The notes below the pieces were generated by a model that searched no databases, had not been told where the DNA came from, and worked only from the letters and a program-made list of their open reading frames with translations. A program made the position numbers and the translations under genes. Source: Candidatus Levyibacteriota bacterium (GTDB lineage: Bacteria; Patescibacteriota; Microgenomatia; Levybacterales; UBA12049). From it: a stretch of DNA of 64,000 nucleotides. The stretch covers positions 176,236 through 240,235 of the forward strand of contig CP066685.1 in assembly GCA_016432345.1 (NCBI GenBank), in the 5' to 3' direction. Positions 1-64,000 of the stretch are shown here, piece by piece; the first letter of the stretch is position 1, and every line of letters starts with the position of its first letter.

Positions 1-633
1 AAGCACAGCATTTCTGCTTCTCCCGCAACAATTCGCAACGAAATGGTAAAACTTACCGAGCTTGGATATCTTAAAAAACCTCATACATCAGCAGGTCGCA
101 TGCCCACATCACAAGGTATGAAGTTTTACGTTAAACAACTCATGAAGGAAAAAGACCTTTCGGTGGCGGAAGAGGTGGCGGTAAAAGAAAAATTGTGGGA
201 TTACCGTGGGAAAGAAGACAAGTTTTTTAGAGAGCTTACCAAATCCCTTGCTAAACAAACCAAATCTCTTGCCGTTGCCACAACAGAGGAAGGGGATTTT
301 TACTGCGCTGGATATGCCAATATCTTAGATATGCCAGAGTTTTATGATATTGATGTTACTAAAAGTTTGCTTTTGGCAATTGATGAATGTGATTACTTTC
401 ATACTTTATTTGCCAAGTTTATAGACGATCAAGACGTGCATGTTTTAGTTGGGGACGAGCTTGGCCCACAGTTGCATGGTCAATACGGATTTGTATTTAC
501 TCATTTTGAAACGCCAAAACACAGAGCAGGGGAAGTTGGGGTACTTGGTCCATCACGGCTTAATTACACAAGGATTGTGCCAACGGTTAGATATTTTGGA
601 GATTTAGTTGAAGAAATTGCAACAGGATGGTAG
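1..633 (+). CDS. hrcA: Heat-inducible transcription repressor HrcA (5' end cut by window edge)
   Basis: The frame is open from nt 1 (KHSISASPATIRNEMVKLTELGYL...), which matches the HrcA SSATIRNEM region. It sits directly upstream of grpE-dnaK-dnaJ. Confidence 0.9.
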   Translation, partial: KHSISASPATIRNEMVKLTELGYLKKPHTSAGRMPTSQGMKFYVKQLMKEKDLSVAEEVAVKEKLWDYRGKEDKFFRELTKSLAKQTKSLAVATTEEGDFYCAGYANILDMPEFYDIDVTKSLLLAIDECDYFHTLFAKFIDDQDVHVLVGDELGPQLHGQYGFVFTHFETPKHRAGEVGVLGPSRLNYTRIVPTVRYFGDLVEEIATGW

Positions 634-672
634 AATTTAGAGTCTAGATAATAGCGTCTAGCGTATAGTTAA
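631..672 (+). repeat. Six phased heptads TAGAATT TAGAGTC TAGATAA TAGCGTC TAGCGTA TAGTTAA, starting at the hrcA stop codon
   Basis: Read directly from the sequence. TAG occurs at 631, 638, 645, 652, 659 and 666, an exact 7-nt period. Confidence 0.9.
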
Positions 673-676
673 AACA

Positions 677-1186
677 ATGACGAAAAATGACAAAAATAAT
701 CAAAAAGAAGTAGAAAAAGTAGATTCTGATGTAAAACAGAAAGCAGAGAAAGAAGAAAAAGAAGATAGTGAAACAGAAAAGTTAAAGCAGAAAGTCGAAG
801 GTCTTGAAAATCAGATAAAAAGAGTATTGGCAGATTATCAGAATCTGGAAAAAAGAGTCAGGGAAGATAGGGTAAGTTGGATCAGAACCGCGAATAAAGA
901 TTTACTCTTGCGATTTTTACCGGTTTTGGATACACTCATATTAGCCAGTAAACATTCAGAAGACAAAAGCTTGGAAGTTACGACTCAGCAATTTTTACAA
1001 GCACTCAAAGACGAAGGAGTAGAAAAAATAGAAACAGAAGGAAAAGCATTTGACCCAAATACAATGGAAGCAATTGGAACTCAAGAGGGAAAAGAAGGGG
1101 AAGTAATCGAAGAAACACGAATGGGATATATGATAAGAGATAGAGTTTTAAGAGTTGCACAGGTGATTGTTGGAGAAGGAAAATAA
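677..1186 (+). CDS. grpE: Nucleotide exchange factor GrpE
   Basis: It has a K/E-rich N-terminus followed by GrpE core motifs (LADYQNLEKR, LLPVLD, FDPNTMEA). It lies between hrcA and dnaK. Confidence 0.93.
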   Translation: MTKNDKNNQKEVEKVDSDVKQKAEKEEKEDSETEKLKQKVEGLENQIKRVLADYQNLEKRVREDRVSWIRTANKDLLLRFLPVLDTLILASKHSEDKSLEVTTQQFLQALKDEGVEKIETEGKAFDPNTMEAIGTQEGKEGEVIEETRMGYMIRDRVLRVAQVIVGEGK

Positions 1187-1189
1187 TAT

Positions 1190-1399
1190 ATGTTTGAATA
1201 TAAAATTGTTCTTATTGATGCAAGCACTTCAGATACATTTTTGGAGAAGGTACAAAATGAGTTAAATAAGTATGGTGCTGAAGGATGGGAATTAGTAACA
1301 ATAGAGTCTTTTAGCAATGCACAATCAGCACTGTTTTATGGTGGGGGCAAGACGTCTGGTTTTGTGGCTATTTTAAAAAGAAAAAAGGAGAGTAAATAA
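1190..1399 (+). CDS. Small DUF4177-like protein (69 aa)
   Basis: The sequence MFEYKIV...[15 protein letters not shown] resembles the DUF4177 pattern (recalled from memory, not searched). The gene starts 3 nt after the grpE stop and ends 1 nt before the dnaK start. Confidence 0.6.
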
Positions 1400-1400
1400 T

Positions 1401-3305
1401 ATGGGAAAAATAATTGGTATTGATTTGGGAACAACAAATAGTTGCGTTGCTGTAATGGAGGGTGGATCACCAAAAGTTATTCACTCTGCAGAAGGCAGAA
1501 ACGTTATTCCATCGGTGGTTGATCCAATCAGTCACGTTGTAGGCGATGTGGCCAAACGACAGTTGGTTTTAAAACCAAAACGGACAATATTTTCTGTCAA
1601 AAGACTGATGGGGCGAAAATTCAACGATGAGTCAGTGCAACGAGACATAAAATGGCTTCCCTATACTGTAAAATCCGGCCGCGACGGCATGACTGTGGTT
1701 GAAGTTGAAGGAAAAACCCTAACGCCTCAAGAAGTTTCGGCCATGATCTTACAAAAAATTAAAGCAGACGCAGAATCTTACTTGGGTGGTAAAGTTATCC
1801 AAGCGGTTATTACAGTGCCGGCGTATTTTGATGACAGTCAGCGTCAGGCCACCAAACAAGCAGGAGAAATTGCCGGACTTGAAGTTCTTAGAATTATCAA
1901 CGAACCAACAGCAGCAGCTCTTGCTTATGGCTTGGATAAAAAGAATGCCCATACTATTGCAGTGTATGATTTGGGCGGTGGTACCTTTGATATTTCTATT
2001 TTGGAACTTGGTGAAGGAGTTTATGAAGTAAAGTCAACCAACGGTGATACGCATTTGGGCGGAGATGATTTTGACCAGAAAATTGTTGATTATTTGGCCG
2101 ATGAATTCAAAAAAGAAAATGGCATTGATCTTAAAAAAGATCCGCAGGCATTGCAGCGACTTCGGGAAGCAGCAGAAAAAGCCAAAATTGAGCTTTCTAG
2201 TAGCACCGAGGCGCAGATTAATCAGCCATTTATCACTCAAGGAAAAGAAGGACCTTTACATTTAACCACCACCTTGACCCGGGCAAAACTCGAACAAATT
2301 GTTGATGAGTTGATTCAAAAAACCATTAAACCAGTTGAATTGGCGTTAAAAGACGCAAAGATTAAAGCATCTGATATTGATGAAGTGGTTTTGGTTGGAG
2401 GAATGACCCGTATGCCTAAGGTTATCGAAGCAGTTACTAAATTTTTTGGTAAAGAGCCGAATAAATCAGTTAATCCAGATGAGGTGGTAGCAGTTGGCGC
2501 AGCAATTCAGGGAGGCGTTTTAGGTGGAGAAGTCAAAGATGTTTTACTTTTAGATGTAACACCATTAACGCTTGGACTTGAAACATTAGGCAGTGTTTCA
2601 ACGCCTTTAATTTCCCGAAACACCACAATTCCAACCAGTAAATCACAAGTTTTTTCAACAGCGGCAGATAATCAAACTCAGGTAGAAATTAATGTGTTGC
2701 AGGGCGAGCGGCCAATGGCTTCGGATAACAAATCATTGGGTAGGTTTATTTTGGATGGTATACCTCCAGCTCCCCGTGGTGTTCCGCAAGTTGAAGTAAC
2801 TTTTGATATTGACGCCAGCGGTATTTTAAGTGTTAAAGCCAAAGACAAGGCAACAGGCAAAGAGCAGAGTATTAAAATTACCGGTTCAACAGGGCTTTCG
2901 AAAGACGAAGTTGAAAAAATGACTAAAGAAGCAGAAATGCACGCTAAAGAAGACGAAGAGAAAAAAGCCAAAGTCGAAACACGAAATCAGGCAGATTCGC
3001 TTATTTTTACGGCCGAAAAATCTCTTAAAGACGCAGGAGATAAAGTGAAGGAAGATCTTAAAAAAGAAGTAGAAGAAAAAATATCAGAACTTAAAAAAAT
3101 TCTAGACACAGGCAGCAAGGAGGAAATCGAGAAAAAAGCCAGCGAATTGTCGGATAGTTTGCAAAAAGTGGGACAGGCGATGTCATCTCAGAAAACGGAA
3201 GACGGAGGACAGAAGACGGAAGCCACCTCCACTGAAAGCTCTAATGAGCCAAAGGAAGAAAAAAAAGATAAAGACGAACCTGTTGAGGGAGAAGTGGTAA
3301 ACTAG
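1401..3305 (+). CDS. dnaK: Molecular chaperone DnaK (Hsp70)
   Basis: Contains [17 protein letters not shown] and [12 protein letters not shown] motifs. A GGAG Shine-Dalgarno lies upstream. Confidence 0.99.
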
Positions 3306-3337
3306 CGTATAGTAAATAGCGTATAGCGTTTAGTTTG
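3303..3337 (+). repeat. Five phased heptads TAGCGTA TAGTAAA TAGCGTA TAGCGTT TAGTTTG, starting at the dnaK stop codon
   Basis: TAG occurs at 3303, 3310, 3317, 3324 and 3331, read directly from the sequence. Confidence 0.9.
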
Positions 3338-3339
3338 GG

Positions 3340-3358
3340 AGCGCAGGGGCGCTTTTTT
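3340..3358 (+). terminator. Short GC hairpin plus T-run after dnaK
   Basis: AGCGC-AGGG-GCGCT forms a 5-bp stem and is followed by TTTTTT. Confidence 0.45.
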
Positions 3359-3360
3359 AG

Positions 3361-3366
3361 TATAAT
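3361..3366 (+). promoter_or_regulatory. TATAAT box 6 nt upstream of the dnaJ ATG (possible leaderless start)
   Basis: TATAAT-ACGATT-ATG. There is no Shine-Dalgarno and no clear -35 element. Confidence 0.35.
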
Positions 3367-3372
3367 ACGATT

Positions 3373-4269
3373 ATGGCAAAAGATTTTTACGAAGCATTGG
3401 GAGTATCCAAAAGCGCGAGCGATGACGAGATAAAGCGTGCGTACCGAAAATTGGCACTGCAGTATCATCCTGATCGAAATAAAGGCAAGGAATCAGAGGA
3501 AAAATTTAAAGAAGTAACCAAAGCCTACGAAGTGTTATCCGACACCCAAAAACGTCAACAGTACGACCAGTTTGGTCATGCGGCATTTGAACAAGGCGCA
3601 GGCGGCCCGGGGCCTTTTGGCGGGACTGGCGGACCGTTTGGCGGAGCACAATCAGGGCAGTATGGACCTTTTAGTTATACATACACAACCGGCGGTGCTA
3701 ATGATTTTGATTTCGGCGGATTTTCTGATCCATTCGAAATTTTTGAACAATTTTTTGGTGGCGCTTCACCTTTTAGCCAACAACGACAGCGGCGTTCGGT
3801 CTACTCACTATCAATTGATTTTATGGAGGCAGTGCATGGAACAGACAAAAAAGTAACCATTGATGGTAAATCGCAAACCATTAAAATTCCAGCAGGTGTT
3901 GATAATGGCACAAGAATTCGTTTTGAAAAGTACGATGTGGTTGTTGAAGTAAGTCCAGATAAACAGTTTCAGCGGGAAGGCACGAATGTTGTTTCCGAAC
4001 AAGAAATTTCGTTTCCTCAAGCAGCTATTGGCGACAATATTGATGTTGAAACAGTTGATGGGACGGTTTCACTTCGTATTCCTTCCGGAACCCAGCCAGA
4101 TGCAGTTATTCGGCTTCGTGGCAAAGGTATTTCGCATGTCCGCGGCGGTGGTAAAGGCGATCATTATGTACGAATCAAAATCGTCGTACCCAAAAACCTC
4201 ACCAGCCGCCAAAAAGACCTCCTCGAAGAATTTGAGGAAGAGGGAAAAAAGAAAAAAGGTTGGTTTTAA
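3373..4269 (+). CDS. dnaJ: J-domain co-chaperone, class II (CbpA/DnaJ-like, no zinc finger)
   Basis: It has a J domain with HPD (YHPDRN), a G/F-rich linker and the C-terminal substrate-binding domains. The protein contains no cysteine at all, so the CxxCxGxG zinc-finger module is absent. Confidence 0.9.
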
Positions 4270-4314
4270 TTTTTTTGCTTGATTTTTATTCGGAATTGAT
4301 ATATACATTAATAT

Positions 4315-4704
4315 ATGTGGTGGAAAATATTTTTTTGGATAAATATTGTTTTTGCAGTTTTGGCAATTTTAGGACTTGCTGTAACAAAAAATTCTTTCTG
4401 GGATGTTTTTTCAATCGCAAACTTTATTGTTGTTGTAGTTGGTTTGTATGCTTTTATTTATCGTAAAAAAGTTTTTAGCGAAACTTTTTGGTTATTCATG
4501 TTTTGGTTTAATATAGTCACTGATATTGTTTACACATTTTATGTCTTTGCTCCAAATGATCCAATAATGAAAAATTTTTCTTTTTTAGTGAGCGGAGAAA
4601 TACCTAATAAATTCCTTATTATCGCTTTTTCACTATTAGATATTCCTTTATTGTATGCAATTTATCAACTAACAAAACCTGCTGGAAAAGTAAGTAAGAA
4701 ATAG
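4315..4704 (+). CDS. Hypothetical multi-pass membrane protein (129 aa)
   Basis: About four hydrophobic segments. No family recognised. Confidence 0.5.
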   Translation: MWWKIFFWINIVFAVLAILGLAVTKNSFWDVFSIANFIVVVVGLYAFIYRKKVFSETFWLFMFWFNIVTDIVYTFYVFAPNDPIMKNFSFLVSGEIPNKFLIIAFSLLDIPLLYAIYQLTKPAGKVSKK

Positions 4705-4839
4705 GTCTAATTAAGATTTAGCCCGAATAGACTGCGATGGTAGTCCAAAAACGAAGTAATTTTTAAATCTTTTTTTTGCAATTTTTAGGTTGACAATTTT
4801 TCTTTGGGGATTTACCATAAGGTTGTTTCTGCGATAGAA

Positions 4840-5031
4840 ATGGTTGGAGAAAGAAAAGTATATACAGAATTTTTAACAAATCTGGCAGTAGCGTGGTTTT
4901 CGGCCGGTGTAATTGCGCCTTTATTTACGCCTATGCGGGGTATAGGGCAATTAACAGGATCGGTACTAGCAATTATTATTTGCTTCGTTTGTATGCAATT
5001 AGCAGTTATGTTTGAAAAAGGAACTAAATGA
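4840..5031 (+). CDS. Hypothetical small membrane protein (two hydrophobic helices)
   Basis: The track ORF is 4804..5031 with a TTG start. The in-frame ATG at 4840 (MVGERKVY...) is preferred. Confidence 0.35.
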   Translation: MVGERKVYTEFLTNLAVAWFSAGVIAPLFTPMRGIGQLTGSVLAIIICFVCMQLAVMFEKGTK

Positions 5032-5126
5032 GCGATAAAATATTATTTGTTTATTCATGGGGCGCTATTATAACAAGTCTTTTTGTAATTTATCTTTATT
5101 TTTTTAAGTTAAAAAGAAAGAAATAA
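5028..5126 (+). CDS. Candidate 32-aa hydrophobic micropeptide (MSDKILFVYSWGAIITSLFVIYLYFFKLKRKK)
   Basis: It is below the ORF-track cutoff. It shares an ATGA start/stop overlap with the previous ORF, has an AAGGA-like SD, and encodes a single TM helix with a basic tail. Confidence 0.3.
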   Translation: MSDKILFVYSWGAIITSLFVIYLYFFKLKRKK

Positions 5127-5128
5127 AT

Positions 5129-5215
5129 ATGACTATCGAAAGTATTGTTTATGTTTTGGCTGTAGTATTAACAAGCATTGCTGTTTATCTTGTTTTCTTT
5201 AGAGCGGGCAAATAG
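5129..5215 (+). CDS. Candidate 28-aa hydrophobic micropeptide (MTIESIVYVLAVVLTSIAVYLVFFRAGK)
   Basis: It starts 2 nt after the previous stop. It encodes a single TM helix, and its stop codon abuts the convergent lemA stop. Confidence 0.25.
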   Translation: MTIESIVYVLAVVLTSIAVYLVFFRAGK

Positions 5216-5785
5216 CTACATCGAGACTTTGACTGCGTCTTTTTCCGAGGCTTGGGCTTGGAAGAATTCTTGTTGTTTAAATCCAAACATGTTGGCAATA
5301 ATGTTGGTGGGGACTGTTTCTATTTTAGTATTTAAATCTCTTACATTGGCATTATAAAATCTTCTTGATGATTCTATATTATTTTCTGTCTGGGTAAGTT
5401 CGTCTTGGAGTTTACTAAAGTTTTCCGATGCCCTAAGGGTTGGATAGTTTTCAGAAACTGCAAACAAACTTTTTAATGCCCCAGTCAGCATGTTTTCTGC
5501 TTGTCCTTTTTCTTCTACTCCTTTTGCCGACATAGCTGCACTTCTGGCTTTGGTAACTTCTTCAAAAACTCCTTTTTCGTGTTTGGCATAGCCTTTGACT
5601 GTTTCAACTAAATTGGGGATTAAATCATATCGGCGCTTTAACTGCACATCAATATCAGACCAGGCATTTTTAGTTTGATTTACTAAAGATACCAAGCCGT
5701 TATATGCTGCAGCAATCCATAAAGCGATAATGGCGAGAATACCGAGAACAATATAAAAAGGATTCATATTTTTATTGTAAAACAA
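5216..5785 (-). CDS. lemA: LemA family membrane protein
   Basis: It has an N-terminal TM helix and the LemA signature region (YNGLV...[20 protein letters not shown]...ENYP.L.A...F..LQ). Confidence 0.85.
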
Positions 5786-5807
5786 TTACAACTCGTTTGT
5801 CAAATTT

Positions 5808-7541
5808 TTACCAGCTCCCGCCTCCACCACCACCAAAGCCCCCGCCGGAAAATCCTCCCCCGCTGGAAAACCCGCTGCCGGATGAGGCAAAACTGTTTTT
5901 TGTTGGCTGCGCTGCAATAGCCGAGGTAAGAGAGTTTGAAAAATGGTTCATATTGCTCGTAAAAAGCATGGCGTTAAATGCATGATTGCTTATATACCAG
6001 TTTGGTTGAGGAAGTTCGATGCCTAGTTTTTTTAGGGCATTGGCAAATTTTTCGGTATTACCAAATACTATGGCATAAGGTAGAATTTCGTTAAACATAT
6101 TTTCTTTTTCAAAAAATTGCTGTCGGTAGTTTTCGGCCTTATCAATAAACAGTTTAAAGCCTAAAATTTTTATATACGTTTCATATCCAAGCTTTGTCCG
6201 TCGGGGCATGTATCGGGAAATAATAAGAAGTGCAAAACCACATATCGAAAGGCCAATCCATATTCCCATCAACGGGAAAATAACAAAAGACAAAACAATA
6301 CCTGTTATAAACAAAGTAAAACCAACACGAGCGTATTTATTTCTGACACTTTCCGGATTTTGGCTAAAGTATTTTTTATCCAAAACATCGGTGTAGAGAG
6401 ATTTTTTAACCAATGCTAAATCGGTATAAAAATTTTTTTCCAGCTCCGAAATTTTAACCGTGTCACCGTCAATAAATAATCGTTCAAAAAGTAATTTTTC
6501 GTAAGTCAGCAATGTATCGGAGCCTTTTTTGCCTTTTTTTAAGATATAATCGGCGGAGCCAAAAACCCACTTTTTTTCCTGTTCGGTAATGGTTAAAAAT
6601 CCCCGCGCTGCCAAATCAACAATTGTAGCCGAGACATCCAATGTGTCTGCCCGCTCGTCTAAAATTGTTCCAACTTCTGCCGGTCGAAGTTTGTCCGGCG
6701 CAAAGTACTGTGCAACAATAGTGTCTGCGGTTAGGTTTTTTTGGTCCCGTCCGTGTTTGAAAAAGAAAAATATGGTGAGTCCAATTCCAAAAATAGTTGT
6801 AGCCAAAAATCCTCCAATATTAAATAGAATCAGCGAAGTTGGTATGTCGTTATTTTCTCCTTGAGGTTTTGAGGCTGTAAGGATCGGCACCATGCCTTTG
6901 GTGTACCCAAGAAGAATACTCATATTTTCTTCGGCTTGCAGAATTCGTGTTGCAGAGAAGTCTGCTTGATTTTGTGAGGTAATAGTTGCCACGCATTTTT
7001 CGCTTGCGTTTTGAATTCCCTCAAAGCAGCGTGCGCCGGTTATTCCACTTTGTGGCAAAGAAATTCTCGCCGATGTTTTAAGAATTGGTACAGGCCAGCC
7101 GTTGCCGGTTACGTCTAGATAGAGTTCATCGTGATCTGAAAAGCTTTTTAATATACCAACCGTAGTGTAAGTTATTGAGTATTTTGCCGATCCAGAAAAT
7201 GTTTGATTAGGTTTACCGATCTTGAGTCGCAAAAAATTGCCATTTTGGCTTTGCTGGTATGGTTCGTTTGCTCCATCTTTTAAGATAGATACGATATATA
7301 TATCAGCGTAAGTATTTTTGTTGTTTTGGTCATAATAGATATTGGGAATGTCCCGATAAATGCCGTGCTTTTGAAGAGTGCCAAAGTTAACATCGATGGT
7401 CTCGGTAATATTTACCTTTCCGTTTTGCTCAACAATAACATTGCTTTGAAAGTTTTCAATAATCCACCCCTCATCAGCATGAGTTAAGGGCGCAAAAGCT
7501 AGAAATATAAAACACAAGAATAAAAATAGAATTTTTCTCAT
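5808..7541 (-). CDS. DUF2207-type membrane protein with glycine-rich C-terminal tail
   Basis: It has a signal peptide, a large N-terminal ectodomain, internal TM helices and a C-terminal SSGSGFSSGGGFSGGGFGGGGGGSW tail. It lies immediately upstream of lemA on the same strand. Confidence 0.7.
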   Translation of the reverse strand: MRKILFLFLCFIFLAFAPLTHADEGWIIENFQSNVIVEQNGKVNITETIDVNFGTLQKHGIYRDIPNIYYDQNNKNTYADIYIVSILKDGANEPYQQSQNGNFLRLKIGKPNQTFSGSAKYSITYTTVGILKSFSDHDELYLDVTGNGWPVPILKTSARISLPQSGITGARCFEGIQNASEKCVATITSQNQADFSATRILQAEENMSILLGYTKGMVPILTASKPQGENNDIPTSLILFNIGGFLATTIFGIGLTIFFFFKHGRDQKNLTADTIVAQYFAPDKLRPAEVGTILDERADTLDVSATIVDLAARGFLTITEQEKKWVFGSADYILKKGKKGSDTLLTYEKLLFERLFIDGDTVKISELEKNFYTDLALVKKSLYTDVLDKKYFSQNPESVRNKYARVGFTLFITGIVLSFVIFPLMGIWIGLSICGFALLIISRYMPRRTKLGYETYIKILGFKLFIDKAENYRQQFFEKENMFNEILPYAIVFGNTEKFANALKKLGIELPQPNWYISNHAFNAMLFTSNMNHFSNSLTSAIAAQPTKNSFASSGSGFSSGGGFSGGGFGGGGGGSW

Positions 7542-7587
7542 TCCATACTAGTATAACGCGTTTATTTCTGCTATACTACCATGACTT

Positions 7588-8580
7588 ATGCCGGCAGTAC
7601 AAAGAAGTGAATTTGCATTAGCATTAAATCAAGTTGCCAACGAGCGAGGCGTTGATGTAACGGTAGTTTTGGACACCGTCAAAAATGCCATTTTGGCTGC
7701 ATACCGTAAAGACCATCCTGGTATTGAAATAGAAGAATACTCTGCAACGCTTAATCCAAGTACCGGTGAAGCTCGCATTTTCCACCAAGACCAAGATGTT
7801 ACCCCCCCTGGATTTGGAAGAATTGCCGCCCAAACAGCCAAACAAGTAATTCTGCAAAAAATTCGAGAGAAAGAAAAAGAAGCGATAGTTAGCGATTACC
7901 GCACCAGAATTGGCACCGTTATTAACGGTATGGTATTAAAGTTTCAGGGGTTAAATGTGATTGTGGATATTGGTAAAACCGAAGGCTTAATGCCCCCTCA
8001 AGAACAAATTCCAAATGAAAGATATCATCTTAATCAGCGACTAACTGTTTATATTGCTGAAATTCGTGAAGGCATAAAAGGAGAAGAAATTATTGTTTCA
8101 CGTGCTCATATTGGGCTTTTGGAGGGACTTTTCCGTCGGGAAGTTCCAGAAGTAGCATCTGGCAGCGTTATTATAAAAGGCATAGTTAGAGAGCCTGGAA
8201 ATCGTGCAAAAGTGGCTGTCTATTCAAATCAGTCAGGTATTGATCCAGTGGGCAGCTGCGTTGGACAAAAGGGAGTGCGCGTCCAGAATGTGATTGCAGA
8301 ACTTTCGGGAATTGAGCGAATAGATATTATTCAGTGGAGCGACTCTCCAAAAATCTTTGTAGCGCAGAGTTTATCTCCTGCAAAAGAAACACGTGTTGAG
8401 ATTAACGAAGAAGAAAAAGTTGCCAACGTTACTGTTTCTGCTAAAGATTTATCGCTGGCTATTGGAAAAGAAGGTCAAAATGCGCGTCTTGCCTCAAGAC
8501 TTACTGGATACAGAATAGAAATTAGAGGAGAAGAAGAATCAGAAGATAAAGAAGTGGAAGAAACAGCAAACGCAGCATAA
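7588..8580 (+). CDS. nusA: Transcription termination/antitermination factor NusA
   Basis: S1 and KH domains are recognisable (GSCVGQKGVRVQ, AIGKEGQNARLAS). It precedes infB. Confidence 0.95.
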   Translation: MPAVQRSEFALALNQVANERGVDVTVVLDTVKNAILAAYRKDHPGIEIEEYSATLNPSTGEARIFHQDQDVTPPGFGRIAAQTAKQVILQKIREKEKEAIVSDYRTRIGTVINGMVLKFQGLNVIVDIGKTEGLMPPQEQIPNERYHLNQRLTVYIAEIREGIKGEEIIVSRAHIGLLEGLFRREVPEVASGSVIIKGIVREPGNRAKVAVYSNQSGIDPVGSCVGQKGVRVQNVIAELSGIERIDIIQWSDSPKIFVAQSLSPAKETRVEINEEEKVANVTVSAKDLSLAIGKEGQNARLASRLTGYRIEIRGEEESEDKEVEETANAA

Positions 8581-8615
8581 TAAATATATGAGAGCCTGCA
8601 TTGCAAATTATATAT

Positions 8616-10085
8616 ATGGGAAAGAAGGAAGAAGTAACCAAAGCACAGCCTACACAGTATTTTCCGCCAGTTGTGGCAGTTTTAGGCCACGTTGATCATG
8701 GGAAAACTACCCTCTTAGATGCTATTCGTAAAAGCAATATTGCCGCTTTAGAAACAGGAGGTATTACACAAAAAATCGGTGCTTCAGGCGTGGAGGTAAT
8801 GCATGATGGTCAAAGGCGTAGAATTACCTTTATTGACACTCCAGGGCATCAAACATTTTCCCAAATGCGCTCTCGCGGCGCATCTGTTGCAGACATAGGT
8901 CTTCTTATTGTATCTGCAGTTGATGGCGTGATGCCTCAAACTAAAGAAAGTATTACTGTGTTAAAACAAGCTAATATTCCAATTATTGTTGTTTTTACCA
9001 AGTCTGACTTGCCCGATAAAAATATCGAAAAAACAAAACAGCAGGTAATAAAAGAAGGGATACTGCTTGAAGGACTGGGAGGAGATGTGCCATATATTGA
9101 AGTTTCGGCAAAGATCAACAAAAATATTCATGAGCTATTGGAGCTTATTCTTTTGGTGTTTGAACTGCATCAGGAGATGTTTGCGAAACATTTAAAAGAA
9201 GCACAGTTTTTGGGTATTATTATTGAATCAAAATTAGACCAAAAAGCAGGCCCGCGGGCAACGGTTGTTATAAAAAATGGCACAATTCATGTAAAGGATG
9301 AAATCATTGCTGAAAGTATCGAAGGAAAAGTAAGACAATTACTTAATGATCAGGGCAAGCAAGTACCAGGGGCAACTATTGGAGAAGCTATTGAAATTTT
9401 AGGTTTTGAGAAAGTGCCACCAGTTGGAAGTATTGTAGCTAAAAAAGGTACAGATACACAAGTAGCCGTGGTACAAAATCAAGCGCCTGTTTCTTCCAAT
9501 ACATCGTTGCATCATGATGAACATAAACTTTCAATAGTACTTGTAGCTGATAGTTTTGGATCGCTTGAAGCAATAATTAACTCTTTGCCTAAAGAGATTA
9601 TTGTTATAGCCAAAAAAACAGGTGAAATTACCCCATCTGATATTTTTTTAGCAAAATCAACAAAAAGCCTTGTTATTGGGTTTAATGCAAAAATTTTACC
9701 CGATATACAAAACATTGCTAGGACAGAAAAGGTGCTACTTAAAAACTACACAATTATTTATGAACTTTTAGATGAAGTCAAAGATGTAATGGAAGGGAAA
9801 GCATTGGCAGAACAAGAAGAGGTATTTGGTAAAGCTAAAGTGCTTGCCAGCTTTCCATTTGAAAAGACAAAGGTTTTGGGAATAGTTGTTTTGGAGGGAA
9901 GAGTGGCAAAAGGGGATAAAGCAAGATTGATGCGGGGAGATTTGATAGTTGGGGAAAGTAATATAGTCTCGGTTAGGCAAGGTAAAAACCAAATATCTAA
10001 AATAGAAGAAAAATCAGAAGGCGGAATAATTATTTCTCCGTTGCTTGACTTCGTAACGAGTGATATGTTAATATGCCACAGATAA
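8616..10085 (+). CDS. infB: Translation initiation factor IF-2 (short form, no long N-terminal region)
   Basis: Contains the GTPase motifs [14 protein letters not shown] and TKSD. The ATG at 8616 is preferred over the track's TTG at 8601. Confidence 0.92.
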   Translation: MGKKEEVTKAQPTQYFPPVVAVLGHVDHGKTTLLDAIRKSNIAALETGGITQKIGASGVEVMHDGQRRRITFIDTPGHQTFSQMRSRGASVADIGLLIVSAVDGVMPQTKESITVLKQANIPIIVVFTKSDLPDKNIEKTKQQVIKEGILLEGLGGDVPYIEVSAKINKNIHELLELILLVFELHQEMFAKHLKEAQFLGIIIESKLDQKAGPRATVVIKNGTIHVKDEIIAESIEGKVRQLLNDQGKQVPGATIGEAIEILGFEKVPPVGSIVAKKGTDTQVAVVQNQAPVSSNTSLHHDEHKLSIVLVADSFGSLEAIINSLPKEIIVIAKKTGEITPSDIFLAKSTKSLVIGFNAKILPDIQNIARTEKVLLKNYTIIYELLDEVKDVMEGKALAEQEEVFGKAKVLASFPFEKTKVLGIVVLEGRVAKGDKARLMRGDLIVGESNIVSVRQGKNQISKIEEKSEGGIIISPLLDFVTSDMLICHR

Positions 10086-10086
10086 T

Positions 10087-11106
10087 ATGGATAGAAATCT
10101 TACTCAGAAGATTCAAGAAGCGATCGAAAGAGATAATACAATTGGTATTGTTGTTGGGAAAAATCCAAATATAGATGAAATGGCTGCGGCTCTTGCTTTA
10201 TACTTGTCGCTAAAAACAAACGGGAAAAACCTCTCGATAGCGTGCCCAACAGAACCTTTGGTTGAACATTCTTCTCTTATTGGAATTGATAAGGTTAAAA
10301 CATTTTTTTCGACAGATAAAGGAGATCTTATAGTATCTTTTCCTTATGCGCAGGGCGAGATAGAAAAAGTTTCGTATACCCTTGAAGATGGGTTTTTAAA
10401 CATTATTGTAAAATGTGGTGAAGATGGGCTTAACTTTTCGGAGAAAGATGTGCAATACAAGCGAGCAAATGGAGTTCCAGGAGTACTTTTTGTTATTGGA
10501 ACAGCCAGGCTTTCTGATTTAGAAAATCTGTTTGATGCAGAGGGGTTAAAAAATACTACAGTTATAAATATTGATAACAAACAAGACAATCAGGGTTTTG
10601 GGGATATTGTTTTTGTTTCGCAAAATTACTCTTCTGTATCCGAACAAATTGCAAGTTTATTAACAGATTTACAATTGCCTCTCGATATAGATATTGCGCA
10701 AAATCTTTTTTCGGGTATTAGCGTTGCTACAGAAAACTTCCAAGATCAAAAAACCAGCCCTCTTGCTTTTGAAATAGCCGCAGTTCTTTTGCGTAAAGGC
10801 GCAACCAGACAAAAATTGGTAAGACCAAGAATAACACCAGAAGTATTTTCTCCTTTTGCTACACCCAAGATGCCAGTAAAGCAACCGCCTTTTCAACCAA
10901 AAGAGCAACAAAAAGGGTTTCGACCAAAAAATCCTTTCTTTTCTAATAGAAGCCAGTTTCAACAGCAACGACCACAACAGACGATGAGCGGAGCGCAATT
11001 TAGTCAAAAACCAACTCCTCCCCCATTTGTGGAGCAAAAAGAAGACTCCACTGCTCCGGCAGATTGGTTAACCCCAAAAGTCTACAAAGGCTCAACCCTT
11101 ATATAG
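10087..11106 (+). CDS. DHH-family (NrnA-like) protein with degenerate catalytic motifs and a P/Q-rich tail
   Basis: The N-terminal two thirds align by eye to the NrnA/DHH fold. NPNIDEM replaces the NPDGDA motif and IDNK replaces DHH. The C-terminal ~100 aa are a low-complexity P/Q/F tail instead of a DHHA1 domain with GGGH. Confidence 0.55.
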   Translation: MDRNLTQKIQEAIERDNTIGIVVGKNPNIDEMAAALALYLSLKTNGKNLSIACPTEPLVEHSSLIGIDKVKTFFSTDKGDLIVSFPYAQGEIEKVSYTLEDGFLNIIVKCGEDGLNFSEKDVQYKRANGVPGVLFVIGTARLSDLENLFDAEGLKNTTVINIDNKQDNQGFGDIVFVSQNYSSVSEQIASLLTDLQLPLDIDIAQNLFSGISVATENFQDQKTSPLAFEIAAVLLRKGATRQKLVRPRITPEVFSPFATPKMPVKQPPFQPKEQQKGFRPKNPFFSNRSQFQQQRPQQTMSGAQFSQKPTPPPFVEQKEDSTAPADWLTPKVYKGSTLI

Positions 11107-11120
11107 ATATTTTTGGATGC

Positions 11121-11149
11121 TTGGAAATTAGAACATTGCATGTTATAAT
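11121..11149 (+). promoter_or_regulatory. Sigma70-like promoter TTGGAA-17-TATAAT for rpsO
   Basis: The spacing is exactly 17 nt. The -10 box ends 11 nt before the ATG. Confidence 0.55.
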
Positions 11150-11160
11150 AACATTATTAT

Positions 11161-11430
11161 ATGCCACTTTCGGTTACACAAAAGCAAGAAATAATTAAAG
11201 AGTTTCAAACTGTAGATGGGGATACTGGTAGTCCAGAAGTACAAATTGCGCTTCTGACAAAAAGAGTTGATCGTTTAACAGAACATTTAAAAAGTCATAC
11301 GCACGATAATCATAGCCGTCGCGGACTTTTGTCCATGATTGCCAAAAGAAGGAGACTTATTAACTTCTTAGAAAAAGTGGATAAGGCGCGTTCCTCGAGT
11401 ATTGCAAAAAAGATAGGATTGAAAGGATAA
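11161..11430 (+). CDS. rpsO: 30S ribosomal protein S15
   Basis: Typical S15 sequence (GDTGSPEVQIALLT.R...LT.HLK.H.HD.HSRRGL). Confidence 0.97.
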   Translation: MPLSVTQKQEIIKEFQTVDGDTGSPEVQIALLTKRVDRLTEHLKSHTHDNHSRRGLLSMIAKRRRLINFLEKVDKARSSSIAKKIGLKG

Positions 11431-11455
11431 TTTCACCACAAAGTATTGAGATTGT

Positions 11456-13723
11456 ATGATAAATAATTCAGTAACATTACCCATTGGAGAAAAAACATTT
11501 ACCTTACAAACAGGCGAACTTGCGCCGCAAGCAACTGCTGCTGTACTAGCGCGTTTGGGAGACACAGTGGTATTTGTTACTGTTGTGTGCGGTAATGACC
11601 GAACTGACATTGATTGGTTTCCTCTTTCTGTTGAATATGTCGAAAGACTTTACGCAGGCGGAAAGATTAAAGGAAGCAGGTGGGTAAAACGTGAGGGTAG
11701 GCCATCTGATGAAGCAATTCTGGCCGGTCGTCTGATTGATCGTTCGATTCGTCCTCTTTTTCCAAAAAGTTTTAAAAGGGAAGTTCAAGTTATTGTCACA
11801 GTTTTGTCCGTTGATGCAGAAAACGAGCCAGATATTTTAGCGCTCAACGCTGTTTCAGCAGCATTGGCTATCTCAAAAATTCCCTGGAGTGGTCCAATTG
11901 CCGCTGTTAGGATGGGATATGCCCAGAATGGTGGCAGTGAAGGAACAGTTTTAGTTAATCCAACCACAACCGAGGCGACCTCGGCCTTATCCCAGCTTGA
12001 CATTGTTGTTTCGCAAAATAAAGAAAAGACTGTCATGCTCGAGGCAGAAGCAAAGCAAGTTGCAGAAGAGATTATTCAGATGGCAATTGAAAAAGCGCAC
12101 ATTGAAACACGAAAAATAATAGCAGGAATCGAAGAGCTTGTGAAAAAAGTCGGTCAGGAAAAGCTTCCTATCCCTCAAGAGACAACGCTTGCCGAAGCGG
12201 TAAACATTTTTGAAAAAGGGTACAAAAGCGAAATAGCCAAGATTATCGAAGCTAGGGTTCAGAAGGAAGGCGGAGGGGCTGAAACAGAAGAATTAATCAC
12301 TAAAATCTATGACGATCTTAAAGTAAAAGACCCTCAAACAGAAGTTGATAAAAAATCACTTGCAAAAGGACTAGAGAAGGTTATGTTTAAAATGATAAGA
12401 GTTGACGTTGTTAATAAAAAGAAACGAGCCGATGGAAGATCTGTTGACCAAATCCGCGAAATTTCGGCTCAAGTTGGTATTCTTCCCAGAACCCACGGAT
12501 CAGCTTTATTTTCGCGGGGGATTACCCAGGCACTTAGTATTGCCACACTTGGTTCGCCACGTCTTGAGCAGCTTATTGAGTCAGCAGATGGGGAAGAAAG
12601 AAAGCGATATATTCATCATTATTCAGGACTTCCCTATTCTTTTGGCCAGGCAGGCCGAATGGGATTTGTTTCGAGAAGAGAAATCGGTCATGGGGCACTA
12701 GCTGAACGAGCGCTTTTAGCAGTTATTCCATCTCAAGCTGATTTTCCTTATACAATTCGGGTTGTATCGGAAGTTTTATCGCAAAATGGTTCAAGCTCTA
12801 TGGCATCAACGTGCGGTTCGACCCTTGCTCTTATGGATGCAGGAGTACCAATTACCGCACCAGTGGCTGGTATATCAATTGGCATGATGTCGGACGGAGA
12901 CAAATATGTGTTGTTGACAGATATTATTGGACTCGAAGATTTTGCCGGGGACATGGATTTTAAAGTTGCAGGAACAGAAAAAGGTATTACAGCAATTCAG
13001 TTGGATGTAAAGATTGACGGATTAACAGATGTGCAAATTGTGGAGATATTTGCTCAAGCAAGAATAGCTCGCATGGAGATACTTTCAAAAATGCTTTCGG
13101 TACTTCCAAGCTCACGCAAAGCAGTTTCGGAATTTGCGCCAAAAATTGAGGTTGTTAAGATACCTGTTGAAAAAATAGGTGAAGTGATTGGTCCTGGAGG
13201 ACGGGTTATTCGAAACATTATTGCAGAAACCGGCGCCACAGTTGATGTTGAAGATGACGGATCGGTAACTGTATCTGGCACATCTGAAGAATCGGTTGCC
13301 AAAGCTGTTACATGGATACAAAGCTTAACTCGAGAAGTCCAAGCAGGAGAGGAGTTTGAAGGAGAAGTAAAAAGAATTTTGCCTTTCGGCGCATTTGTTG
13401 AAATACTGCCAGGAAAAGAAGGAATGGTGCATGTGTCGCAGATGGCGCAAGGATTTGTAAAGGATCCAAATGAAGTAGTGCGTCTAGGACAGAAAGTAAA
13501 AGTGAAGGTTATGGAAATAGATGCGCAGGGAAGAATAAATCTTACTATGATAGAAAAAGCTCAAATGCCAGACCAGGGGCCACGTCGTGAATTTAGAGAA
13601 AATGCAAACCCGCATCCGCTTACCATGCAATTTAGACGTGAGAGATTTGGAAAAACTAGTGGTAGGCCAGGTTCCCGTCCTTTACGCCCAGCGCGTCCCT
13701 CTCGTTTCCGCACCGGCCGCTAA
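11456..13723 (+). CDS. pnp: Polyribonucleotide nucleotidyltransferase (PNPase) with Arg/Pro-rich C-terminal tail
   Basis: It has two RNase PH domains followed by KH and S1 domains. It follows rpsO, as is usual. Confidence 0.96.
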   Translation: MINNSVTLPIGEKTFTLQTGELAPQATAAVLARLGDTVVFVTVVCGNDRTDIDWFPLSVEYVERLYAGGKIKGSRWVKREGRPSDEAILAGRLIDRSIRPLFPKSFKREVQVIVTVLSVDAENEPDILALNAVSAALAISKIPWSGPIAAVRMGYAQNGGSEGTVLVNPTTTEATSALSQLDIVVSQNKEKTVMLEAEAKQVAEEIIQMAIEKAHIETRKIIAGIEELVKKVGQEKLPIPQETTLAEAVNIFEKGYKSEIAKIIEARVQKEGGGAETEELITKIYDDLKVKDPQTEVDKKSLAKGLEKVMFKMIRVDVVNKKKRADGRSVDQIREISAQVGILPRTHGSALFSRGITQALSIATLGSPRLEQLIESADGEERKRYIHHYSGLPYSFGQAGRMGFVSRREIGHGALAERALLAVIPSQADFPYTIRVVSEVLSQNGSSSMASTCGSTLALMDAGVPITAPVAGISIGMMSDGDKYVLLTDIIGLEDFAGDMDFKVAGTEKGITAIQLDVKIDGLTDVQIVEIFAQARIARMEILSKMLSVLPSSRKAVSEFAPKIEVVKIPVEKIGEVIGPGGRVIRNIIAETGATVDVEDDGSVTVSGTSEESVAKAVTWIQSLTREVQAGEEFEGEVKRILPFGAFVEILPGKEGMVHVSQMAQGFVKDPNEVVRLGQKVKVKVMEIDAQGRINLTMIEKAQMPDQGPRREFRENANPHPLTMQFRRERFGKTSGRPGSRPLRPARPSRFRTGR

Positions 13724-13771
13724 AAATTACGATACGTTGTTAAATTTCATTTAAATTTGCTACTATTAAAC

Positions 13772-14902
13772 TATATGGATACAAATACTGATACTGGAAA
13801 TTCTCAAAGTGATCAAATTACCGGGTTTGCGCAGAAGCAGAATGTTTCAAACGACCAAATTAGGCGTTTGGGTGAAAAAGTAGAACAGACGCCGCTTTTG
13901 CCCGATTTAAAACAGAGACTTATTGAGCGAGTGCAGAGGCTTGCATTACTTCGCGCATCTGCAGGCTTTTTAAGCCCAACGTATATTATAGAATACGAAA
14001 GTACTGCAACATATATTGATTGGGTGGTTACTATGCCGTGGGGAAAAAAGACAGAAGATATTTTAGATTTAAATAGAGCAAAAGCAGTATTAGATACAAA
14101 TCATTATGGTTTGCCAGCCATTAAAGATCGGATACTTGAGTATTTGGCGGCAATTATTTTGCATATGAAACAGGGAAATAAAGGAAGCGAGCTTCGCGCT
14201 CCCATTCTTTGTCTGGTTGGACTGGCAGGTACGGGAAAAACAACACTTGCTTCATCTATCGCAGAAGCTTTGGGCCGAAAATTTGAACGTATCCCCTTTG
14301 GGGGCATGGGGGATGCTCGAGCGCTTCGTGGGCAATCCCGCGCTTTTGCCGATGCAGAACCTGGCTATATGGTGAAAAAACTCGTACATGCCGGGGCAAA
14401 AAATTCTGTTATTTTGCTTGATGAGCTGGATAGGATATCACAAGATGCCAGAGCAGATATTATGGGAGTTTTAGTTGAGCTTTTAGACCCAGAACAAAAT
14501 AAGATGTTTACCGATCATTATATTGATTATCCTTTTGATTTATCCGAGGTGTTATTTATTACCACAGCAAATAATACCACAAATATTTCCACAGCAGTAC
14601 TTGATAGGTTGGAAATTGTGCAAATGCCATCTTACACTGATGAAGAAAAGATTGTGATTGGCAGAGATTATTTATTTAAAAAAGTACGTTTGGAAACAGG
14701 ATTATTAGATACACAACTTGTTGTTGACGATAATGTTTGGCCAGGAATTATTAGACCACTGGGTTTTGATTCTGGAATTCGTAGTCTTAAGCACACAATT
14801 GAGGGGATTTGTCGAAAAACAGCAAGATTAATAGTTGAAGGAAAGGCTCAGTCGGTTCACATAACAAATGATAATGTAAAGGAATTTTTGCCCAGTCAGT
14901 AA
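13772..14902 (+). CDS. Lon-like AAA+ ATPase module without a protease domain
   Basis: Collinear with the Lon ATPase core: HYGL..IKDRILEYLA, Walker A GLAGTGKTT, Walker B ILLDELD, LLDPEQN..F.DHY, TANN, LDRLE and GIRSL. The ORF ends right after the AAA+ alpha-subdomain. The ATG at 13772 is preferred over the track's TTG at 13757. Confidence 0.7.
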   Translation, partial: YMDTNTDTGNSQSDQITGFAQKQNVSNDQIRRLGEKVEQTPLLPDLKQRLIERVQRLALLRASAGFLSPTYIIEYESTATYIDWVVTMPWGKKTEDILDLNRAKAVLDTNHYGLPAIKDRILEYLAAIILHMKQGNKGSELRAPILCLVGLAGTGKTTLASSIAEALGRKFERIPFGGMGDARALRGQSRAFADAEPGYMVKKLVHAGAKNSVILLDELDRISQDARADIMGVLVELLDPEQNKMFTDHYIDYPFDLSEVLFITTANNTTNISTAVLDRLEIVQMPSYTDEEKIVIGRDYLFKKVRLETGLLDTQLVVDDNVWPGIIRPLGFDSGIRSLKHTIEGICRKTARLIVEGKAQSVHITNDNVKEFLPSQ

Positions 14903-14905
14903 GTT

Positions 14906-16570
14906 ATGAATCAACTTTCTTTTATTCCTCTTGGCGGTATTGGCGATGTTACTAAAAACATGTACATATATGAATATGGTGATGAAATGTTGATTGTTGA
15001 TTGCGGTTTGGGGTTTGCCGATGAAACAATGTTAGGCGTTGATTTATTGCTTCCAGATATTTCTTATATATTGCAGGCCAAAAAAAAGATTGTTGGTATG
15101 GTGTTTACTCATGGTCACGAGGATCATATTGGGGCGCTGCCATTTCTTTTATCTCAACTACTTAATAAAGGACCTTTTCCAATGTATGCTACGCCTTTTA
15201 CCGCAGCAGTTGCCAACGAGAAACTAAAAGAGTTTGGTGTACAAAAAAGAATCGATACAGTTAATTTTGGTGAAACGCCAAAGCATATGGGAAGTTTTAC
15301 AGCCTTATTTATTCGGGTAACCCATTCGATTCCCGATACCTCACACATTTTTATTACAACTCCCATTGGTAATTTTTATCATGGCAGCGATTTTAAGTTT
15401 GACGACACGCCATTTGATGGTAAAAAGAGCAATTATGATGTTATCGAACAAGTAGGTCAAAAGGGTGTGCTTTGTTTGCTTTCGGATTGTTTAGGAGCGG
15501 AGCGGCAGGGTCGGCTCCCATCAGAGTTAGACATTCTTTCGCAATTTGAAAATGCGTTTGGAGAAACACAGGGGCGATGTATTGTTACAACTTATTCATC
15601 AAATATTGCCAGACTTAATCAGATAATTTTAGCATCGGAAAAATATAATAGGAAAGTTTGTTTTATTGGCAGGTCTTTGGTAAAAATGAAAGACATTTCA
15701 CTGCGGCTGCGATATCTGCAAATTCAGCCACAAACAGAAATACAAATTGATCAAATAGATTCATATCCAGAAAATATGCTTACACTTATTGTTGCCGGAA
15801 GTCAGGGACAAGAGTCATCGGCAATGGTCAGAATTGCCGATAACGAGCATAGAGACATAAGACTTTCGGAGCATGATACTGTTATATTTTCTGCAGACCC
15901 AATTCCGGGAAACGAAACACTTGTCTACGAGCTTGTTGATACGCTGGCCAAACGAGGAGTAAAAGTGTTATATCCACCGCTTCGGCGAGATTTTCATGTA
16001 TCGGGACATGGATCATCGGACGAACTCCTGCATCTTATGCGTTTGACAAAACCAAAAAAACTTGTGCCAATTGGCGGTAATTTTCGGCACATGGCGGCAT
16101 ACAAGAATCTCGCGTTATCTCAATCTTTCCAAAAGTCAGACGTGCTGCTTTTGGATGATGGACAGGAAGTACTTTTTGCTAAAGATGGAACTATAAAACT
16201 AGGAAGAAACGTACCAGCAAAAAATGTGTACGTTGATGAGATTAGCGGAGAAGAAGTTGAAAGTTTTGTGATGCGGGATCGACAAAAGCTATCCGAAGGT
16301 GGGGTAGTAATAGTTCTTGCCGAAGTTGATGCGCAGAATTCCGAACTTATTAGTAAGCCCGATATTATTATGCGTGGATTTCGCGTTGAAAATGATAGCA
16401 AGCTGTATGGTCATATGATAGCCGATATAAAAACTGCTTTCAGAGGAAAAAAAGGACGAGTCAATAATTGGGTGCATCTTCGAAAACTTATCGGCGAGGT
16501 AGTCGAACGGCGCATTTTTAAAGATCTCCGCCGCCGCCCATTGGTTTTGCCTGTTGTCATTGAGGCGTAG
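14906..16570 (+). CDS. rnj: Ribonuclease J (metallo-beta-lactamase/beta-CASP)
   Basis: Contains the THGHEDHIG motif. The beta-CASP architecture and length (554 aa) are typical of RNase J. Confidence 0.88.
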   Translation: MNQLSFIPLGGIGDVTKNMYIYEYGDEMLIVDCGLGFADETMLGVDLLLPDISYILQAKKKIVGMVFTHGHEDHIGALPFLLSQLLNKGPFPMYATPFTAAVANEKLKEFGVQKRIDTVNFGETPKHMGSFTALFIRVTHSIPDTSHIFITTPIGNFYHGSDFKFDDTPFDGKKSNYDVIEQVGQKGVLCLLSDCLGAERQGRLPSELDILSQFENAFGETQGRCIVTTYSSNIARLNQIILASEKYNRKVCFIGRSLVKMKDISLRLRYLQIQPQTEIQIDQIDSYPENMLTLIVAGSQGQESSAMVRIADNEHRDIRLSEHDTVIFSADPIPGNETLVYELVDTLAKRGVKVLYPPLRRDFHVSGHGSSDELLHLMRLTKPKKLVPIGGNFRHMAAYKNLALSQSFQKSDVLLLDDGQEVLFAKDGTIKLGRNVPAKNVYVDEISGEEVESFVMRDRQKLSEGGVVIVLAEVDAQNSELISKPDIIMRGFRVENDSKLYGHMIADIKTAFRGKKGRVNNWVHLRKLIGEVVERRIFKDLRRRPLVLPVVIEA

Positions 16571-16592
16571 TATTTTATTGTATAATAGATAT

Positions 16593-18716
16593 ATGAGGAG
16601 AAAAAGACATTCTTATAGAAGGCGACGGGGGATTAAGTTTAAGCTAAAAAAAGAGACAATTTACACAATTTTTGCCCTGGGACTTTTTTTAGGCAGTATA
16701 CTTACCTTTCTTTCGTTTATAAAGAGAGAGGGAGCTTTTCTTACTTTACATGCCGCTTTGCAGTATTATTTTGGAGGAGTGTCGTTTCTTTTTCCACTAA
16801 TTCTTATTTTCTTTTCTCTTCTTCTTTTTAGGTTTAAAATGTTTTTTTCTAAACCAAACATTGCCATTGGTTTTTCCATTTTTTTTCTCGCCAGTGCTGC
16901 CATTACCAAAAGCGGTCTTATTGGCAGCTCTCTTTTTTCCATTCTTTCGGAAGTGCTTAGCGATATTGGCAGCTATGTTGTTTTTTTGATTGGTTTTGTT
17001 GTAGGAATTATTGTTTTTTTTGATACATCAGTTGACCAGTTGCTGCAAATTGGTAAAACTATTGGACAGACAATAAGGAAACTATTTCCTAAAAGAGCGC
17101 TTGACTTTTTTAAAACGAATAATAAACAGCTTGTGGTACGAGACAATAAGTCTTTAGCCATAAAAGGGGCGTCAAAAGATTTTGCCCAAGCTGGAAGTTT
17201 GTCTTCATCTCCAACAGTAATAAAAAAAGAACCGGTTATTTTGGCTGATTCTTTGGTAAGTAATCAAATGTTAAAGGACGGTATTTGGGAGTATCCATCA
17301 CTTTCTATACTTTCTGACAGTTCTGGGCAAAAGGCCGATACAGGCGATGTGAAAAAGATTGCAACTGTTATCGAAAAAACCCTGCAGAGTTTTGGCATTG
17401 GAGCTCGGGTGGTGGAGGTAAATGTGGGTCCGGCAGTAACCCAGTATGCTTTGGAAATTGCCCTTGGCACGAAAGTATCAAAGATTACTTCTTTATCAAA
17501 TGATTTGGCTTTAGCTACCGAAGCGCCAACAGGACAAATTAGAATTGAAGCTCCAATTCCTGGGCGAAGCTTGGTGGGTATTGAAATTCCTAATAGGTCG
17601 CTGGAAGTCGTAACTTTAAAGACGATGTTGTCATCAAATACCATGCACAAGAGTAAATCCAGACTTACTGTGGCATTGGGATTGGATGTTTCTGGAAATC
17701 CGGTGGTGGCTGATATTGCTAAAATGCCGCATGTGTTAATTGCCGGTACTACTGGGTCTGGAAAATCTGTAACGATGAATTCTTTTATTTCCTCTCTTCT
17801 TTTTAGAGCTTCACCATCGGAAGTAAAGTTAATACTTATTGATCCAAAAAGAGTTGAACTAACAGGTTACAACGGTATTCCACATTTATTAACTCCTGTT
17901 ATTGTCGAGGTGGAAAAAATTTTGTCGTCTCTTCGTTGGGCCATGGGAGAAATGGATCGAAGGTACAAACTTTTTGCAGAAAGAGGAGTTAGAAATATTG
18001 ATTCCTACAATGAGCTGTCTGGTTTTCAGGCGCTTCCTTTTATAGTTATTTTGCTTGATGAACTGGCCGATTTAATGGCTTTTGCGCCTGTTGAAGTGGA
18101 AGACGCCATTGCCAGACTTGCTCAGATGGCTCGGGCAACAGGCATTCATTTAGTTATTGCCACGCAGCGGCCATCGGTTGATGTCATTACAGGACTTATT
18201 AAAGCGAATATTCCATGCCGTATTGCATTTAATGTGTCTTCAATGATTGATTCGCGAGTTATTATTGACACTCCAGGAGCAGAAAAGCTTTTAGGACGTG
18301 GAGATATGCTGTTTATTCCGCCAGATCAAGCCAAACCAACGCGTATTCAAGGCGCATTTATTTCGGATAAAGAAGTAAAAAAACTAGTTGAATACCTTAA
18401 ATCAAAATCTCCGGTCGTGGAGTATACAGAAGAAGTAATTTCTCAAGCACTTCCTGTTAAAAAAGGTGTTGGATCCGCTGCCGCGGATGGTAAAGATGCG
18501 TTATTTGAAGAAGCAATCCGAGCAGTTTGTCAGTACGACAGAGCTTCGGCCTCTCTTTTGCAGCGCAGGCTCTCGGTGGGATATGCCAGGGCTGCCAGAA
18601 TTTTAGATCAACTTGAGGCGGCAGGAATTGTGGGACATGGAGAGGGTTCAAAGCCGCGTGATGTGTTGGTTAGAAATGCTGAAGAATTTATTGCTAGTTT
18701 GCATGAGCAGCAGTAG
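16593..18716 (+). CDS. ftsK: DNA translocase FtsK/SpoIIIE
   Basis: It has N-terminal TM helices, a motor domain with GTTGSGKS and LLDELADL motifs, and a C-terminal gamma winged helix. The ATG at 16593 is preferred over the track start at 16554. Confidence 0.93.
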   Translation: MRRKRHSYRRRRGIKFKLKKETIYTIFALGLFLGSILTFLSFIKREGAFLTLHAALQYYFGGVSFLFPLILIFFSLLLFRFKMFFSKPNIAIGFSIFFLASAAITKSGLIGSSLFSILSEVLSDIGSYVVFLIGFVVGIIVFFDTSVDQLLQIGKTIGQTIRKLFPKRALDFFKTNNKQLVVRDNKSLAIKGASKDFAQAGSLSSSPTVIKKEPVILADSLVSNQMLKDGIWEYPSLSILSDSSGQKADTGDVKKIATVIEKTLQSFGIGARVVEVNVGPAVTQYALEIALGTKVSKITSLSNDLALATEAPTGQIRIEAPIPGRSLVGIEIPNRSLEVVTLKTMLSSNTMHKSKSRLTVALGLDVSGNPVVADIAKMPHVLIAGTTGSGKSVTMNSFISSLLFRASPSEVKLILIDPKRVELTGYNGIPHLLTPVIVEVEKILSSLRWAMGEMDRRYKLFAERGVRNIDSYNELSGFQALPFIVILLDELADLMAFAPVEVEDAIARLAQMARATGIHLVIATQRPSVDVITGLIKANIPCRIAFNVSSMIDSRVIIDTPGAEKLLGRGDMLFIPPDQAKPTRIQGAFISDKEVKKLVEYLKSKSPVVEYTEEVISQALPVKKGVGSAAADGKDALFEEAIRAVCQYDRASASLLQRRLSVGYARAARILDQLEAAGIVGHGEGSKPRDVLVRNAEEFIASLHEQQ

Positions 18717-18718
18717 GT

Positions 18719-19354
18719 ATGATCAGAGTTGGTCAAAAATTAAAAGAGGCTCGTCTTAAAAAAGGATTAACAGTAGCCGATGCCGCAAAAGCAACAAAAA
18801 TAAAAGCCTTATTTTTGGAGGCTTTAGAAAAAGGAGATTACACAAAACTTCCATCAGTTGCCTACGCTCAAGGTTTTGTCAGAAACTACGCTATCTTTTT
18901 AGGTATCCCAACCCAAGCGTTACTTGCTATTTTTCGACGTGAATTTGACGAAAAGAAAATGTATAAAGTTTTACCAGAAGGATTTGTGGAAACTTCGGAT
19001 TTTTCCACGAAACGATTGCCAGTGCGCACTATCCTTGTAGGATTACTTCTTTTTGTAGGCCTTTTTGGATATATCTTTTTCCAATATAAATACGCCGTTA
19101 TTAATCCTCCGCTTGTTATTTTACAACCTAAAGAAAATCAGGTAGTAGAAACAGCGGATGTGGTGGTTTTAGGAAAGACAGATGTTAATGTTAGCCTTTC
19201 TATTAACAGTGTTCCAGTATCTCTTGATGAAAACGGACAGTTTAAAAAAACAATCAATGTTTTTCCAGGTAAAGAAACAATTATAGTTAAAGCTGTCAGC
19301 CGCTTTGGCACAGAGACAATAGTAGAGCGTCATATAGAAATAAAATCTAAATAA
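18719..19354 (+). CDS. RodZ-like HTH membrane protein
   Basis: It has an N-terminal XRE-type HTH (GQKLKEARLKKGLTVADAAKATKI), a YAQGFVRNYA motif, a single TM helix and an extracytoplasmic domain. Confidence 0.7.
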   Translation: MIRVGQKLKEARLKKGLTVADAAKATKIKALFLEALEKGDYTKLPSVAYAQGFVRNYAIFLGIPTQALLAIFRREFDEKKMYKVLPEGFVETSDFSTKRLPVRTILVGLLLFVGLFGYIFFQYKYAVINPPLVILQPKENQVVETADVVVLGKTDVNVSLSINSVPVSLDENGQFKKTINVFPGKETIIVKAVSRFGTETIVERHIEIKSK

Positions 19355-19402
19355 TCAACATCTTCTTGACATAAGAAAGGATTTAATGTTAGCCTAGTAT
19401 AT

Positions 19403-19672
19403 ATGATCGATACTGCTCAAGCGGTTTTTCTCTTTGTTATTTTAGTCTTAACAATTCTTGTTTTAGTATTAGGAGTACAGGTGTTTTTTATTCTTCGGGA
19501 ATTACGGCAAACAGTCTCAAAGGCAAATAAGGTGCTTGATGATGCAGGACTTATTACCGAAAGTGTTTCGGGACCGCTAACAAGTCTGTCAAGTTTGGCA
19601 ACAGGTGTTAAAACAGGAGCTTTACTTGCAGGGCTTTTGCGGAGAAAGAAAAAAGATAAAAATAATGAATAA
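19403..19672 (+). CDS. DUF948-like small membrane protein
   Basis: It has an N-terminal TM helix followed by a coiled segment. It is paired with a YtxH-like gene. Confidence 0.5.
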   Translation: MIDTAQAVFLFVILVLTILVLVLGVQVFFILRELRQTVSKANKVLDDAGLITESVSGPLTSLSSLATGVKTGALLAGLLRRKKKDKNNE

Positions 19673-19964
19673 CAATAATTCGGGTAATGGGTTTTCTCAT
19701 GGATTTATTTTAGGAGCTTTAATTGGCGGGGGTATTGTTTTTTTGTTTGGAACCAAAAAAGGCAAAAAACTTCTTAAAACAATTACAGAGGAGGGTTTGG
19801 AAGGTATAGCCGAACTGGAGAATCTGGCAGAGGATGAAATTGAAGAATATGAAAATTCAGATGATGTGGTACAGAAACAACCGTCTACAAAACCACAAGA
19901 AAATCTAAATGAAGTTACTTCTTCTGCCAAACGGTTTTTTAAAGGCATCCACAAAAAGAGCTAG
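19665..19964 (+). CDS. YtxH-like protein
   Basis: The pattern GFILGALIGGGIVFLFGTKKGKK is typical of YtxH. The ATG at 19665 overlaps the upstream stop by 8 nt, and the track's earlier start at 19605 is rejected. Confidence 0.6.
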   Translation: MNNNNSGNGFSHGFILGALIGGGIVFLFGTKKGKKLLKTITEEGLEGIAELENLAEDEIEEYENSDDVVQKQPSTKPQENLNEVTSSAKRFFKGIHKKS

Positions 19965-20911
19965 AGATCGTATTTACGAATATTAGCGTTGTGGTCCTCA
20001 ATAGTTGCAGCATAATGATTAACTCCTTTTTTATCTGATATATAATAAAAGTAATTAGTTTTGGCCGGGTTTGCGGCTGCTTGTAATGCGGCAAGTCCTG
20101 GATTTGATATTGGAGTTGGTGGTAATCCTGGATTTTTATATGTATTATATGAAGAATTAAAATTTATATCTTCTCTTGTAAGCGCTTTTTTCCACCATGT
20201 TTTTTCATTTCTTTGATATCCAAGCGTATATTGAATGGTGGCATCTATGTCAAGTTTCATGCCAATGCGAAGCCTATTTGTAATAACTGATGCTACAAGC
20301 GGTCTATCTTGTTGGTGTTTTGCTTCTCGTTCAACAAGAGAGGCAATAGTTACAATATCATTTTTTATTTTTCCCGCCGTTTTAATTTGGGAAAATTTAT
20401 TATCAAAATTTTTGGTCATAAGAGCAATAATAAGATTAATATCCGCATCTTTTGGCACCAGATATGTGTCTGGAAAAAGATATCCTTCGTGTTTTACAAG
20501 TTGTAGTCTCCATGACTGATCAAAACTGGGAATTTTTTCTTGTAATATGTCGGCGATTTCCTCTGCCCGTTTTCCTTCGGGAATAGTTATCCAAACATCC
20601 AAAGTTCCATGAGTAAGATTGTCTGCAATTTCATACATAGTCATAGAAGGAGAAAGGCGAAAGTCGCCTGCTTGTATTTTTCCATCAATACCCTGTTTTT
20701 TTACCACCAGAAAAAAAAGCACAGGATCTTTAATTAAGTTTTCTTTTTTTAGTTTATTGGCAATTTCTCTAATGCCCGAACCTTTTTCAATCACAAAAAT
20801 TGTTTTTGTATTATTATTTTTGTCAATAGGTTGGATGCCGTTATACCACCAGATAGATAACGAAATGAGGAGAAAAAAAATAATTCCAAAAAGCACAGCT
20901 ATTCTTTTCAT
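19961..20911 (-). CDS. mltG: Endolytic murein transglycosylase MltG (YceG-like)
   Basis: It has an N-terminal TM anchor and the YceG core (LASLVEREA, YNTY...GLPP.PI.NPG). Confidence 0.9.
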   Translation of the reverse strand: MKRIAVLFGIIFFLLISLSIWWYNGIQPIDKNNNTKTIFVIEKGSGIREIANKLKKENLIKDPVLFFLVVKKQGIDGKIQAGDFRLSPSMTMYEIADNLTHGTLDVWITIPEGKRAEEIADILQEKIPSFDQSWRLQLVKHEGYLFPDTYLVPKDADINLIIALMTKNFDNKFSQIKTAGKIKNDIVTIASLVEREAKHQQDRPLVASVITNRLRIGMKLDIDATIQYTLGYQRNEKTWWKKALTREDINFNSSYNTYKNPGLPPTPISNPGLAALQAAANPAKTNYFYYISDKKGVNHYAATIEDHNANIRKYDL

Positions 20912-20914
20912 ATA

Positions 20915-22201
20915 TTAGAATTCAACAATAGGAAAATTTGGTATGGATTCTTTTGCTTCTTCAAGATTATACACTGTTTCACTATAAAGCGTATAAAGAG
21001 CTTCATTTTTTTGTATGATGTCCCCTATTTTTTTATCCAGATAAATTCCCGCTTTTTTTTGAGCTGGCGCCCCTAAAATTTTTGCAATTATTGTTAAATT
21101 TTTATTATTTATTTTTTTAATGGGCCGATTATCTGTTGCTTTAATTACAAAAGAAAATTTTCCAGGTATCAATTGATTTGAGGTTATATTATTATTTCCC
21201 ATTTGTTCTTTAATAATCTCTTTCATTTTTTGCAAAGCTTTGCCTGTTTTTAATATGTCAGTTGCCCAACCAAGACACGAGCCATAAGTTTCTTGTATAT
21301 GGTTTTTAGTTATTTGTGGCGCATCTTCTATGCATAGTTCAAGCAGATGAGAAGCAATGTAAAGGCTTTTTTGCTCAAGCGAGAAAGGTCTTTTTTGGTC
21401 TTGTTCTAAAACAAAAAAGGCATCGCGCGCCTCAAGAATTGGCCCTATGCCATTACCAAATGGTTCTTCAGCGCTGCTTATAAGCACATGGATTTTCACG
21501 CCGAATCGTTTTGCTAGATTTTCAAATTTATCTTTGAGTATTTCTGCATCTTTCATGCGGTGTACTTTTACTGTGGTGCCGTATGGCAGATCAACAACAA
21601 GATGCGTTGCGCCAAAAGCCACTTTTTTGGCCATGATTGATACCAGTATTTTGTCGTAACTTTCAAATAGTAGCGGTTCCTCAACCTTAATAAGCACATC
21701 ATCAGCAGGGGCGATATGAAAACTTCCTCCCCACACAATACAGCCTTTTGTTTTTTTAACTATGTCATAAATTTTTTCTTTGGAGAATTCAACTTTTGAT
21801 AATACTTCCATAGTATCTGCTGTGCCGCTTGGGGTAGTGATGGCGCGAGACGAGCTTTTGGGAATAGTAAAACCACAAGCTGCAATAATTGGCGTAACAA
21901 TAAGTGTGGTACGACTCCCGGGCATTCCTCCGATAGAGTGTTTATCTGCCACAATGCCAGAAAATTCAAGTTTTTCTCCTGTTTCCACCATCGCTTTTGT
22001 AAGGTAAAATAGCTCGTCATTACTAAATCCTTTTGCATATCCCGATGCCGCAAAGTACGTGGTTAAAATATCACCAAGTTTGTTATGTGCAATCTGATCC
22101 ATGATGGCATAGATTTCTTCGTAGTTAAGTATTTTCCCCACAAGTTTTTTTCGGATGGCCTCAAGAGCAATGTCTTTTTCGTTGTTGCTAATACTCCTCA
22201 T
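20915..22201 (-). CDS. AMP phosphorylase-type (archaeal DeoA-like) nucleoside phosphorylase, lacking the archaeal N-terminal extension
   Basis: The segment DKHSIGGMPGSRTTLIVTPIIAACGFTIPKSSSRAITTPSGTADTMEVL matches the AMP phosphorylase branch (SSRAIT..GTAD) rather than E. coli DeoA (SGRGLGHTGGTLDKLE). Confidence 0.7.
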   Translation of the reverse strand: MRSISNNEKDIALEAIRKKLVGKILNYEEIYAIMDQIAHNKLGDILTTYFAASGYAKGFSNDELFYLTKAMVETGEKLEFSGIVADKHSIGGMPGSRTTLIVTPIIAACGFTIPKSSSRAITTPSGTADTMEVLSKVEFSKEKIYDIVKKTKGCIVWGGSFHIAPADDVLIKVEEPLLFESYDKILVSIMAKKVAFGATHLVVDLPYGTTVKVHRMKDAEILKDKFENLAKRFGVKIHVLISSAEEPFGNGIGPILEARDAFFVLEQDQKRPFSLEQKSLYIASHLLELCIEDAPQITKNHIQETYGSCLGWATDILKTGKALQKMKEIIKEQMGNNNITSNQLIPGKFSFVIKATDNRPIKKINNKNLTIIAKILGAPAQKKAGIYLDKKIGDIIQKNEALYTLYSETVYNLEEAKESIPNFPIVEF

Positions 22202-22206
22202 ATTTT

Positions 22207-22953
22207 TTAAACCCCCGATTTAATCGGGGCAAGTTTTCCTCGTAAGATAAGTCTTTTCCAAGTTGTTCCAGGAGGAGTGCATGTTACCAGCGTTAAATAT
22301 GATTCATCAAAATCCTGCGAAAAAACAGATGTTTCTGTTGGATCAACAACAAAAATATTTTTTATGGCATATTTATAGGAGACATGATCGGCTGTTAATA
22401 TTACTTCATCGTTAATACCTAACTTATACAAAGTTGCAAAAATTGTTTTGTAGTCTTTAGGATTGAATAATTGCGGAAGAGTTGAGTGACCGAAAATAAC
22501 AATATTTCCATTATCGCCAGGAAGCGCAGTATCTCCATAATGGACAAGATGACGGCTTAAATCGTAATCTGTTGTAGAGACAATGGCGTCTTTGATGCCC
22601 AGTTTTTGAATTGTAAGTTTATAAGAAGTAATATTTGTTTTTGATCTTTTAAGGTTTTCTGGCAATGCTGGAAACCAGTTTCGCGCATCTGTGTAGTCAA
22701 CACTTCCAAATGCCAAAGATGCAGACTCAATAAGTGTTTTTACAGTGTCTTTTGAAACAACTGTTGTTTTTGGGATGGGAGTTGTTAAGTCTTTGGAAGC
22801 AAAGACCTGATTAAAATAGAGATGCCAAGATATAAGAGGAAAGGAAATATACATAATAATGCTGCTGCCTAATAAAATAAGAAAAAAAGCAAAAGCTTTT
22901 AAGAAATTGATCTTAATACCTTTTTTTGATTTTTTGTAATAATACGATGTCAT
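22207..22953 (-). CDS. Sortase family transpeptidase
   Basis: It has an N-terminal TM anchor, a catalytic His (IVIFGHS), a TLVTCTP cysteine motif and a downstream Arg. Confidence 0.85.
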   Translation of the reverse strand: MTSYYYKKSKKGIKINFLKAFAFFLILLGSSIIMYISFPLISWHLYFNQVFASKDLTTPIPKTTVVSKDTVKTLIESASLAFGSVDYTDARNWFPALPENLKRSKTNITSYKLTIQKLGIKDAIVSTTDYDLSRHLVHYGDTALPGDNGNIVIFGHSTLPQLFNPKDYKTIFATLYKLGINDEVILTADHVSYKYAIKNIFVVDPTETSVFSQDFDESYLTLVTCTPPGTTWKRLILRGKLAPIKSGV

Positions 22954-25100
22954 TCTTTATCAACGATAACTGTTATATTTTTTGCTATCCGTGGCAGGTT
23001 TTTGAGCACAAACGGCAGCGAAGGCGAAAGCTTGATAGAGACATGAGACACTTGCGGAATTTTTAAAAGAATTTTTTGAGCTTCATCAAATGATTTACCG
23101 GACAGCGTATTGGCAATTTTTTCTTTTTCAAGTTTTGGTAATAACAACGCTTTTACATGAATAGCAGCAGATACCTCGTTATTATTTTTTTTCTTTGAGT
23201 TTTCTAAGGCATATGAAATATCATCTTGAATAAAAGCATCATCTATTGTTTTTTCTTTGAGTAACTCTTTTGAGAGTTTTTGTAATTCATCGTCTGGATA
23301 AGAAATTCCATTATAATTAATGTTTCCGGCAATAGTAAATGTTTCTGTTTCTTCACCTACTTTTTTATCTAAACTTTTTTGCGAGAATTCCGAGTTGACA
23401 ATAACAGGAAGAAGTTTATTTTTTTGGTCAATTTTTTCTTCCATAGATTTTTTTGCTTTTTCCTCAAGATTTTTTGTTATTTCCTCTATCGCCTTTTCAA
23501 CATCTTTTTTAGATACCACCATTACTTCTTTTTTACTTCCGCCAGAAAAAGCAGCATCATTTTTTGCTTCGACTTCAGAGGAGCCGAAGTCGTCAATAGT
23601 AAATTTTGTTCCAGATGGTAAATTATATTCTTTACCAATATCCTCTGCTACAACATTAGTTTTGATTGTTTTTACATCGCTTAAACCCGATGAGGATGCA
23701 ATTTTTACTGTTTCATCAAGCGCAAATTTTAATTTGTTGGACGATGTAATTACAGTGCCTTTGGTAAATGTTTGTTCTTTTCCAAGAGCGCTAAGGATAG
23801 TTATTGTCCCTTTTGCTTTTTCGCCAACTTCTTTTTTTCCAGATGCCGACTTGGTAATTTTTCCATCTTGCGTTGTTTCTAAAGTTTTAGCAGAAATAAT
23901 ATTTTTTGAAAAATCAGTTGGAGCTTTTGTAGAAAAGGTAATATCTTGATTTTGCTCAACAATTTTTGGTCTGACAGACAAAGATACGGTTGCTTTTAAT
24001 AAGAAAATATAAGATAAGAAAATGGCAATTATTGCAATAATAATTGGGGGAATAAAAATAATTTTATTTTTTCCAAATTTTTTAAAGACATACAATTTTT
24101 TTATTATGTTTTTTAATATTTTAAAAGAAGAATAAAAAATATATCCTAGTGATATTAATAATTTACGCAGTTTTGTGTGTTTAGTTTCTGCTATTATTGG
24201 CTCTAATTTTTCTTCCTGTTGCGTACCTATATTAATTTTTATCTCATTTACATCTTTATTTTTGACAAACCCAAATTCTTCCTCTAGCGTTTTATCTATT
24301 TGATTGTTTTCTGGTTTTTGAATTTCTTTCTGTTGGTCTAATACCTCAAACCCCATCTGTGTTGCCGCTCCAAAAATGATTGATTTAACATCAAAATCCT
24401 CTGAAAGAATTGTAATTTGCGGCACATGTAAAAAAGGAAGGCTTTTGCTCCAGGAATGGGAAATAAAGCTTTGAGATAGCGCTTCGTGATTATTTTTGTC
24501 GCTTAAGATAATAATTCTTGATGGGAGAACCTCCTGATTTATAAAATGATGAAGTAATCTATCGGTAACTTTAGCAATGTCTTCTTCGATTTTTGTTCTT
24601 TTTGTTTCAATAACGCGTCCTGCTCTAAAAAGAGAAATGGCAGCATTTTTTTGAGAAATCTCAACAAGTATTCCAGATACAGGAACTCCTTCTTCTTGTT
24701 GCAATAGGTTAATGATTGCTTCGTGAATAATCAAAAATCCAATTGGAATTAAACCAAGCGCATCGCTGATTTTTTTTAGTTTTAGAAGATGCTCCTTTTT
24801 AATTTTTTCCCCTTCCGCCCAATTTTCTTTTACGCCAAAAATTGTTTTTTGAACTTCAATTGCCCAAACATATTCTTCAATTCCTGATATAGCTTTATCT
24901 AAAATATCCAACAATTCTTCAAACGGTAATGTTTCTAAAGTATTTGGTAGATTTTCTTCATGCTTGCTTACAATACTGGCTTGGCCATTTACCTCTTTAA
25001 AAATTGCGGCAATAATTTTCTCGTCTCGTAAAAGAAGAGTAAGAAAGTATTTAATTTTTTCTTTTTTATTAAAAATAGATGAGAAGAAAGGCAGTTTCAT
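22950..25100 (-). CDS. Hypothetical 716-aa bitopic membrane protein with a degenerate FtsA/PilM-like cytoplasmic domain, one TM helix and a K/S/T-rich ectodomain containing baseplate-J-like segments
   Basis: The N-terminal ~260 aa show actin-fold-like blocks (GILVEISQKNAAISLFRAGRVIE) without the DxG phosphate motifs. The TM helix is IIFIPPIIIAIIAIFLSYIFLL. The ectodomain contains KAKGTITILS...TKGTVITS and VVAEDIGKEYNLPSGTKF...AFSGGS. Its stop overlaps the sortase start by 4 nt. Confidence 0.45.
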   Translation of the reverse strand: MKLPFFSSIFNKKEKIKYFLTLLLRDEKIIAAIFKEVNGQASIVSKHEENLPNTLETLPFEELLDILDKAISGIEEYVWAIEVQKTIFGVKENWAEGEKIKKEHLLKLKKISDALGLIPIGFLIIHEAIINLLQQEEGVPVSGILVEISQKNAAISLFRAGRVIETKRTKIEEDIAKVTDRLLHHFINQEVLPSRIIILSDKNNHEALSQSFISHSWSKSLPFLHVPQITILSEDFDVKSIIFGAATQMGFEVLDQQKEIQKPENNQIDKTLEEEFGFVKNKDVNEIKINIGTQQEEKLEPIIAETKHTKLRKLLISLGYIFYSSFKILKNIIKKLYVFKKFGKNKIIFIPPIIIAIIAIFLSYIFLLKATVSLSVRPKIVEQNQDITFSTKAPTDFSKNIISAKTLETTQDGKITKSASGKKEVGEKAKGTITILSALGKEQTFTKGTVITSSNKLKFALDETVKIASSSGLSDVKTIKTNVVAEDIGKEYNLPSGTKFTIDDFGSSEVEAKNDAAFSGGSKKEVMVVSKKDVEKAIEEITKNLEEKAKKSMEEKIDQKNKLLPVIVNSEFSQKSLDKKVGEETETFTIAGNINYNGISYPDDELQKLSKELLKEKTIDDAFIQDDISYALENSKKKNNNEVSAAIHVKALLLPKLEKEKIANTLSGKSFDEAQKILLKIPQVSHVSIKLSPSLPFVLKNLPRIAKNITVIVDKE

Positions 25101-25103
25101 AAC

Positions 25104-26903
25104 TTAACCAACGACGGCGTATATTCGTCTCTGTCCATGGCCGATGTTTTCTTGTTTTATAATTGTAAAATTTTTTATTACCCCAGTATGTTTTACATGC
25201 GGCCCGCCACAGAACTCTTTTGAGTAATTACCAACAAAATACACTTTGACTTGGTCTTGATACTTTTCGTCAAAAAGTCCAATGGCGCCAATTTTTTTGG
25301 CTTGTTCTAATGGTATCATTTCAAAATGAACAGGTAAATCAAGTTTTATTTTCTGGTTGACAGTCTGTTCAATTTTTTGGATTTCTGTATCTGATAACTT
25401 TTTATCGTAATTAAAGTCAAAACGCAAGCGTTTTGTTGTAATGTTAGATCCTGTTTGGTGTACATGATTTCCTAAAATATCCCTGATGGCTTGGTGTAGA
25501 AGATGTGTTGCTGTGTGACCCATGATTGTTTTTTCGCTATGATCTGCCAGCCCTCCGGCAAATTTTTGCGCCGCCCCGCTTCGGGAAAGCGCTTGATGTT
25601 CTTCCATTTTCTTGGCAAATTCTTGGTCGTTAAAAGTAAACCCAAGACTTTTAATTTGGCTAGGAGATAAGCCATGAGTCGAGTACAAGACAAAAGCAGC
25701 TTCGGCAGAAATTACTTTTACACCTATTAATTCATCACCTTGTTGAGAATATTGTTTTACTATATATGCTTTTGCTCGTTGAAGCGTTTTTCGGTACACT
25801 TGTTCTTCTTCTGTAATTGCATAACGGATTTTTTCATATTTATTTTCCAAAACAGGGTCGGTTTCTTTATATTGCTGCGCAATAGTTTCGATGATAGTAT
25901 AAATATTTTTGCCATCAAGCAGATCAAAATTGTCGAATGCGCGACGTAATAAGCGTCTTAAAATATACCCCTGTTCGGTATTTGACGGGGTAACGCCATT
26001 GCTAATCATAAAACATGAGGCAATTAAATGATCTGCAATAACACGTATTTCTTTTGGGCTTTTTTCATATTCTTTGGCAGTTTGTGTTTCGATTGTTTTA
26101 ATAATGGGGTAAAAAAGAGACGTTTGAAAAACATCTTGTTTGTTTTCGCATGCAGCAAGTAGCCGCTCAAGTCCACCGCCAAAGTCAACGTTTTTTTGCG
26201 GCAATTCTTTAAATGATCCGCTCTCTTGTTTTTGGTACTGCATAAAAACAGAATTGCCTATTTCTAGGTATCTGCCGCAATCACAGTTTATATGGCAGGT
26301 TTTGCCAAATTTTGGGTTATGCGGCGTTTCAAAATCAAAAAAAACTTCACTGTCTGGTCCTCCTGGTTCTCCTGCTGGCATATTTTCGGGAGCTCCTGCT
26401 CTTGACCACCAGTTTTTAGACGCGCCATAAAAGAAGATATGATTTTTTGGATTAATGCCAGCATTTATAAAAAGCTCTTGCCAAATATTTTCTGATTCTG
26501 TGTCTTTATAGATATCATTATAACCCTGGAAAACACTAACATAAAGTTTTTCCAAGGGTAAGTTTAACTCTTTTATTAGAAATTCAAAAAACCAAGAGAG
26601 TTGCTCTTTTTTAAAATACCCGCCTAACGACCAATTACCAAGCATCCTAAAAAAAGTAGTGTGTCGGTTGTCGCCAATCTCGTCTATATCTTGAGCGCGA
26701 AAACAATTTTGCACATTAACTAATTTTTTTCCCTGTGGATGCTTTTCGCCAAGAAGATAAGGAACAAGCGGCTGCATGCCACTGTTGGTAAAAAGGGTGG
26801 TCGGGTCGTTTTCGGGAACAAGGGGTGCATTAGGAATTTGTTTGTGCCCTCTTTTTTCAAAAAAGGCAATATATTTTTCAATAATTTTTTTTGCTATGAT
26901 CAC
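25104..26903 (-). CDS. alaS: Alanine--tRNA ligase, short form (catalytic, tRNA-binding and editing domains; no C-Ala domain)
   Basis: It shows the class II AlaRS core (FTNSGM, FRMLGNWS) and the editing-domain motifs HTATHLL and CGGPHV. It is 599 aa, against roughly 870 aa for typical AlaRS. It has a GTG start. Confidence 0.9.
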   Translation of the reverse strand: MIIAKKIIEKYIAFFEKRGHKQIPNAPLVPENDPTTLFTNSGMQPLVPYLLGEKHPQGKKLVNVQNCFRAQDIDEIGDNRHTTFFRMLGNWSLGGYFKKEQLSWFFEFLIKELNLPLEKLYVSVFQGYNDIYKDTESENIWQELFINAGINPKNHIFFYGASKNWWSRAGAPENMPAGEPGGPDSEVFFDFETPHNPKFGKTCHINCDCGRYLEIGNSVFMQYQKQESGSFKELPQKNVDFGGGLERLLAACENKQDVFQTSLFYPIIKTIETQTAKEYEKSPKEIRVIADHLIASCFMISNGVTPSNTEQGYILRRLLRRAFDNFDLLDGKNIYTIIETIAQQYKETDPVLENKYEKIRYAITEEEQVYRKTLQRAKAYIVKQYSQQGDELIGVKVISAEAAFVLYSTHGLSPSQIKSLGFTFNDQEFAKKMEEHQALSRSGAAQKFAGGLADHSEKTIMGHTATHLLHQAIRDILGNHVHQTGSNITTKRLRFDFNYDKKLSDTEIQKIEQTVNQKIKLDLPVHFEMIPLEQAKKIGAIGLFDEKYQDQVKVYFVGNYSKEFCGGPHVKHTGVIKNFTIIKQENIGHGQRRIYAVVG

Positions 26904-26914
26904 AATACTATACT

Positions 26915-26923
26915 ATTATACCA
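26915..26923 (-). promoter_or_regulatory. Extended -10 box TGGTATAAT upstream of alaS
   Basis: The reverse complement of 26915..26923 reads TGGTATAAT. The hexamer ends 11 nt before the GTG start at 26903. Confidence 0.45.
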
Positions 26924-27005
26924 CTATACCATGAAGTTACGATGTAAATCTTTTTTTTATTTTTTTTATTTATCCTGAAAAAAGGGCGTACCCTACTATA
27001 GGTTA

Positions 27006-27034
27006 TTGACACATAGTTCAATCTTATGTTATAC
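27006..27034 (+). promoter_or_regulatory. Putative rpoB promoter (TTGACA-17-TTATAC)
   Basis: The -35 hexamer is perfect, but the -10 is weak. Confidence 0.35.
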
Positions 27035-27066
27035 AAGTAAAGCTCTCATCAAGGAAAAACTAAGAG

Positions 27067-27091
27067 GGTAGCTTACCCAGCTACTTTTTTT
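27067..27091 (+). terminator. Terminator-like hairpin with T7 run in the rpoB leader (candidate attenuator)
   Basis: GGTAGCT-TACCC-AGCTACT is followed by TTTTTTT, 34 nt upstream of the rpoB ATG. Confidence 0.45.
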
Positions 27092-27125
27092 GTTGTATTA
27101 AGAGCAAAATCCTGCCGCAATTCAA

Positions 27126-30100
27126 ATGCCAAAGCACAATACACAAAAAAATTTAAGACAAAACTGGGGAAGATCATACACCAAATTACCAAAGCTTGAT
27201 TTGCTCGCAATGCAGAAAGATTCATATGAGTGGTTTCAAGAAGTAGCAATTGGTGAGGTTTTAAAAGAAATTTCTCCCATAGATGATTTTACAGAAAAAA
27301 ATTGGAATCTGCATTTAGGAGAATATCGTTTTGGTAAAGTATCTACCACTCCACAAACAGCACTTGTTAAAGGTATTACATTTGATGCTCCTTTATATGT
27401 TAAAGCAACATTAACCAATAAAAAAACTGGCAAAACTCAAACTCAAGAAGTATTTTTAGGTGATATTCCTCAAATGACAACCAGCGGAACATTTATTGTT
27501 AATGGAATTGAAAGGGCAGTGGTAAATCAGTTAGTTCGTTCTCCAGGATCATTTTTTACTGCTATTTCAGATGCGGTTACGGGAAGACCATTATATGTGG
27601 CGGAGATTAGACCAACTCATGGATCATGGCTTGAGTTTGTAACAACACGGCACGACACAATAACAGTAAAAATAGATAGAAGGAGAAAATTTTTAGTCAG
27701 TACATTTCTTAGAGCAATTGGTTTATCCTCAAACGAGCAAATCCAGGGAAAATTCAAGGCAATTGAAGAGTTGGACAAGAACGGTTTTATTAAAAATACC
27801 CTTATGAAGGATGAAACAGCGAGTGAAACAGAAGCGCTTATTGAGATTTTTAGAAAGATGCATCCTGGAGAGCCAGTTGTTTTAGAAAAAGTAAAAGAAA
27901 ATTTTCACGGGTTATTCTTTAACAGCAGAAGATATGACATAGGTAAAGTTGGAAGATATAAAATGAATAAAAAACTTGATGAAGTTCCAGGTTTTACTAA
28001 ATCAGAAGAGTATGTATTAACAATAGATGATATTATTGGTACGATAAGTTATCTTATTTTGCTTACCCAGGGCATTGGAAATATTGATGATATAGATAGT
28101 TTAGCCAATAGACGGATTAGAAGAGTTGGGGAATTAGTGGCCACAACGGCATTTCGTGTTGGAATCTTGCGGCTTGAGCGAAGCATTAAAGAGAGAATGA
28201 GTCTTATTCAGCCAGATGTGCCTGTTGTTATTTCCAGTCTTATCAATGCCCGTCCAATTATGGCCTCGATTAACGAATTCTTCAGAACTTCGCAGCTTTC
28301 GACAATTCTTGATCAAACAAATCCTCTTTCAGAGATAGATAATCTTAATCGGCTTACTGTGATGGGAACAGGTGGTATATCACGAGAACGCGCTTCCTTT
28401 TCGATTCGTGATATTAATAGTTCTCAATACAGCAGAATTTGTCCAATTAGATCTCCCGAGGGGCCTAATATTGGTCTTGTTACCTATGTTACTTCATATG
28501 CAAGAGTTAATGAGCATGGATTTTTGGAAGCTCCATATAGAAAAGTTGTGCAAGAGAAAAGAGGAGCAAAAATAATCATTAAAGCAACAGATGAAATTGT
28601 TTATTTTGATGCCGACGATGAAAGACGTCATTACATTACCCATGCCATGGCGCTGGATGAAGATGGTCATATAAGCCAAGATCGCGTGCCAGCAAGATTT
28701 AATGGAGAGTTTTTGGAAATTGAAAAAGAGAAGATTGAATATGTTGATGTAACGCCTCGTCAGGTTGTTGGCAGCGCTGCATCCCTTATTCCGTTTATTG
28801 CGCACGATGAGGCAAACAGAGCTCTTATGGGAACACACATGCAGTGTCAGGCAGTACCGCTTGTTAAGCCACAGTCGCCTATTGTTGGAACTGGTATGGA
28901 AGCGACAATTGCTCAAGTTATGGGTCGGGTAGTAAAAGCGCCATTTGATGGCAAAGTAACCTTTGTTGATGCCACAAAGCTTGTTTTGGAAGGGCAAAAA
29001 GGAGAAAAAGCCACATTTCTTATTGATTCTTTTAAGCGAACGGCGCAAGCCACCTCTTATACACAAAAAGCCTCTGTTGCAGTTTTAGAAAGAGTGAAAA
29101 AGGGAGATGTGCTTATTGATGGACCAGCTGCCGAAAGTGGAGAGCTGGCGCTAGGTCAAAATTTGCTTATTGCCTACACATCGCTTGATGGTTTGGGGTA
29201 TGAAGATGCTATTGTTATTTCTGATCGGCTTGTTAGGGAAGATATTTTGTCGTCTATTCATATTGAAAAATATGAAGCATCGGTGGTTGAGACAAAATTA
29301 GGTCCAGAGGAGACAACGCAAGATATACCAAATGTTTCAGAAGAAGATTTGGCTAATTTAGATGAAGATGGTATTGTGGTAGTAGGCAGCGAAGTAAGTC
29401 CGGGAGATATCTTAGTTGGAAAGATTGCTCCTAAAGGAGAAACAGAGTTAACAGCAGAAGAAAGACTTCTTCGAGCTATTTTTGGAGAGCAGGCGCGGGA
29501 AGTTCGGGATACTAGCCTTCGCATACCGCATGGAGAACGGGGAACTGTTATAAGCGTACAAACACTTGATAGGAAACATGGAGATGAACTAGAACCAGGA
29601 ACAATTCGAAAAATTCTGGTTGAGGTGGCGCAATTTAGACATGTTGTTGTTGGAGATAAGCTTGCAGGACGGCATGGCAACAAAGGGGTTATCTCCAAAA
29701 TACTGCCTCGAGCTGATATGCCATTTCTTTCCGATGGAACCCCCGTTGATATTGTTATTTCTCCAATTTCAGTACTCGCCCGTATGAATTTAGGTCAGCT
29801 TTTGGAAGCGCATCTTGGTTTTGCCGCCCAGAAATTAAATACAAAAATAGCAGCGCCTGTTTTTGAGAACATTAGCGAAGAGAAAATTATTGAGTTGCTT
29901 AAAAAAGCTGATTTACCCATAAATGGAAAAGCAACTTTATACGATGGCAGAACAGGTCAAGCATACGAAAACCCTGTAGTTGTTGGTATTGAGTATATTA
30001 TGAAGCTTATTCACATGGTTGAGGACAAGACTCATGCGCGTTCAACTGGGCCATACTCGCTTGTTACACAACAGCCGCTCGGCGGAAAAGCTCAAATGGG

Positions 30101-30503
30101 AGGACAGCGCTTAGGGGAAATGGAGGTATGGGCGCTTGAGTCGCATAGAGCGCGGTATGTCTTGCAGGAAATGTTAACTATTAAGTCCGATGATATTGTC
30201 GGTCGCGCCAAAGCATTTGAAGCAATTGTGAAAGGCGTGGATATTCCAACTCCTAAAGTGCCAGAATCCTTTAAAGTTCTTATTAAAGAGCTTCAGGCTT
30301 TAGGACTTAATGTTGTACCAGAGGGAGCAATGATTCAGCCGCAACTGCAAGTAATTGAAACTGCAGAAAGTTTACCAAAAGATTTAGGAGAGGAGAAATT
30401 TGAAAAAGAGGCAAAAGAGCTTCAAGAGACACTTGGAGGAGAAGAAATTGCCTTAGAAAGCGAAGGAATGCATGTTGGAGACACAGGGGAGAAGAAGCTA
30501 TGA
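27126..30503 (+). CDS. rpoB: DNA-directed RNA polymerase subunit beta
   Basis: Conserved RpoB blocks run throughout (GTFIVNGIERAVVNQLVRSPG, GRHGNKGVISKI, MNLGQ). Confidence 0.99.
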   Translation: MPKHNTQKNLRQNWGRSYTKLPKLDLLAMQKDSYEWFQEVAIGEVLKEISPIDDFTEKNWNLHLGEYRFGKVSTTPQTALVKGITFDAPLYVKATLTNKKTGKTQTQEVFLGDIPQMTTSGTFIVNGIERAVVNQLVRSPGSFFTAISDAVTGRPLYVAEIRPTHGSWLEFVTTRHDTITVKIDRRRKFLVSTFLRAIGLSSNEQIQGKFKAIEELDKNGFIKNTLMKDETASETEALIEIFRKMHPGEPVVLEKVKENFHGLFFNSRRYDIGKVGRYKMNKKLDEVPGFTKSEEYVLTIDDIIGTISYLILLTQGIGNIDDIDSLANRRIRRVGELVATTAFRVGILRLERSIKERMSLIQPDVPVVISSLINARPIMASINEFFRTSQLSTILDQTNPLSEIDNLNRLTVMGTGGISRERASFSIRDINSSQYSRICPIRSPEGPNIGLVTYVTSYARVNEHGFLEAPYRKVVQEKRGAKIIIKATDEIVYFDADDERRHYITHAMALDEDGHISQDRVPARFNGEFLEIEKEKIEYVDVTPRQVVGSAASLIPFIAHDEANRALMGTHMQCQAVPLVKPQSPIVGTGMEATIAQVMGRVVKAPFDGKVTFVDATKLVLEGQKGEKATFLIDSFKRTAQATSYTQKASVAVLERVKKGDVLIDGPAAESGELALGQNLLIAYTSLDGLGYEDAIVISDRLVREDILSSIHIEKYEASVVETKLGPEETTQDIPNVSEEDLANLDEDGIVVVGSEVSPGDILVGKIAPKGETELTAEERLLRAIFGEQAREVRDTSLRIPHGERGTVISVQTLDRKHGDELEPGTIRKILVEVAQFRHVVVGDKLAGRHGNKGVISKILPRADMPFLSDGTPVDIVISPISVLARMNLGQLLEAHLGFAAQKLNTKIAAPVFENISEEKIIELLKKADLPINGKATLYDGRTGQAYENPVVVGIEYIMKLIHMVEDKTHARSTGPYSLVTQQPLGGKAQMGGQRLGEMEVWALESHRARYVLQEMLTIKSDDIVGRAKAFEAIVKGVDIPTPKVPESFKVLIKELQALGLNVVPEGAMIQPQLQVIETAESLPKDLGEEKFEKEAKELQETLGGEEIALESEGMHVGDTGEKKL

Positions 30504-33500
30504 TTCAAGATAAAAACAAAAAATTAAAAGATCAGACAATTATTGATTTTAAGTCGCTAAAAATTCTTTTAGCAAATAAAGACGATATACTTTCGTGGTC
30601 ATATGGCGAAATAACCAAGCCTGAAACAATTAATTACAGAACGCTTCGTCCAGAAAAAGATGGACTTTTTGATGAGCGAATTTTTGGCCCAACCAAAGAC
30701 TGGGAATGTTATTGCGGAAAATACAAAAGAATTAGATACAAAGGAATTGTTTGTGATAAATGTGGTGTAGAAGTAACTTTATCGCGTGTCAGACGAGAGA
30801 GAATGGGTCATATTGCTTTAGCGTGTCCAGTTGGTCATGTCTGGTTTTTCAAAGGTCCCTCATCCCCTTTGTCTCTTATTTTAGACATTCCGCAAAAAAG
30901 TCTTGAATCAGTTATTTACTACGCATCATATCTTGTTATTGGTATTGATGATAAGAAGAAAGAGGATAGTTTGCAAAAATTTGCGAAAGTAATGGAGGAA
31001 AGACATAAAAAATTGAAAGAAGAGACAGAAATAGAGCAAAAAAGAATAGAGCAAGATACAGAAGAGAGAAAAAAAGGAACAAAAGGTAAGAAAACCGCTC
31101 CAGAACAGCGAGATCTTATTTTGTCAGAGCTTGATTTACAAAAAAGGCAAAAAGCTGCAGCGTTGGAGAAGAAATTCGAGGAAGAAAGCAGTAAAATTAC
31201 AGAAATTGGCGATGCATTAGCAAAGCTCATAAAAAGTCTTAGAGTAGGCAGTGTGCTTTCTGAAGAGGAATACTTTAAATTTCTTGAATACGATATTCCA
31301 ATTTTCTTCACCATGCAAACCGGCGCAGAAGGGTTGTATGCGCTTTTGGATAAACTTGATTTATCAGCTCTGATTGCCGATTTGCGAGAAGAGGCAGAAA
31401 AGTCATCTGGCGCAAGATATCTAAAGATTATTAAAAGGCTGAGGCTTATTGAGGCAATGCGCAAGGCAAATATTACTTCCTCCTCCATGATTTTAACTAT
31501 GTTGCCAGTTATTCCACCAGACCTTCGTCCAATGGTGCAGCTAGTTGGTGGCCGTTTTGCTACATCAGATTTAAATGATTTATACAGAAGAATTATTAAT
31601 AGAAACAGCCGTCTTAAGCATCTGATGCTTCTTGGCGCGCCAGAGATAATTCTTAGAAATGAAAAACGCATGCTCCAAGAGTCTGTTGATTCGCTTATTG
31701 ATGCGTCGCAAAGAAATCAAGTTGTTTCCGCGCCGCTTCGATCGCTTTCTGATATGCTTAGGGGTAAGCAAGGAAGATTTAGACAAAATCTTTTGGGAAA
31801 ACGTGTTGATTATTCGGGAAGATCTGTTATTGTGGTTGGTCCGCAGCTTCGTTTAACCCAGTGCGGGTTGCCAAAAGAAATGGCTTTGGAAATGTTTAAG
31901 CCATTTGTTTTGCGGGAAGTTATTATTCAAAACCTGGCGCCGAACATAAAAAGCGCCAAGCGATATATCGAAAAACGGCCGCCACAGGTATTTGATATTT
32001 TAGAAGAAATAACAAAAAACCATCCAGTTCTTCTTAACCGCGCTCCTACTCTTCATAAGCTTGGTATTCAAGCATTTTATCCTGTGCTTATTGAGGGATC
32101 GGCTATTCAGCTTCATCCATGTGTTTGCGCTGGATACAATGCGGATTTTGATGGCGACCAGATGGCTGTACATATTCCTCTTTCTCAAAATGCGCAGGAA
32201 GAAGCAATAAGATTAATGATGCCATCTAACAATTTGTTAAAACCTGCAGATGGTAGTCCAATTACTTTGCCAAATAAAGAAATGGCTGTTGGAATATTTT
32301 ATTTAACAGCCATGGATAATAATTTAAGAAAGGATATTTTACCAACATTTGCAAATATTAACGAAGCTGTACTTGCATATTCGCTGGAAAAGTTAAAACT
32401 AAAACAACCAATTAGCGTGCGGATAGAGGATAAAGGAGAGGAAAAAATAATTGAAACAACAGTGGGGAGATTGATGTTTAATGAACGGCTTCCCAAAAAG
32501 ATCGGTTTTGTTAATGATGCAGTAAAAGCCTCTGGCATAAACAAAATTATTCGTAAGGCGCTGTCGGTATGTACCCCAGAAGAAACAGCAAAACTTATAG
32601 ACGATATTAAAGATTTGGGATTTATTGCTGTAACTCTTTCTGGCATTTCCGTGTCTGTTTTTGACAACCAAATGGTTGAGGAAAAAGATGAGCTTATCAA
32701 AGAAGCAGAAAATAAAATTACCAAAATTGAACATGAATACCAAAAGGGACTTATCACAAGCGATGAAAAAAAGAGATTATCAAACGACGTATGGCTTAAA
32801 ACAACAGATAAGATTGCAGATTTAACATGGAATAGTTTAAAAACTGCAAACATGATTAAAACTATTATTGATTCAGAAGGAGCTCGCGCTGGAAAAGAAC
32901 AGCTAAAACAGCTTTCGGCAATGAGAGGTCTTATTCTTGATCCGTTGGGAAAGATTGTTGAACTTCCGATTAAATCAAACTTTAGAGAGGGATTGTCTAT
33001 TTTTGAGTATGTAGCATCAGCTAGAGGTTCGCGAAAAGGATTAACTGATTCAGCGCTTAAAACTGCCAATGCCGGATATTTAACCCGCAGACTTGTTGAT
33101 GTGGCGCACGATGTGTTGATTAAGGAAGAAGATTGTCAAGCAACAGATGGAACACTTATTTCTGCAAAAGATGATAGAACAGCTTCTTTTGCGAGCAGAA
33201 TTATTGGCAGAACCTCTTTGCAAAAAGTTGTTTCCAAAAAAACAAAAAAAACAATTCTTGATGCTGGAGAAGAAATTACCGAAGAAAGAGCGCATCAGCT
33301 TTTAGAAAACGATATTGCAGAAATTTCTGTTAGATCAGTTCTTTATTGCAATCTTTCTTATGGAGTTTGCGCTAACTGCTACGGGTGGGATTTTGCCACT
33401 CGAAAGAAAGTGCAATCTGGTGTTCCTGTAGGTGTCATTGGCGCCCAATCAATTGGAGAGCCTGGTACACAGCTAACTATGCGTGTTAGACACTTTGGAG

Positions 33501-34225
33501 GAGTTGTTATGTCTGATGTTACACAAGGATTGCCAAGAATCGAAGAGCTTTTTGAAATGCGAACACCCAAAAACTTCTCTCCAATTTCCGAGATCACTGG
33601 TAAAGTAAGCATAGAAACATCGGACGATGGGTATATTATTCGTGTTAAAAACACCCGTATGAAACCAGTTGAAGAAAAAGAATACTTTGTGCCGCTTGCT
33701 ACATCGCTTCTTGTTTCTGATGGAGATGAAATTGTTGCTGGAACACAATTTGCCCAAGGCTATCTTGATCCAAAAGAAGTTCTTCGGGTTAAAGGGCATA
33801 TTCAGACACAAAGACATATTATTGATGAAGCGCAAAAAGTATATGAATCGCAAGGAATTACTATTAACGATAAGCATTTTGAGGTGATTCTTCGAAAGAT
33901 GTCCGACAAAATTATTGTTGAAACGGTTGGAGATACTAGTTTTGTTCCAGGAGATTTTATTACAAATACGCGATTTGAAGAGGTTAACGCGGAAGTAATA
34001 GCCCAAGGCGGAGAGCCAGCAACAGGCAGAAGAGTGATTTTAGGAATCACAAAAGCAGCGTTATTCTCGGATTCATGGCTTTCTGCCGCATCATTCCAAG
34101 AAACAACAAAAGTCTTAACAGACGCAGCGCTTGAAGGGAGAGAAGATAAGCTTGTTGGACTTAAAGAAAACGTTATTATTGGTCGGCTTATCCCCGTTGA
34201 AGGAAAGGCTACACCTTTGGTATAA
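30500..34225 (+). CDS. rpoC: DNA-directed RNA polymerase subunit beta'
   Basis: It has a zinc-binding N-terminus ([15 protein letters not shown]) and the NADFDGDQM catalytic motif. It overlaps rpoB through an ATGA junction. Confidence 0.99.
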
Positions 34226-34235
34226 TAAACACCTT

Positions 34236-34706
34236 ATGCCTACTTTATCACAACTTTCTAAAAGAGGGAGAAAAAGAAAAATTAAGAAAACTCGTTCAAC
34301 AGCATTGCGACGCTTATACAATGCAAAAGAGCGTTTATATACGAATGATCTTTCGCCTCAAAAACGAGGGGTTGTAACATTGGTTAAAACTATGACGCCA
34401 AAAAAGCCAAACTCAGCCCTTAGAAAAGTGGCCAGGGTTAAGCTTTCCAACAGAATAGAAGTAACAGCATATATTCAAGGAGTTGGTCATGCACTTTCTG
34501 AACACGGCATTGTGCTTGTTCGCGGAGGACGGGTTAAAGATTTACCAGGAGTAAAATACCATATTGTTCGTGGAAAGTTTGATTTATTGGGAGTTGATGG
34601 CCGTAAGTCTTCACGAAGTAAGTATGGTACGAAGAAAGGTTTAGGCGGTGGACCGGCAGCTGCGCCGAAAGCGCAAGCATCGGCACCCGCGGCAACCAGC
34701 GTTTAG
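34236..34706 (+). CDS. rpsL: 30S ribosomal protein S12 (with an internal ~13-aa insertion and an Ala/Pro-rich C-terminal tail)
   Basis: It begins MPTLSQL and contains [15 protein letters not shown] and [14 protein letters not shown]. The track's start at 34131 runs inside rpoC and is rejected. Confidence 0.95.
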
Positions 34707-34730
34707 TTAATAGCGTCAGCGTATAGTTAA
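34704..34730 (+). repeat. Heptad block TAGTTAA TAGCGTC (-)AGCGTA TAGTTAA starting at the rpsL stop codon
   Basis: It uses the same words as the 652-672 array, with one T missing. Read directly from the sequence. Confidence 0.85.
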
Positions 34731-34740
34731 AAATAAAAAC

Positions 34741-34775
34741 TAAGCGCTAATATCTAGACGCTAAACGCTAAAATT
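34741..34775 (+). repeat. Five phased heptads TAAGCGC TAATATC TAGACGC TAAACGC TAAAATT ending at the rpsG ATG
   Basis: TAA or TAG occurs at 34741, 34748, 34755, 34762 and 34769, and the ATG at 34776 continues the same 7-nt phase. The block is an inverted version of the TAGCGT words. Confidence 0.85.
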
Positions 34776-35249
34776 ATGAGACATAAAAAAGTTGTAAAAA
34801 GAGAAACAAATACAGATCCAGTTTATAATAGTAAGTTAGTAGCGAAATTTATTAATAATATTATGATCGCTGGTAAAAAGACCGCTGCCCAGAAGACTTT
34901 TTATAATGCGTTGGTTATTCTTGAAAGCAAGGGTCAAGTGCCTTTGGAGGCTTTTGAAAAAGCAATTCAAACTGTGGGGCCAAGAGTAGAAGTGAAAGCC
35001 AGACGAGTAGGCGGAGCAAATTATCAAGTGCCGGCAGAAGTTAGGGGAGAGCGAAAAACTTCTTTAGCAATTCGTTGGATAATAGATGCTGCAAAAGCAA
35101 GGCCAAGCGCGCAGTTTCATACATTCGCCGAAAAGCTTGCAGCAGAGTTGTTAGACGTGCTGCAAAATCAAGGAGCAGCAATCAAAAAGCGAGATACAGT
35201 CCTTCGCATGGCCGAAGCCAACAAAGCCTTCGCCCATTTCCGTTGGTAA
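34776..35249 (+). CDS. rpsG: 30S ribosomal protein S7
   Basis: Typical S7 sequence (DPVYNS.LV.KFIN..M..GKK..A). Confidence 0.97.
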   Translation: MRHKKVVKRETNTDPVYNSKLVAKFINNIMIAGKKTAAQKTFYNALVILESKGQVPLEAFEKAIQTVGPRVEVKARRVGGANYQVPAEVRGERKTSLAIRWIIDAAKARPSAQFHTFAEKLAAELLDVLQNQGAAIKKRDTVLRMAEANKAFAHFRW

Positions 35250-35383
35250 TTCTGTCGATGTTATTTAAATGACCATTGGCTGCATGCAAACTTCCTCTTG
35301 CAAATCGTCTAATTTTCGTCTATCCCTAAGAACGATTTTGCGAATCATTATTATTTGATAATACTCTATGTTACATATAACTA

Positions 35384-35412
35384 TTGACTTCTTGCTTAAT
35401 GTAGTATAAAAT
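35384..35412 (+). promoter_or_regulatory. Putative fic promoter TTGACT-17-TAAAAT, 8 nt before the ATG
   Basis: Hexamers and spacing were read directly. The arrangement implies a leaderless or near-leaderless mRNA. Confidence 0.4.
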
Positions 35413-35420
35413 AGCCTTGT

Positions 35421-36362
35421 ATGGATGATAGATTACTTAAGTTACAGGCTAAAAAACAACGTCTAGATAGCTATAAACCACTCCGAAACGAACTTATTAA
35501 AAACCTGGAGGAATGGTTTCGGATAGAATTAACCTATACCTCCAATGCCATAGAAGGTAATACTTTAACCCGGCAAGAAACTGCTATGGTGGTAGAAGAA
35601 GGCATTACTGTTAAAGGTAAAAGTTTGACAGAGCATCAGGAAGCAATCAGTCATGCAGAAGCTTTTGATTATATTCAAACCCTCGTTAATAAAAAAAGGC
35701 AAGAATTAACAACTAAAGATATTTTAGATATTCATAGCATTATCCTAAATAAAATCGATGACACAAATAAAGGTAAATACCGAACAGTAGCCGTGCGGCT
35801 TAGAGGCTCGGAAACAATCTTACCAAATCCTCTAAAAGTATCGGAATTAATGGACGAGTTTATAACCTGGTTAAAAAGTGATATTTCTGATCACCCTGTT
35901 AAAATTGCTATCGATGCCCATTATAAATTAGTAAGTATTCATCCTTTTGTTGACGGTAATGGGAGAACCGCACGATTGTTAATGAACTTACTTTTAATGC
36001 AATCAGGTTATCCTTCTGCCATAGTTCGCAAAGAGGATCGTAGCGAGTACATCAATTCTTTAGAAAAAGGTCAAACCAAAAATGATACAGATGACTATGA
36101 CACTTTAATGCTTGAAGCAGTAGATCACTCTTTGGATATTTATCTTGAGGCAGTCGAACCAGAAAAAGTAAGTGCAGAAGAACCAACACTAGATCAGCGT
36201 TTTTACACAACAGATGAGGTGGCAAAGCTTCTGCAGGTTGATCCAGAAAGTGTTAGAAGATACGTAAGACGTGGAGATTTAAAAGCTGTTAAGCTTGGAG
36301 GAAAATTTATTAGAATTGATAAAACTGATTTAGAAAAATTTATTGAATCTCTTAAGAGTTAA
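35421..36362 (+). CDS. Fic-domain protein (class II, internal inhibitory motif) fused to a C-terminal excisionase/MerR-type HTH
   Basis: The Fic motif HPFVDGNGRTAR lies at aa 174-185. The inhibitory-helix motif SNAIEG ([ST]xxxE[GN]) lies at aa 41-46. The C-terminal FYTTDEVAKLLQVDPESVRRYVRRGDLKAVKLGGKFIRIDKTDLEKFI is an excisionase-family HTH. Confidence 0.88.
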   Translation: MDDRLLKLQAKKQRLDSYKPLRNELIKNLEEWFRIELTYTSNAIEGNTLTRQETAMVVEEGITVKGKSLTEHQEAISHAEAFDYIQTLVNKKRQELTTKDILDIHSIILNKIDDTNKGKYRTVAVRLRGSETILPNPLKVSELMDEFITWLKSDISDHPVKIAIDAHYKLVSIHPFVDGNGRTARLLMNLLLMQSGYPSAIVRKEDRSEYINSLEKGQTKNDTDDYDTLMLEAVDHSLDIYLEAVEPEKVSAEEPTLDQRFYTTDEVAKLLQVDPESVRRYVRRGDLKAVKLGGKFIRIDKTDLEKFIESLKS

Positions 36363-36381
36363 TCTTAGTTGATAAAATCAT

Positions 36382-36663
36382 TTAGATATTCTTTATAGCG
36401 AAGTTTTGGAAGAGAGTACTTAGCATTAGAGCATCTTCTGCTACTCTTTCAGATGTACCTGTAATCATTTTTTTCATATACAAAAGTAGCTTTTTAAGGT
36501 AATTATTTGGATTAAGATTTTCTAATTCTGCTGCTCTTTGAAAAGCTTCTTCTCTAAATCTATTTGCCATGTTAAAAGAACCTCTATGTAAACCCAAAGC
36601 AACTCTTTTCAGATCCATAGCTAAAGATTCAATAATTATTTTCTGACTTAATTTATCATTCAT
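36382..36663 (-). CDS. Hypothetical alpha-helical protein (93 aa)
   Basis: The ORF is visibly AT-rich and starts 7 nt downstream of the previous minus-strand gene. No family recognised. Confidence 0.45.
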   Translation of the reverse strand: MNDKLSQKIIIESLAMDLKRVALGLHRGSFNMANRFREEAFQRAAELENLNPNNYLKKLLLYMKKMITGTSERVAEDALMLSTLFQNFAIKNI

Positions 36664-36670
36664 ATTAATA

Positions 36671-37009
36671 TTATATAACTTTTTGGAAAAAATATTCGGT
36701 TAATTCTTCATATTTTTTTCTAATTTCTGGATTCTGAATTTCATTACTAGTATTATTATCGCCTGGTCTGATATTGATAAAAGAATTAAAATCTATAACT
36801 TTAGTTTCTAAATCTATTCCTCCACCCCAAATGTTAGATTGTTTAGAGTCTTCTTTAAGAAGAATTTGTTCTCCTTCAAAATGTCTATCTATACCAGCTG
36901 AACAAACTTTTCTATTGATATCTATGACAGTTTTAATATAAGGATCAAATTGTTCTTTAAGTTTTTCAATTTCTTCTAAAGTAAATGGTGAAGATTTAGT
37001 AAGAAGCAT
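36671..37009 (-). CDS. Hypothetical protein (112 aa), possibly DUF5674-like
   Basis: The pattern VIDINRKV...GIDRHFEGEQILLKEDSKQSNIWGGGI...FNSFINIRPGDNN resembles my recollection of DUF5674. This has not been verified by any search. Confidence 0.45.
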   Translation of the reverse strand: MLLTKSSPFTLEEIEKLKEQFDPYIKTVIDINRKVCSAGIDRHFEGEQILLKEDSKQSNIWGGGIDLETKVIDFNSFINIRPGDNNTSNEIQNPEIRKKYEELTEYFFQKVI

Positions 37010-37042
37010 AGAAATATTTTATCATCTATCTATGGCAGGAAA

Positions 37043-37681
37043 TTACTGGATTGTAATGCCGAGGATTTTGTCACCAATCTCCATCTTTTTAACTACATCC
37101 ATCCCTTTAGTTACAATGCCAAAGTTAGTGTATTTACCATTTAGCCAAGAAGCATCCTGTTTGGCAATAAAAAACTGAGCGTCGTTTTGTACTTTTCCAT
37201 CACCTTTACTCGCAACACCAACCGATCCTTCAACAAAAGGTTTGTCGTTAAATTCAACAGGCATATTTCCGCCGCCTGTACCATCGCCTTTTGGATCTCC
37301 ACCTTGTACCACCCAATCTTCAACTCTATGGAATAAAAGATTGTTGTAAAATCCGCTAGAGGCTTTTTTGATAAAGTTAAACACAGTATTTGGAGAATCA
37401 CTGGTATAAAAAGACATAGTAATATCGCCTTTTGTAGTTTTTATAACTGCTGATTTTGAAGCCATATCAGAAATAAATTGTTCAGCACTTATTGTAGCAA
37501 CAGTAGGTGTTGGGATACTAGAGGTGATTGTGTTAGTTGGAATAATAGTGGCTGGAATTGATGTTGGTATAGCTGTGGGTATAATTATTGCTGTTTTTGT
37601 TTCGTCATTTTTATTTGCGAAAAACAATAAGCCTAGAAATCCTATGATTACAACTGAAACAAAAAGAAAAATCTTGCCCAT
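37043..37681 (-). CDS. Membrane-anchored cyclophilin-type peptidyl-prolyl cis-trans isomerase
   Basis: The core reads FHRVEDWVVQGGDP.GDGTGG...NDAQFFI...WLNGKYTNFG. It has an N-terminal TM helix and a T/P/I-rich linker. The ATG at 37681 (MGKIFLF) is preferred over the one at 37702. Confidence 0.85.
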   Translation of the reverse strand: MGKIFLFVSVVIIGFLGLLFFANKNDETKTAIIIPTAIPTSIPATIIPTNTITSSIPTPTVATISAEQFISDMASKSAVIKTTKGDITMSFYTSDSPNTVFNFIKKASSGFYNNLLFHRVEDWVVQGGDPKGDGTGGGNMPVEFNDKPFVEGSVGVASKGDGKVQNDAQFFIAKQDASWLNGKYTNFGIVTKGMDVVKKMEIGDKILGITIQ

Positions 37682-37716
37682 ATGCGAAAAGCATTGTAGC
37701 ACAAGATAAAAAAGTA

Positions 37717-37725
37717 TGCTATACT
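37717..37725 (+). promoter_or_regulatory. Extended -10 box TGCTATACT upstream of fusA
   Basis: Read directly. It lies in the divergent ppiase-fusA spacer. Confidence 0.4.
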
Positions 37726-37733
37726 ATTTTGAT

Positions 37734-37760
37734 AAATTCGCGAGCGAATTTTTGTTTTTT
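37734..37760 (+). promoter_or_regulatory. Perfect palindromic hairpin AAATTCGC-GA-GCGAATTT plus a T-rich tract abutting the fusA ATG
   Basis: The stem spans 37734-37751 and TTGTTTTTT runs to 37760. No Shine-Dalgarno is present. Confidence 0.5.
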
Positions 37761-39878
37761 ATGGCTGATCAAAAATCACGTCTTACAGAATTAGACAAAA
37801 TTAGAAATATTGGTATTATTGCTCATATTGACGCGGGAAAAACTACTACTACCGAGCGTATTTTGTACTATACAGGCAAAACCTACAAAATTGGTGATAT
37901 TGACGAGGGAAATACCCAAATGGACTGGATGGAACAAGAGCGCGAGCGTGGTATTACTATTGTTTCTGCTGCCACCACCGCTTTTTGGAAGGATTACAGA
38001 ATTAATATTATCGATACTCCAGGCCACGTTGATTTTACTGCAGAAGTAGAGCGCTCGCTTCGCGTTTTGGACGGCGGTATTACGGTACTTGATGCCGAAG
38101 AAGGCGTGCAATCGCAATCCGAAACTGTGTGGCGCCAGGCTGACAAATACAAAGTTCCTCGTATTTGTTTTGTCAATAAAATGGACAAACTTGGGGCAGA
38201 TTTTTTGGCCACTGTCAAAAGTATCGAAGATCGGCTGGGAGCAAATCCAGCTATTATGGTGTTGCCAATTGGCCGCGAACAAGAATTTAAGGGTATTTTT
38301 GAACTTCTTACTATGAAATCTATAGTTTGGGGTGGTGAGGAGCTTGGGGCAAAGTTTACAGTAACTGATGACATTCCTGATACAATGGAAGCCGAGATTA
38401 AAGAATATCGAAATAAACTCATCGAAAAAATTGCCGAAACAGATGATGCTCTTCTTGAAAAATATCTTAGTGGAACAGAGCCAACAGTTGACGAGCTTAA
38501 AAAGGCGCTACGAAGGGCAGTTATTGCATACAAATTAGTCCCAATTTATGCAGGGTCAAGTTTGCGCAATAAAGGTGTTCAGCCGCTACTTGACGCAGTG
38601 ATAGATTATCTTCCATCACCTGTTGATTTAAAAGAAGTTAAAGGACTTAATCCAAAAACAAATCAAGAAGAGTTGAGAAAACTTATTGTTGAAGAGTCGC
38701 TTTCGGGGCTTGCTTTTAAGATTCAAAATGATCCGCATGTGGGGAAGCTTACTTACTATCGTGTTTATTCAGGAAAGATCGAGGCAGGATCGTATATTTA
38801 TAATAGTACCAAAAATATTCGAGAGCGGGTTGGCCGACTTCTCCTTATGCATGCCAATCAACGAGAAGAAATTAAAGAGGGATACGCTGGAGAAATTGTG
38901 GCAGTTGTTGGACTTAAAGATACTACTACAGGAGATACTCTTTGTAATGAAGGGAAACCGATAGTTTTGGAGAAAATTTCTTTCCCAGAACCGGTTATTT
39001 CCTTAGCTATTGAACCCAAAACAAAATCGGACCAGGAAAAACTGGGGTTTGCCTTAAAAAGACTTATGGATGAAGATCCAACATTTCAGGTTAAAGCCAA
39101 TCACGAAACAGGTCAAACGATTATTTCGGGTGTTGGCGAATTACAACTGGAAATTATGGTTGATCGCATGAAGCGAGAATTTAATGTTTTGGCAAATGTG
39201 GGAGCGCCGCAAGTGGCCTATAAAGAGACAGTTTCCAAAATGGCCGAAGCAGAAGGAAAGTATATTCGCCAATCTGGAGGCCGCGGGCAGTATGGACATT
39301 GTTTCCTTCGTGTCGATCCAAAACCGCGGGGAGAAGGGTTTGAATTTGTGGATGCGATTAAAGGCGGCGCAATTCCTGCTGAATTTATAAAATCTGTTGA
39401 GAAAGGCGTTAAAGAAACCATGGAGAATGGTATTCTTTTGGGGTACCCAATGGTTGATATGACAGTAACATTATATGATGGAAGTTTTCACGATGTTGAT
39501 TCATCCGACATTGCTTTTAAGATTGCCGCATCGCAAGCACTTCAGGCTGCCACCAAAAAAGCAGACCTAACACTGTTGGAGCCAATCATGAAGGTTGAGG
39601 TTACAACACCTTCTGAATTTATGGGCGATGTAATTGGTGATTTGTCTGCCAAACGGGCGCAAATTTTAGGGACGGAAGAAAAGCATAAAGCAACAATTGT
39701 CATGGTGATGGTGCCACTGGCTGAACTTTCTGGTTACGCCACAACGCTTCGTTCTATGTCGCAAGGCAGAGCAAGTTACTACATGGAGCCGTCGCATTAC
39801 GAAGAAGTGCCGCGAAACATTGTTGAAGCCATGCTGGCAAAATCCACCTTCACCGGCCGCATCTCCGCCCAGCAGTAA
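37761..39878 (+). CDS. fusA: Elongation factor G
   Basis: Begins [35 protein letters not shown] and contains DTPGHVDF. The track's start at 37716 is rejected. Confidence 0.98.
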
Positions 39879-39922
39879 TGAAAAGGAATTTTAAAATTCT
39901 TATTTCATGATAAAATGTTAGT

Positions 39923-41557
39923 GTGATTGTGCTTTTGTTTTTTGCTTTTCTGGCCGGACTTACCACCATTTTGGCTCCGTGTATTTGGCCGCTTCTACCA
40001 ATCATTCTTTCTTCTTCAACAACAGGCGGACACCGGAAACCGCTTGGGATAACGCTTGGCATTATTGTTAGCTTCTCTATTTTTACATTAAGTATTTCCT
40101 ATTTGGTTATGCTGTTTCATTTTGACCCCAATATTTTGAGAATAATTGCCGCCATAACCATTGCATTTTTAGGTTTGACCATGATTGTTCCGGCACTACT
40201 TATTCGTTACGAATCGCTTATTACCAAACTAAGCAGCTTTATCGGTGGAAGGCCAATTGCCAGTCACCATGGTTTTTTCGGCGGGTTTATCACCGGTCTT
40301 TCACTTGGCATTATTTGGTCTCCTTGCGCCGGGCCAATTTTGGCAACCATCGCGGCGCTGGGCGCAACGCAGGCGGTAAATTTTCAGGTTGTGCTTGTGG
40401 CTATTGCATATGGTTTTGGTGTTGGTATCCCGCTTTTTTTATTTTCATTTCTGGGAACGTGGCTTTTTCAAAAAAGCAGATTTATATCCGCATACACAAG
40501 TCATGTACAAAAATTATTTGGTGTTATTACTATTCTTACGGCAATTGCCATTTATACAAATTACGACAAAGTTATTCAATTAAAACTTCTTAGCGCGTTT
40601 CCAACATACACAACATTTACAAATAAGCTTGAAGGTAACGACAAAGTAAAAGAGCAGCTTGGTATTTTAAAAGGCGAAAAAACCAAAACCCCAGGTATTA
40701 AAAAGATACTTAAGTCTTCATCTTTATCCAATTATGGCCGCGCCCCGGAGTTTGTTGGAATTTCCAACTGGATTGGTTCGAAACCTTTAACAATGCAGGA
40801 ATTAAAAGGGAAAGTAGTTTTAATAGATTTTTGGACATACACGTGTATTAATTGCATCCGGACACTGCCGTATGTAACCAGCTGGTACGAGAAATATAAA
40901 GATAAAGGATTTATGGTTATTGGCGTACATACGCCGGAATTTGAGTTTGAGAAGAAAACAGAGAATGTAGAAAATGCAATAAAAATGTATAACATTACTT
41001 ATCCAGTTGCTCAAGACAATAATTATGCCATCTGGCAGGCATATAACAATCAATACTGGCCGGCGAAATATCTTATTGATGCCAATGGGAATATTCGTTA
41101 TACCCATTTTGGTGAAGGAAAATACGAAGAAACAGAAAAAGCCATTCAGGCGCTTCTTGAAGAAGCAGGTAGAAAAGTAGATGGGAAAGTAGTAAAAGTA
41201 GAAGATCAAACACCAAAAACAAGACTTACTCCAGAAACATATCTTGGCAAAAAGCGAGGAGACGGATCGGTTATGTTTAAAGGTTCGTGGGATATTTTAG
41301 ACGAACAAGCAGTGGCTTCAAAAGGTTCGATTCTCGAGTTACGTTTTTACGCTAATAAAGTGTTTTTGGTGGTAACACCTGCGACACAAAAAGATCGGGC
41401 AAAAATTTTTCTTGATGATAAGTTAATTGGAGAAATGGTGTTCGATGTGGCAAAACTTTATGAACTGGTTGATCTAAAGGGGAATATAGGAGATCACATC
41501 TTGCGGATAGAATTTGAGCAAAACGGCACCGCTGTCTACGCCTTTACGTTTGGCTGA
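39923..41557 (+). CDS. DipZ-like protein: CcdA/DsbD-type membrane domain fused to a thioredoxin-like domain (CINC) and a C-terminal beta domain
   Basis: The TM cysteines are LAPCIWP and SPCAGPIL. The thioredoxin-fold segment is VLIDFWTYTCINCIRTLP. The overall architecture matches mycobacterial DipZ. It has a GTG start. Confidence 0.75.
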   Translation: MIVLLFFAFLAGLTTILAPCIWPLLPIILSSSTTGGHRKPLGITLGIIVSFSIFTLSISYLVMLFHFDPNILRIIAAITIAFLGLTMIVPALLIRYESLITKLSSFIGGRPIASHHGFFGGFITGLSLGIIWSPCAGPILATIAALGATQAVNFQVVLVAIAYGFGVGIPLFLFSFLGTWLFQKSRFISAYTSHVQKLFGVITILTAIAIYTNYDKVIQLKLLSAFPTYTTFTNKLEGNDKVKEQLGILKGEKTKTPGIKKILKSSSLSNYGRAPEFVGISNWIGSKPLTMQELKGKVVLIDFWTYTCINCIRTLPYVTSWYEKYKDKGFMVIGVHTPEFEFEKKTENVENAIKMYNITYPVAQDNNYAIWQAYNNQYWPAKYLIDANGNIRYTHFGEGKYEETEKAIQALLEEAGRKVDGKVVKVEDQTPKTRLTPETYLGKKRGDGSVMFKGSWDILDEQAVASKGSILELRFYANKVFLVVTPATQKDRAKIFLDDKLIGEMVFDVAKLYELVDLKGNIGDHILRIEFEQNGTAVYAFTFG

Positions 41558-41559
41558 CC

Positions 41560-41568
41560 TGGTATAAT
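41560..41568 (+). promoter_or_regulatory. Extended -10 box TGGTATAAT 6 nt before the GTG of the GH18-like gene
   Basis: Read directly. It overlaps the 3' end region of the dipZ-like gene. Confidence 0.4.
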
Positions 41569-41574
41569 CACAGG

Positions 41575-42639
41575 GTGAAAAAGTTAGGTATTTTGATTGT
41601 TTGCTTCTTTGTTGTTGGTATATTTTTTTTTCTCCAAAAGAAAGAAAACAAGACACAGCAGGTTTTGCCGGCATCAGATAGTATTGTTCCTACGAAGATC
41701 CCGAAACAAGTTCGGGATGACAAGGGTCAGGAAAAAAAGTTTCTGTTTGTGCCGTACTGGGGACAAACACAAGATAAAATACCCAATGAGTTTGGCGATA
41801 TGCTTATTTATTTTGGTATTACTCCAAGCAAAGATGGAATTGATACTCAAGAGCCTGGATTTTTGGGTTTGGGTAGGTTTGTGGGGATTTCGGAAGGAAG
41901 AAAAACATTATTAACGATTCGCATGATGGATCAAGACACAAATTTTGCGATTATTAAAGATAAAAAGCAGCAAGAAAAAATTATGACACAAGCAATAGTT
42001 ATAGCAAAACAAAAAGGTTTTTCGGGCATTGTTTTGGATTTAGAGATTAGCAGTCTGCCTTTTGCAACGGTAACTGACCAGATGAATAAGTTTGTTTCGG
42101 ACTTTTCGAAGTCTGCAAAAAAAAATAACTTAACATTTTCCATGATGTTTTTTGGCGACACGTTTTTCAAGCTTCGGCCATACGATGTTACCGTATTACG
42201 GCAGTATCTCGATACTGTTTTTGTGATGGCGTACGATTTTAGTAAGGTAAAAGGCGATCCAGGGCCTAATTTTCCCTTTCCCGAGTTTACTCTTATGGTG
42301 CAAGATTTTTTAAATATTGTGCCAAAAGAAAAATTGGTGATTGTTTTTGGCATGTTTGGGTACGATTGGCAAGTTGATACTGATGGAAAGTCAGTTGGCC
42401 AAGCAAGGGCGGTAACAACAACAGTTGCCAAAAAACAATTTGTCAATCAATGTTTGTTCAAAAAATGTGATGTAAAGCGAGATAAAGTATCGGCAGAGAC
42501 AACGATTACATATATCGATAATCAAGGAAATAATCATATTGTGTGGTTTGAAGATGAAGAATCAGTGGCTAAAAAGAGTGAATTTTTAAAAGAAAAAGGA
42601 ATAAAAAATGTGGGGTATTGGGCATACTCATACTTTTAA
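41575..42639 (+). CDS. Glycoside hydrolase family 18-like protein (membrane anchored)
   Basis: It has an N-terminal TM helix. The segment GFSGIVLDLE corresponds to the GH18 DxxDxDxE region and is partly degenerate. The C-terminal GIKNVGYWAYSY is typical of GH18 barrels. Confidence 0.6.
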   Translation: MKKLGILIVCFFVVGIFFFLQKKENKTQQVLPASDSIVPTKIPKQVRDDKGQEKKFLFVPYWGQTQDKIPNEFGDMLIYFGITPSKDGIDTQEPGFLGLGRFVGISEGRKTLLTIRMMDQDTNFAIIKDKKQQEKIMTQAIVIAKQKGFSGIVLDLEISSLPFATVTDQMNKFVSDFSKSAKKNNLTFSMMFFGDTFFKLRPYDVTVLRQYLDTVFVMAYDFSKVKGDPGPNFPFPEFTLMVQDFLNIVPKEKLVIVFGMFGYDWQVDTDGKSVGQARAVTTTVAKKQFVNQCLFKKCDVKRDKVSAETTITYIDNQGNNHIVWFEDEESVAKKSEFLKEKGIKNVGYWAYSYF

Positions 42640-43392
42640 GAGGTATGGGGTTTTGTGTTTATATTCGTTTTCTTTGACTCGTTTAATAATTTTTTCTGCA
42701 TTTGATAATCCCTTTTTGATAATTTCCTCAAGGCTTAATTTATGTTCAAGATAGTAGTAAAGTACCTGGTCGGCTTCTTGGTAGGTAAAACCAAATTCTC
42801 CTTCGTCGGTTTGGTTTTCCCATAGATTTGCTGTTGGTTTGGCATTGATAATCTCATCTGGAACGCCAAGATATTTTGCCAATTCAATAATTTGGGTTTT
42901 ATATAAATGTTGGATTGGTTCTATATCAGATGCCCCGTCTCCAAAGCGGGTGAAATAACCAAGGAGATGTTCTGATTTATTTTCGGTTCCAACAACCATG
43001 GCATTATGTTTTTTTGCCAGGTCAAAAAGAAAAGTCATGCGAACCCGCGCCATAACATTGCCGCTGCGTATTGTGTTAAGGTGCGACCTTAACACAAGGT
43101 CGCACCTTTTACGAAATACATCAACTACTTGTTTTATAGAAATCTCAAAAACATTTTCTTTTGGAATGATTGTTGTTATTTGTTTAAATAGGGAAAATGT
43201 TGATGGATAATACGGAAGGTGGGCTACAAAAATATTTTCTGGTTGTAAAGTTTTTTTTAGCAAATAAAAACTAACTGCAGAATCTATACCGCCAGAAAGA
43301 CCAACAACGGCGTTTTTGATTCCTTGTTTTTCAAAAGTTGTTTTTAAAAACGAAACAATTTTTTTGCTTTGGGTTTTTGGATCAATTTTCAT
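42628..43392 (-). CDS. nadE: NH3-dependent NAD+ synthetase
   Basis: It has the PP-loop motif GLSGGIDS and a typical NadE C-terminal region. Its 3' end overlaps the convergent GH18-like gene by 12 nt. Confidence 0.88.
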   Translation of the reverse strand: MKIDPKTQSKKIVSFLKTTFEKQGIKNAVVGLSGGIDSAVSFYLLKKTLQPENIFVAHLPYYPSTFSLFKQITTIIPKENVFEISIKQVVDVFRKRCDLVLRSHLNTIRSGNVMARVRMTFLFDLAKKHNAMVVGTENKSEHLLGYFTRFGDGASDIEPIQHLYKTQIIELAKYLGVPDEIINAKPTANLWENQTDEGEFGFTYQEADQVLYYYLEHKLSLEEIIKKGLSNAEKIIKRVKENEYKHKTPYLLKV

Positions 43393-43955
43393 GTGTACAG
43401 TTTATGTTTTACAATATAGTCTTCCACCTCTTTGGGAACAAGACAGGTAATAGGTAAGTTTTTTTTTACTCTATTACGAATTATTGTTGATGAAAGATTT
43501 GTTGTGATAAGATCATGTCCCAAAACAGTCTCAAAACCATTAGGTAGTGTTTTGGGAGGCAAAAGCGGATCCCGCGGAAATACCAGGAATGTTGTTAAGT
43601 TTATTAACTCTTCTGCTCTTTCCCATCGCGTAAACTCCGAAAGAATATCGCTTCCGACAATCCAATAGAGTGTATGATTAAAACTTTTTTTAATTTCTTG
43701 GATGGTATCAATTGTGTAGCTTATTCCTTTTTTGTTGATTTCTATATCCAAAATTTTTATGCGGCTATCAGCAAAGGCGCTTAACATGTTTATGCGATCT
43801 TTGCCGTTTGCAATAATTGGTTTCCATTGATGTTTGTATGCCGGAACAAACCAAACTTCTTTAATATCTGGTCTTTTTTCCAAAATCTGCGTAGCAACAA
43901 GATAGTGTCCAATATGAGGCGGATCAAATCGGCCGCCAAATAAAGCAATTTTCAT
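43389..43955 (-). CDS. nadD: Nicotinate-nucleotide adenylyltransferase
   Basis: Begins MKIALFGGRFDPPHIGH and contains an ISSTIIR-like motif (LSSTIIRNR). The internal ATG at 43955 is preferred because the track's extension covers the tuf promoter. Confidence 0.88.
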   Translation of the reverse strand: MKIALFGGRFDPPHIGHYLVATQILEKRPDIKEVWFVPAYKHQWKPIIANGKDRINMLSAFADSRIKILDIEINKKGISYTIDTIQEIKKSFNHTLYWIVGSDILSEFTRWERAEELINLTTFLVFPRDPLLPPKTLPNGFETVLGHDLITTNLSSTIIRNRVKKNLPITCLVPKEVEDYIVKHKLYT

Positions 43956-43986
43956 AACAGATGGTAAGATTGTAGCAAATTGGGTA

Positions 43987-44015
43987 TTGACGAGCAAGGA
44001 AAAATATTGTAAGAT
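43987..44015 (+). promoter_or_regulatory. Sigma70-like promoter TTGACG-17-TAAGAT for tuf
   Basis: Hexamers and the 17-nt spacer were read directly. Confidence 0.5.
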
Positions 44016-44022
44016 TATTTTT

Positions 44023-44054
44023 AACCTCAAAAGTTGAGGTTTTATTATTTTCTT
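44023..44054 (+). promoter_or_regulatory. 8-bp hairpin AACCTCAA-AAG-TTGAGGTT at the predicted tuf 5' end, followed by a T-rich tract
   Basis: The stem pairs 44023-44030 with 44034-44041 and is followed by TTATTATTTTCTT. No Shine-Dalgarno precedes the ATG at 44063. Confidence 0.5.
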
Positions 44055-44062
44055 ACAAATTT

Positions 44063-45250
44063 ATGGCAGACGTAAAGAAATTCGAGAGAAACAAACCGCA
44101 TATTAATATTGGTACCATTGGTCATGTTGATCATGGCAAGACCACCACCACCGCTGCAATTGCCACTGTTCTTTCTAAAAAAGGTCTAGCCCAGGCTAAA
44201 AAATACGAAGATATTGATAATGCTCCAGAAGAAAAAGCCCGTGGAGTTACCATTAACATTTCTCATATCGAATATGAAACAGACAAAAGACATTATGCTC
44301 ACATTGATGCTCCAGGCCACGCCGATTACATTAAAAACATGATTACAGGAGCAGCCCAAATGGATGGAGCAATTTTAGTGGTGTCGGCGCCAGATGGTCC
44401 AATGCCTCAAACTCGCGAGCACATTCTTTTAGCTCGCCAGGTTGGAGTGCCTTCAATTGTTGTCTATCTTAACAAGTGTGATATGGTGCAAGACGCAGAG
44501 CTTTTGGATTTAGTTGAAATGGAAGTAAGAGAACTTTTGACCAAATATCAATATCCAGGAGCTGATGTACCAATTATTCGTGGTTCGTCTTTAAAAGCAC
44601 TCGAAGGTGATGCAGAATATGAGAAAAAGATCATGGAACTTATGGATGCAGTGGATTCTTATATCCCAACACCAAAGCGCGATATTGACAAGCCATTTAT
44701 GATGGCTGTTGAGGACGTATTCTCTATTAAAGGCCGCGGAACAGTTGTTACAGGACGCGTTGAGCGAGGTCAAGTAAAAGTTAATGAAACAGTTGAAATC
44801 GTGGGAATTAGACCAACTAAGTCAACGGTTGTTACCGGTGTTGAGATGTTTCGAAAACAGCTTGATGAAGCGCAGGCAGGAGACAATGTTGGATTACTCC
44901 TTCGCGGTATCGAAAAAGACGATGTCGAACGGGGACAGGTTATTGCCAAGCCAGGCAGTATTACTCCGCACACAGAATTTGAGGCAGAAGTATATATTTT
45001 AACCAAAGAAGAAGGTGGACGCCATACACCATTTTTTACAGGATATCGTCCACAATTTTATATTCGGACAACCGATGTTACAGCCGAAGTTGCGCTTCCA
45101 CAAGGTGTTGAAATGGTGATGCCGGGAGACAGTACCAAAATGACAGTTAAACTTATAAATCCAATTGCTCTTGAAGAAGGGTTGAGGTTTGCGGTTCGCG
45201 AAGGCGGTAAAACAGTTGGAGCTGGAGTAATTAGTAAAATTCTTAAATAG
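44063..45250 (+). CDS. tuf: Elongation factor Tu
   Basis: Contains [17 protein letters not shown] and NKCD. Full length at 395 aa. Confidence 0.99.
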
Positions 45251-45280
45251 TTTGTACATTAACTTGTTGGGGGAAATTTT

Positions 45281-45589
45281 ATGCCAAGAGGAAGAATTAG
45301 AGTACGCCTTAAAAGCTACGATGCCAGAGTTATAGACAGTTGTTGCCAGCAAATTTTAGATACGGCCATTAGAACAGGAGCAAAAGTAGTGGGGCCAATC
45401 CCTCTCCCAACAGATCGAAGTGTTTACGTAGTTAATAAATCTCCATTTGTTGATAAAAACGCCCGGGATCATTTTGAAATTAGAGTCCACAAACGCTTAA
45501 TTGATATTATTTCTCCAACCGATCGAACTATTGATCAGCTTACTCACCTCGAACTACCCGCAGGAGTGGATGTTACAATTAAGATGTAG
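45281..45589 (+). CDS. rpsJ: 30S ribosomal protein S10
   Basis: Typical S10 sequence (IRVRLKSYD...GPIPLPT). Confidence 0.97.
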   Translation: MPRGRIRVRLKSYDARVIDSCCQQILDTAIRTGAKVVGPIPLPTDRSVYVVNKSPFVDKNARDHFEIRVHKRLIDIISPTDRTIDQLTHLELPAGVDVTIKM

Positions 45590-45604
45590 GGTTTATCATA
45601 TATC

Positions 45605-45633
45605 TTGTCCCAAATATGCGCATGCGATATACT
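45605..45633 (+). promoter_or_regulatory. Putative promoter TTGTCC-17-TATACT, 7 nt before the acyltransferase GTG
   Basis: Read directly. It implies a leaderless transcript. Confidence 0.4.
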
Positions 45634-45640
45634 AATGTAG

Positions 45641-46720
45641 GTGGATAAAAAGACATATATTTTTGCCGCAGACGTTACTCGCGATATTGCCATCATTGGC
45701 GTTGTTATTATTCATACTATAAATGCCGTTTACACCCGACCTGATTTTTTTGGAGGAATAACCTGGTGGATAACTACATTTTTAGATTCAGCCTCTCGAA
45801 TTTCCATCCCGCTTTTTATTATGCTCAGTGGGTATTTACTGCTAAAAAAAGACGAGACAATGGAACAATCGTTAAAACGAATAGCTTCTAGAATTATAGT
45901 TCCTTTTATCTTTTGGGTGCTTTTTTATTTTTGGTATGGCGGCGGTCTTCCTTCATTTAATTTTATAAGAGTAAGCATTTTAAAAAACGTATTTCAGAGT
46001 AACGTATTTCATCTTTATTATTTGGTTATTCTCATGGGTTTATATGTAATCGCTCCACTGATCCGAGCTTATCTGCGTAGTGTTTCGTTTGCGTCACAAG
46101 AGTTTTTAATGAAGATTTTTCTTGTTGGCGGAGTTCTGCAAGTAGGATTGGAATTTATCTTTCAAACCTGTGCCGCCGAGAATTTTTTTACACGCTGGAT
46201 GCCTTACACAGGGTTTTTTATAGCAGGTTATGTATTGGGCACAAAACAACATCTACTTAAAACATCCAAACTTTTTATATGGTATGCGGCAGCATTTACA
46301 ACAACTGTGGGTCTTAACTATTTACATTATTTCCTTGTTAAATACAAGTATAATTTTCTTGATGCGCCGGGATGTCTTTCATATTACAGCGATCATTATC
46401 TTAGTATAAATGTGGTTATAATGTCTTTGTGCGCTTTTATTTTTTTGCTTCATGCCTCATACGGGTTTTTACAAAACAATAGAATTGCGGCAAAAATTAT
46501 TGCTTCTTTAGCACGAACATCTTTTGGAATATATTTAGCCCACCCGTTTATTAACCGATTTTTAGAGATGCAATTTCATCTAGCTGTTGATATTAGCAAG
46601 TTGCCAATTTTTATTATTATTACACTAAAATTTTTTCTGGTATTTGTGCTTTCTTACTTTCTTACGTTTTTTTGTTTAAAAATTCCAATTGTGCAGCTAG
46701 TTTTTGGTGGAAAAAGGTAA
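45641..46720 (+). CDS. Acyltransferase family 3 (OatA-like) integral membrane protein
   Basis: It has about 10 TM helices, the N-terminal pattern R.IAIIGVV.IH, and a typical Acyl_transf_3 layout. It has a GTG start. Confidence 0.75.
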   Translation: MDKKTYIFAADVTRDIAIIGVVIIHTINAVYTRPDFFGGITWWITTFLDSASRISIPLFIMLSGYLLLKKDETMEQSLKRIASRIIVPFIFWVLFYFWYGGGLPSFNFIRVSILKNVFQSNVFHLYYLVILMGLYVIAPLIRAYLRSVSFASQEFLMKIFLVGGVLQVGLEFIFQTCAAENFFTRWMPYTGFFIAGYVLGTKQHLLKTSKLFIWYAAAFTTTVGLNYLHYFLVKYKYNFLDAPGCLSYYSDHYLSINVVIMSLCAFIFLLHASYGFLQNNRIAAKIIASLARTSFGIYLAHPFINRFLEMQFHLAVDISKLPIFIIITLKFFLVFVLSYFLTFFCLKIPIVQLVFGGKR

Positions 46721-46724
46721 TGTA

Positions 46725-46753
46725 TTGCATTTCCAAGACGTGCGTTATATAAT
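46725..46753 (+). promoter_or_regulatory. Strong sigma70-like promoter TTGCAT-17-TATAAT
   Basis: The -10 is a perfect consensus with a 17-nt spacer. It lies just after the acyltransferase stop codon. Confidence 0.55.
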
Positions 46754-46759
46754 AACAAA

Positions 46760-46921
46760 ACATGGTAAACCTAATGGAGGTGTATCTGGCCCCAAAAGGT
46801 CTTTCCGTTCGCCTTCAGGTACTATTCGTACACGGCTCACGGAGCGGCTCATCGGGGTAGACTACATAGCGCACGAGTTTAGATTTCTAAATACAAAGCG
46901 ACTGTATGTAGTCGCTTTTTT
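46760..46921 (+). ncRNA. Candidate ~160-nt structured leader or small RNA upstream of rplC (unclassified)
   Basis: It is bounded by the promoter at 46725-46753 and an intrinsic terminator. It is visibly more GC-rich than its surroundings. Several helices can be drawn, for example GTATCTGGCCCC/GGGGTAGACTAC and CCGTTCGCC/GGCTCACGG. The overlapping 118-aa track ORF is not credible. Confidence 0.35.
46895..46921 (+). terminator. Intrinsic terminator AAAGCGACT-GTATGT-AGTCGCTTT followed by a T-run
   Basis: The stem is 7-9 bp, the loop is 6 nt, and the tail reads TTTTTTGGTTTTTT. It lies 26 nt upstream of the rplC ATG. Confidence 0.65.
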
Positions 46922-46947
46922 GGTTTTTTCTCCGAAGGCGGATAAAT

Positions 46948-47640
46948 ATGCAAGCATTTATTGGACAAAAATTATTACAAACGCAGGCGTTCCTAACCGA
47001 CGGAACCAGAATTCCTGTGACAAAGATCAATGTGCCACATCTTCCTGTGGTGGCAATTAAAACCAAGAATAAAGATGGCTACAGAGCGCTTCAAGTTGGA
47101 TGGGGACAAAGAAAGCATCCAAATAAAGCAATAGTTGGACATATACGAGGAGCAAAATTAGAAAAAGCACCTCGTTTTTTACGGGAAATTCGTTTAGCAG
47201 ATGCCGATTCGGCAGCCTCGATCGAAGTAGGTTCATATATAAAAGTTGCTGATATCTTAAAACCAGGAGACATGGTTGATGTTGTCGGCATTTCTAAAGG
47301 AAAAGGATATGCCGGAGTTGTAAAAAGACACCATTTTAAAGGTGGACCCAGGACGCATGGGCAATCGGATAGAGAAAGAGCACCAGGCAGTATTGGCCAA
47401 ACCACAACGCCAGGAAGAGTATATAAGGGAAAACGTATGTCTGGTCGCATGGGCCAAGATAGAGTAACAATTAAAAACTTGGAAGTTGTTGACGTAACAG
47501 AAGGAGAAGTGTTGGTAAAAGGTGTTGTGCCAGGCGTAAGAGGTAGTCTAGTTATGATTGAAAAAGTTGGAGAAAAGAAAAAGTTTGCACCATTGTACAA
47601 GGAAAAAGTAGAAGAGGAGGAAAAAGATGCCGGTAAGTAA
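46948..47640 (+). CDS. rplC: 50S ribosomal protein L3
   Basis: Contains FKGGPRTHGQSDRERAPGSIG. An AAGG Shine-Dalgarno lies upstream. Confidence 0.97.
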   Translation: MQAFIGQKLLQTQAFLTDGTRIPVTKINVPHLPVVAIKTKNKDGYRALQVGWGQRKHPNKAIVGHIRGAKLEKAPRFLREIRLADADSAASIEVGSYIKVADILKPGDMVDVVGISKGKGYAGVVKRHHFKGGPRTHGQSDRERAPGSIGQTTTPGRVYKGKRMSGRMGQDRVTIKNLEVVDVTEGEVLVKGVVPGVRGSLVMIEKVGEKKKFAPLYKEKVEEEEKDAGK

Positions 47641-48367
47641 ACTTAAAACTATAGCTCAAAGCGCAAAGCCAAAAACCACTCTAGTTCAAAAATTAAAAGT
47701 AGCGAAAGAGAAGAGCAACAAACTAATTATTGATGTTTTAGATATCAAAAGTAAGGTTGTAGACACAGTAGAATTACCGAAGGAAATATTTGGAGTTGAA
47801 GAAAATAACAATTTATTAGCTCAAGCAGTAAGAGTGCATCTGGGAAATAAAAGACGAGGAACTGTTTCGACAAAAACAAGAGGGCAAGTTAGGGGTTCAA
47901 CTCGAAAGATTTATAGGCAAAAAGGAACAGGACGAGCACGTCATGGGGGAATACGCGCGCCAATTTTTGTGCACGGAGGAATTGCGCATGGGCCAAAACA
48001 GAGAGATTATTCTCTTTCATTTCCTAAAAAAATGAAAAAGCAAGCCCTTTTTTGCGCTTTATCTTCTTTTTACAAGCAGAATGGTATTAAGGCAATTGGA
48101 GGCTTACAAAAAGTAGAGCCTAAAACAAAGATAATGGCAGAGGTGTTTAAAAACCTATCCTTGGATGCAAAAAATAAAAAAGATGTTTTGTTTATAATAA
48201 CAAAAGAACTTGAAAATGTGAAACGTGCAGCCAGAAATTTGACTAACATTTCTATTTTGCAAACACCGCAATTAAATGCCTACGATGTATTAAGGCATGA
48301 TATACTTCTTTTTTCTAAAGAATCACTTGCAGAAATAACAAAACAGTTTTTAGCTAAAGAAAAATAA
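47627..48367 (+). CDS. rplD: 50S ribosomal protein L4 (with an N-terminal extension)
   Basis: Contains KGTGRARHG and GG..HGP motifs. A GGAGG Shine-Dalgarno lies upstream. Confidence 0.95.
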   Translation: MPVSKLKTIAQSAKPKTTLVQKLKVAKEKSNKLIIDVLDIKSKVVDTVELPKEIFGVEENNNLLAQAVRVHLGNKRRGTVSTKTRGQVRGSTRKIYRQKGTGRARHGGIRAPIFVHGGIAHGPKQRDYSLSFPKKMKKQALFCALSSFYKQNGIKAIGGLQKVEPKTKIMAEVFKNLSLDAKNKKDVLFIITKELENVKRAARNLTNISILQTPQLNAYDVLRHDILLFSKESLAEITKQFLAKEK

Positions 48368-48369
48368 TT

Positions 48370-48672
48370 ATGGATAAAGTGCTTATTAGACCACTGATAA
48401 CAGAAAAATCAATAAATGATGCTCAAAATGGAAAATTTACCTTTATTATTGCAGAAAGCGCTCATAAAAATGATATTAAAAAAGCTGTTGAAGATCAATT
48501 TAAAGTTCATGTTGTTGCTATCGCCACAATTATTACAAAAGGAAAAAGCAAGCGTGTTGGTAGAAAGAGGCAAATTGTTAAAGAGCGGCCTGCTAAGAAG
48601 GCAATTATCAAACTTGCAGCAGGTGAAAAAATTGATTTATTCGATTTAAAAGCTTCGACACAAAAAAAGTAA
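48370..48672 (+). CDS. rplW: 50S ribosomal protein L23
   Basis: Contains IRPLITEKS, and gene order supports the call. Confidence 0.95.
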   Translation: MDKVLIRPLITEKSINDAQNGKFTFIIAESAHKNDIKKAVEDQFKVHVVAIATIITKGKSKRVGRKRQIVKERPAKKAIIKLAAGEKIDLFDLKASTQKK

Positions 48673-48673
48673 T

Positions 48674-49414
48674 ATGAGCAAACTAAAAATAATTAAGAAA
48701 AAACATTCAGGTCGAGATGCAAGCGGAAGCGTAACAGTACGGCATCAAGGCGGAGAACATAAAAGATTCTTGCGTATTATTGATTTTAAGCGAGATAAAA
48801 TAGGAATTACGGGTAAAGTTGTGGCATTTGAATACGACCCAAACAGAACTTGTGATGTGGCGCTGATTCAATATGCAGATGGTGAAAAAAGATATATTTT
48901 AAAACCAGAGGGACTTAATCTTGGCGATGCTATTGTTTCCGCAAAAGAAGGCGAACCAGAAGTCGGCAGTTCATTTCCTCTGGAAGTTTTGCCAATTGGC
49001 ACAGTTATTCATAACATTGAATTGCATCCTGGCAGAGGCGGTGTGTTGGCAAGGTCTGCCGGGACCGCGGCTGTTATTCAGGCCAGAGAAGGGAATTTTG
49101 TGCATCTTAAACTTCCGTCAGGTGAAGTTAGAAAAGTGTTAAGTCTTGGCTTTGCAACTGTCGGACAGCTTGGGAATATAGATTGGAAAAACGAAGTAGT
49201 TGGTAAAGCTGGTAGATCACGACATCGAGGTATTCGCCCAACAGTTAGGGGAGTGGCGCAAAATCCAAGGTCTCATCCACATGGAGGCGGAGAAGGAAGA
49301 TCAGGCATTGGTATGTCAACGCCCAAAACTTATGCCGGAAGACCTGCTGTTGGAAAAACCAGAAAAAAACATAAGTATTCAAATAAGTATATTTTGCAAA
49401 GGAGGAAGAAATAA
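48674..49414 (+). CDS. rplB: 50S ribosomal protein L2 (N-terminally shortened, 246 aa)
   Basis: Contains [17 protein letters not shown] and [10 protein letters not shown]. Confidence 0.97.
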
Positions 49415-49698
49415 TGGCAAGAAGTACAAAAAAAGGTCCATTTATAGACCAAAGATTACTTAAAAAAGTTTTAAAGCAAAAGCAAACTGGAGAAAAAGCT
49501 GCAATTAAGACATGGTCAAGAGCTTGTCAAATTCCTCCAGAGTTTGTGGGACATACTTTTGCTGTATATAATGGCAAGATATTTGTAAATGTATTCGTAG
49601 TAGAGGGAATGGTTGGACATCGTTTAGGAGAATTTGCGCCAACCAGGACATTTCGATCTCATGGTCGAGTGGTTGCTAGAGAAGTATCAAAGACATAA
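49414..49698 (+). CDS. rpsS: 30S ribosomal protein S19
   Basis: Contains KKGPFID and GHT.AVYNGK. It joins rplB through a TAATG overlap. Confidence 0.97.
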
Positions 49699-49702
49699 AA
49701 AT

Positions 49703-50050
49703 ATGGAAGTAAGAGCAGAAAATAATAACATTAAAATAAGTACACGAAAAGTACGTCTGGTGGCAGATGCAATTCGCAGTCTTTCGATAAAAGACGCTTT
49801 GCGCGTGCTGGCAACAGCTCGAAAAAAGGCAAGCAGGGTTTTGGAGAAAACCATTAAAAGCGCTGTGGCAAATGCTGTACATAATGCAAAATTAAAACAA
49901 GAAAATTTAAAAATTAAAAGCATTGAGGTAACAGAAGGAACAGCCATGAAAAGATTTAGACCATCAACCAGAGGAAGAGTACACCCATTTAAAAAGAGAA
50001 GTAGTCATATAAGAATTATTTTAGAGGAGGCTTATGGGGCAAAAAGTTAA
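49703..50050 (+). CDS. rplV: 50S ribosomal protein L22
   Basis: Begins MEVRAENNNIKISTRKVRLVADAIR. The track's earlier start overlaps rpsS and is rejected. Confidence 0.95.
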   Translation: MEVRAENNNIKISTRKVRLVADAIRSLSIKDALRVLATARKKASRVLEKTIKSAVANAVHNAKLKQENLKIKSIEVTEGTAMKRFRPSTRGRVHPFKKRSSHIRIILEEAYGAKS

Positions 50051-50684
50051 TCCATTAGCATTGCGCCTGGGGCCAGTTTTTGATTGGTCAAGCCACTGGT
50101 TTGAAAACAAGCGTTATAAAGAAGTTTTAATGCAAGATTATACCATTAGAAAAGCCTTGCTACAAAGATTAAAAAATGCTGGCGTTGCAAAAATTGTGAT
50201 AGACAGGTCAATTAATAGTATAAAAATTACCGCTTTTGTATCTCGTCCTGGTATGGTTATTGGAAGAGCGGGAACTGGACTTGAAGACTTAAAGAAGTTT
50301 TTGTTAACTGTAATGCGAACATTCGATAAAAGTAAAAAAAATGCGCCAAAGCTTGATATTAGAGTTGAACCGGTGAAAGAGCCAAATCTTGATGCATTTT
50401 TGATGGCAACCACCATTGCAGATCAGTTGGCAAAACGGCTTTCTTACAAAAGAGTAATGCTTGCGACAGCAGAAAAAGTGATGAATGCCGGAGCAAAAGG
50501 AGTAAGAATTATTTTGTCTGGAAGAATTGCAGGAGCTGAAATTAGCAGACGGGAAAAAATTCAAAGGGGCACTGTCCCGTTATCAACAATTAGAGAGCAC
50601 GTCTATTTTGCTAGCGTGCCATCTTTGACTAAAAAAGGATATATTGGGGTGAAGGTTTGGATAAATAGACCTGAGGGAAAATAA
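50034..50684 (+). CDS. rpsC: 30S ribosomal protein S3
   Basis: Begins [11 protein letters not shown] and has a KH domain. A GGAGG Shine-Dalgarno lies upstream. Confidence 0.97.
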
Positions 50685-50685
50685 T

Positions 50686-51099
50686 ATGTTAGTTCCAAAA
50701 AGAGCAAAATATAGGAAAATGCACAGAGGAAGAATGAGGGGGAAGGCTCATGCGGGCACAGATATTTCTTTTGGAGAATTTGGGCTTGTATCTTCAGAGT
50801 GCGCCTGGGTAAGCAACCGCCAAATAGAAGCAGCTCGTCGAGCGATTACTCATTATACACAACGAGGGGGAAGGGTGTGGATTCGAATTTTCCCAGATAA
50901 GCCAATAACAAAAAAACCTGCAGAAACAAGAATGGGAAGCGGTAAGGGAGATGTTTATGAATATGTGGCGGTTGTTAGGCCAGGAAGAGTTCTTTTTGAG
51001 ATGGGCGGAGTAGCAAAAGATGTTGCCTCTGCAGCATTGCGGCTTGCATCCCATAAACTTTCGGTAAAAACAAAGTTTGTTGAAAAGGGGAATATATGA
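50686..51099 (+). CDS. rplP: 50S ribosomal protein L16
   Basis: Contains [14 protein letters not shown] and RMGSGKG. Confidence 0.97.
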
Positions 51100-51308
51100 A
51101 GATAAAAGAGAAGAAACAGCTAAGAGGAAAATCAATAAAAGAACTGCAGACAATATTAGCCCAAGCAAGAGATGAGGTAAAAGCATTATTGTTTGAGCAT
51201 AATCGGGGGAAATTAAAAAATACTGGCAGTCTTTTGCATAAGAAGAAAGATATTGCTAGAATATACAGTATTTTAGGAGAAAAGAAACTGGTAGAAGAAA
51301 ACATATGA
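51096..51308 (+). CDS. rpmC: 50S ribosomal protein L29
   Basis: Size, position and the L29-like helical sequence support the call. Confidence 0.9.
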
Positions 51309-51535
51309 AAACATTAAAAGGAATAGTTTTATCAACAAAAATGGATAAAACAGCAGTAATTATTGTTGAACAGATAAAAACACATCGGCTTTACAAGAAG
51401 CGGCTTGTGCGGCATAAAAAATACAAAGTAGAGATAGAGAGTTTTTTAGTAAAGGCAGGAGATGTGGTTAAAGTAGTTGAGACAAAACCATTGTCAAAAG
51501 ATAAATATTTTAAAGTAGTAGAGGTATTAAAGTAA
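51305..51535 (+). CDS. rpsQ: 30S ribosomal protein S17
   Basis: Contains G.V.S.KMDKT..V and Y.K....K.Y..H. Confidence 0.95.
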
Positions 51536-51536
51536 C

Positions 51537-51911
51537 ATGATTCAACAAAGGACAGTTTTAAATGTAGCAGATAACAGCGGCGCAAAGTCGCTGGTGGTAA
51601 TTCATATTTTTGGCGGTTCGAAACGCAAATATGGATATCTTGGCGATGTGTTAAATTGTGTTGTAAAGCAAGCAAGTCCCACAGGGCAGGTAAAAGATAG
51701 CGAGTTGGTTAAAGCAGTTGTTGTGAGAACGAGAAAGGAATATAAAAGACAGGATGGTTCATATATTCGTTTTTCTGACAATGCTGCTGTTATTATTGAC
51801 AACGCCAAAGATAAAAATCCCAAAGGCACACGCATTTTTGGGCCAATTGCTCGGGAAGTAAAAAATAAAGGTTTTGCAAAAATTGCCAGCATGGCGATAG
51901 AAGTTTTATAA
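51537..51911 (+). CDS. rplN: 50S ribosomal protein L14
   Basis: Begins [17 protein letters not shown]. Confidence 0.98.
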
Positions 51912-51916
51912 AACTT

Positions 51917-52222
51917 ATGAAGCTAAAAAAGGGAGACGAGGTAAAAGTGGTTGCAGGGAAAGATAAAGGAAAAACAGGAAAAGTGGAGAAAGTTTTTCCA
52001 GATGAGCAAAAGGTGCTTATTGTAGGGATAAACGAATATAAAAGACACATAAAAGGGCAAGCTAATATGCGAAAATCAGAGATTGTTACTATTGCAAAGC
52101 CGCTTTTTTTTGCAAACGTAGCACTTATTTGTTCTAAATGTCATTTAGCAACAAGAGCAGGTTATCAAATTTTAGATAATAAAAAAGAGAGAATATGTAA
52201 AAAATGTAAACAAACGATATGA
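51917..52222 (+). CDS. rplX: 50S ribosomal protein L24 (KOW domain plus a C-terminal CxxC...CxxC segment)
   Basis: Contains [22 protein letters not shown]. The C-terminus contains CSKC and CKKC. Confidence 0.95.
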
Positions 52223-52740
52223 GTCAGACTCAAAACGAATTACAGCAAAAACTAAATATAAAAAATGTGATGGCAGTGCCAAAGATTTCTAAAATTGTTG
52301 TCAACATGGGCGTAAAAGACGTAGTACAGGATAAAAAAAATATCGAAAGAGCAGCGGTAATTCTATCGCAAATTACTGGGCAAAAGCCCAAAATCACATC
52401 GGCCAAAAAATCTATTGCAACTTTTAAGCTAAGAGAAGGAGATCAAATAGGGGTTATGGTAACATTGCGAGGAAAACGAATGCATGATTTTTTTACAAAA
52501 CTTACTAGTATTGTTTTACCCCGACTTAGAGATTTTCGAGGTGTTTCAAAAAAGCAATTTGATGGGCATGGCAATTATACATTGGGGTTTTCCGAGCACA
52601 CGGTATTTCCAGAAATTGATCCTGGAAAGGTAGAAAAGGTTTTTGGTTTTGAAGTTGTTATTGTGACAACAGCCAGAGACAATAAAGAAGGACTTGCATT
52701 GCTTGAAATGCTTGGCATGCCCTTTATGAAAAGCGTCTAG
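52219..52740 (+). CDS. rplE: 50S ribosomal protein L5
   Basis: Contains typical L5 blocks (ITGQKP, FKLREG, RDFRG). Confidence 0.97.
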
Positions 52741-52765
52741 TTTTTTCAACTGAACGCTAAAAATT

Positions 52766-52951
52766 ATGGCAAAGAAATCTAATATTGTTAAATTTAAAAA
52801 AAAGCAAAAGTTTGCTGTTCGTCAGAAAAACAGATGTAACATTTGTGGAAGAAATAGGGCTTACATGCGACGGTTTGGTTTATGTCGTTTGTGTTTTCGG
52901 GAATTAGTCATGAAAGGAGAATTGCCAGGGGTAACAAAAGCAAGCTGGTAA
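52766..52951 (+). CDS. rpsN: 30S ribosomal protein S14 type Z (zinc-binding)
   Basis: It is 61 aa and carries CNICGR...CRLC. Confidence 0.96.
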
Positions 52952-52957
52952 AATAAT

Positions 52958-53347
52958 ATGAATTATCAAATTGGAGATTTTGTTATAAGGTTAAAAAATG
53001 TATGTCTGGCAAGGCGAAAAACTGTTGAGCTTCCTTATTCTAAGCTTAATAAAGGGGTGGGTGAAATTTTAGTAAAAAATGGTTTTCTTGGGTCTATTGC
53101 CGAGGAAGAGAGAGACGGAAAAAAGGTTCTTACAGCGACAATAAAATATGAGAAGAGAAAACCTATGATAACGGATGTGCTTTTGGCATCAAAGCCATCG
53201 CTACGTATCTATATAAAAGCAAAAAATGTAGAAAAGAAAAAGGGAAAGCTTGGTATAGAAATTATTTCAACAAGCGCTGGCGTAATGACTATGAGGCAAG
53301 CAAAAAAACAAGGGATTGGGGGAGAGTTGCTTTTTAGAATTTGGTAA
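52958..53347 (+). CDS. rpsH: 30S ribosomal protein S8
   Basis: S8 sequence pattern and gene order support the call. Confidence 0.95.
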   Translation: MNYQIGDFVIRLKNVCLARRKTVELPYSKLNKGVGEILVKNGFLGSIAEEERDGKKVLTATIKYEKRKPMITDVLLASKPSLRIYIKAKNVEKKKGKLGIEIISTSAGVMTMRQAKKQGIGGELLFRIW

Positions 53348-53364
53348 AGCATTTTATATTAAAT

Positions 53365-53916
53365 ATGTCTAAAATAGGAAAAATACCAGTTATAATTAAA
53401 GAAGGAGTAACAGTTTCCATTAATAATGGAGAGGTTGTTGTTAGCGGTCCAAAGGGAACATTAGTTTATAAAATTCCATCAAGTATTGATGTAAAGACAG
53501 AAGAAGGGAGAATTTTTGTTACACCTCAGAAAGAATTGCAAGATACCGTAAGGGCCGTATATGGTCTAACGCGAGCAATCCTTGCAAACATGGTAAAAGG
53601 CGTATCTGAAGGTTTCCAAAAAAAACTTGAACTTACTGGTGTTGGATATAGGGCTTCGGTAATGGGCAAAGACCTTTCTGTTTCTGTTGGATTTTCTCAT
53701 CCCGTAAAAATTGCAGCCCCAGAGGGCATACAATTTGCAGTTTTGGAAAATACAATTGTCATAACAGGCATAGATAAAGTTCTTGTTGGAAATACGGCAG
53801 CATCAATTAGAGCTATTCGTCCTCCAGAACCATATAAAGGAAAAGGGATAAAATATGCAGGTGAGAAAATAAGAAGAAAGGCAGGTAAAGCTGCAAAAGC
53901 AGTAGGGAGTAAGTAG
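53365..53916 (+). CDS. rplF: 50S ribosomal protein L6
   Basis: Begins MSKIGKIPVII and contains GVGYRA. The ATG at 53365 is preferred over the track's TTG at 53341. Confidence 0.96.
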   Translation: MSKIGKIPVIIKEGVTVSINNGEVVVSGPKGTLVYKIPSSIDVKTEEGRIFVTPQKELQDTVRAVYGLTRAILANMVKGVSEGFQKKLELTGVGYRASVMGKDLSVSVGFSHPVKIAAPEGIQFAVLENTIVITGIDKVLVGNTAASIRAIRPPEPYKGKGIKYAGEKIRRKAGKAAKAVGSK

Positions 53917-53917
53917 C

Positions 53918-54262
53918 ATGAATAATAAAAACCAAAAATTACGCAGAAGAAAAAGAGTAAGGGCAAGAGTAAAAGGCAGCAAAGAAATGCCAAGATTGTC
54001 TGTTTTTCGATCAAATCGATATTTCTACGGACAATTAATTAATGATGAAAAGGCTGCTACAATTGTAGGGGTATCAGAAAAAGAGCTTGAAAACAAAAAG
54101 GCGGAAAAAACAGAAAGAGCAAAAAAATTGGGACAGCTTATGGCAAAAAAAGCAATCGGTGAAAAGATAAAAAAAGTGGTTTTTGACAAAGGAAGCAATA
54201 AATATCATGGAAGAGTAAAAGCATTTGCCGATGGAGCAAGAGAAGGAGGATTGGTATTTTGA
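53918..54262 (+). CDS. rplR: 50S ribosomal protein L18
   Basis: Contains PRLSVFRSNRY.Y.Q and ends with the typical L18 C-terminus (YHGRVKAFADGAREGG). Confidence 0.96.
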   Translation: MNNKNQKLRRRKRVRARVKGSKEMPRLSVFRSNRYFYGQLINDEKAATIVGVSEKELENKKAEKTERAKKLGQLMAKKAIGEKIKKVVFDKGSNKYHGRVKAFADGAREGGLVF

Positions 54263-54714
54263 TGGAAAGGGAGTTTGAGGAGAAAATAGTCCAAATTAAC
54301 AGAGTTTCAAAAAAGACCAAAGGAGGTAACAAAGTTGGCTTCTCTGTTTTAGTGGTTGTGGGAGATAAAAAAGGAAAAGTAGGGGTTGGTCTTGGAAAAG
54401 CGGGAGATGTTTCTTCATCAATTAAAAAAGGTATTGAAATTGCCAAAAAACACATGCTTGTAGTACCAATTGTTAATGACACCATACCACTTGAAGTTAG
54501 AGTAAAGGTGGGAGCAGCCAGAATTATGTTAAAACCAGCGCCACGCGGTAGCGGCGTTATTGCAGGAGGAGCTGTTAGAAGCGTTGTTGAAGCAGCAGGA
54601 ATTCATAACATTTCATCAAAAGTTTTGGGAACAAAAAATCAGGCATCAAATGTGTATGCAACGCTTGCGGCTTTGCGCAGCATAGCAGATCAATATAAGG
54701 CAAAGGAGAAATAA
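54259..54714 (+). CDS. rpsE: 30S ribosomal protein S5
   Basis: Contains INRVSKKTKGG and GVGLGKA. Confidence 0.96.
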   Translation: MMEREFEEKIVQINRVSKKTKGGNKVGFSVLVVVGDKKGKVGVGLGKAGDVSSSIKKGIEIAKKHMLVVPIVNDTIPLEVRVKVGAARIMLKPAPRGSGVIAGGAVRSVVEAAGIHNISSKVLGTKNQASNVYATLAALRSIADQYKAKEK

Positions 54715-54715
54715 T

Positions 54716-55162
54716 ATGAAAGTTTCGTTAAGCACACTGCCAAGAATAACTGTTAAGGAAAAAAAGCGGTTGGGTCTTGGACATGGTTCGGGTCGTGGCA
54801 AAACTGCGGGCAGGGGGACAAAGGGTCAAAAAGCAAGAAACAAAGTTCCGATATATTTTGAAGGCGGAGCAGTTTCGCTTATTAAGCGTCTTCCATTTAT
54901 GCGCGGAAAAGGCAGAAATAAAGTATTTAAGAAGAAGCCAATAATTGTTAATCTTAAAGTACTTAACCTTTTACCTAAAGGAAGTATAGTAAATATAGAG
55001 ACGTTAATTAAGCATAGAATTGTTGACGCACAAGATGGAAAAGTATACGGTGTAAAAATTCTTGGAGACGGCGAACTTGCTAATTTATTAACAGTCGCTC
55101 TGCCAGTATCAAAAAGCGCTAGGCAGAAAATAGAAAAAGCAGGCGGAAAAGTATTAGTATAA
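54716..55162 (+). CDS. rplO: 50S ribosomal protein L15
   Basis: Contains [18 protein letters not shown]. It directly follows rpsE, with no rpmD between them. Confidence 0.96.
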
Positions 55163-56448
55163 TGAAGAATATCCTGTCTATCTTCAAAAATAGCATAAAA
55201 ACAGAAGAGGTGCGAAGAAAAATTCTTTTTACCATAGGAGTTTTTGTAGTTTTTAGAATTTTTGCTTATATTCCAGTTTCTGGTGTCAATCTTGTTAGTC
55301 TTAAAGCGCTTTTTTCCCAGAATCAATTCTTAGGACTTTTAGATATATTCTCTGGCGGAACATTAGCAAACTTTTCGGTGATGGCTTTAGGACTTAATCC
55401 GTATATTAACGCCTCAATTATTTTTCAGCTTTGCACATTTGTTTTTCCAAAACTTGAAGAGTTGGCTAAAGAAGGAGAGAGCGGCCGCCAAAAAATAAAT
55501 CAATACACCAGATTTTTAACAGTTCCGCTGGCTATTTTGCAGGCCATTGGTATGTATGCGCTTTTGCGTAATCAGGGCATTATTTCTGTTCTTTCTCCTC
55601 TTTATCTGGTATCGTTTATTGCCACCATGACTGCAGGCACAATGCTTCTTGTATGGCTGGGTGAGCTTATTACAGAAAAAGGGATTGGAAACGGTATTTC
55701 AATTCTTATTTTTGCCGGCATCGTGGGAAGATTACCGGTAGTTATTGGTCAAACATTACAAACAGTTACTAACGAAAACATTCTAAATACAATCCTTTTT
55801 TTAGGGGTAGGCATTGGTGTTGTGGCAGGCGTTATTTTTATGAATGAAGCGGTGCGACAAATAACAGTATATTATGCAAAACGAGTCAGAGGCAACAAAG
55901 TGTATGGTGGGCAAACAACCCATTTGCCTCTGCGGTTAAATCAGGCAGGTGTCATTCCAATTATTTTTGCGGTCTCTCTGGTTTTATTACCGTCTCTTAT
56001 TGGTAATTATTTATCGGCCTCAAAAAATAGTGCTATTCATAATATTGCCACCGCTCTTTCTTCTTTATTTAATCCAACCAGCATCTTTTACAATGTTATT
56101 TATTTTTTGCTTATTGTTGGTTTTACGTATTTTTACACAGCGATTGTATTCAACCCCAAAAAAATAGCAGAAGAGATACAAAAGTACGGCGGATTTATTC
56201 CGGGTGTTAGACCTGGCACCCCAACAGCGCAGTATCTTAATTATGTTCTCACAAGAATTACTCTTGCAGGCGCTGTTTTTTTAGGGGTTATTGCAATTCT
56301 GCCAACGCTTGGTCGGGCTACCAGTGGAGTTCAAACACTATTTTTAGGTGGCACTGGACTGTTGATTGTGGTGTCTGTTGTTCTAGAAACAGTGCGGGCA
56401 ATCGAGTCGCAGCTGGTAATGCGTAATTACGAGCGATTTGTTCAGTAA
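55162..56448 (+). CDS. secY: Preprotein translocase subunit SecY
   Basis: It has 10 TM helices and typical SecY blocks ([13 protein letters not shown]). Confidence 0.97.
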
Positions 56449-56454
56449 TACTTT

Positions 56455-56994
56455 ATGAGGATAGTGCTTATTGGTATTCAGGGTTCGGGTAAATCAACGC
56501 AGGGAGATTTGTTGTCCAAAAAATTTAGCATTCCATTTTTTTCTTCTGGAGATATTTTTCGAACATTAGCTAAAGAAGAAACGGATTTAGGAAAATATAT
56601 TAAAGAGGTTATGAATTCTGGGCTTTTAATTCCAGATGATAAGACGATTGCCATTATAACCGAGTATTTAAGTCGTCCAGAATATAAAAATGGCTATATT
56701 TTAGACGGTTTTCCTAGAACTATTATTCAGGCAGAGCAATTTAAAAATGGCGTTGATTTTACAATTTATTTAAAAGTTTCTGATGAAGAAGCGTTACACA
56801 GAATTAGCTTAAGAAAGTCAGCTAGACAAGATGAGACAACTTCAGCAATCCGTAAAAGAATTGAGCTTTTTCATACGCATACAGAGCCATTATTAGATTT
56901 TTACAGAAAAGATAATAAGTTAATTGAAATAGATGGCGAGCAGGATATTGAGGCAATCCACAAGCAAATTCTTGCTTCTTTGGGGGTAGCATGA
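56455..56994 (+). CDS. adk: Adenylate kinase (short-LID form, no zinc lid)
   Basis: Contains a P-loop GIQGSGKST, SSGDIFR and ILDGFPRT. The LID segment is very short. Confidence 0.9.
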   Translation: MRIVLIGIQGSGKSTQGDLLSKKFSIPFFSSGDIFRTLAKEETDLGKYIKEVMNSGLLIPDDKTIAIITEYLSRPEYKNGYILDGFPRTIIQAEQFKNGVDFTIYLKVSDEEALHRISLRKSARQDETTSAIRKRIELFHTHTEPLLDFYRKDNKLIEIDGEQDIEAIHKQILASLGVA

Positions 56995-57533
56995 GCAAAA
57001 AACAAATTTTTGCTCTGGTTGGTATGCCAGGTTCTGGCAAAAGCGAAGTTGTTTTATATCTTCAAAAAAAAGGTCTTCCGGTGCTGCGGTTTGGGGATTT
57101 AACAGAAAAGGTATTACAAGAACAAAATCTTACGATTACTCCGGAAAATGAGAAAAAAGTTAGAGAAGGTCTGCGAGCGGAATTTGGTATGGCTGTCTAT
57201 GCCGAAAAATCAAAAGCAAAAATTGATGAGCTTTTTGCGTCATATGATACTGTTGTAATTGATGGACTATATTCGTGGGAAGAGTACTTATTTTTAAAAA
57301 AGTCTTTTCCAAAATTAATACTTATTTATATTTTTACCCGACCAAGCGTTCGATATCAAAGGCTTGCCAAAAGAAAAATTAGGCCCCTCACTGAAGAACA
57401 GGTAAAGATGCGAGATGTTTTGGAAATTGAAAAACTTAACAAAGGCGGTCCGATTGCTATTGCGGATTTTGTGATAGATAACTCGGAAGAAAATATTGAT
57501 GAGCTACATAAGAATATAGATAAAATTTTATGA
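56991..57533 (+). CDS. P-loop nucleotide kinase-like protein, UPF0200-like (archaeal-type, dephospho-CoA-kinase related)
   Basis: The pattern GMPGSGKSEV...G.PV..FGD...TPEN...VVIDG..S.EE...R..RL..R resembles the archaeal UPF0200 family, recalled from memory. It overlaps adk through an ATGA junction. Confidence 0.55.
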   Translation: MSKKQIFALVGMPGSGKSEVVLYLQKKGLPVLRFGDLTEKVLQEQNLTITPENEKKVREGLRAEFGMAVYAEKSKAKIDELFASYDTVVIDGLYSWEEYLFLKKSFPKLILIYIFTRPSVRYQRLAKRKIRPLTEEQVKMRDVLEIEKLNKGGPIAIADFVIDNSEENIDELHKNIDKIL

Positions 57534-58279
57534 TAAATATAAAAACAGACAAAGAAATAGAGAGCATGGTAAAAGGCGGCAAGATTTTGGTTGATGTTCT
57601 GTCTGCGGTGTTACGTTATGCCAAGCAGGGTGTTTCTGAACTCGAGCTTGACGCAATGGCTGAAAAGCTGATTAGGGAAAAAGGCGCAGAGCCTGGGTTT
57701 AAGAAAATCAAAGGATATAATCATACAATTTGTATTTCAACTAACGATGTGGTTGTTCATGGCGTGCCAACTTCTTACAAATTAAAAGAAGGAGATATTG
57801 TCGGAATTGATTGCGGAGTATTTTATAAAGGATTTCATACTGACGCTGCACATACAATACAAGTTAAAAATTCGGAAGGAGTTAATAAATTTTTAAAGAC
57901 CGGAGAGCAAGCGCTTTGGGAGGCGATTAAGCAGGCAAAACCTGGAAACAGGATTGGACATATTAGTAAGACTATTCAAGATATTATCGAGGGAGCAGGG
58001 TATTCGGTTGTCAGAAGTTTGATTGGTCATGGGGTGGGAAGACAGCTGCATGAAGAACCAGAAGTTCCAGGTTTTCTTAATAGAAAAATAGAAAAAACTC
58101 CGCTTTTGGTTGAAGGTATGACAATTGCAGTTGAGGTTATTTATAACATGGGTAAAAAAGAAGTTAAATATGGAAACAAAGACGGCTGGACTATTTCTAC
58201 AGCAGATGGAAGCATCTCCGGCCTTTTCGAACGGACAATTGCTCTTATCAAAGATGGAAATATATTAATCACAAAATAG
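57530..58279 (+). CDS. map: Type I methionine aminopeptidase
   Basis: Metal-ligand blocks are present (GDIVGIDCG, HGVGR..HE, IAVEV). Confidence 0.95.
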   Translation: MINIKTDKEIESMVKGGKILVDVLSAVLRYAKQGVSELELDAMAEKLIREKGAEPGFKKIKGYNHTICISTNDVVVHGVPTSYKLKEGDIVGIDCGVFYKGFHTDAAHTIQVKNSEGVNKFLKTGEQALWEAIKQAKPGNRIGHISKTIQDIIEGAGYSVVRSLIGHGVGRQLHEEPEVPGFLNRKIEKTPLLVEGMTIAVEVIYNMGKKEVKYGNKDGWTISTADGSISGLFERTIALIKDGNILITK

Positions 58280-58281
58280 GT

Positions 58282-58310
58282 TTGCTCTTTATAGGCTGGT
58301 TTGTTATAAT
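58282..58310 (+). promoter_or_regulatory. Sigma70-like promoter TTGCTC-17-TATAAT for infA
   Basis: The -10 is a perfect consensus with a 17-nt spacer. The leader to the ATG at 58390 is about 75 nt. Confidence 0.5.
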
Positions 58311-58389
58311 AGTTAGACAAGCGTCTAGTTCAAGGACTGCCACATGGCAAACTAACCGCTAGTCGGTTAGTAACTAAACGCTTATATTT

Positions 58390-58608
58390 ATGGCTCATCA
58401 GGGATCATACGAAGTAGAAGGTGTTGTTAAAGAATCATTGCCTAATACCTTATTTCGTGTTGAAACCTCGGATGGGCAGATTATTTTGTGTCATTTATCC
58501 GGTAAGATGAGAATGCATTTTATTAAAATTTTGCCAGGAGATAAGGTTAAAGTGGAAATGACGCCGTACGACAAGTCGAAGGGAAGAATTACCTATAGAG
58601 GAAAATAA
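58390..58608 (+). CDS. infA: Translation initiation factor IF-1
   Basis: The S1-like fold sequence G.V.E.LPN..FRV....G......L.GKMR...I.I..GD.V.VE..PYD...GRI.YR supports the call. Confidence 0.97.
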
Positions 58609-58609
58609 C

Positions 58610-58723
58610 ATGAAAGTACAAGCAAGTGTTAAAAAACGATGTGTAAAATGCAAAATTATTAAGCGAAAAGGTGTAATTCGTGTGGTTTGCGAAAATCCAA
58701 GACACAAACAAAGACAGGGATAG
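58610..58723 (+). CDS. rpmJ: 50S ribosomal protein L36 (zinc type)
   Basis: It is not in the ORF track because it is too short. My own translation gives [37 protein letters not shown]. Confidence 0.95.
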
Positions 58724-58726
58724 TTT

Positions 58727-59161
58727 ATGAGAATTTCGGGAGTAAATATTCCAGATCAAAAAAGAGTAGATATTGCTTTGACATATATTTATGGCATTGG
58801 AAGAAGCAACGTGAATGATGTATTAAAAAATGCAGAAGTTGACGCGGCAAAACGCATAAAAACACTTTCCGAGGAGGAGCAAAAAAGAATTCAAAAAGCA
58901 CTTGAAACATATAAGGTGGAAGGAGATTTACGAGCAGAAATAACAGCAAGTATAAAGAGATTAAAAGAGATTGGTAGTTATAGAGGCATGCGGCATTCTC
59001 GCAATTTACCAGTACGAGGTCAAAGAACTCGTTCAAATGCTCGTACAAAACGAGGAAAGAGGGTAACAATTGGCGCAATTAAAAAAGAAATGGCTGCAAA
59101 ACTTGGTATTGATACAAAAACAGAGAGCGCGCCAAAACCAGCCGCAGGAGGAAAAAAATAG
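58727..59161 (+). CDS. rpsM: 30S ribosomal protein S13
   Basis: Begins MRISGVNIP and contains YRG.RH...LPVRGQRT..NART. Confidence 0.97.
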   Translation: MRISGVNIPDQKRVDIALTYIYGIGRSNVNDVLKNAEVDAAKRIKTLSEEEQKRIQKALETYKVEGDLRAEITASIKRLKEIGSYRGMRHSRNLPVRGQRTRSNARTKRGKRVTIGAIKKEMAAKLGIDTKTESAPKPAAGGKK

Positions 59162-59164
59162 CTT

Positions 59165-59578
59165 ATGGCAGAAAAAGCAATAAAAAAAGAAGCAGTAAAG
59201 CCTGCAAAAAGAAAAAAAACTAATGTTAAAATATCCCAGAAGGGAAAGGTGTATATTATTGCCACATTTAACAATACGCTTGTTACGATAACAAATGATA
59301 AGGGAGATACTGTGTCATGGGGGTCAGCTGGCGCAGCAGGATTTAAAGGTACAAGAAAATCTACTCCTTACGCGGCAACTGTGGCAATGGAACAAGCAGC
59401 TAAAAAGGCTTTGGCTTTAGGTATTCAATCGGTTGATGTATCTGTAAAAGGACCAGGCGCCGGGAGAGATTCCGCTTTGCGGGCAATTAAATCAGCGGGG
59501 ATTTCGATATCTTCAATTGCGGATATTACACCTATCCCCCATAATGGGCCAAGGGCAAAAAAGAAAAGAAGAGTATAA
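59165..59578 (+). CDS. rpsK: 30S ribosomal protein S11
   Basis: Contains FNNT.VTITD..G...SWGSAG..GFKG.RKSTP.AA. Confidence 0.97.
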
Positions 59579-59583
59579 AAATT

Positions 59584-60186
59584 ATGGCACGATATACAGG
59601 ACCAAAACATAAATTAGCTAGAAGACATGGAGTAAATATTCTTGATAAGGAATCTAAATCTCTTACTAGAAGATTAACTGTTCTTCCTGGTATCCATGGA
59701 AAAAAGAGAAAAAGAGCCCTGTCCGAATTTGGTCAGCAGTTAAAAGAAAAACAAAAGGCAAAAACCATGTATGGTATTTTAGAAAAGCAGTTTAAAAATC
59801 TTGTTGATAAATTGCAAAAGAAAAAGGGTGAAACAGGAGAACTTTTAATATCTCTTTTGGAAACAAGACTTGATAATATCGTTTATCGCTTGGGTTTTAC
59901 AAAATCAAGATTTCAAGCAAGACAGTTTGTTGCGCATGGCCATATTTTGGTAAATGGTAAGAAAATGACAATTCCGTCCTATCAGGTTAAAGAAAAAGAT
60001 ATTATAGAATTATCTCCCAAATTGCAGAAAAACCCTAATGTTTTAGAGCTCTTAAAAGAGGAAAGACCGATACTTTCGTATCTAGCAAGAGAAGCAATTT
60101 CTGGAAAGCTGTTGCGTATGCCGGGAAAGGCAGATGTGCAGGTTCCTTTTGATACACAGCTGATTATTGAATATTATTCAAGATAG
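59584..60186 (+). CDS. rpsD: 30S ribosomal protein S4
   Basis: Begins MARYTGPK.KL.RR.G and has an S4 RNA-binding domain. Confidence 0.96.
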   Translation: MARYTGPKHKLARRHGVNILDKESKSLTRRLTVLPGIHGKKRKRALSEFGQQLKEKQKAKTMYGILEKQFKNLVDKLQKKKGETGELLISLLETRLDNIVYRLGFTKSRFQARQFVAHGHILVNGKKMTIPSYQVKEKDIIELSPKLQKNPNVLELLKEERPILSYLAREAISGKLLRMPGKADVQVPFDTQLIIEYYSR

Positions 60187-60213
60187 TGTTATAATACTTT
60201 TTTGAACTTATTT

Positions 60214-61137
60214 ATGGATCCGGTATTTAAAGTAAAAGAAGAAAAACATACAGATGAGTACGGCGAGTTTGTTATCGAACCGCTAGAGCCAGGATATGGT
60301 CATACGGTTGGAAATGCGTTGCGCCGAGTGCTTTTAACATCTATTCCAGGAGCTGCAATAACCTCTGTTAAAATTTCTGGTGTGAAACATAGATTTTCTA
60401 CACTTTCTGGACTTAAAGAAAACATTGTTGATTTGCTTCTTAATCTTAAAGGTGTAAGTTTCCATTTTTCCGACGCAAAAACCAGCGCCACGATTAGAAT
60501 CTCTGAAAAAGGCCCCAAAACCATTACGGCAAGAGATATTGTTGTCAGTGATGGCGTTGAAATTGTTAATAAAGATCATTATTTGGGTTCGTTAGCAGAT
60601 AAAAAAGCAAAACTAGATATGGAAATGACTGTTGAAAAAGGACAAGGATACATGGTTGTAGAAGATCGAAAAGTATCTGAAGTAGGAGTTATTACCACAG
60701 ATGCCATATTTACTCCTGTAAGAAGAGTTAGCTATAATGTATCTGCAACACGTGTTGGCAGACAAACAAATCTTGATAAACTGACCATATCCATTTGGAC
60801 AAACGGCACAATTACTCCCCGCGAGGCTCTTCGCCAAGCCGCTAAAGTTTTAGGGTCGTTTTTTATGCAAGTATACGAACCAAAATCCGCATCGCTTCCA
60901 TCAGATGGCATAGCAATAAGTCCAAGCATTTCTGAAGATTTGCTTAAGCTTACCATTGATGAACTCGATTTACCAACCCGTATTTACAATAGTTTACGAA
61001 ATGGTAGCATAGAAACACTTGGGCAACTTTTGGGAACATCAAAAAGAGACCTTATGACTATGAGAAATATGGGAAACAAATCTATTAGTATTATCGAGGA
61101 TAAATTGCGAGAAAAAGGAATATCATTGGGAGTGTAA
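60214..61137 (+). CDS. rpoA: DNA-directed RNA polymerase subunit alpha
   Basis: Contains GYGHTVGNALRRVLL and a C-terminal helix-hairpin-helix domain (LDLPTRIYNSL). The ATG at 60214 is preferred over the TTG at 60202. Confidence 0.96.
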   Translation: MDPVFKVKEEKHTDEYGEFVIEPLEPGYGHTVGNALRRVLLTSIPGAAITSVKISGVKHRFSTLSGLKENIVDLLLNLKGVSFHFSDAKTSATIRISEKGPKTITARDIVVSDGVEIVNKDHYLGSLADKKAKLDMEMTVEKGQGYMVVEDRKVSEVGVITTDAIFTPVRRVSYNVSATRVGRQTNLDKLTISIWTNGTITPREALRQAAKVLGSFFMQVYEPKSASLPSDGIAISPSISEDLLKLTIDELDLPTRIYNSLRNGSIETLGQLLGTSKRDLMTMRNMGNKSISIIEDKLREKGISLGV

Positions 61138-61140
61138 GAC

Positions 61141-61200
61141 ACGAATAGACACGAATGTTTTTTGAGCGGAAATTGAGTATTCGTGTTTATTCGTTTTTTT
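61141..61200 (+). terminator. 16-bp hairpin plus T6 run between rpoA and rplQ, ending at the rplQ ATG
   Basis: ACGAATAGACACGAAT (61141-61156) pairs with ATTCGTGTTTATTCGT (61179-61194) with one G-U pair. The loop is 22 nt and TTTTTT occupies 61195-61200. Confidence 0.6.
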
Positions 61201-61659
61201 ATGAGAAAGAAAGTATTTGGCAGAAAATTGAAAAGAGATAAAAACGAAAGAAAGGCTCTTTTTAAGAGTCTTATGTCGGCGTTGGTTTTATATGGGCATA
61301 TTAAAACAACAATTGCTAAAGCAAAGGCAATAAAAGGAACAATTGAAAAGCTTGTAACGAAGACAAACAAAAGTAACAAAGAACTTGCATACAGGTTTTT
61401 AAATTATTACTTATCTAGCGCGACAATCAGTAAATTTGTTAATGAAGTTGCTCCTCGTTTTACAGATAGATCAGGTGGATATACCAGAATAATAAAAATT
61501 GGCAATAGGCTTAAAGATAATTCCAAAATGGCACTTATGGAATGGACGGAAAAAAACTCAAAACCAGACGAAAAAGAAACAAAAGAAAACGAAGAAAAAG
61601 CGGAGATCAAAAAAGAAAAAAAGCCAAGAAAGAAAGAAACGAAAAAAACAATAAAATGA
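61201..61659 (+). CDS. rplQ: 50S ribosomal protein L17 (with a K/E-rich C-terminal tail)
   Basis: Begins MRKKVFGRKLKRDKNERKALFKSL and contains GGYTRI. The ATG at 61201 is preferred over the track's start at 61183. Confidence 0.95.
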   Translation: MRKKVFGRKLKRDKNERKALFKSLMSALVLYGHIKTTIAKAKAIKGTIEKLVTKTNKSNKELAYRFLNYYLSSATISKFVNEVAPRFTDRSGGYTRIIKIGNRLKDNSKMALMEWTEKNSKPDEKETKENEEKAEIKKEKKPRKKETKKTIK

Positions 61660-62087
61660 AAACACAGACAAAATCAACAAAAGCAGCGGATATAAAGCGA
61701 TCTTGGTATCTTGTTGATGTTGGAGAAAAAATACTGGGTAGATCAGCAACAGAAATTGCGCTGCTTCTTATGGGAAAGAAAAAACCATATTTTGTTAGGC
61801 ATTTAGACTGTGGCGATTACGTTGTGGTTGTAAACGCAAAAGAGGTAAAAGTTACTGGCAACAAGGAATTAAAAAAGATTTATTATAGATATTCTGGTTA
61901 CCCAGGTGGATTAAGCTCTAGAAAATTAGAAGAAGTACGCGCTCAAAAACCGGAGGAAATTATTATTCATGCAGTAAAAGGCATGTTACCTCAAAATAGA
62001 TTGCGTGATAGAATGTTAAAACGCTTATTTGTTTTTGCAGGGGCAGAACATACATATCAAGATAAATTTAGAAACAGCGTATGGTAA
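61656..62087 (+). CDS. rplM: 50S ribosomal protein L13
   Basis: Begins MKTQTKSTKAADIKRSWYLVD and contains YYRYSGYPGG. It overlaps rplQ through an ATGA junction. The track's earlier start is an out-of-frame read of the L17 tail. Confidence 0.96.
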   Translation: MKTQTKSTKAADIKRSWYLVDVGEKILGRSATEIALLLMGKKKPYFVRHLDCGDYVVVVNAKEVKVTGNKELKKIYYRYSGYPGGLSSRKLEEVRAQKPEEIIIHAVKGMLPQNRLRDRMLKRLFVFAGAEHTYQDKFRNSVW

Positions 62088-62566
62088 AACAAGTAAAAGT
62101 AGAAGAAACACAAACAAAGAATAAACCTATAAAAAAGGATTATATTCATGCTGTGGGAAGACGCAGAGAAGCAGTCGCCCGAGTTCGTCTGTACCCAGAG
62201 ATAAAAGACCCCATTGTATGGGGAGAAAAACAAGTTGAAAAAGGCATGATATTTATTAATGGAAAGGTAGCATCAGAGTATTTTCCGTCTAGTATTGCTA
62301 AGATGCGATATGAACAGCCATTGCGCATAGCAAATTTATTGGGTAAATTTACTGTTACTGTTGTAGTAGTAGGAGGGGGAAAAAGTGGCCAGCTTGAGGC
62401 TTTAGTTCATGGTCTCTCAAGAGCAATTGTGACATACGATAAAGAAAAATTTCGTCCTCTTCTTAAGAAAAAAGGTTTGTTAACTCGCGACCAAAGAGCA
62501 AAAGAGCGACGAAAAGTTGGTATGGGTGGAAAAGCAAGACGCAAGAAACAATCACCAAAACGATAA
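62081..62566 (+). CDS. rpsI: 30S ribosomal protein S9 (with an N-terminal extension)
   Basis: Contains GRRREAVARV and GGG.SGQ, and ends in the C-terminal KKQSPKR. Confidence 0.96.
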   Translation: MVKQVKVEETQTKNKPIKKDYIHAVGRRREAVARVRLYPEIKDPIVWGEKQVEKGMIFINGKVASEYFPSSIAKMRYEQPLRIANLLGKFTVTVVVVGGGKSGQLEALVHGLSRAIVTYDKEKFRPLLKKKGLLTRDQRAKERRKVGMGGKARRKKQSPKR

Positions 62567-62569
62567 AAG

Positions 62570-62642
62570 TCAGGGTGGGCAGATTTGAACTGCCGACTTC
62601 TGGACCCCCAGCCCAGCGTTCTACCAACTGAACTACACCCTG
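62570..62642 (-). tRNA. tRNA-Pro (anticodon GGG), no encoded CCA
   Basis: A manual cloverleaf was drawn on the reverse complement: acceptor CAGGGTG/CACCCTG (C1-G72, A73), D arm GTTC-AGTTGGTA-GAAC, anticodon arm CTGGG-CTGGGGG-TCCAG (anticodon GGG, G37), and T arm GGCAG-TTCAAAT-CTGCC. Confidence 0.88.
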
Positions 62643-62650
62643 TTTACCAC

Positions 62651-62678
62651 TTGCATTTTATCATATTGTTGTTACAAT
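62651..62678 (+). promoter_or_regulatory. Sigma70-like promoter TTGCAT-16-TACAAT for recA
   Basis: Read directly. The -10 ends 11 nt before the ATG. Confidence 0.5.
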
Positions 62679-62689
62679 GAGAACCAATT

Positions 62690-63766
62690 ATGGGAAGACT
62701 ATCAGTACATAAAACATCTCCAAATGGACACACCGAAACTTCTCAAAAACTGGAAGCAGTTAGATTGGCCATGGAGCAAATCGAAAAACAATATGGTCGG
62801 GGGTCTATTATGCGTTTTGGCGAGGCAGCGCAAAAGTTTGATATTTCGGTTATTTCCACCGGTTGTCTTCCTTTAGACTTAGCGCTTGGTGTTGGCGGTG
62901 TGCCAAGGGGAAGAATTATAGAAATTTTTGGTCCAGAGGCATCGGGGAAAACAACTATTTGTTTATCTATTATTGCTCAAGCTCAAAAACATGGGGGTGT
63001 GGCGGCGTTTATTGATGCCGAACATGCCCTTGATCCGTTGTGGGCGCAGCGTTTGGGAGTAAAGCTGGACGAATTGCTTATTTCCCAACCTGATACCGGC
63101 GAGCAGGCTCTTGAGATTGCCGAAAGTCTTATCCGAAGCGGCGGCGTTGATGTGTTGGTTATAGATTCTGTAGCGGCATTAGTGCCCAGGGCCGAAATAG
63201 AGGGAGAAATGGGAGATTCGATGATGGGTCTTCAAGCAAGACTAATGTCTCAAGCGCTTCGAAAATTAACAGGAGTTATTTCTAAATCCAAAACTGTGTG
63301 TATTTTTACCAATCAATTGCGTCAAAAGATTGGGGTCATGTTTGGTAACCCCGAAACCACCACTGGCGGTTTGGCATTAAAGTTTTATTCATCAATTCGT
63401 ATGGATGTTAGAAAAATCGAAACCATCAAAGACGGCGATAAAGTGGTTGGGTCGCGGCATCGGGTTAAGATTGTCAAAAATAAAGTATCCTCACCATTTC
63501 GGATTGCCGAGTTTGATGTTGGATCAGGCGGCATATCTCGAGAAGGCGGCATTTTGGATGTGGGGTTAGAAATGGGAGTGTTGCAAAAATCTGGCGCATT
63601 TTACCGCTATAACGATCAAATGATTGGTCAGGGAAAAATTGCCGTAGCGGAGTATTTAAAAGAAAATCAGGATGTGGCCAAAAAAATTGTGGCGGAAATT
63701 ATGGATAAAAGTAAAGGCGTAACACCAGTGGCAGTGGGCATGGAAGAAGCCTCTGAATCAGAATAA
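62690..63766 (+). CDS. recA: Recombinase RecA
   Basis: Contains [12 protein letters not shown], the FIDAEHALD pattern and L1/L2 loop regions. Confidence 0.99.
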
Positions 63767-63770
63767 CTAG

Positions 63771-64000
63771 ATGGATGAGTTTGAGAAGTATTATAATCAC
63801 GCTCTTCGTTTTCTCTCCTTTCGTCCCCGCTCTGAAAAAGAGATTAGAGATAATCTAAAAAAGAAAAAAGTAGACCCTCTTGTTATAGAAAAAATTATTA
63901 TCAAGCTTAAAGAGCAAAAATTTGTCAATGATAAAGATTTTGCCCGAATGTGGGTTGAAAGTAGGATGCGATTTAAACCTCGCAGTCAAAGATTTATTAT
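63771..64000 (+). CDS. recX: Regulatory protein RecX (3' end cut by window edge)
   Basis: It is not in the ORF track. My translation gives MDEFEKYYNHALRFLSFRPRSEKEIRDNLKKKKVDPLVIEKIIIKLKEQKFVNDKDFARMWVESR, a typical RecX repeat, and it lies immediately after recA. Confidence 0.8.
   Translation, partial: MDEFEKYYNHALRFLSFRPRSEKEIRDNLKKKKVDPLVIEKIIIKLKEQKFVNDKDFARMWVESRMRFKPRSQRFI

Follow-up and report, generated by a model that had tools for sequence, protein, structure and literature searches.

The short region directly upstream of rplC in the window (the whole stretch of DNA analysed here, 64,000 nt) carries both a promoter and a terminator, and this raises the question of whether it is an attenuator of the ribosomal-protein operon or a small RNA gene of its own. 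Almost nothing is known of how ribosome synthesis is regulated in the CPR/Patescibacteria, a large uncultured share of bacterial diversity, and a conserved rplC leader that combines mini-ORF, antiterminator and terminator provides a concrete hypothesis. As described below, the region is probably the leader of the rplC-rplD-... operon of a Levybacteria (CPR) genome, acting as a mini-ORF transcription attenuator, with the GC-rich segment inside it being a separate inserted element.

We observed that rpsJ (45281-45589) is followed by an inserted acyltransferase gene, and that the leader lies downstream of both, directly 5' of rplC; the gene order downstream is rplC-rplD-rplW-rplB... The promoter elements could be read directly from the + strand, as TTGCAT at 46725-46730, a 17-nt spacer and TATAAT at 46748-46753 (extended TATATAAT). 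The -10 box agrees with the consensus throughout; only 3/6 positions of the -35 box agree with TTGACA, and a consensus promoter scan omitted 46725-46753 for this reason. The same layout, TTGCA(T/A)-17 nt-TATAAT, was found at the same place in 38/39 Levybacteria rplC leaders, and the -10 hexamer is also kept in Roizmanbacteria. Conservation of this kind is far better evidence for a promoter than a match to the consensus, and it bears out the promoter of the original prediction. A second, independently made assembly of a different sample (L086) contains the same leader sequence with the insert, so the insert-bearing leader is not an assembly artefact.

The original prediction had also placed an intrinsic terminator, AGCGACT-GTATGT-AGTCGCT with a T-run, at 46897-46921. 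The scan recovered it on the + strand with 10 pairs at 46895-46918 (stem 46895-46904 with 46909-46918), followed by the T-run to 46921 and then GG and TTTTTT, so that the whole feature spans 46895-46929. The predicted folding energy of this hairpin alone is -11.5 kcal/mol, and its 23-mer occurs once in the 64-kb window. The stem was 100% paired in 37 Levybacteria leaders, and hairpin-plus-U-run sites were found in 37/39 other Microgenomates leaders by the hairpin scan (3 detections were set aside as mis-placed). As in ribosome-mediated attenuators, an intrinsic terminator thus separates the promoter from the first structural gene. Just upstream of it, a small variable hairpin, P2 (TTTAG/CTAAA, 46877-46892, + strand), was seen in the predicted fold, and most Levy-1 leaders have a UUAGG/CCUAA-type hairpin at this position by eye. 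In several samples, the assembly begins close to the conserved terminator, ~50 nt 5' of rplC.

We further examined the sequence between the promoter and the terminator for an alternative pairing partner. In predicted folds, a strand that we call X (GACTACATAGCGC, 46860-46872, + strand) pairs with 46898-46913 of the terminator, that is, with its 5' arm, loop and 3' arm (Y). The terminator- and antiterminator-containing folds are predicted to be isoenergetic (-52.8 and -52.9 kcal/mol), and the + strand folds better than shuffled sequence (z = -3.0, 0/200 shuffles). In the 37 leaders, 84% of the X:Y cells were paired, compared with 23-46% when the partner was slid, and 3 pairs had changed on both sides. 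The double-sided covariation in the Levy-1 antiterminator register was modest, at 7 cells, a score that was reached by 4/500 shuffles.

Two independent partner-swap sets indicated that the mutually exclusive pairing has been maintained in evolution. Cognate X-terminator duplexes of Levybacteria were more stable than swapped ones (-12.0 vs -10.7 kcal/mol, p = 5e-5), and so were those of the other clades (-15.3 vs -12.8 kcal/mol, p = 5e-5, mean z = -1.6), the permutation in both cases ignoring phylogenetic relatedness. The same switch logic was built from unrelated sequences, namely GGCTACATAG/CTATGTAGTC, AGCCTA/TAGGCT, CCGGATTGG/CCAATCTGG and CTCGGATGAG/CTCAACCGAG. Since X and the terminator co-vary both within and between clades, which answers the call for covariation in orthologous leaders, the attenuator appears to be real. 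The promoter, the terminator and the exclusive antiterminator pairing are kept 5' of rplC in ~70 Microgenomates genomes (Levy-, Roizman- and Gottesmanbacteria), and this upholds the attenuator reading. The 3' half of the leader is conserved immediately 5' of rplC in many relatives, and in the closest relative, L087, promoter and leader are the same except that the insert is missing. Taken across these alignments, the promoter, the mini-ORF, the X-terminator complementarity and the terminator are all conserved.

The region after the terminator is short. The rplC ATG at 46948 lies 26 nt past the T-run, and the ribosome-binding region (46931-46950, + strand) reads as a small hairpin, TCCG-AAGG-CGGA, that presents AAGG ahead of the ATG. 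This space is too small for another promoter, so the operon must be expressed via readthrough of the leader terminator.

An ORF scan of the leaders identified a mini-ORF of 32 codons in the window (46762-46860, + strand), with its ATG 8 nt past the -10 box and a TAG stop at 46858-46860. The ancestral form has 11 codons and stops at the in-frame TAG at 46867-46869, inside X. The automatic scan detected ATG mini-ORFs in ~55/80 leaders, and more were seen by eye in Gottesmanbacteria. The start was always ATG, 6-19 nt past the -10 box. The distance is 13-19 nt in Levybacteria, apart from L087 and the window, which have 6-9 nt, as do Roizmanbacteria. As the ATG of the window follows the -10 box by 8 nt, its predicted transcript is effectively leaderless. 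In most Levybacteria, a short 5' UTR of ~6-12 nt without an SD is predicted to precede the AUG, which makes initiation there uncertain.

The length of the mini-ORF is 11 codons in most Levy-1 leaders, the L024 clade and L087, and also in Roizmanbacteria leaders of unrelated sequence (L061, L062, L066, L051). The Levy-1 variants have 11, 12 or 13 codons and so differ by multiples of 3. The stop codon falls inside X in the Levy-1 (CTACATAG) and Levy-2 (AGCCTAA) leaders, whereas in Roizman- and Gottesmanbacteria it is found a few to ~20 nt 5' of X; the short leader ORF is placed such that a ribosome on it would overlap the antiterminator strand. The conservation of length could partly reflect constraints on RNA structure, given that a co-varying hairpin spans the ORF in Roizmanbacteria. 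In contrast to Roizmanbacteria, no consistent covariation was seen by eye in the 5' hairpin (P1) of Levybacteria.

The peptide sequence was wholly different between clades. Of the codon differences in the ORF frame, 22% were synonymous, compared with 11% and 14% in the two shifted frames, which is a weak signal, and column entropy of the mini-ORF gave no clear three-base periodicity. Regulatory codon runs were absent from peptides such as MINRLEVYLAT and MLIILCSGTKD. As the leader ORF lacks these runs, it is not a classical amino-acid attenuator, and a general translation-capacity sensor is possible.

Inside the mini-ORF, most Levybacteria leaders carry a putative SD, a perfect GGAGGTG (46776-46782 in the window, + strand). 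Two other roles for it were considered. As the SD of a 3-codon UUG/CUG ORF, it has a start codon in ~15/20 Levy-1 leaders, which is absent from other clades, and this idea survives just as a variant of ribosome occupancy. As a distant SD of rplC brought near by folding, it was rejected, the effective spacing being ~26 nt. The fact that the insert keeps the reading frame free of stops was likewise discounted as a sign of mini-ORF translation, since the element, whose length appears to be a multiple of 3, is open in 2/3 frames anyway.

Sensing by a ribosome is indicated because the stop of the AUG mini-ORF lies in or next to the antiterminator and because Levybacteria have the perfect SD-like GGAGGTG. 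Ribosome occupancy of the mini-ORF is the best-supported candidate for the signal. From sequence we infer that the mini-ORF is translated, that ribosomes provide the signal and in which direction the switch acts, in the following way. Transcription would start 1-2 nt 5' of the AUG from the conserved promoter (46725-46753), and the short ORF, 11 codons ancestrally and 32 in the window organism, would be translated to its stop in or beside X. If X is free, it would pair with the nascent terminator sequence, to whose loop and arms (hairpin 46895-46918) it is complementary, and RNA polymerase would read into rplC. If a ribosome masks X, whether from the mini-ORF end or from the neighbouring SD-like GGAGGTG, the terminator would form and transcription would stop at ~46921. 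Abundant initiation-competent ribosomes would thus throttle the operon, and translation capacity would feed back on ribosomal-protein transcription.

Known systems that come close are the ribosome-mediated leader-peptide attenuators (trpL, pheL, hisL, pyrL) and, in E. coli, ampC, whose attenuator is regulated by growth rate. The mechanism proposed here would share with them a choice between exclusive antiterminator and terminator made by ribosome occupancy of a short leader ORF, and a stop codon placed so that the terminating ribosome masks the antiterminator strand. However, the rplC leader differs from these systems in several respects. It lacks the regulatory codon runs, its mini-ORF lies at or within a few nt of the predicted 5' end, being (near-)leaderless, and its ancestral form has no 1:2 pause hairpin sequestering X. 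It also controls ribosomal proteins, so that the variable sensed would be translation capacity itself.

The same attenuator could instead respond to a ribosomal protein encoded in the operon, either L3 or, following the E. coli S10 leader, L4; we consider this reading unlikely. The protein would stabilise the terminator by binding the leader at its terminator hairpin, at P2 or at the 5' hairpin, and the mini-ORF would be incidental or secondary. The E. coli S10 leader operates by L4-mediated, NusA-dependent attenuation. Like it, the window leader has an intrinsic terminator hairpin immediately 5' of an S10-type ribosomal-protein cluster whose expression needs readthrough, and a place directly 5' of rplC-rplD mirrors autogenous ribosomal-protein control. 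The E. coli leader is, however, at the head of the operon upstream of rpsJ, whereas that of the window lies between rpsJ and rplC with its own promoter. The window leader also features a conserved mini-ORF with an AUG start, as well as an explicit antiterminator strand. Conservation of sequence beyond pairing is typical of protein-binding sites. It was seen in the Levybacteria terminator hairpin (AAGCGACTnTATGTAGTCGC across the clade) and in the recurrent UUAGG/CCUAA motif of P2, but three-way pairing among X and the two terminator arms already explains it. L4 and L3 are conserved, yet the sequences of X and the terminator in Levy-, Roizman- and Gottesmanbacteria are wholly different, and a protein-only model leaves the invariant ATG, the multiple-of-3 lengths and the stop inside X unexplained. 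No similarity to any curated ribosomal-protein leader was found at the Rfam gathering score.

A candidate r-leader with L4 as the likely ligand is on record from Archaeoglobi, according to its summary entry (Eckert & Weinberg 2020, PMC7247131). It shares with the window leader a conserved RNA motif directly 5' of rplC-rplD-rplW-rplB and so lends the protein some support, but it belongs to another domain of life.

In a further alternative, which appears improbable, the hairpin and U-tract would be primarily a protective 5' UTR hairpin with a U-rich ribosome landing pad for SD-less starts, and X pairing would modulate mRNA stability or rplC translation instead of transcription. We observed that tuf in Levy- and Roizmanbacteria has a promoter-proximal hairpin, a U-tract and an SD-less ATG, with no room for a switch, and that many rplC starts lie 6-30 nt past the U-tract without an SD. 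As tuf carries such an element without switch room, hairpin-plus-U-tract elements in these genomes may be weak terminators or 5' stabilisers. The rplC hairpin, however, has by sequence all the marks of an intrinsic terminator, with 10 bp, a GC-rich base and 6-9 U immediately after the stem. It is also hard to derive an effect on translation, because the U-tract and the start codon are equally exposed in both predicted conformers.

That the promoter-to-terminator unit is primarily an independent ~160-nt small RNA gene with an incidental position next to rplC is very improbable. In favour of this reading, the unit is discrete, with a promoter and a terminator as its bounds, and has a stable predicted structure. 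Against it, the unit always travels with rplC even where other genes separate rpsJ from rplC, rplC has no other promoter in the 26 nt after the terminator, the conserved alternative pairing is the hallmark of a cis-acting switch, and the GC-rich body is lacking in all relatives. Terminated leader transcripts would exist as a by-product of the attenuator.

We also searched the region for known RNAs. The original prediction saw no resemblance to SRP, 6S, tmRNA or tRNA, and the Rfam scan agreed, with no family matching the region: Rfam release 15 gave nothing for the leader, only a tRNA in the whole window at the gathering threshold, and only terminator-like chance matches in a 401-nt region at E <= 10. 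In the literature on CPR ribosomal-protein leaders, S10-operon leader peptides and Patescibacteria structured RNAs, and with the hairpin sequence strings, no prior description was found.

When we examined the GC content, the enrichment earlier attributed to about 140 nt was real but was confined to 46790-46861. This segment has 56.9% GC against a window mean of 37.8% and is in the top 0.8% of 72-nt windows, whereas the remaining leader has 37-43%. It is a 72-nt palindromic element on the + strand, its hairpin (46790-46857) being closed by CCCC...GGGG. The family model R1 described below scored it at 82 bits (E 2e-23) on the + strand and at 10 bits on the - strand, and it is the only copy in the 64-kb window and strand-specific. 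A weak R1 match at 63587-63670 was set aside as chance, being ordinary protein-coding sequence that looks like the 3' end of recA by eye.

The GC-rich helices of the original prediction do not belong to the conserved attenuator. The element was absent from L087 and all other rplC leaders examined, which argues for a lineage-specific insertion of an unrelated hairpin. Judging from these leaders, only the window lineage has the insertion in its mini-ORF. X and the terminator are undisturbed by it, and the ORF stays open, with a new stop 6 nt 5' of the old one. The insert flanks can extend the element stem over X, and the insert may shift the switch towards termination. Among the helices drawn originally, CCGTTCGCC (46805-46813) with GGCTCACGG (46834-46842) corresponds to family helices 2 and 3 (P3a/P3b), which are conserved or co-varying. 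For GTATCTGGCCCC (46782-46793) with GGGGTAGACTAC (46854-46865), the family supports the CCCC/GGGG part, and the remainder is an organism-specific extension predicted by ViennaRNA.

A metagenome search with a pattern built from two copies placed this hairpin in a family of ~75 nt with 33 matches (25 distinct sequences, including the window copy). Divergent copies were found with a covariance model only, and nhmmer with two copies against 80 loci gave nothing new. In an alignment of 28 sequences fitted to the model, 97.9% of cells were paired, against 28-39% when slid, and 13/15 pairs had double changes, with 0/500 shuffles as high. An independent MAFFT/RNAalifold run gave the same helices. All four helices co-vary, so that compensatory changes preserve a common fold, and the core is extremely conserved across candidate phyla. 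No Rfam entry exists for this new RNA/DNA family with strong covariation: in 17 hairpin-bearing loci, the Rfam matches were limited to 16S rRNA, RNase P RNA and a tRNA, all of them outside the hairpin. By eye, a K-turn, T-loop/tRNA-like, SRP, group II domain V, twister or hammerhead core did not fit, and none has Rfam support. Three viral-contig matches, all in one phage coding region without the helices, were dismissed as chance.

Several CPR phyla had copies at unrelated loci, some in 5' UTRs, some between the genes of an operon and some in frame within protein-coding genes. The in-frame copies in L094 (S1), L115 (UvrD_C helicase) and L091 (PMT_2-like protein) all use the same frame; the reverse complement appears, by eye from the consensus, to have stops in all three frames. 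The length of the element was apparently a multiple of 3 where measured (72 nt in the window). A tuf leader copy was seen in L018 only, and a copy between rplP and rpmC in L010 only. In the S1 gene, 7/120 homologues carried the element at one site, and it was absent from relatives that are 79-83% identical. The presence/absence polymorphism, the dispersal to unrelated loci and the in-frame insertions are features of a mobile element, and the family is apparently mobile. High copy number was not among its features (1 copy in the 64-kb window, 2 in 615 kb of Microgenomates loci). CTTGAC was duplicated around copies in L093, L098 and L113, and no target-site duplication was seen at the window or the S1 site. 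No terminal inverted repeats were recognised in the element, and no transposase was identified for it.

The insert might alternatively be a functional cis-regulatory or processing RNA rather than a selfish mobile element. It would then be a site bound by a conserved CPR protein, a small ribozyme or a stabiliser that is repeatedly recruited to transcripts of the translation apparatus. We regard this as rather doubtful, even with the low copy number and the conserved, co-varying fold in its favour. The element is co-oriented with the downstream gene in ~19/26 contexts, often 6-65 nt before the start codon, its neighbours are enriched for tuf, rplC, rpsB, rpsU, rpmC, the 16S leader, pth and trpS, and within the S1 gene the coding sequence on either side is far less conserved than the element itself. 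It nevertheless also occurs in frame in the genes for S1, the UvrD-like helicase and the PMT_2-like membrane protein, is present or absent among close orthologues at an identical site, is missing from the orthologous leaders of relatives, and is found in three copies within 2 kb in L098. In the copies compared, the in-gene insertions, the presence/absence differences and the L098 cluster are patterns of insertion and loss. The selfish and the functional views are not mutually exclusive, and the nearly invariant loops suggest dedicated recognition machinery or a catalytic activity.

Read as mobile, the family connects CPR genomes with the in-frame 'selfish palindromes' that are otherwise best known from Rickettsia. 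The Rickettsia palindromic elements (RPEs, ~100-150 nt; PMC10969869) are likewise short palindromic repeats that form a stable hairpin and are dispersed in unrelated loci. They too are often in frame in protein genes, adding a hydrophilic peptide (..RSPSGTIRTRLTER.. in the family described here), occur between genes and beside RNA genes, and have no transposase of their own. The family described here differs from the RPEs in being ~75 nt long, in its spread over several CPR/Patescibacteria candidate phyla with a nearly invariant core, in its low copy number per genome and strong strand and gene-orientation bias, and in recurring at an identical S1-gene site in distantly related hosts.

Joining the two parts, we tentatively propose, as a possibility, that Microgenomates use a (near-)leaderless mini-ORF attenuator to read the availability of initiating ribosomes, and that the GC-rich hairpin belongs to the first RPE-like family in CPR. 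The element may be constrained at the nucleotide level while it moves between candidate phyla, returns to the same S1 site and tolerates translation. If the attenuator works as proposed, a feedback at the level of transcription in which ribosomes count ribosomes would replace L4-type autogenous control in Microgenomates, and the reduced CPR genomes would have solved ribosomal-protein feedback differently from E. coli. For annotation, the hairpin means that proteins such as S1 acquire spurious insertions of 25 residues and that the local GC content is raised.

The window comes from a Candidatus Levybacteria genome (Microgenomates, CPR) whose best L3 relatives are 60-74% identical. Here tuf (44063-45250) and rpsJ (45281-45589) are followed by an Acyl_transf_3 membrane protein gene (45641-46720), which separates rpsJ from the flagged region, and then by rplC (start at 46948), rplD, rplW, rplB and onwards. 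Reading of the sequence confirmed the promoter (TTGCAT at 46725-30, a 17-nt spacer, TATAAT at 46748-53), the GC-rich stretch, the terminator (hairpin AGCGACT/AGTCGCT plus T-run, 46897-46921) and the rplC ATG, 26 nt past the T-run, where the original prediction had placed them. The terminator was listed by a scan with 10 pairs. The promoter was not listed by the consensus scanner in the window, since TTGCAT shares only 3 of 6 positions with TTGACA. The Rfam search called for by the original prediction returned no family matching the flagged region at any threshold.

The ~170-nt unit was searched against 80 related rplC loci (L001-L080). Conservation was limited to its 5' end and 3' half, which are adjacent to each other in relatives. 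The closest relative, L087 (L3 74% identical), has the promoter and 5' sequence of the window (TTGCAT...TATAATAACAAAACATGGTAAACC...GGAGGTGTATCTGG), with CTACATAGCG directly after, and therefore the window carries a 72-nt insertion at 46790-46861. The GC content of this insertion is 56.9%, against 37-43% in the rest of the leader and a window mean of 37.8%; the enrichment of the flagged stretch is due wholly to it. The stretch is thus GC-rich as predicted, but this part of it, missing in L087, does not belong to the conserved leader. The identical sequence, insert included, was found in an independent assembly from another sample. The rpsJ-rplC junction (window 45590-46724) is itself a gene-insertion hotspot in Levybacteria, the distance between the two genes ranging from ~170 to 2400 nt among the 80 loci, and in the window it is occupied by the Acyl_transf_3 gene. 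In every case the leader stays attached to rplC despite these insertions.

The conserved 3' part contains a segment, X (46860-46872), whose complement is found in the loop and arms of a hairpin with 6-9 T after it. In most genomes the distance from this hairpin to the rplC start is 6-30 nt, in a minority it is greater, and rplC often starts without an SD. In 37 distinct leaders of the Levy-1 type, 100% of cells in the terminator stem were paired, and the register between X and its terminator partner Y (46898-46913) had 84% of cells paired vs 23-46% in slid registers. Three X:Y pairs were altered on both sides, e.g. CTACA/TGTAG to CTGCA/TGCAG and to CTTCA/TGGGG. In a register-free test, the binding of X to its own terminator was compared with its binding to terminators of other genomes. 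Levy-1 X segments bound their own at -12.0 and foreign ones at -10.7 kcal/mol, and those of other clades (34 leaders) at -15.3 and -12.8 kcal/mol (permutation p = 5e-5 in both, relatedness being ignored); in the latter the mean z was -1.6 vs dinucleotide shuffles. Individual clades follow the same logic with unrelated sequence pairs: CCGGATTGG/CCAATCTGG, TCGGAT/ATCCGG, TTTGGC/GCCAAA and CTCGGATGAG/CTCAACCGAG. For the window, the predicted energy was -17.3 kcal/mol for the antiterminator conformer (X..Y enclosing P2, a small hairpin at 46877-46892) and -11.5 kcal/mol for the terminator hairpin by itself; full-length folds with antiterminator or terminator were isoenergetic (-52.9 and -52.8 kcal/mol, predicted).

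As just 26 nt separate the terminator from rplC, the operon must be expressed by readthrough, and a transcription attenuator is therefore a well-supported reading of the leader. The predicted attenuator architecture holds, with a maintained X-terminator pairing, but the GC-rich helices that had been drawn as part of it are a passenger. A leader-ORF attenuator on a ribosomal protein operon in CPR would be a new form of a familiar attenuator type. In Logan assemblies, contigs of five samples (L081-L085) begin in the terminator hairpin or shortly after it, 49-52 nt ahead of rplC; the sequence of the terminator, being conserved in Levybacteria as a whole, is probably a repeat at which assembly graphs break.

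The leader opens with TTGCA(T/A) - 17 nt - TATAAT in 38 of 39 Levybacteria, the Roizmanbacteria counterpart being TTGACC - 17 nt - TATAAT. A short ORF follows, its start codon ATG without exception. The ATG lies 6-9 nt past the -10 box in Roizmanbacteria, the window and L087, so that their transcripts are effectively leaderless, and 13-19 nt past it in other Levybacteria. This mini-ORF has 11 codons in most Levy-1 leaders (e.g. MINRLEVYLAT), in the L024 clade (MTTLRRVSLTT) and in Roizmanbacteria, including lineages of unrelated sequence (MLIILCSGTKD, MTFFRLYGKIA, MFIFSQKEKVG, MLVFLAEENSK). Levy-1 variants have 12 or 13 codons, so every length change there is a multiple of three. The stop codon falls within X in Levybacteria (GnCTACATAG; AGCCTAA in the second leader type) and a few to ~20 nt upstream of X in Roizman- and Gottesmanbacteria. 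In one Roizmanbacteria contig (L076, 3671-4000), rpsJ seems to be cut short at its 3' end and joined to the middle of the rplC leader, and promoter and mini-ORF are absent.

From these sequences we infer that the most likely attenuator signal is the ribosome. A ribosome completing the mini-ORF would cover X, as would a subunit held on the SD-like GGAGGTG that lies, perfect, 5-6 nt upstream of X in most Levybacteria; with X covered, the terminator would form. If no ribosome is there, X would pair with the nascent terminator and transcription would go on. If true, transcription of ~25 ribosomal-protein genes would be negatively coupled to the supply of initiating ribosomes. Ribosome involvement is suggested by the invariant ATG near the transcript 5' end, the frame-keeping length variants, the stop codon embedded in X, and synonymous codon differences that are two-fold commoner in the ORF frame (22%) than in the other frames (11% and 14%). 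Against it count the lack of three-base periodicity in the column entropy of the mini-ORF and the lack of regulatory codons in it. An attenuator acting through binding of L4 or L3, the former being the original proposal, is a serious rival to this ribosome-sensing reading. A further caution for the rplC switch is that tuf in these genomes also has a promoter-proximal hairpin and a U-tract before an SD-less start, in a space where no switch would fit.

Among the tuf upstream regions of L001-L080, this tuf leader (window 43990-44062, hairpin 44023-44041) is conserved in Levy- and Roizmanbacteria, in the order CTTGAC-type promoter, hairpin (A/G)CCTTAA...TTAAGG at the extreme 5' end of the transcript, U-tract and SD-less ATG. 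This leader may stabilise the 5' end, terminate transcription weakly or act in translation. Many Microgenomates rplC starts in these loci sit in a U-rich tract without SD. The window and L087 have gained a short extra segment with GAAGG upstream of rplC, and in the window a 4-bp hairpin (TCCG-AAGG-CGGA, 46931-46942) displays AAGG as its loop.

The insert appears to leave X, P2 and the terminator intact. The mini-ORF should remain open through it and now end at TAG 46858-60, 6 nt ahead of the ancestral stop codon. ViennaRNA predicted pairing of 46780-88 with 46858-67, the first helix of the original prediction, which prolongs the stem of the element across X; in such a fold the terminator would be favoured unless a ribosome unwinds the element.

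The tuf leader of another Levybacteria genome (L018) has a similar sequence, and a pattern from these two copies retrieved 33 metagenome loci. A near-invariant core, CUUaCCGUUCGCCUUCAGGUACUAUUCGUACACGGCUCACGGAGCG, is common to 25 distinct sequences, with variable closing stems around it. The covariance model of the family, R1, places a single copy in the window at 46788-46862, scoring 82 bits on the + strand and 10 bits on the - strand, and also finds divergent copies whose helices are fully compensated (CCGU/ACGG to CCAA/UUGG or CUUU/AAAG). Across 28 sequences 97.9% of cells were paired and 13 of 15 pairs were changed on both sides; none of 500 shuffles reached the observed values. The family, hosted by Levy-, Gottesman- and Shapirobacteria and other Patescibacteria, had no Rfam match and no description that we found in the literature. 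It may function at the RNA level, through protein binding, processing or catalysis.

Some copies occupy 5' UTRs, where 6-65 nt separate them from the start codon (tuf, rpsB, rpsU, pth, trpS, nrdR, genes of small membrane proteins), and others lie between genes of an operon (ilvN-ilvC and rplP-rpmC), in the leader of a 16S rRNA, or adjoining promoters, where CTTGAC is duplicated. Yet others are in frame within genes for ribosomal protein S1, a UvrD-like helicase and a PMT_2-like membrane protein; these three share one frame, encoding ..RSPSGTIRTRLTER... Of 120 S1 homologues, 7 carry the insert, in a loop of an S1 domain. Relatives 79-83% identical lack it, and one with only 64% identity has it; between those genes the element is almost unchanged, while the codons on either side have diverged. 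In the S1 proteins concerned (P0166, P0180, P0181, P0187, P0188, P0190, P0198), the loop holding the element is exactly the same in distantly related hosts (L094 1751-1825, L128), and a long (..SRSPSGTIRTRLTER..) and a short form (..SRSGRQTPLTER..) each occur in more than one S1 lineage, a distribution that points to gene conversion or to re-insertion at a specific site.

In being gained and lost in this way and tolerated in frame, the element is most like the Rickettsia palindromic elements (RPEs; PMC10969869). The CPR element differs from RPEs in size, low copy number, breadth across phyla and invariant loops; no terminal repeats were recognised in it, and no target duplication at the window or S1 sites. 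It is a new, RPE-like form of a known element type.

Several element-bearing loci show duplications (L093, L098, L113). In L098, 2 kb contain three copies (1107-1183 and 1566-1640, +; 1784-1858, -); two of them have a duplicated CTTGAC on their flanks, which also serves the next promoter as its -35 box, and each of the two has a second GC-rich hairpin after it; L113 has a 14-nt duplication (AATTGCCnCTTGAC). Downstream of several 5' UTR copies (L095, L101, L102, L114, L119) come another conserved hairpin, UAAGAnnUCU...AGAnnUCUAA, and, after it, a strong SD, and another subgroup ends in (U/C)(A/G)AAAGGGGGUGA just before the start codon; these combinations may be composite modules. In L092, the element (5570-5644, -) lies ~85 nt downstream of an RNase P RNA gene (5729-6126, -), at the 5' end of the next transcript.
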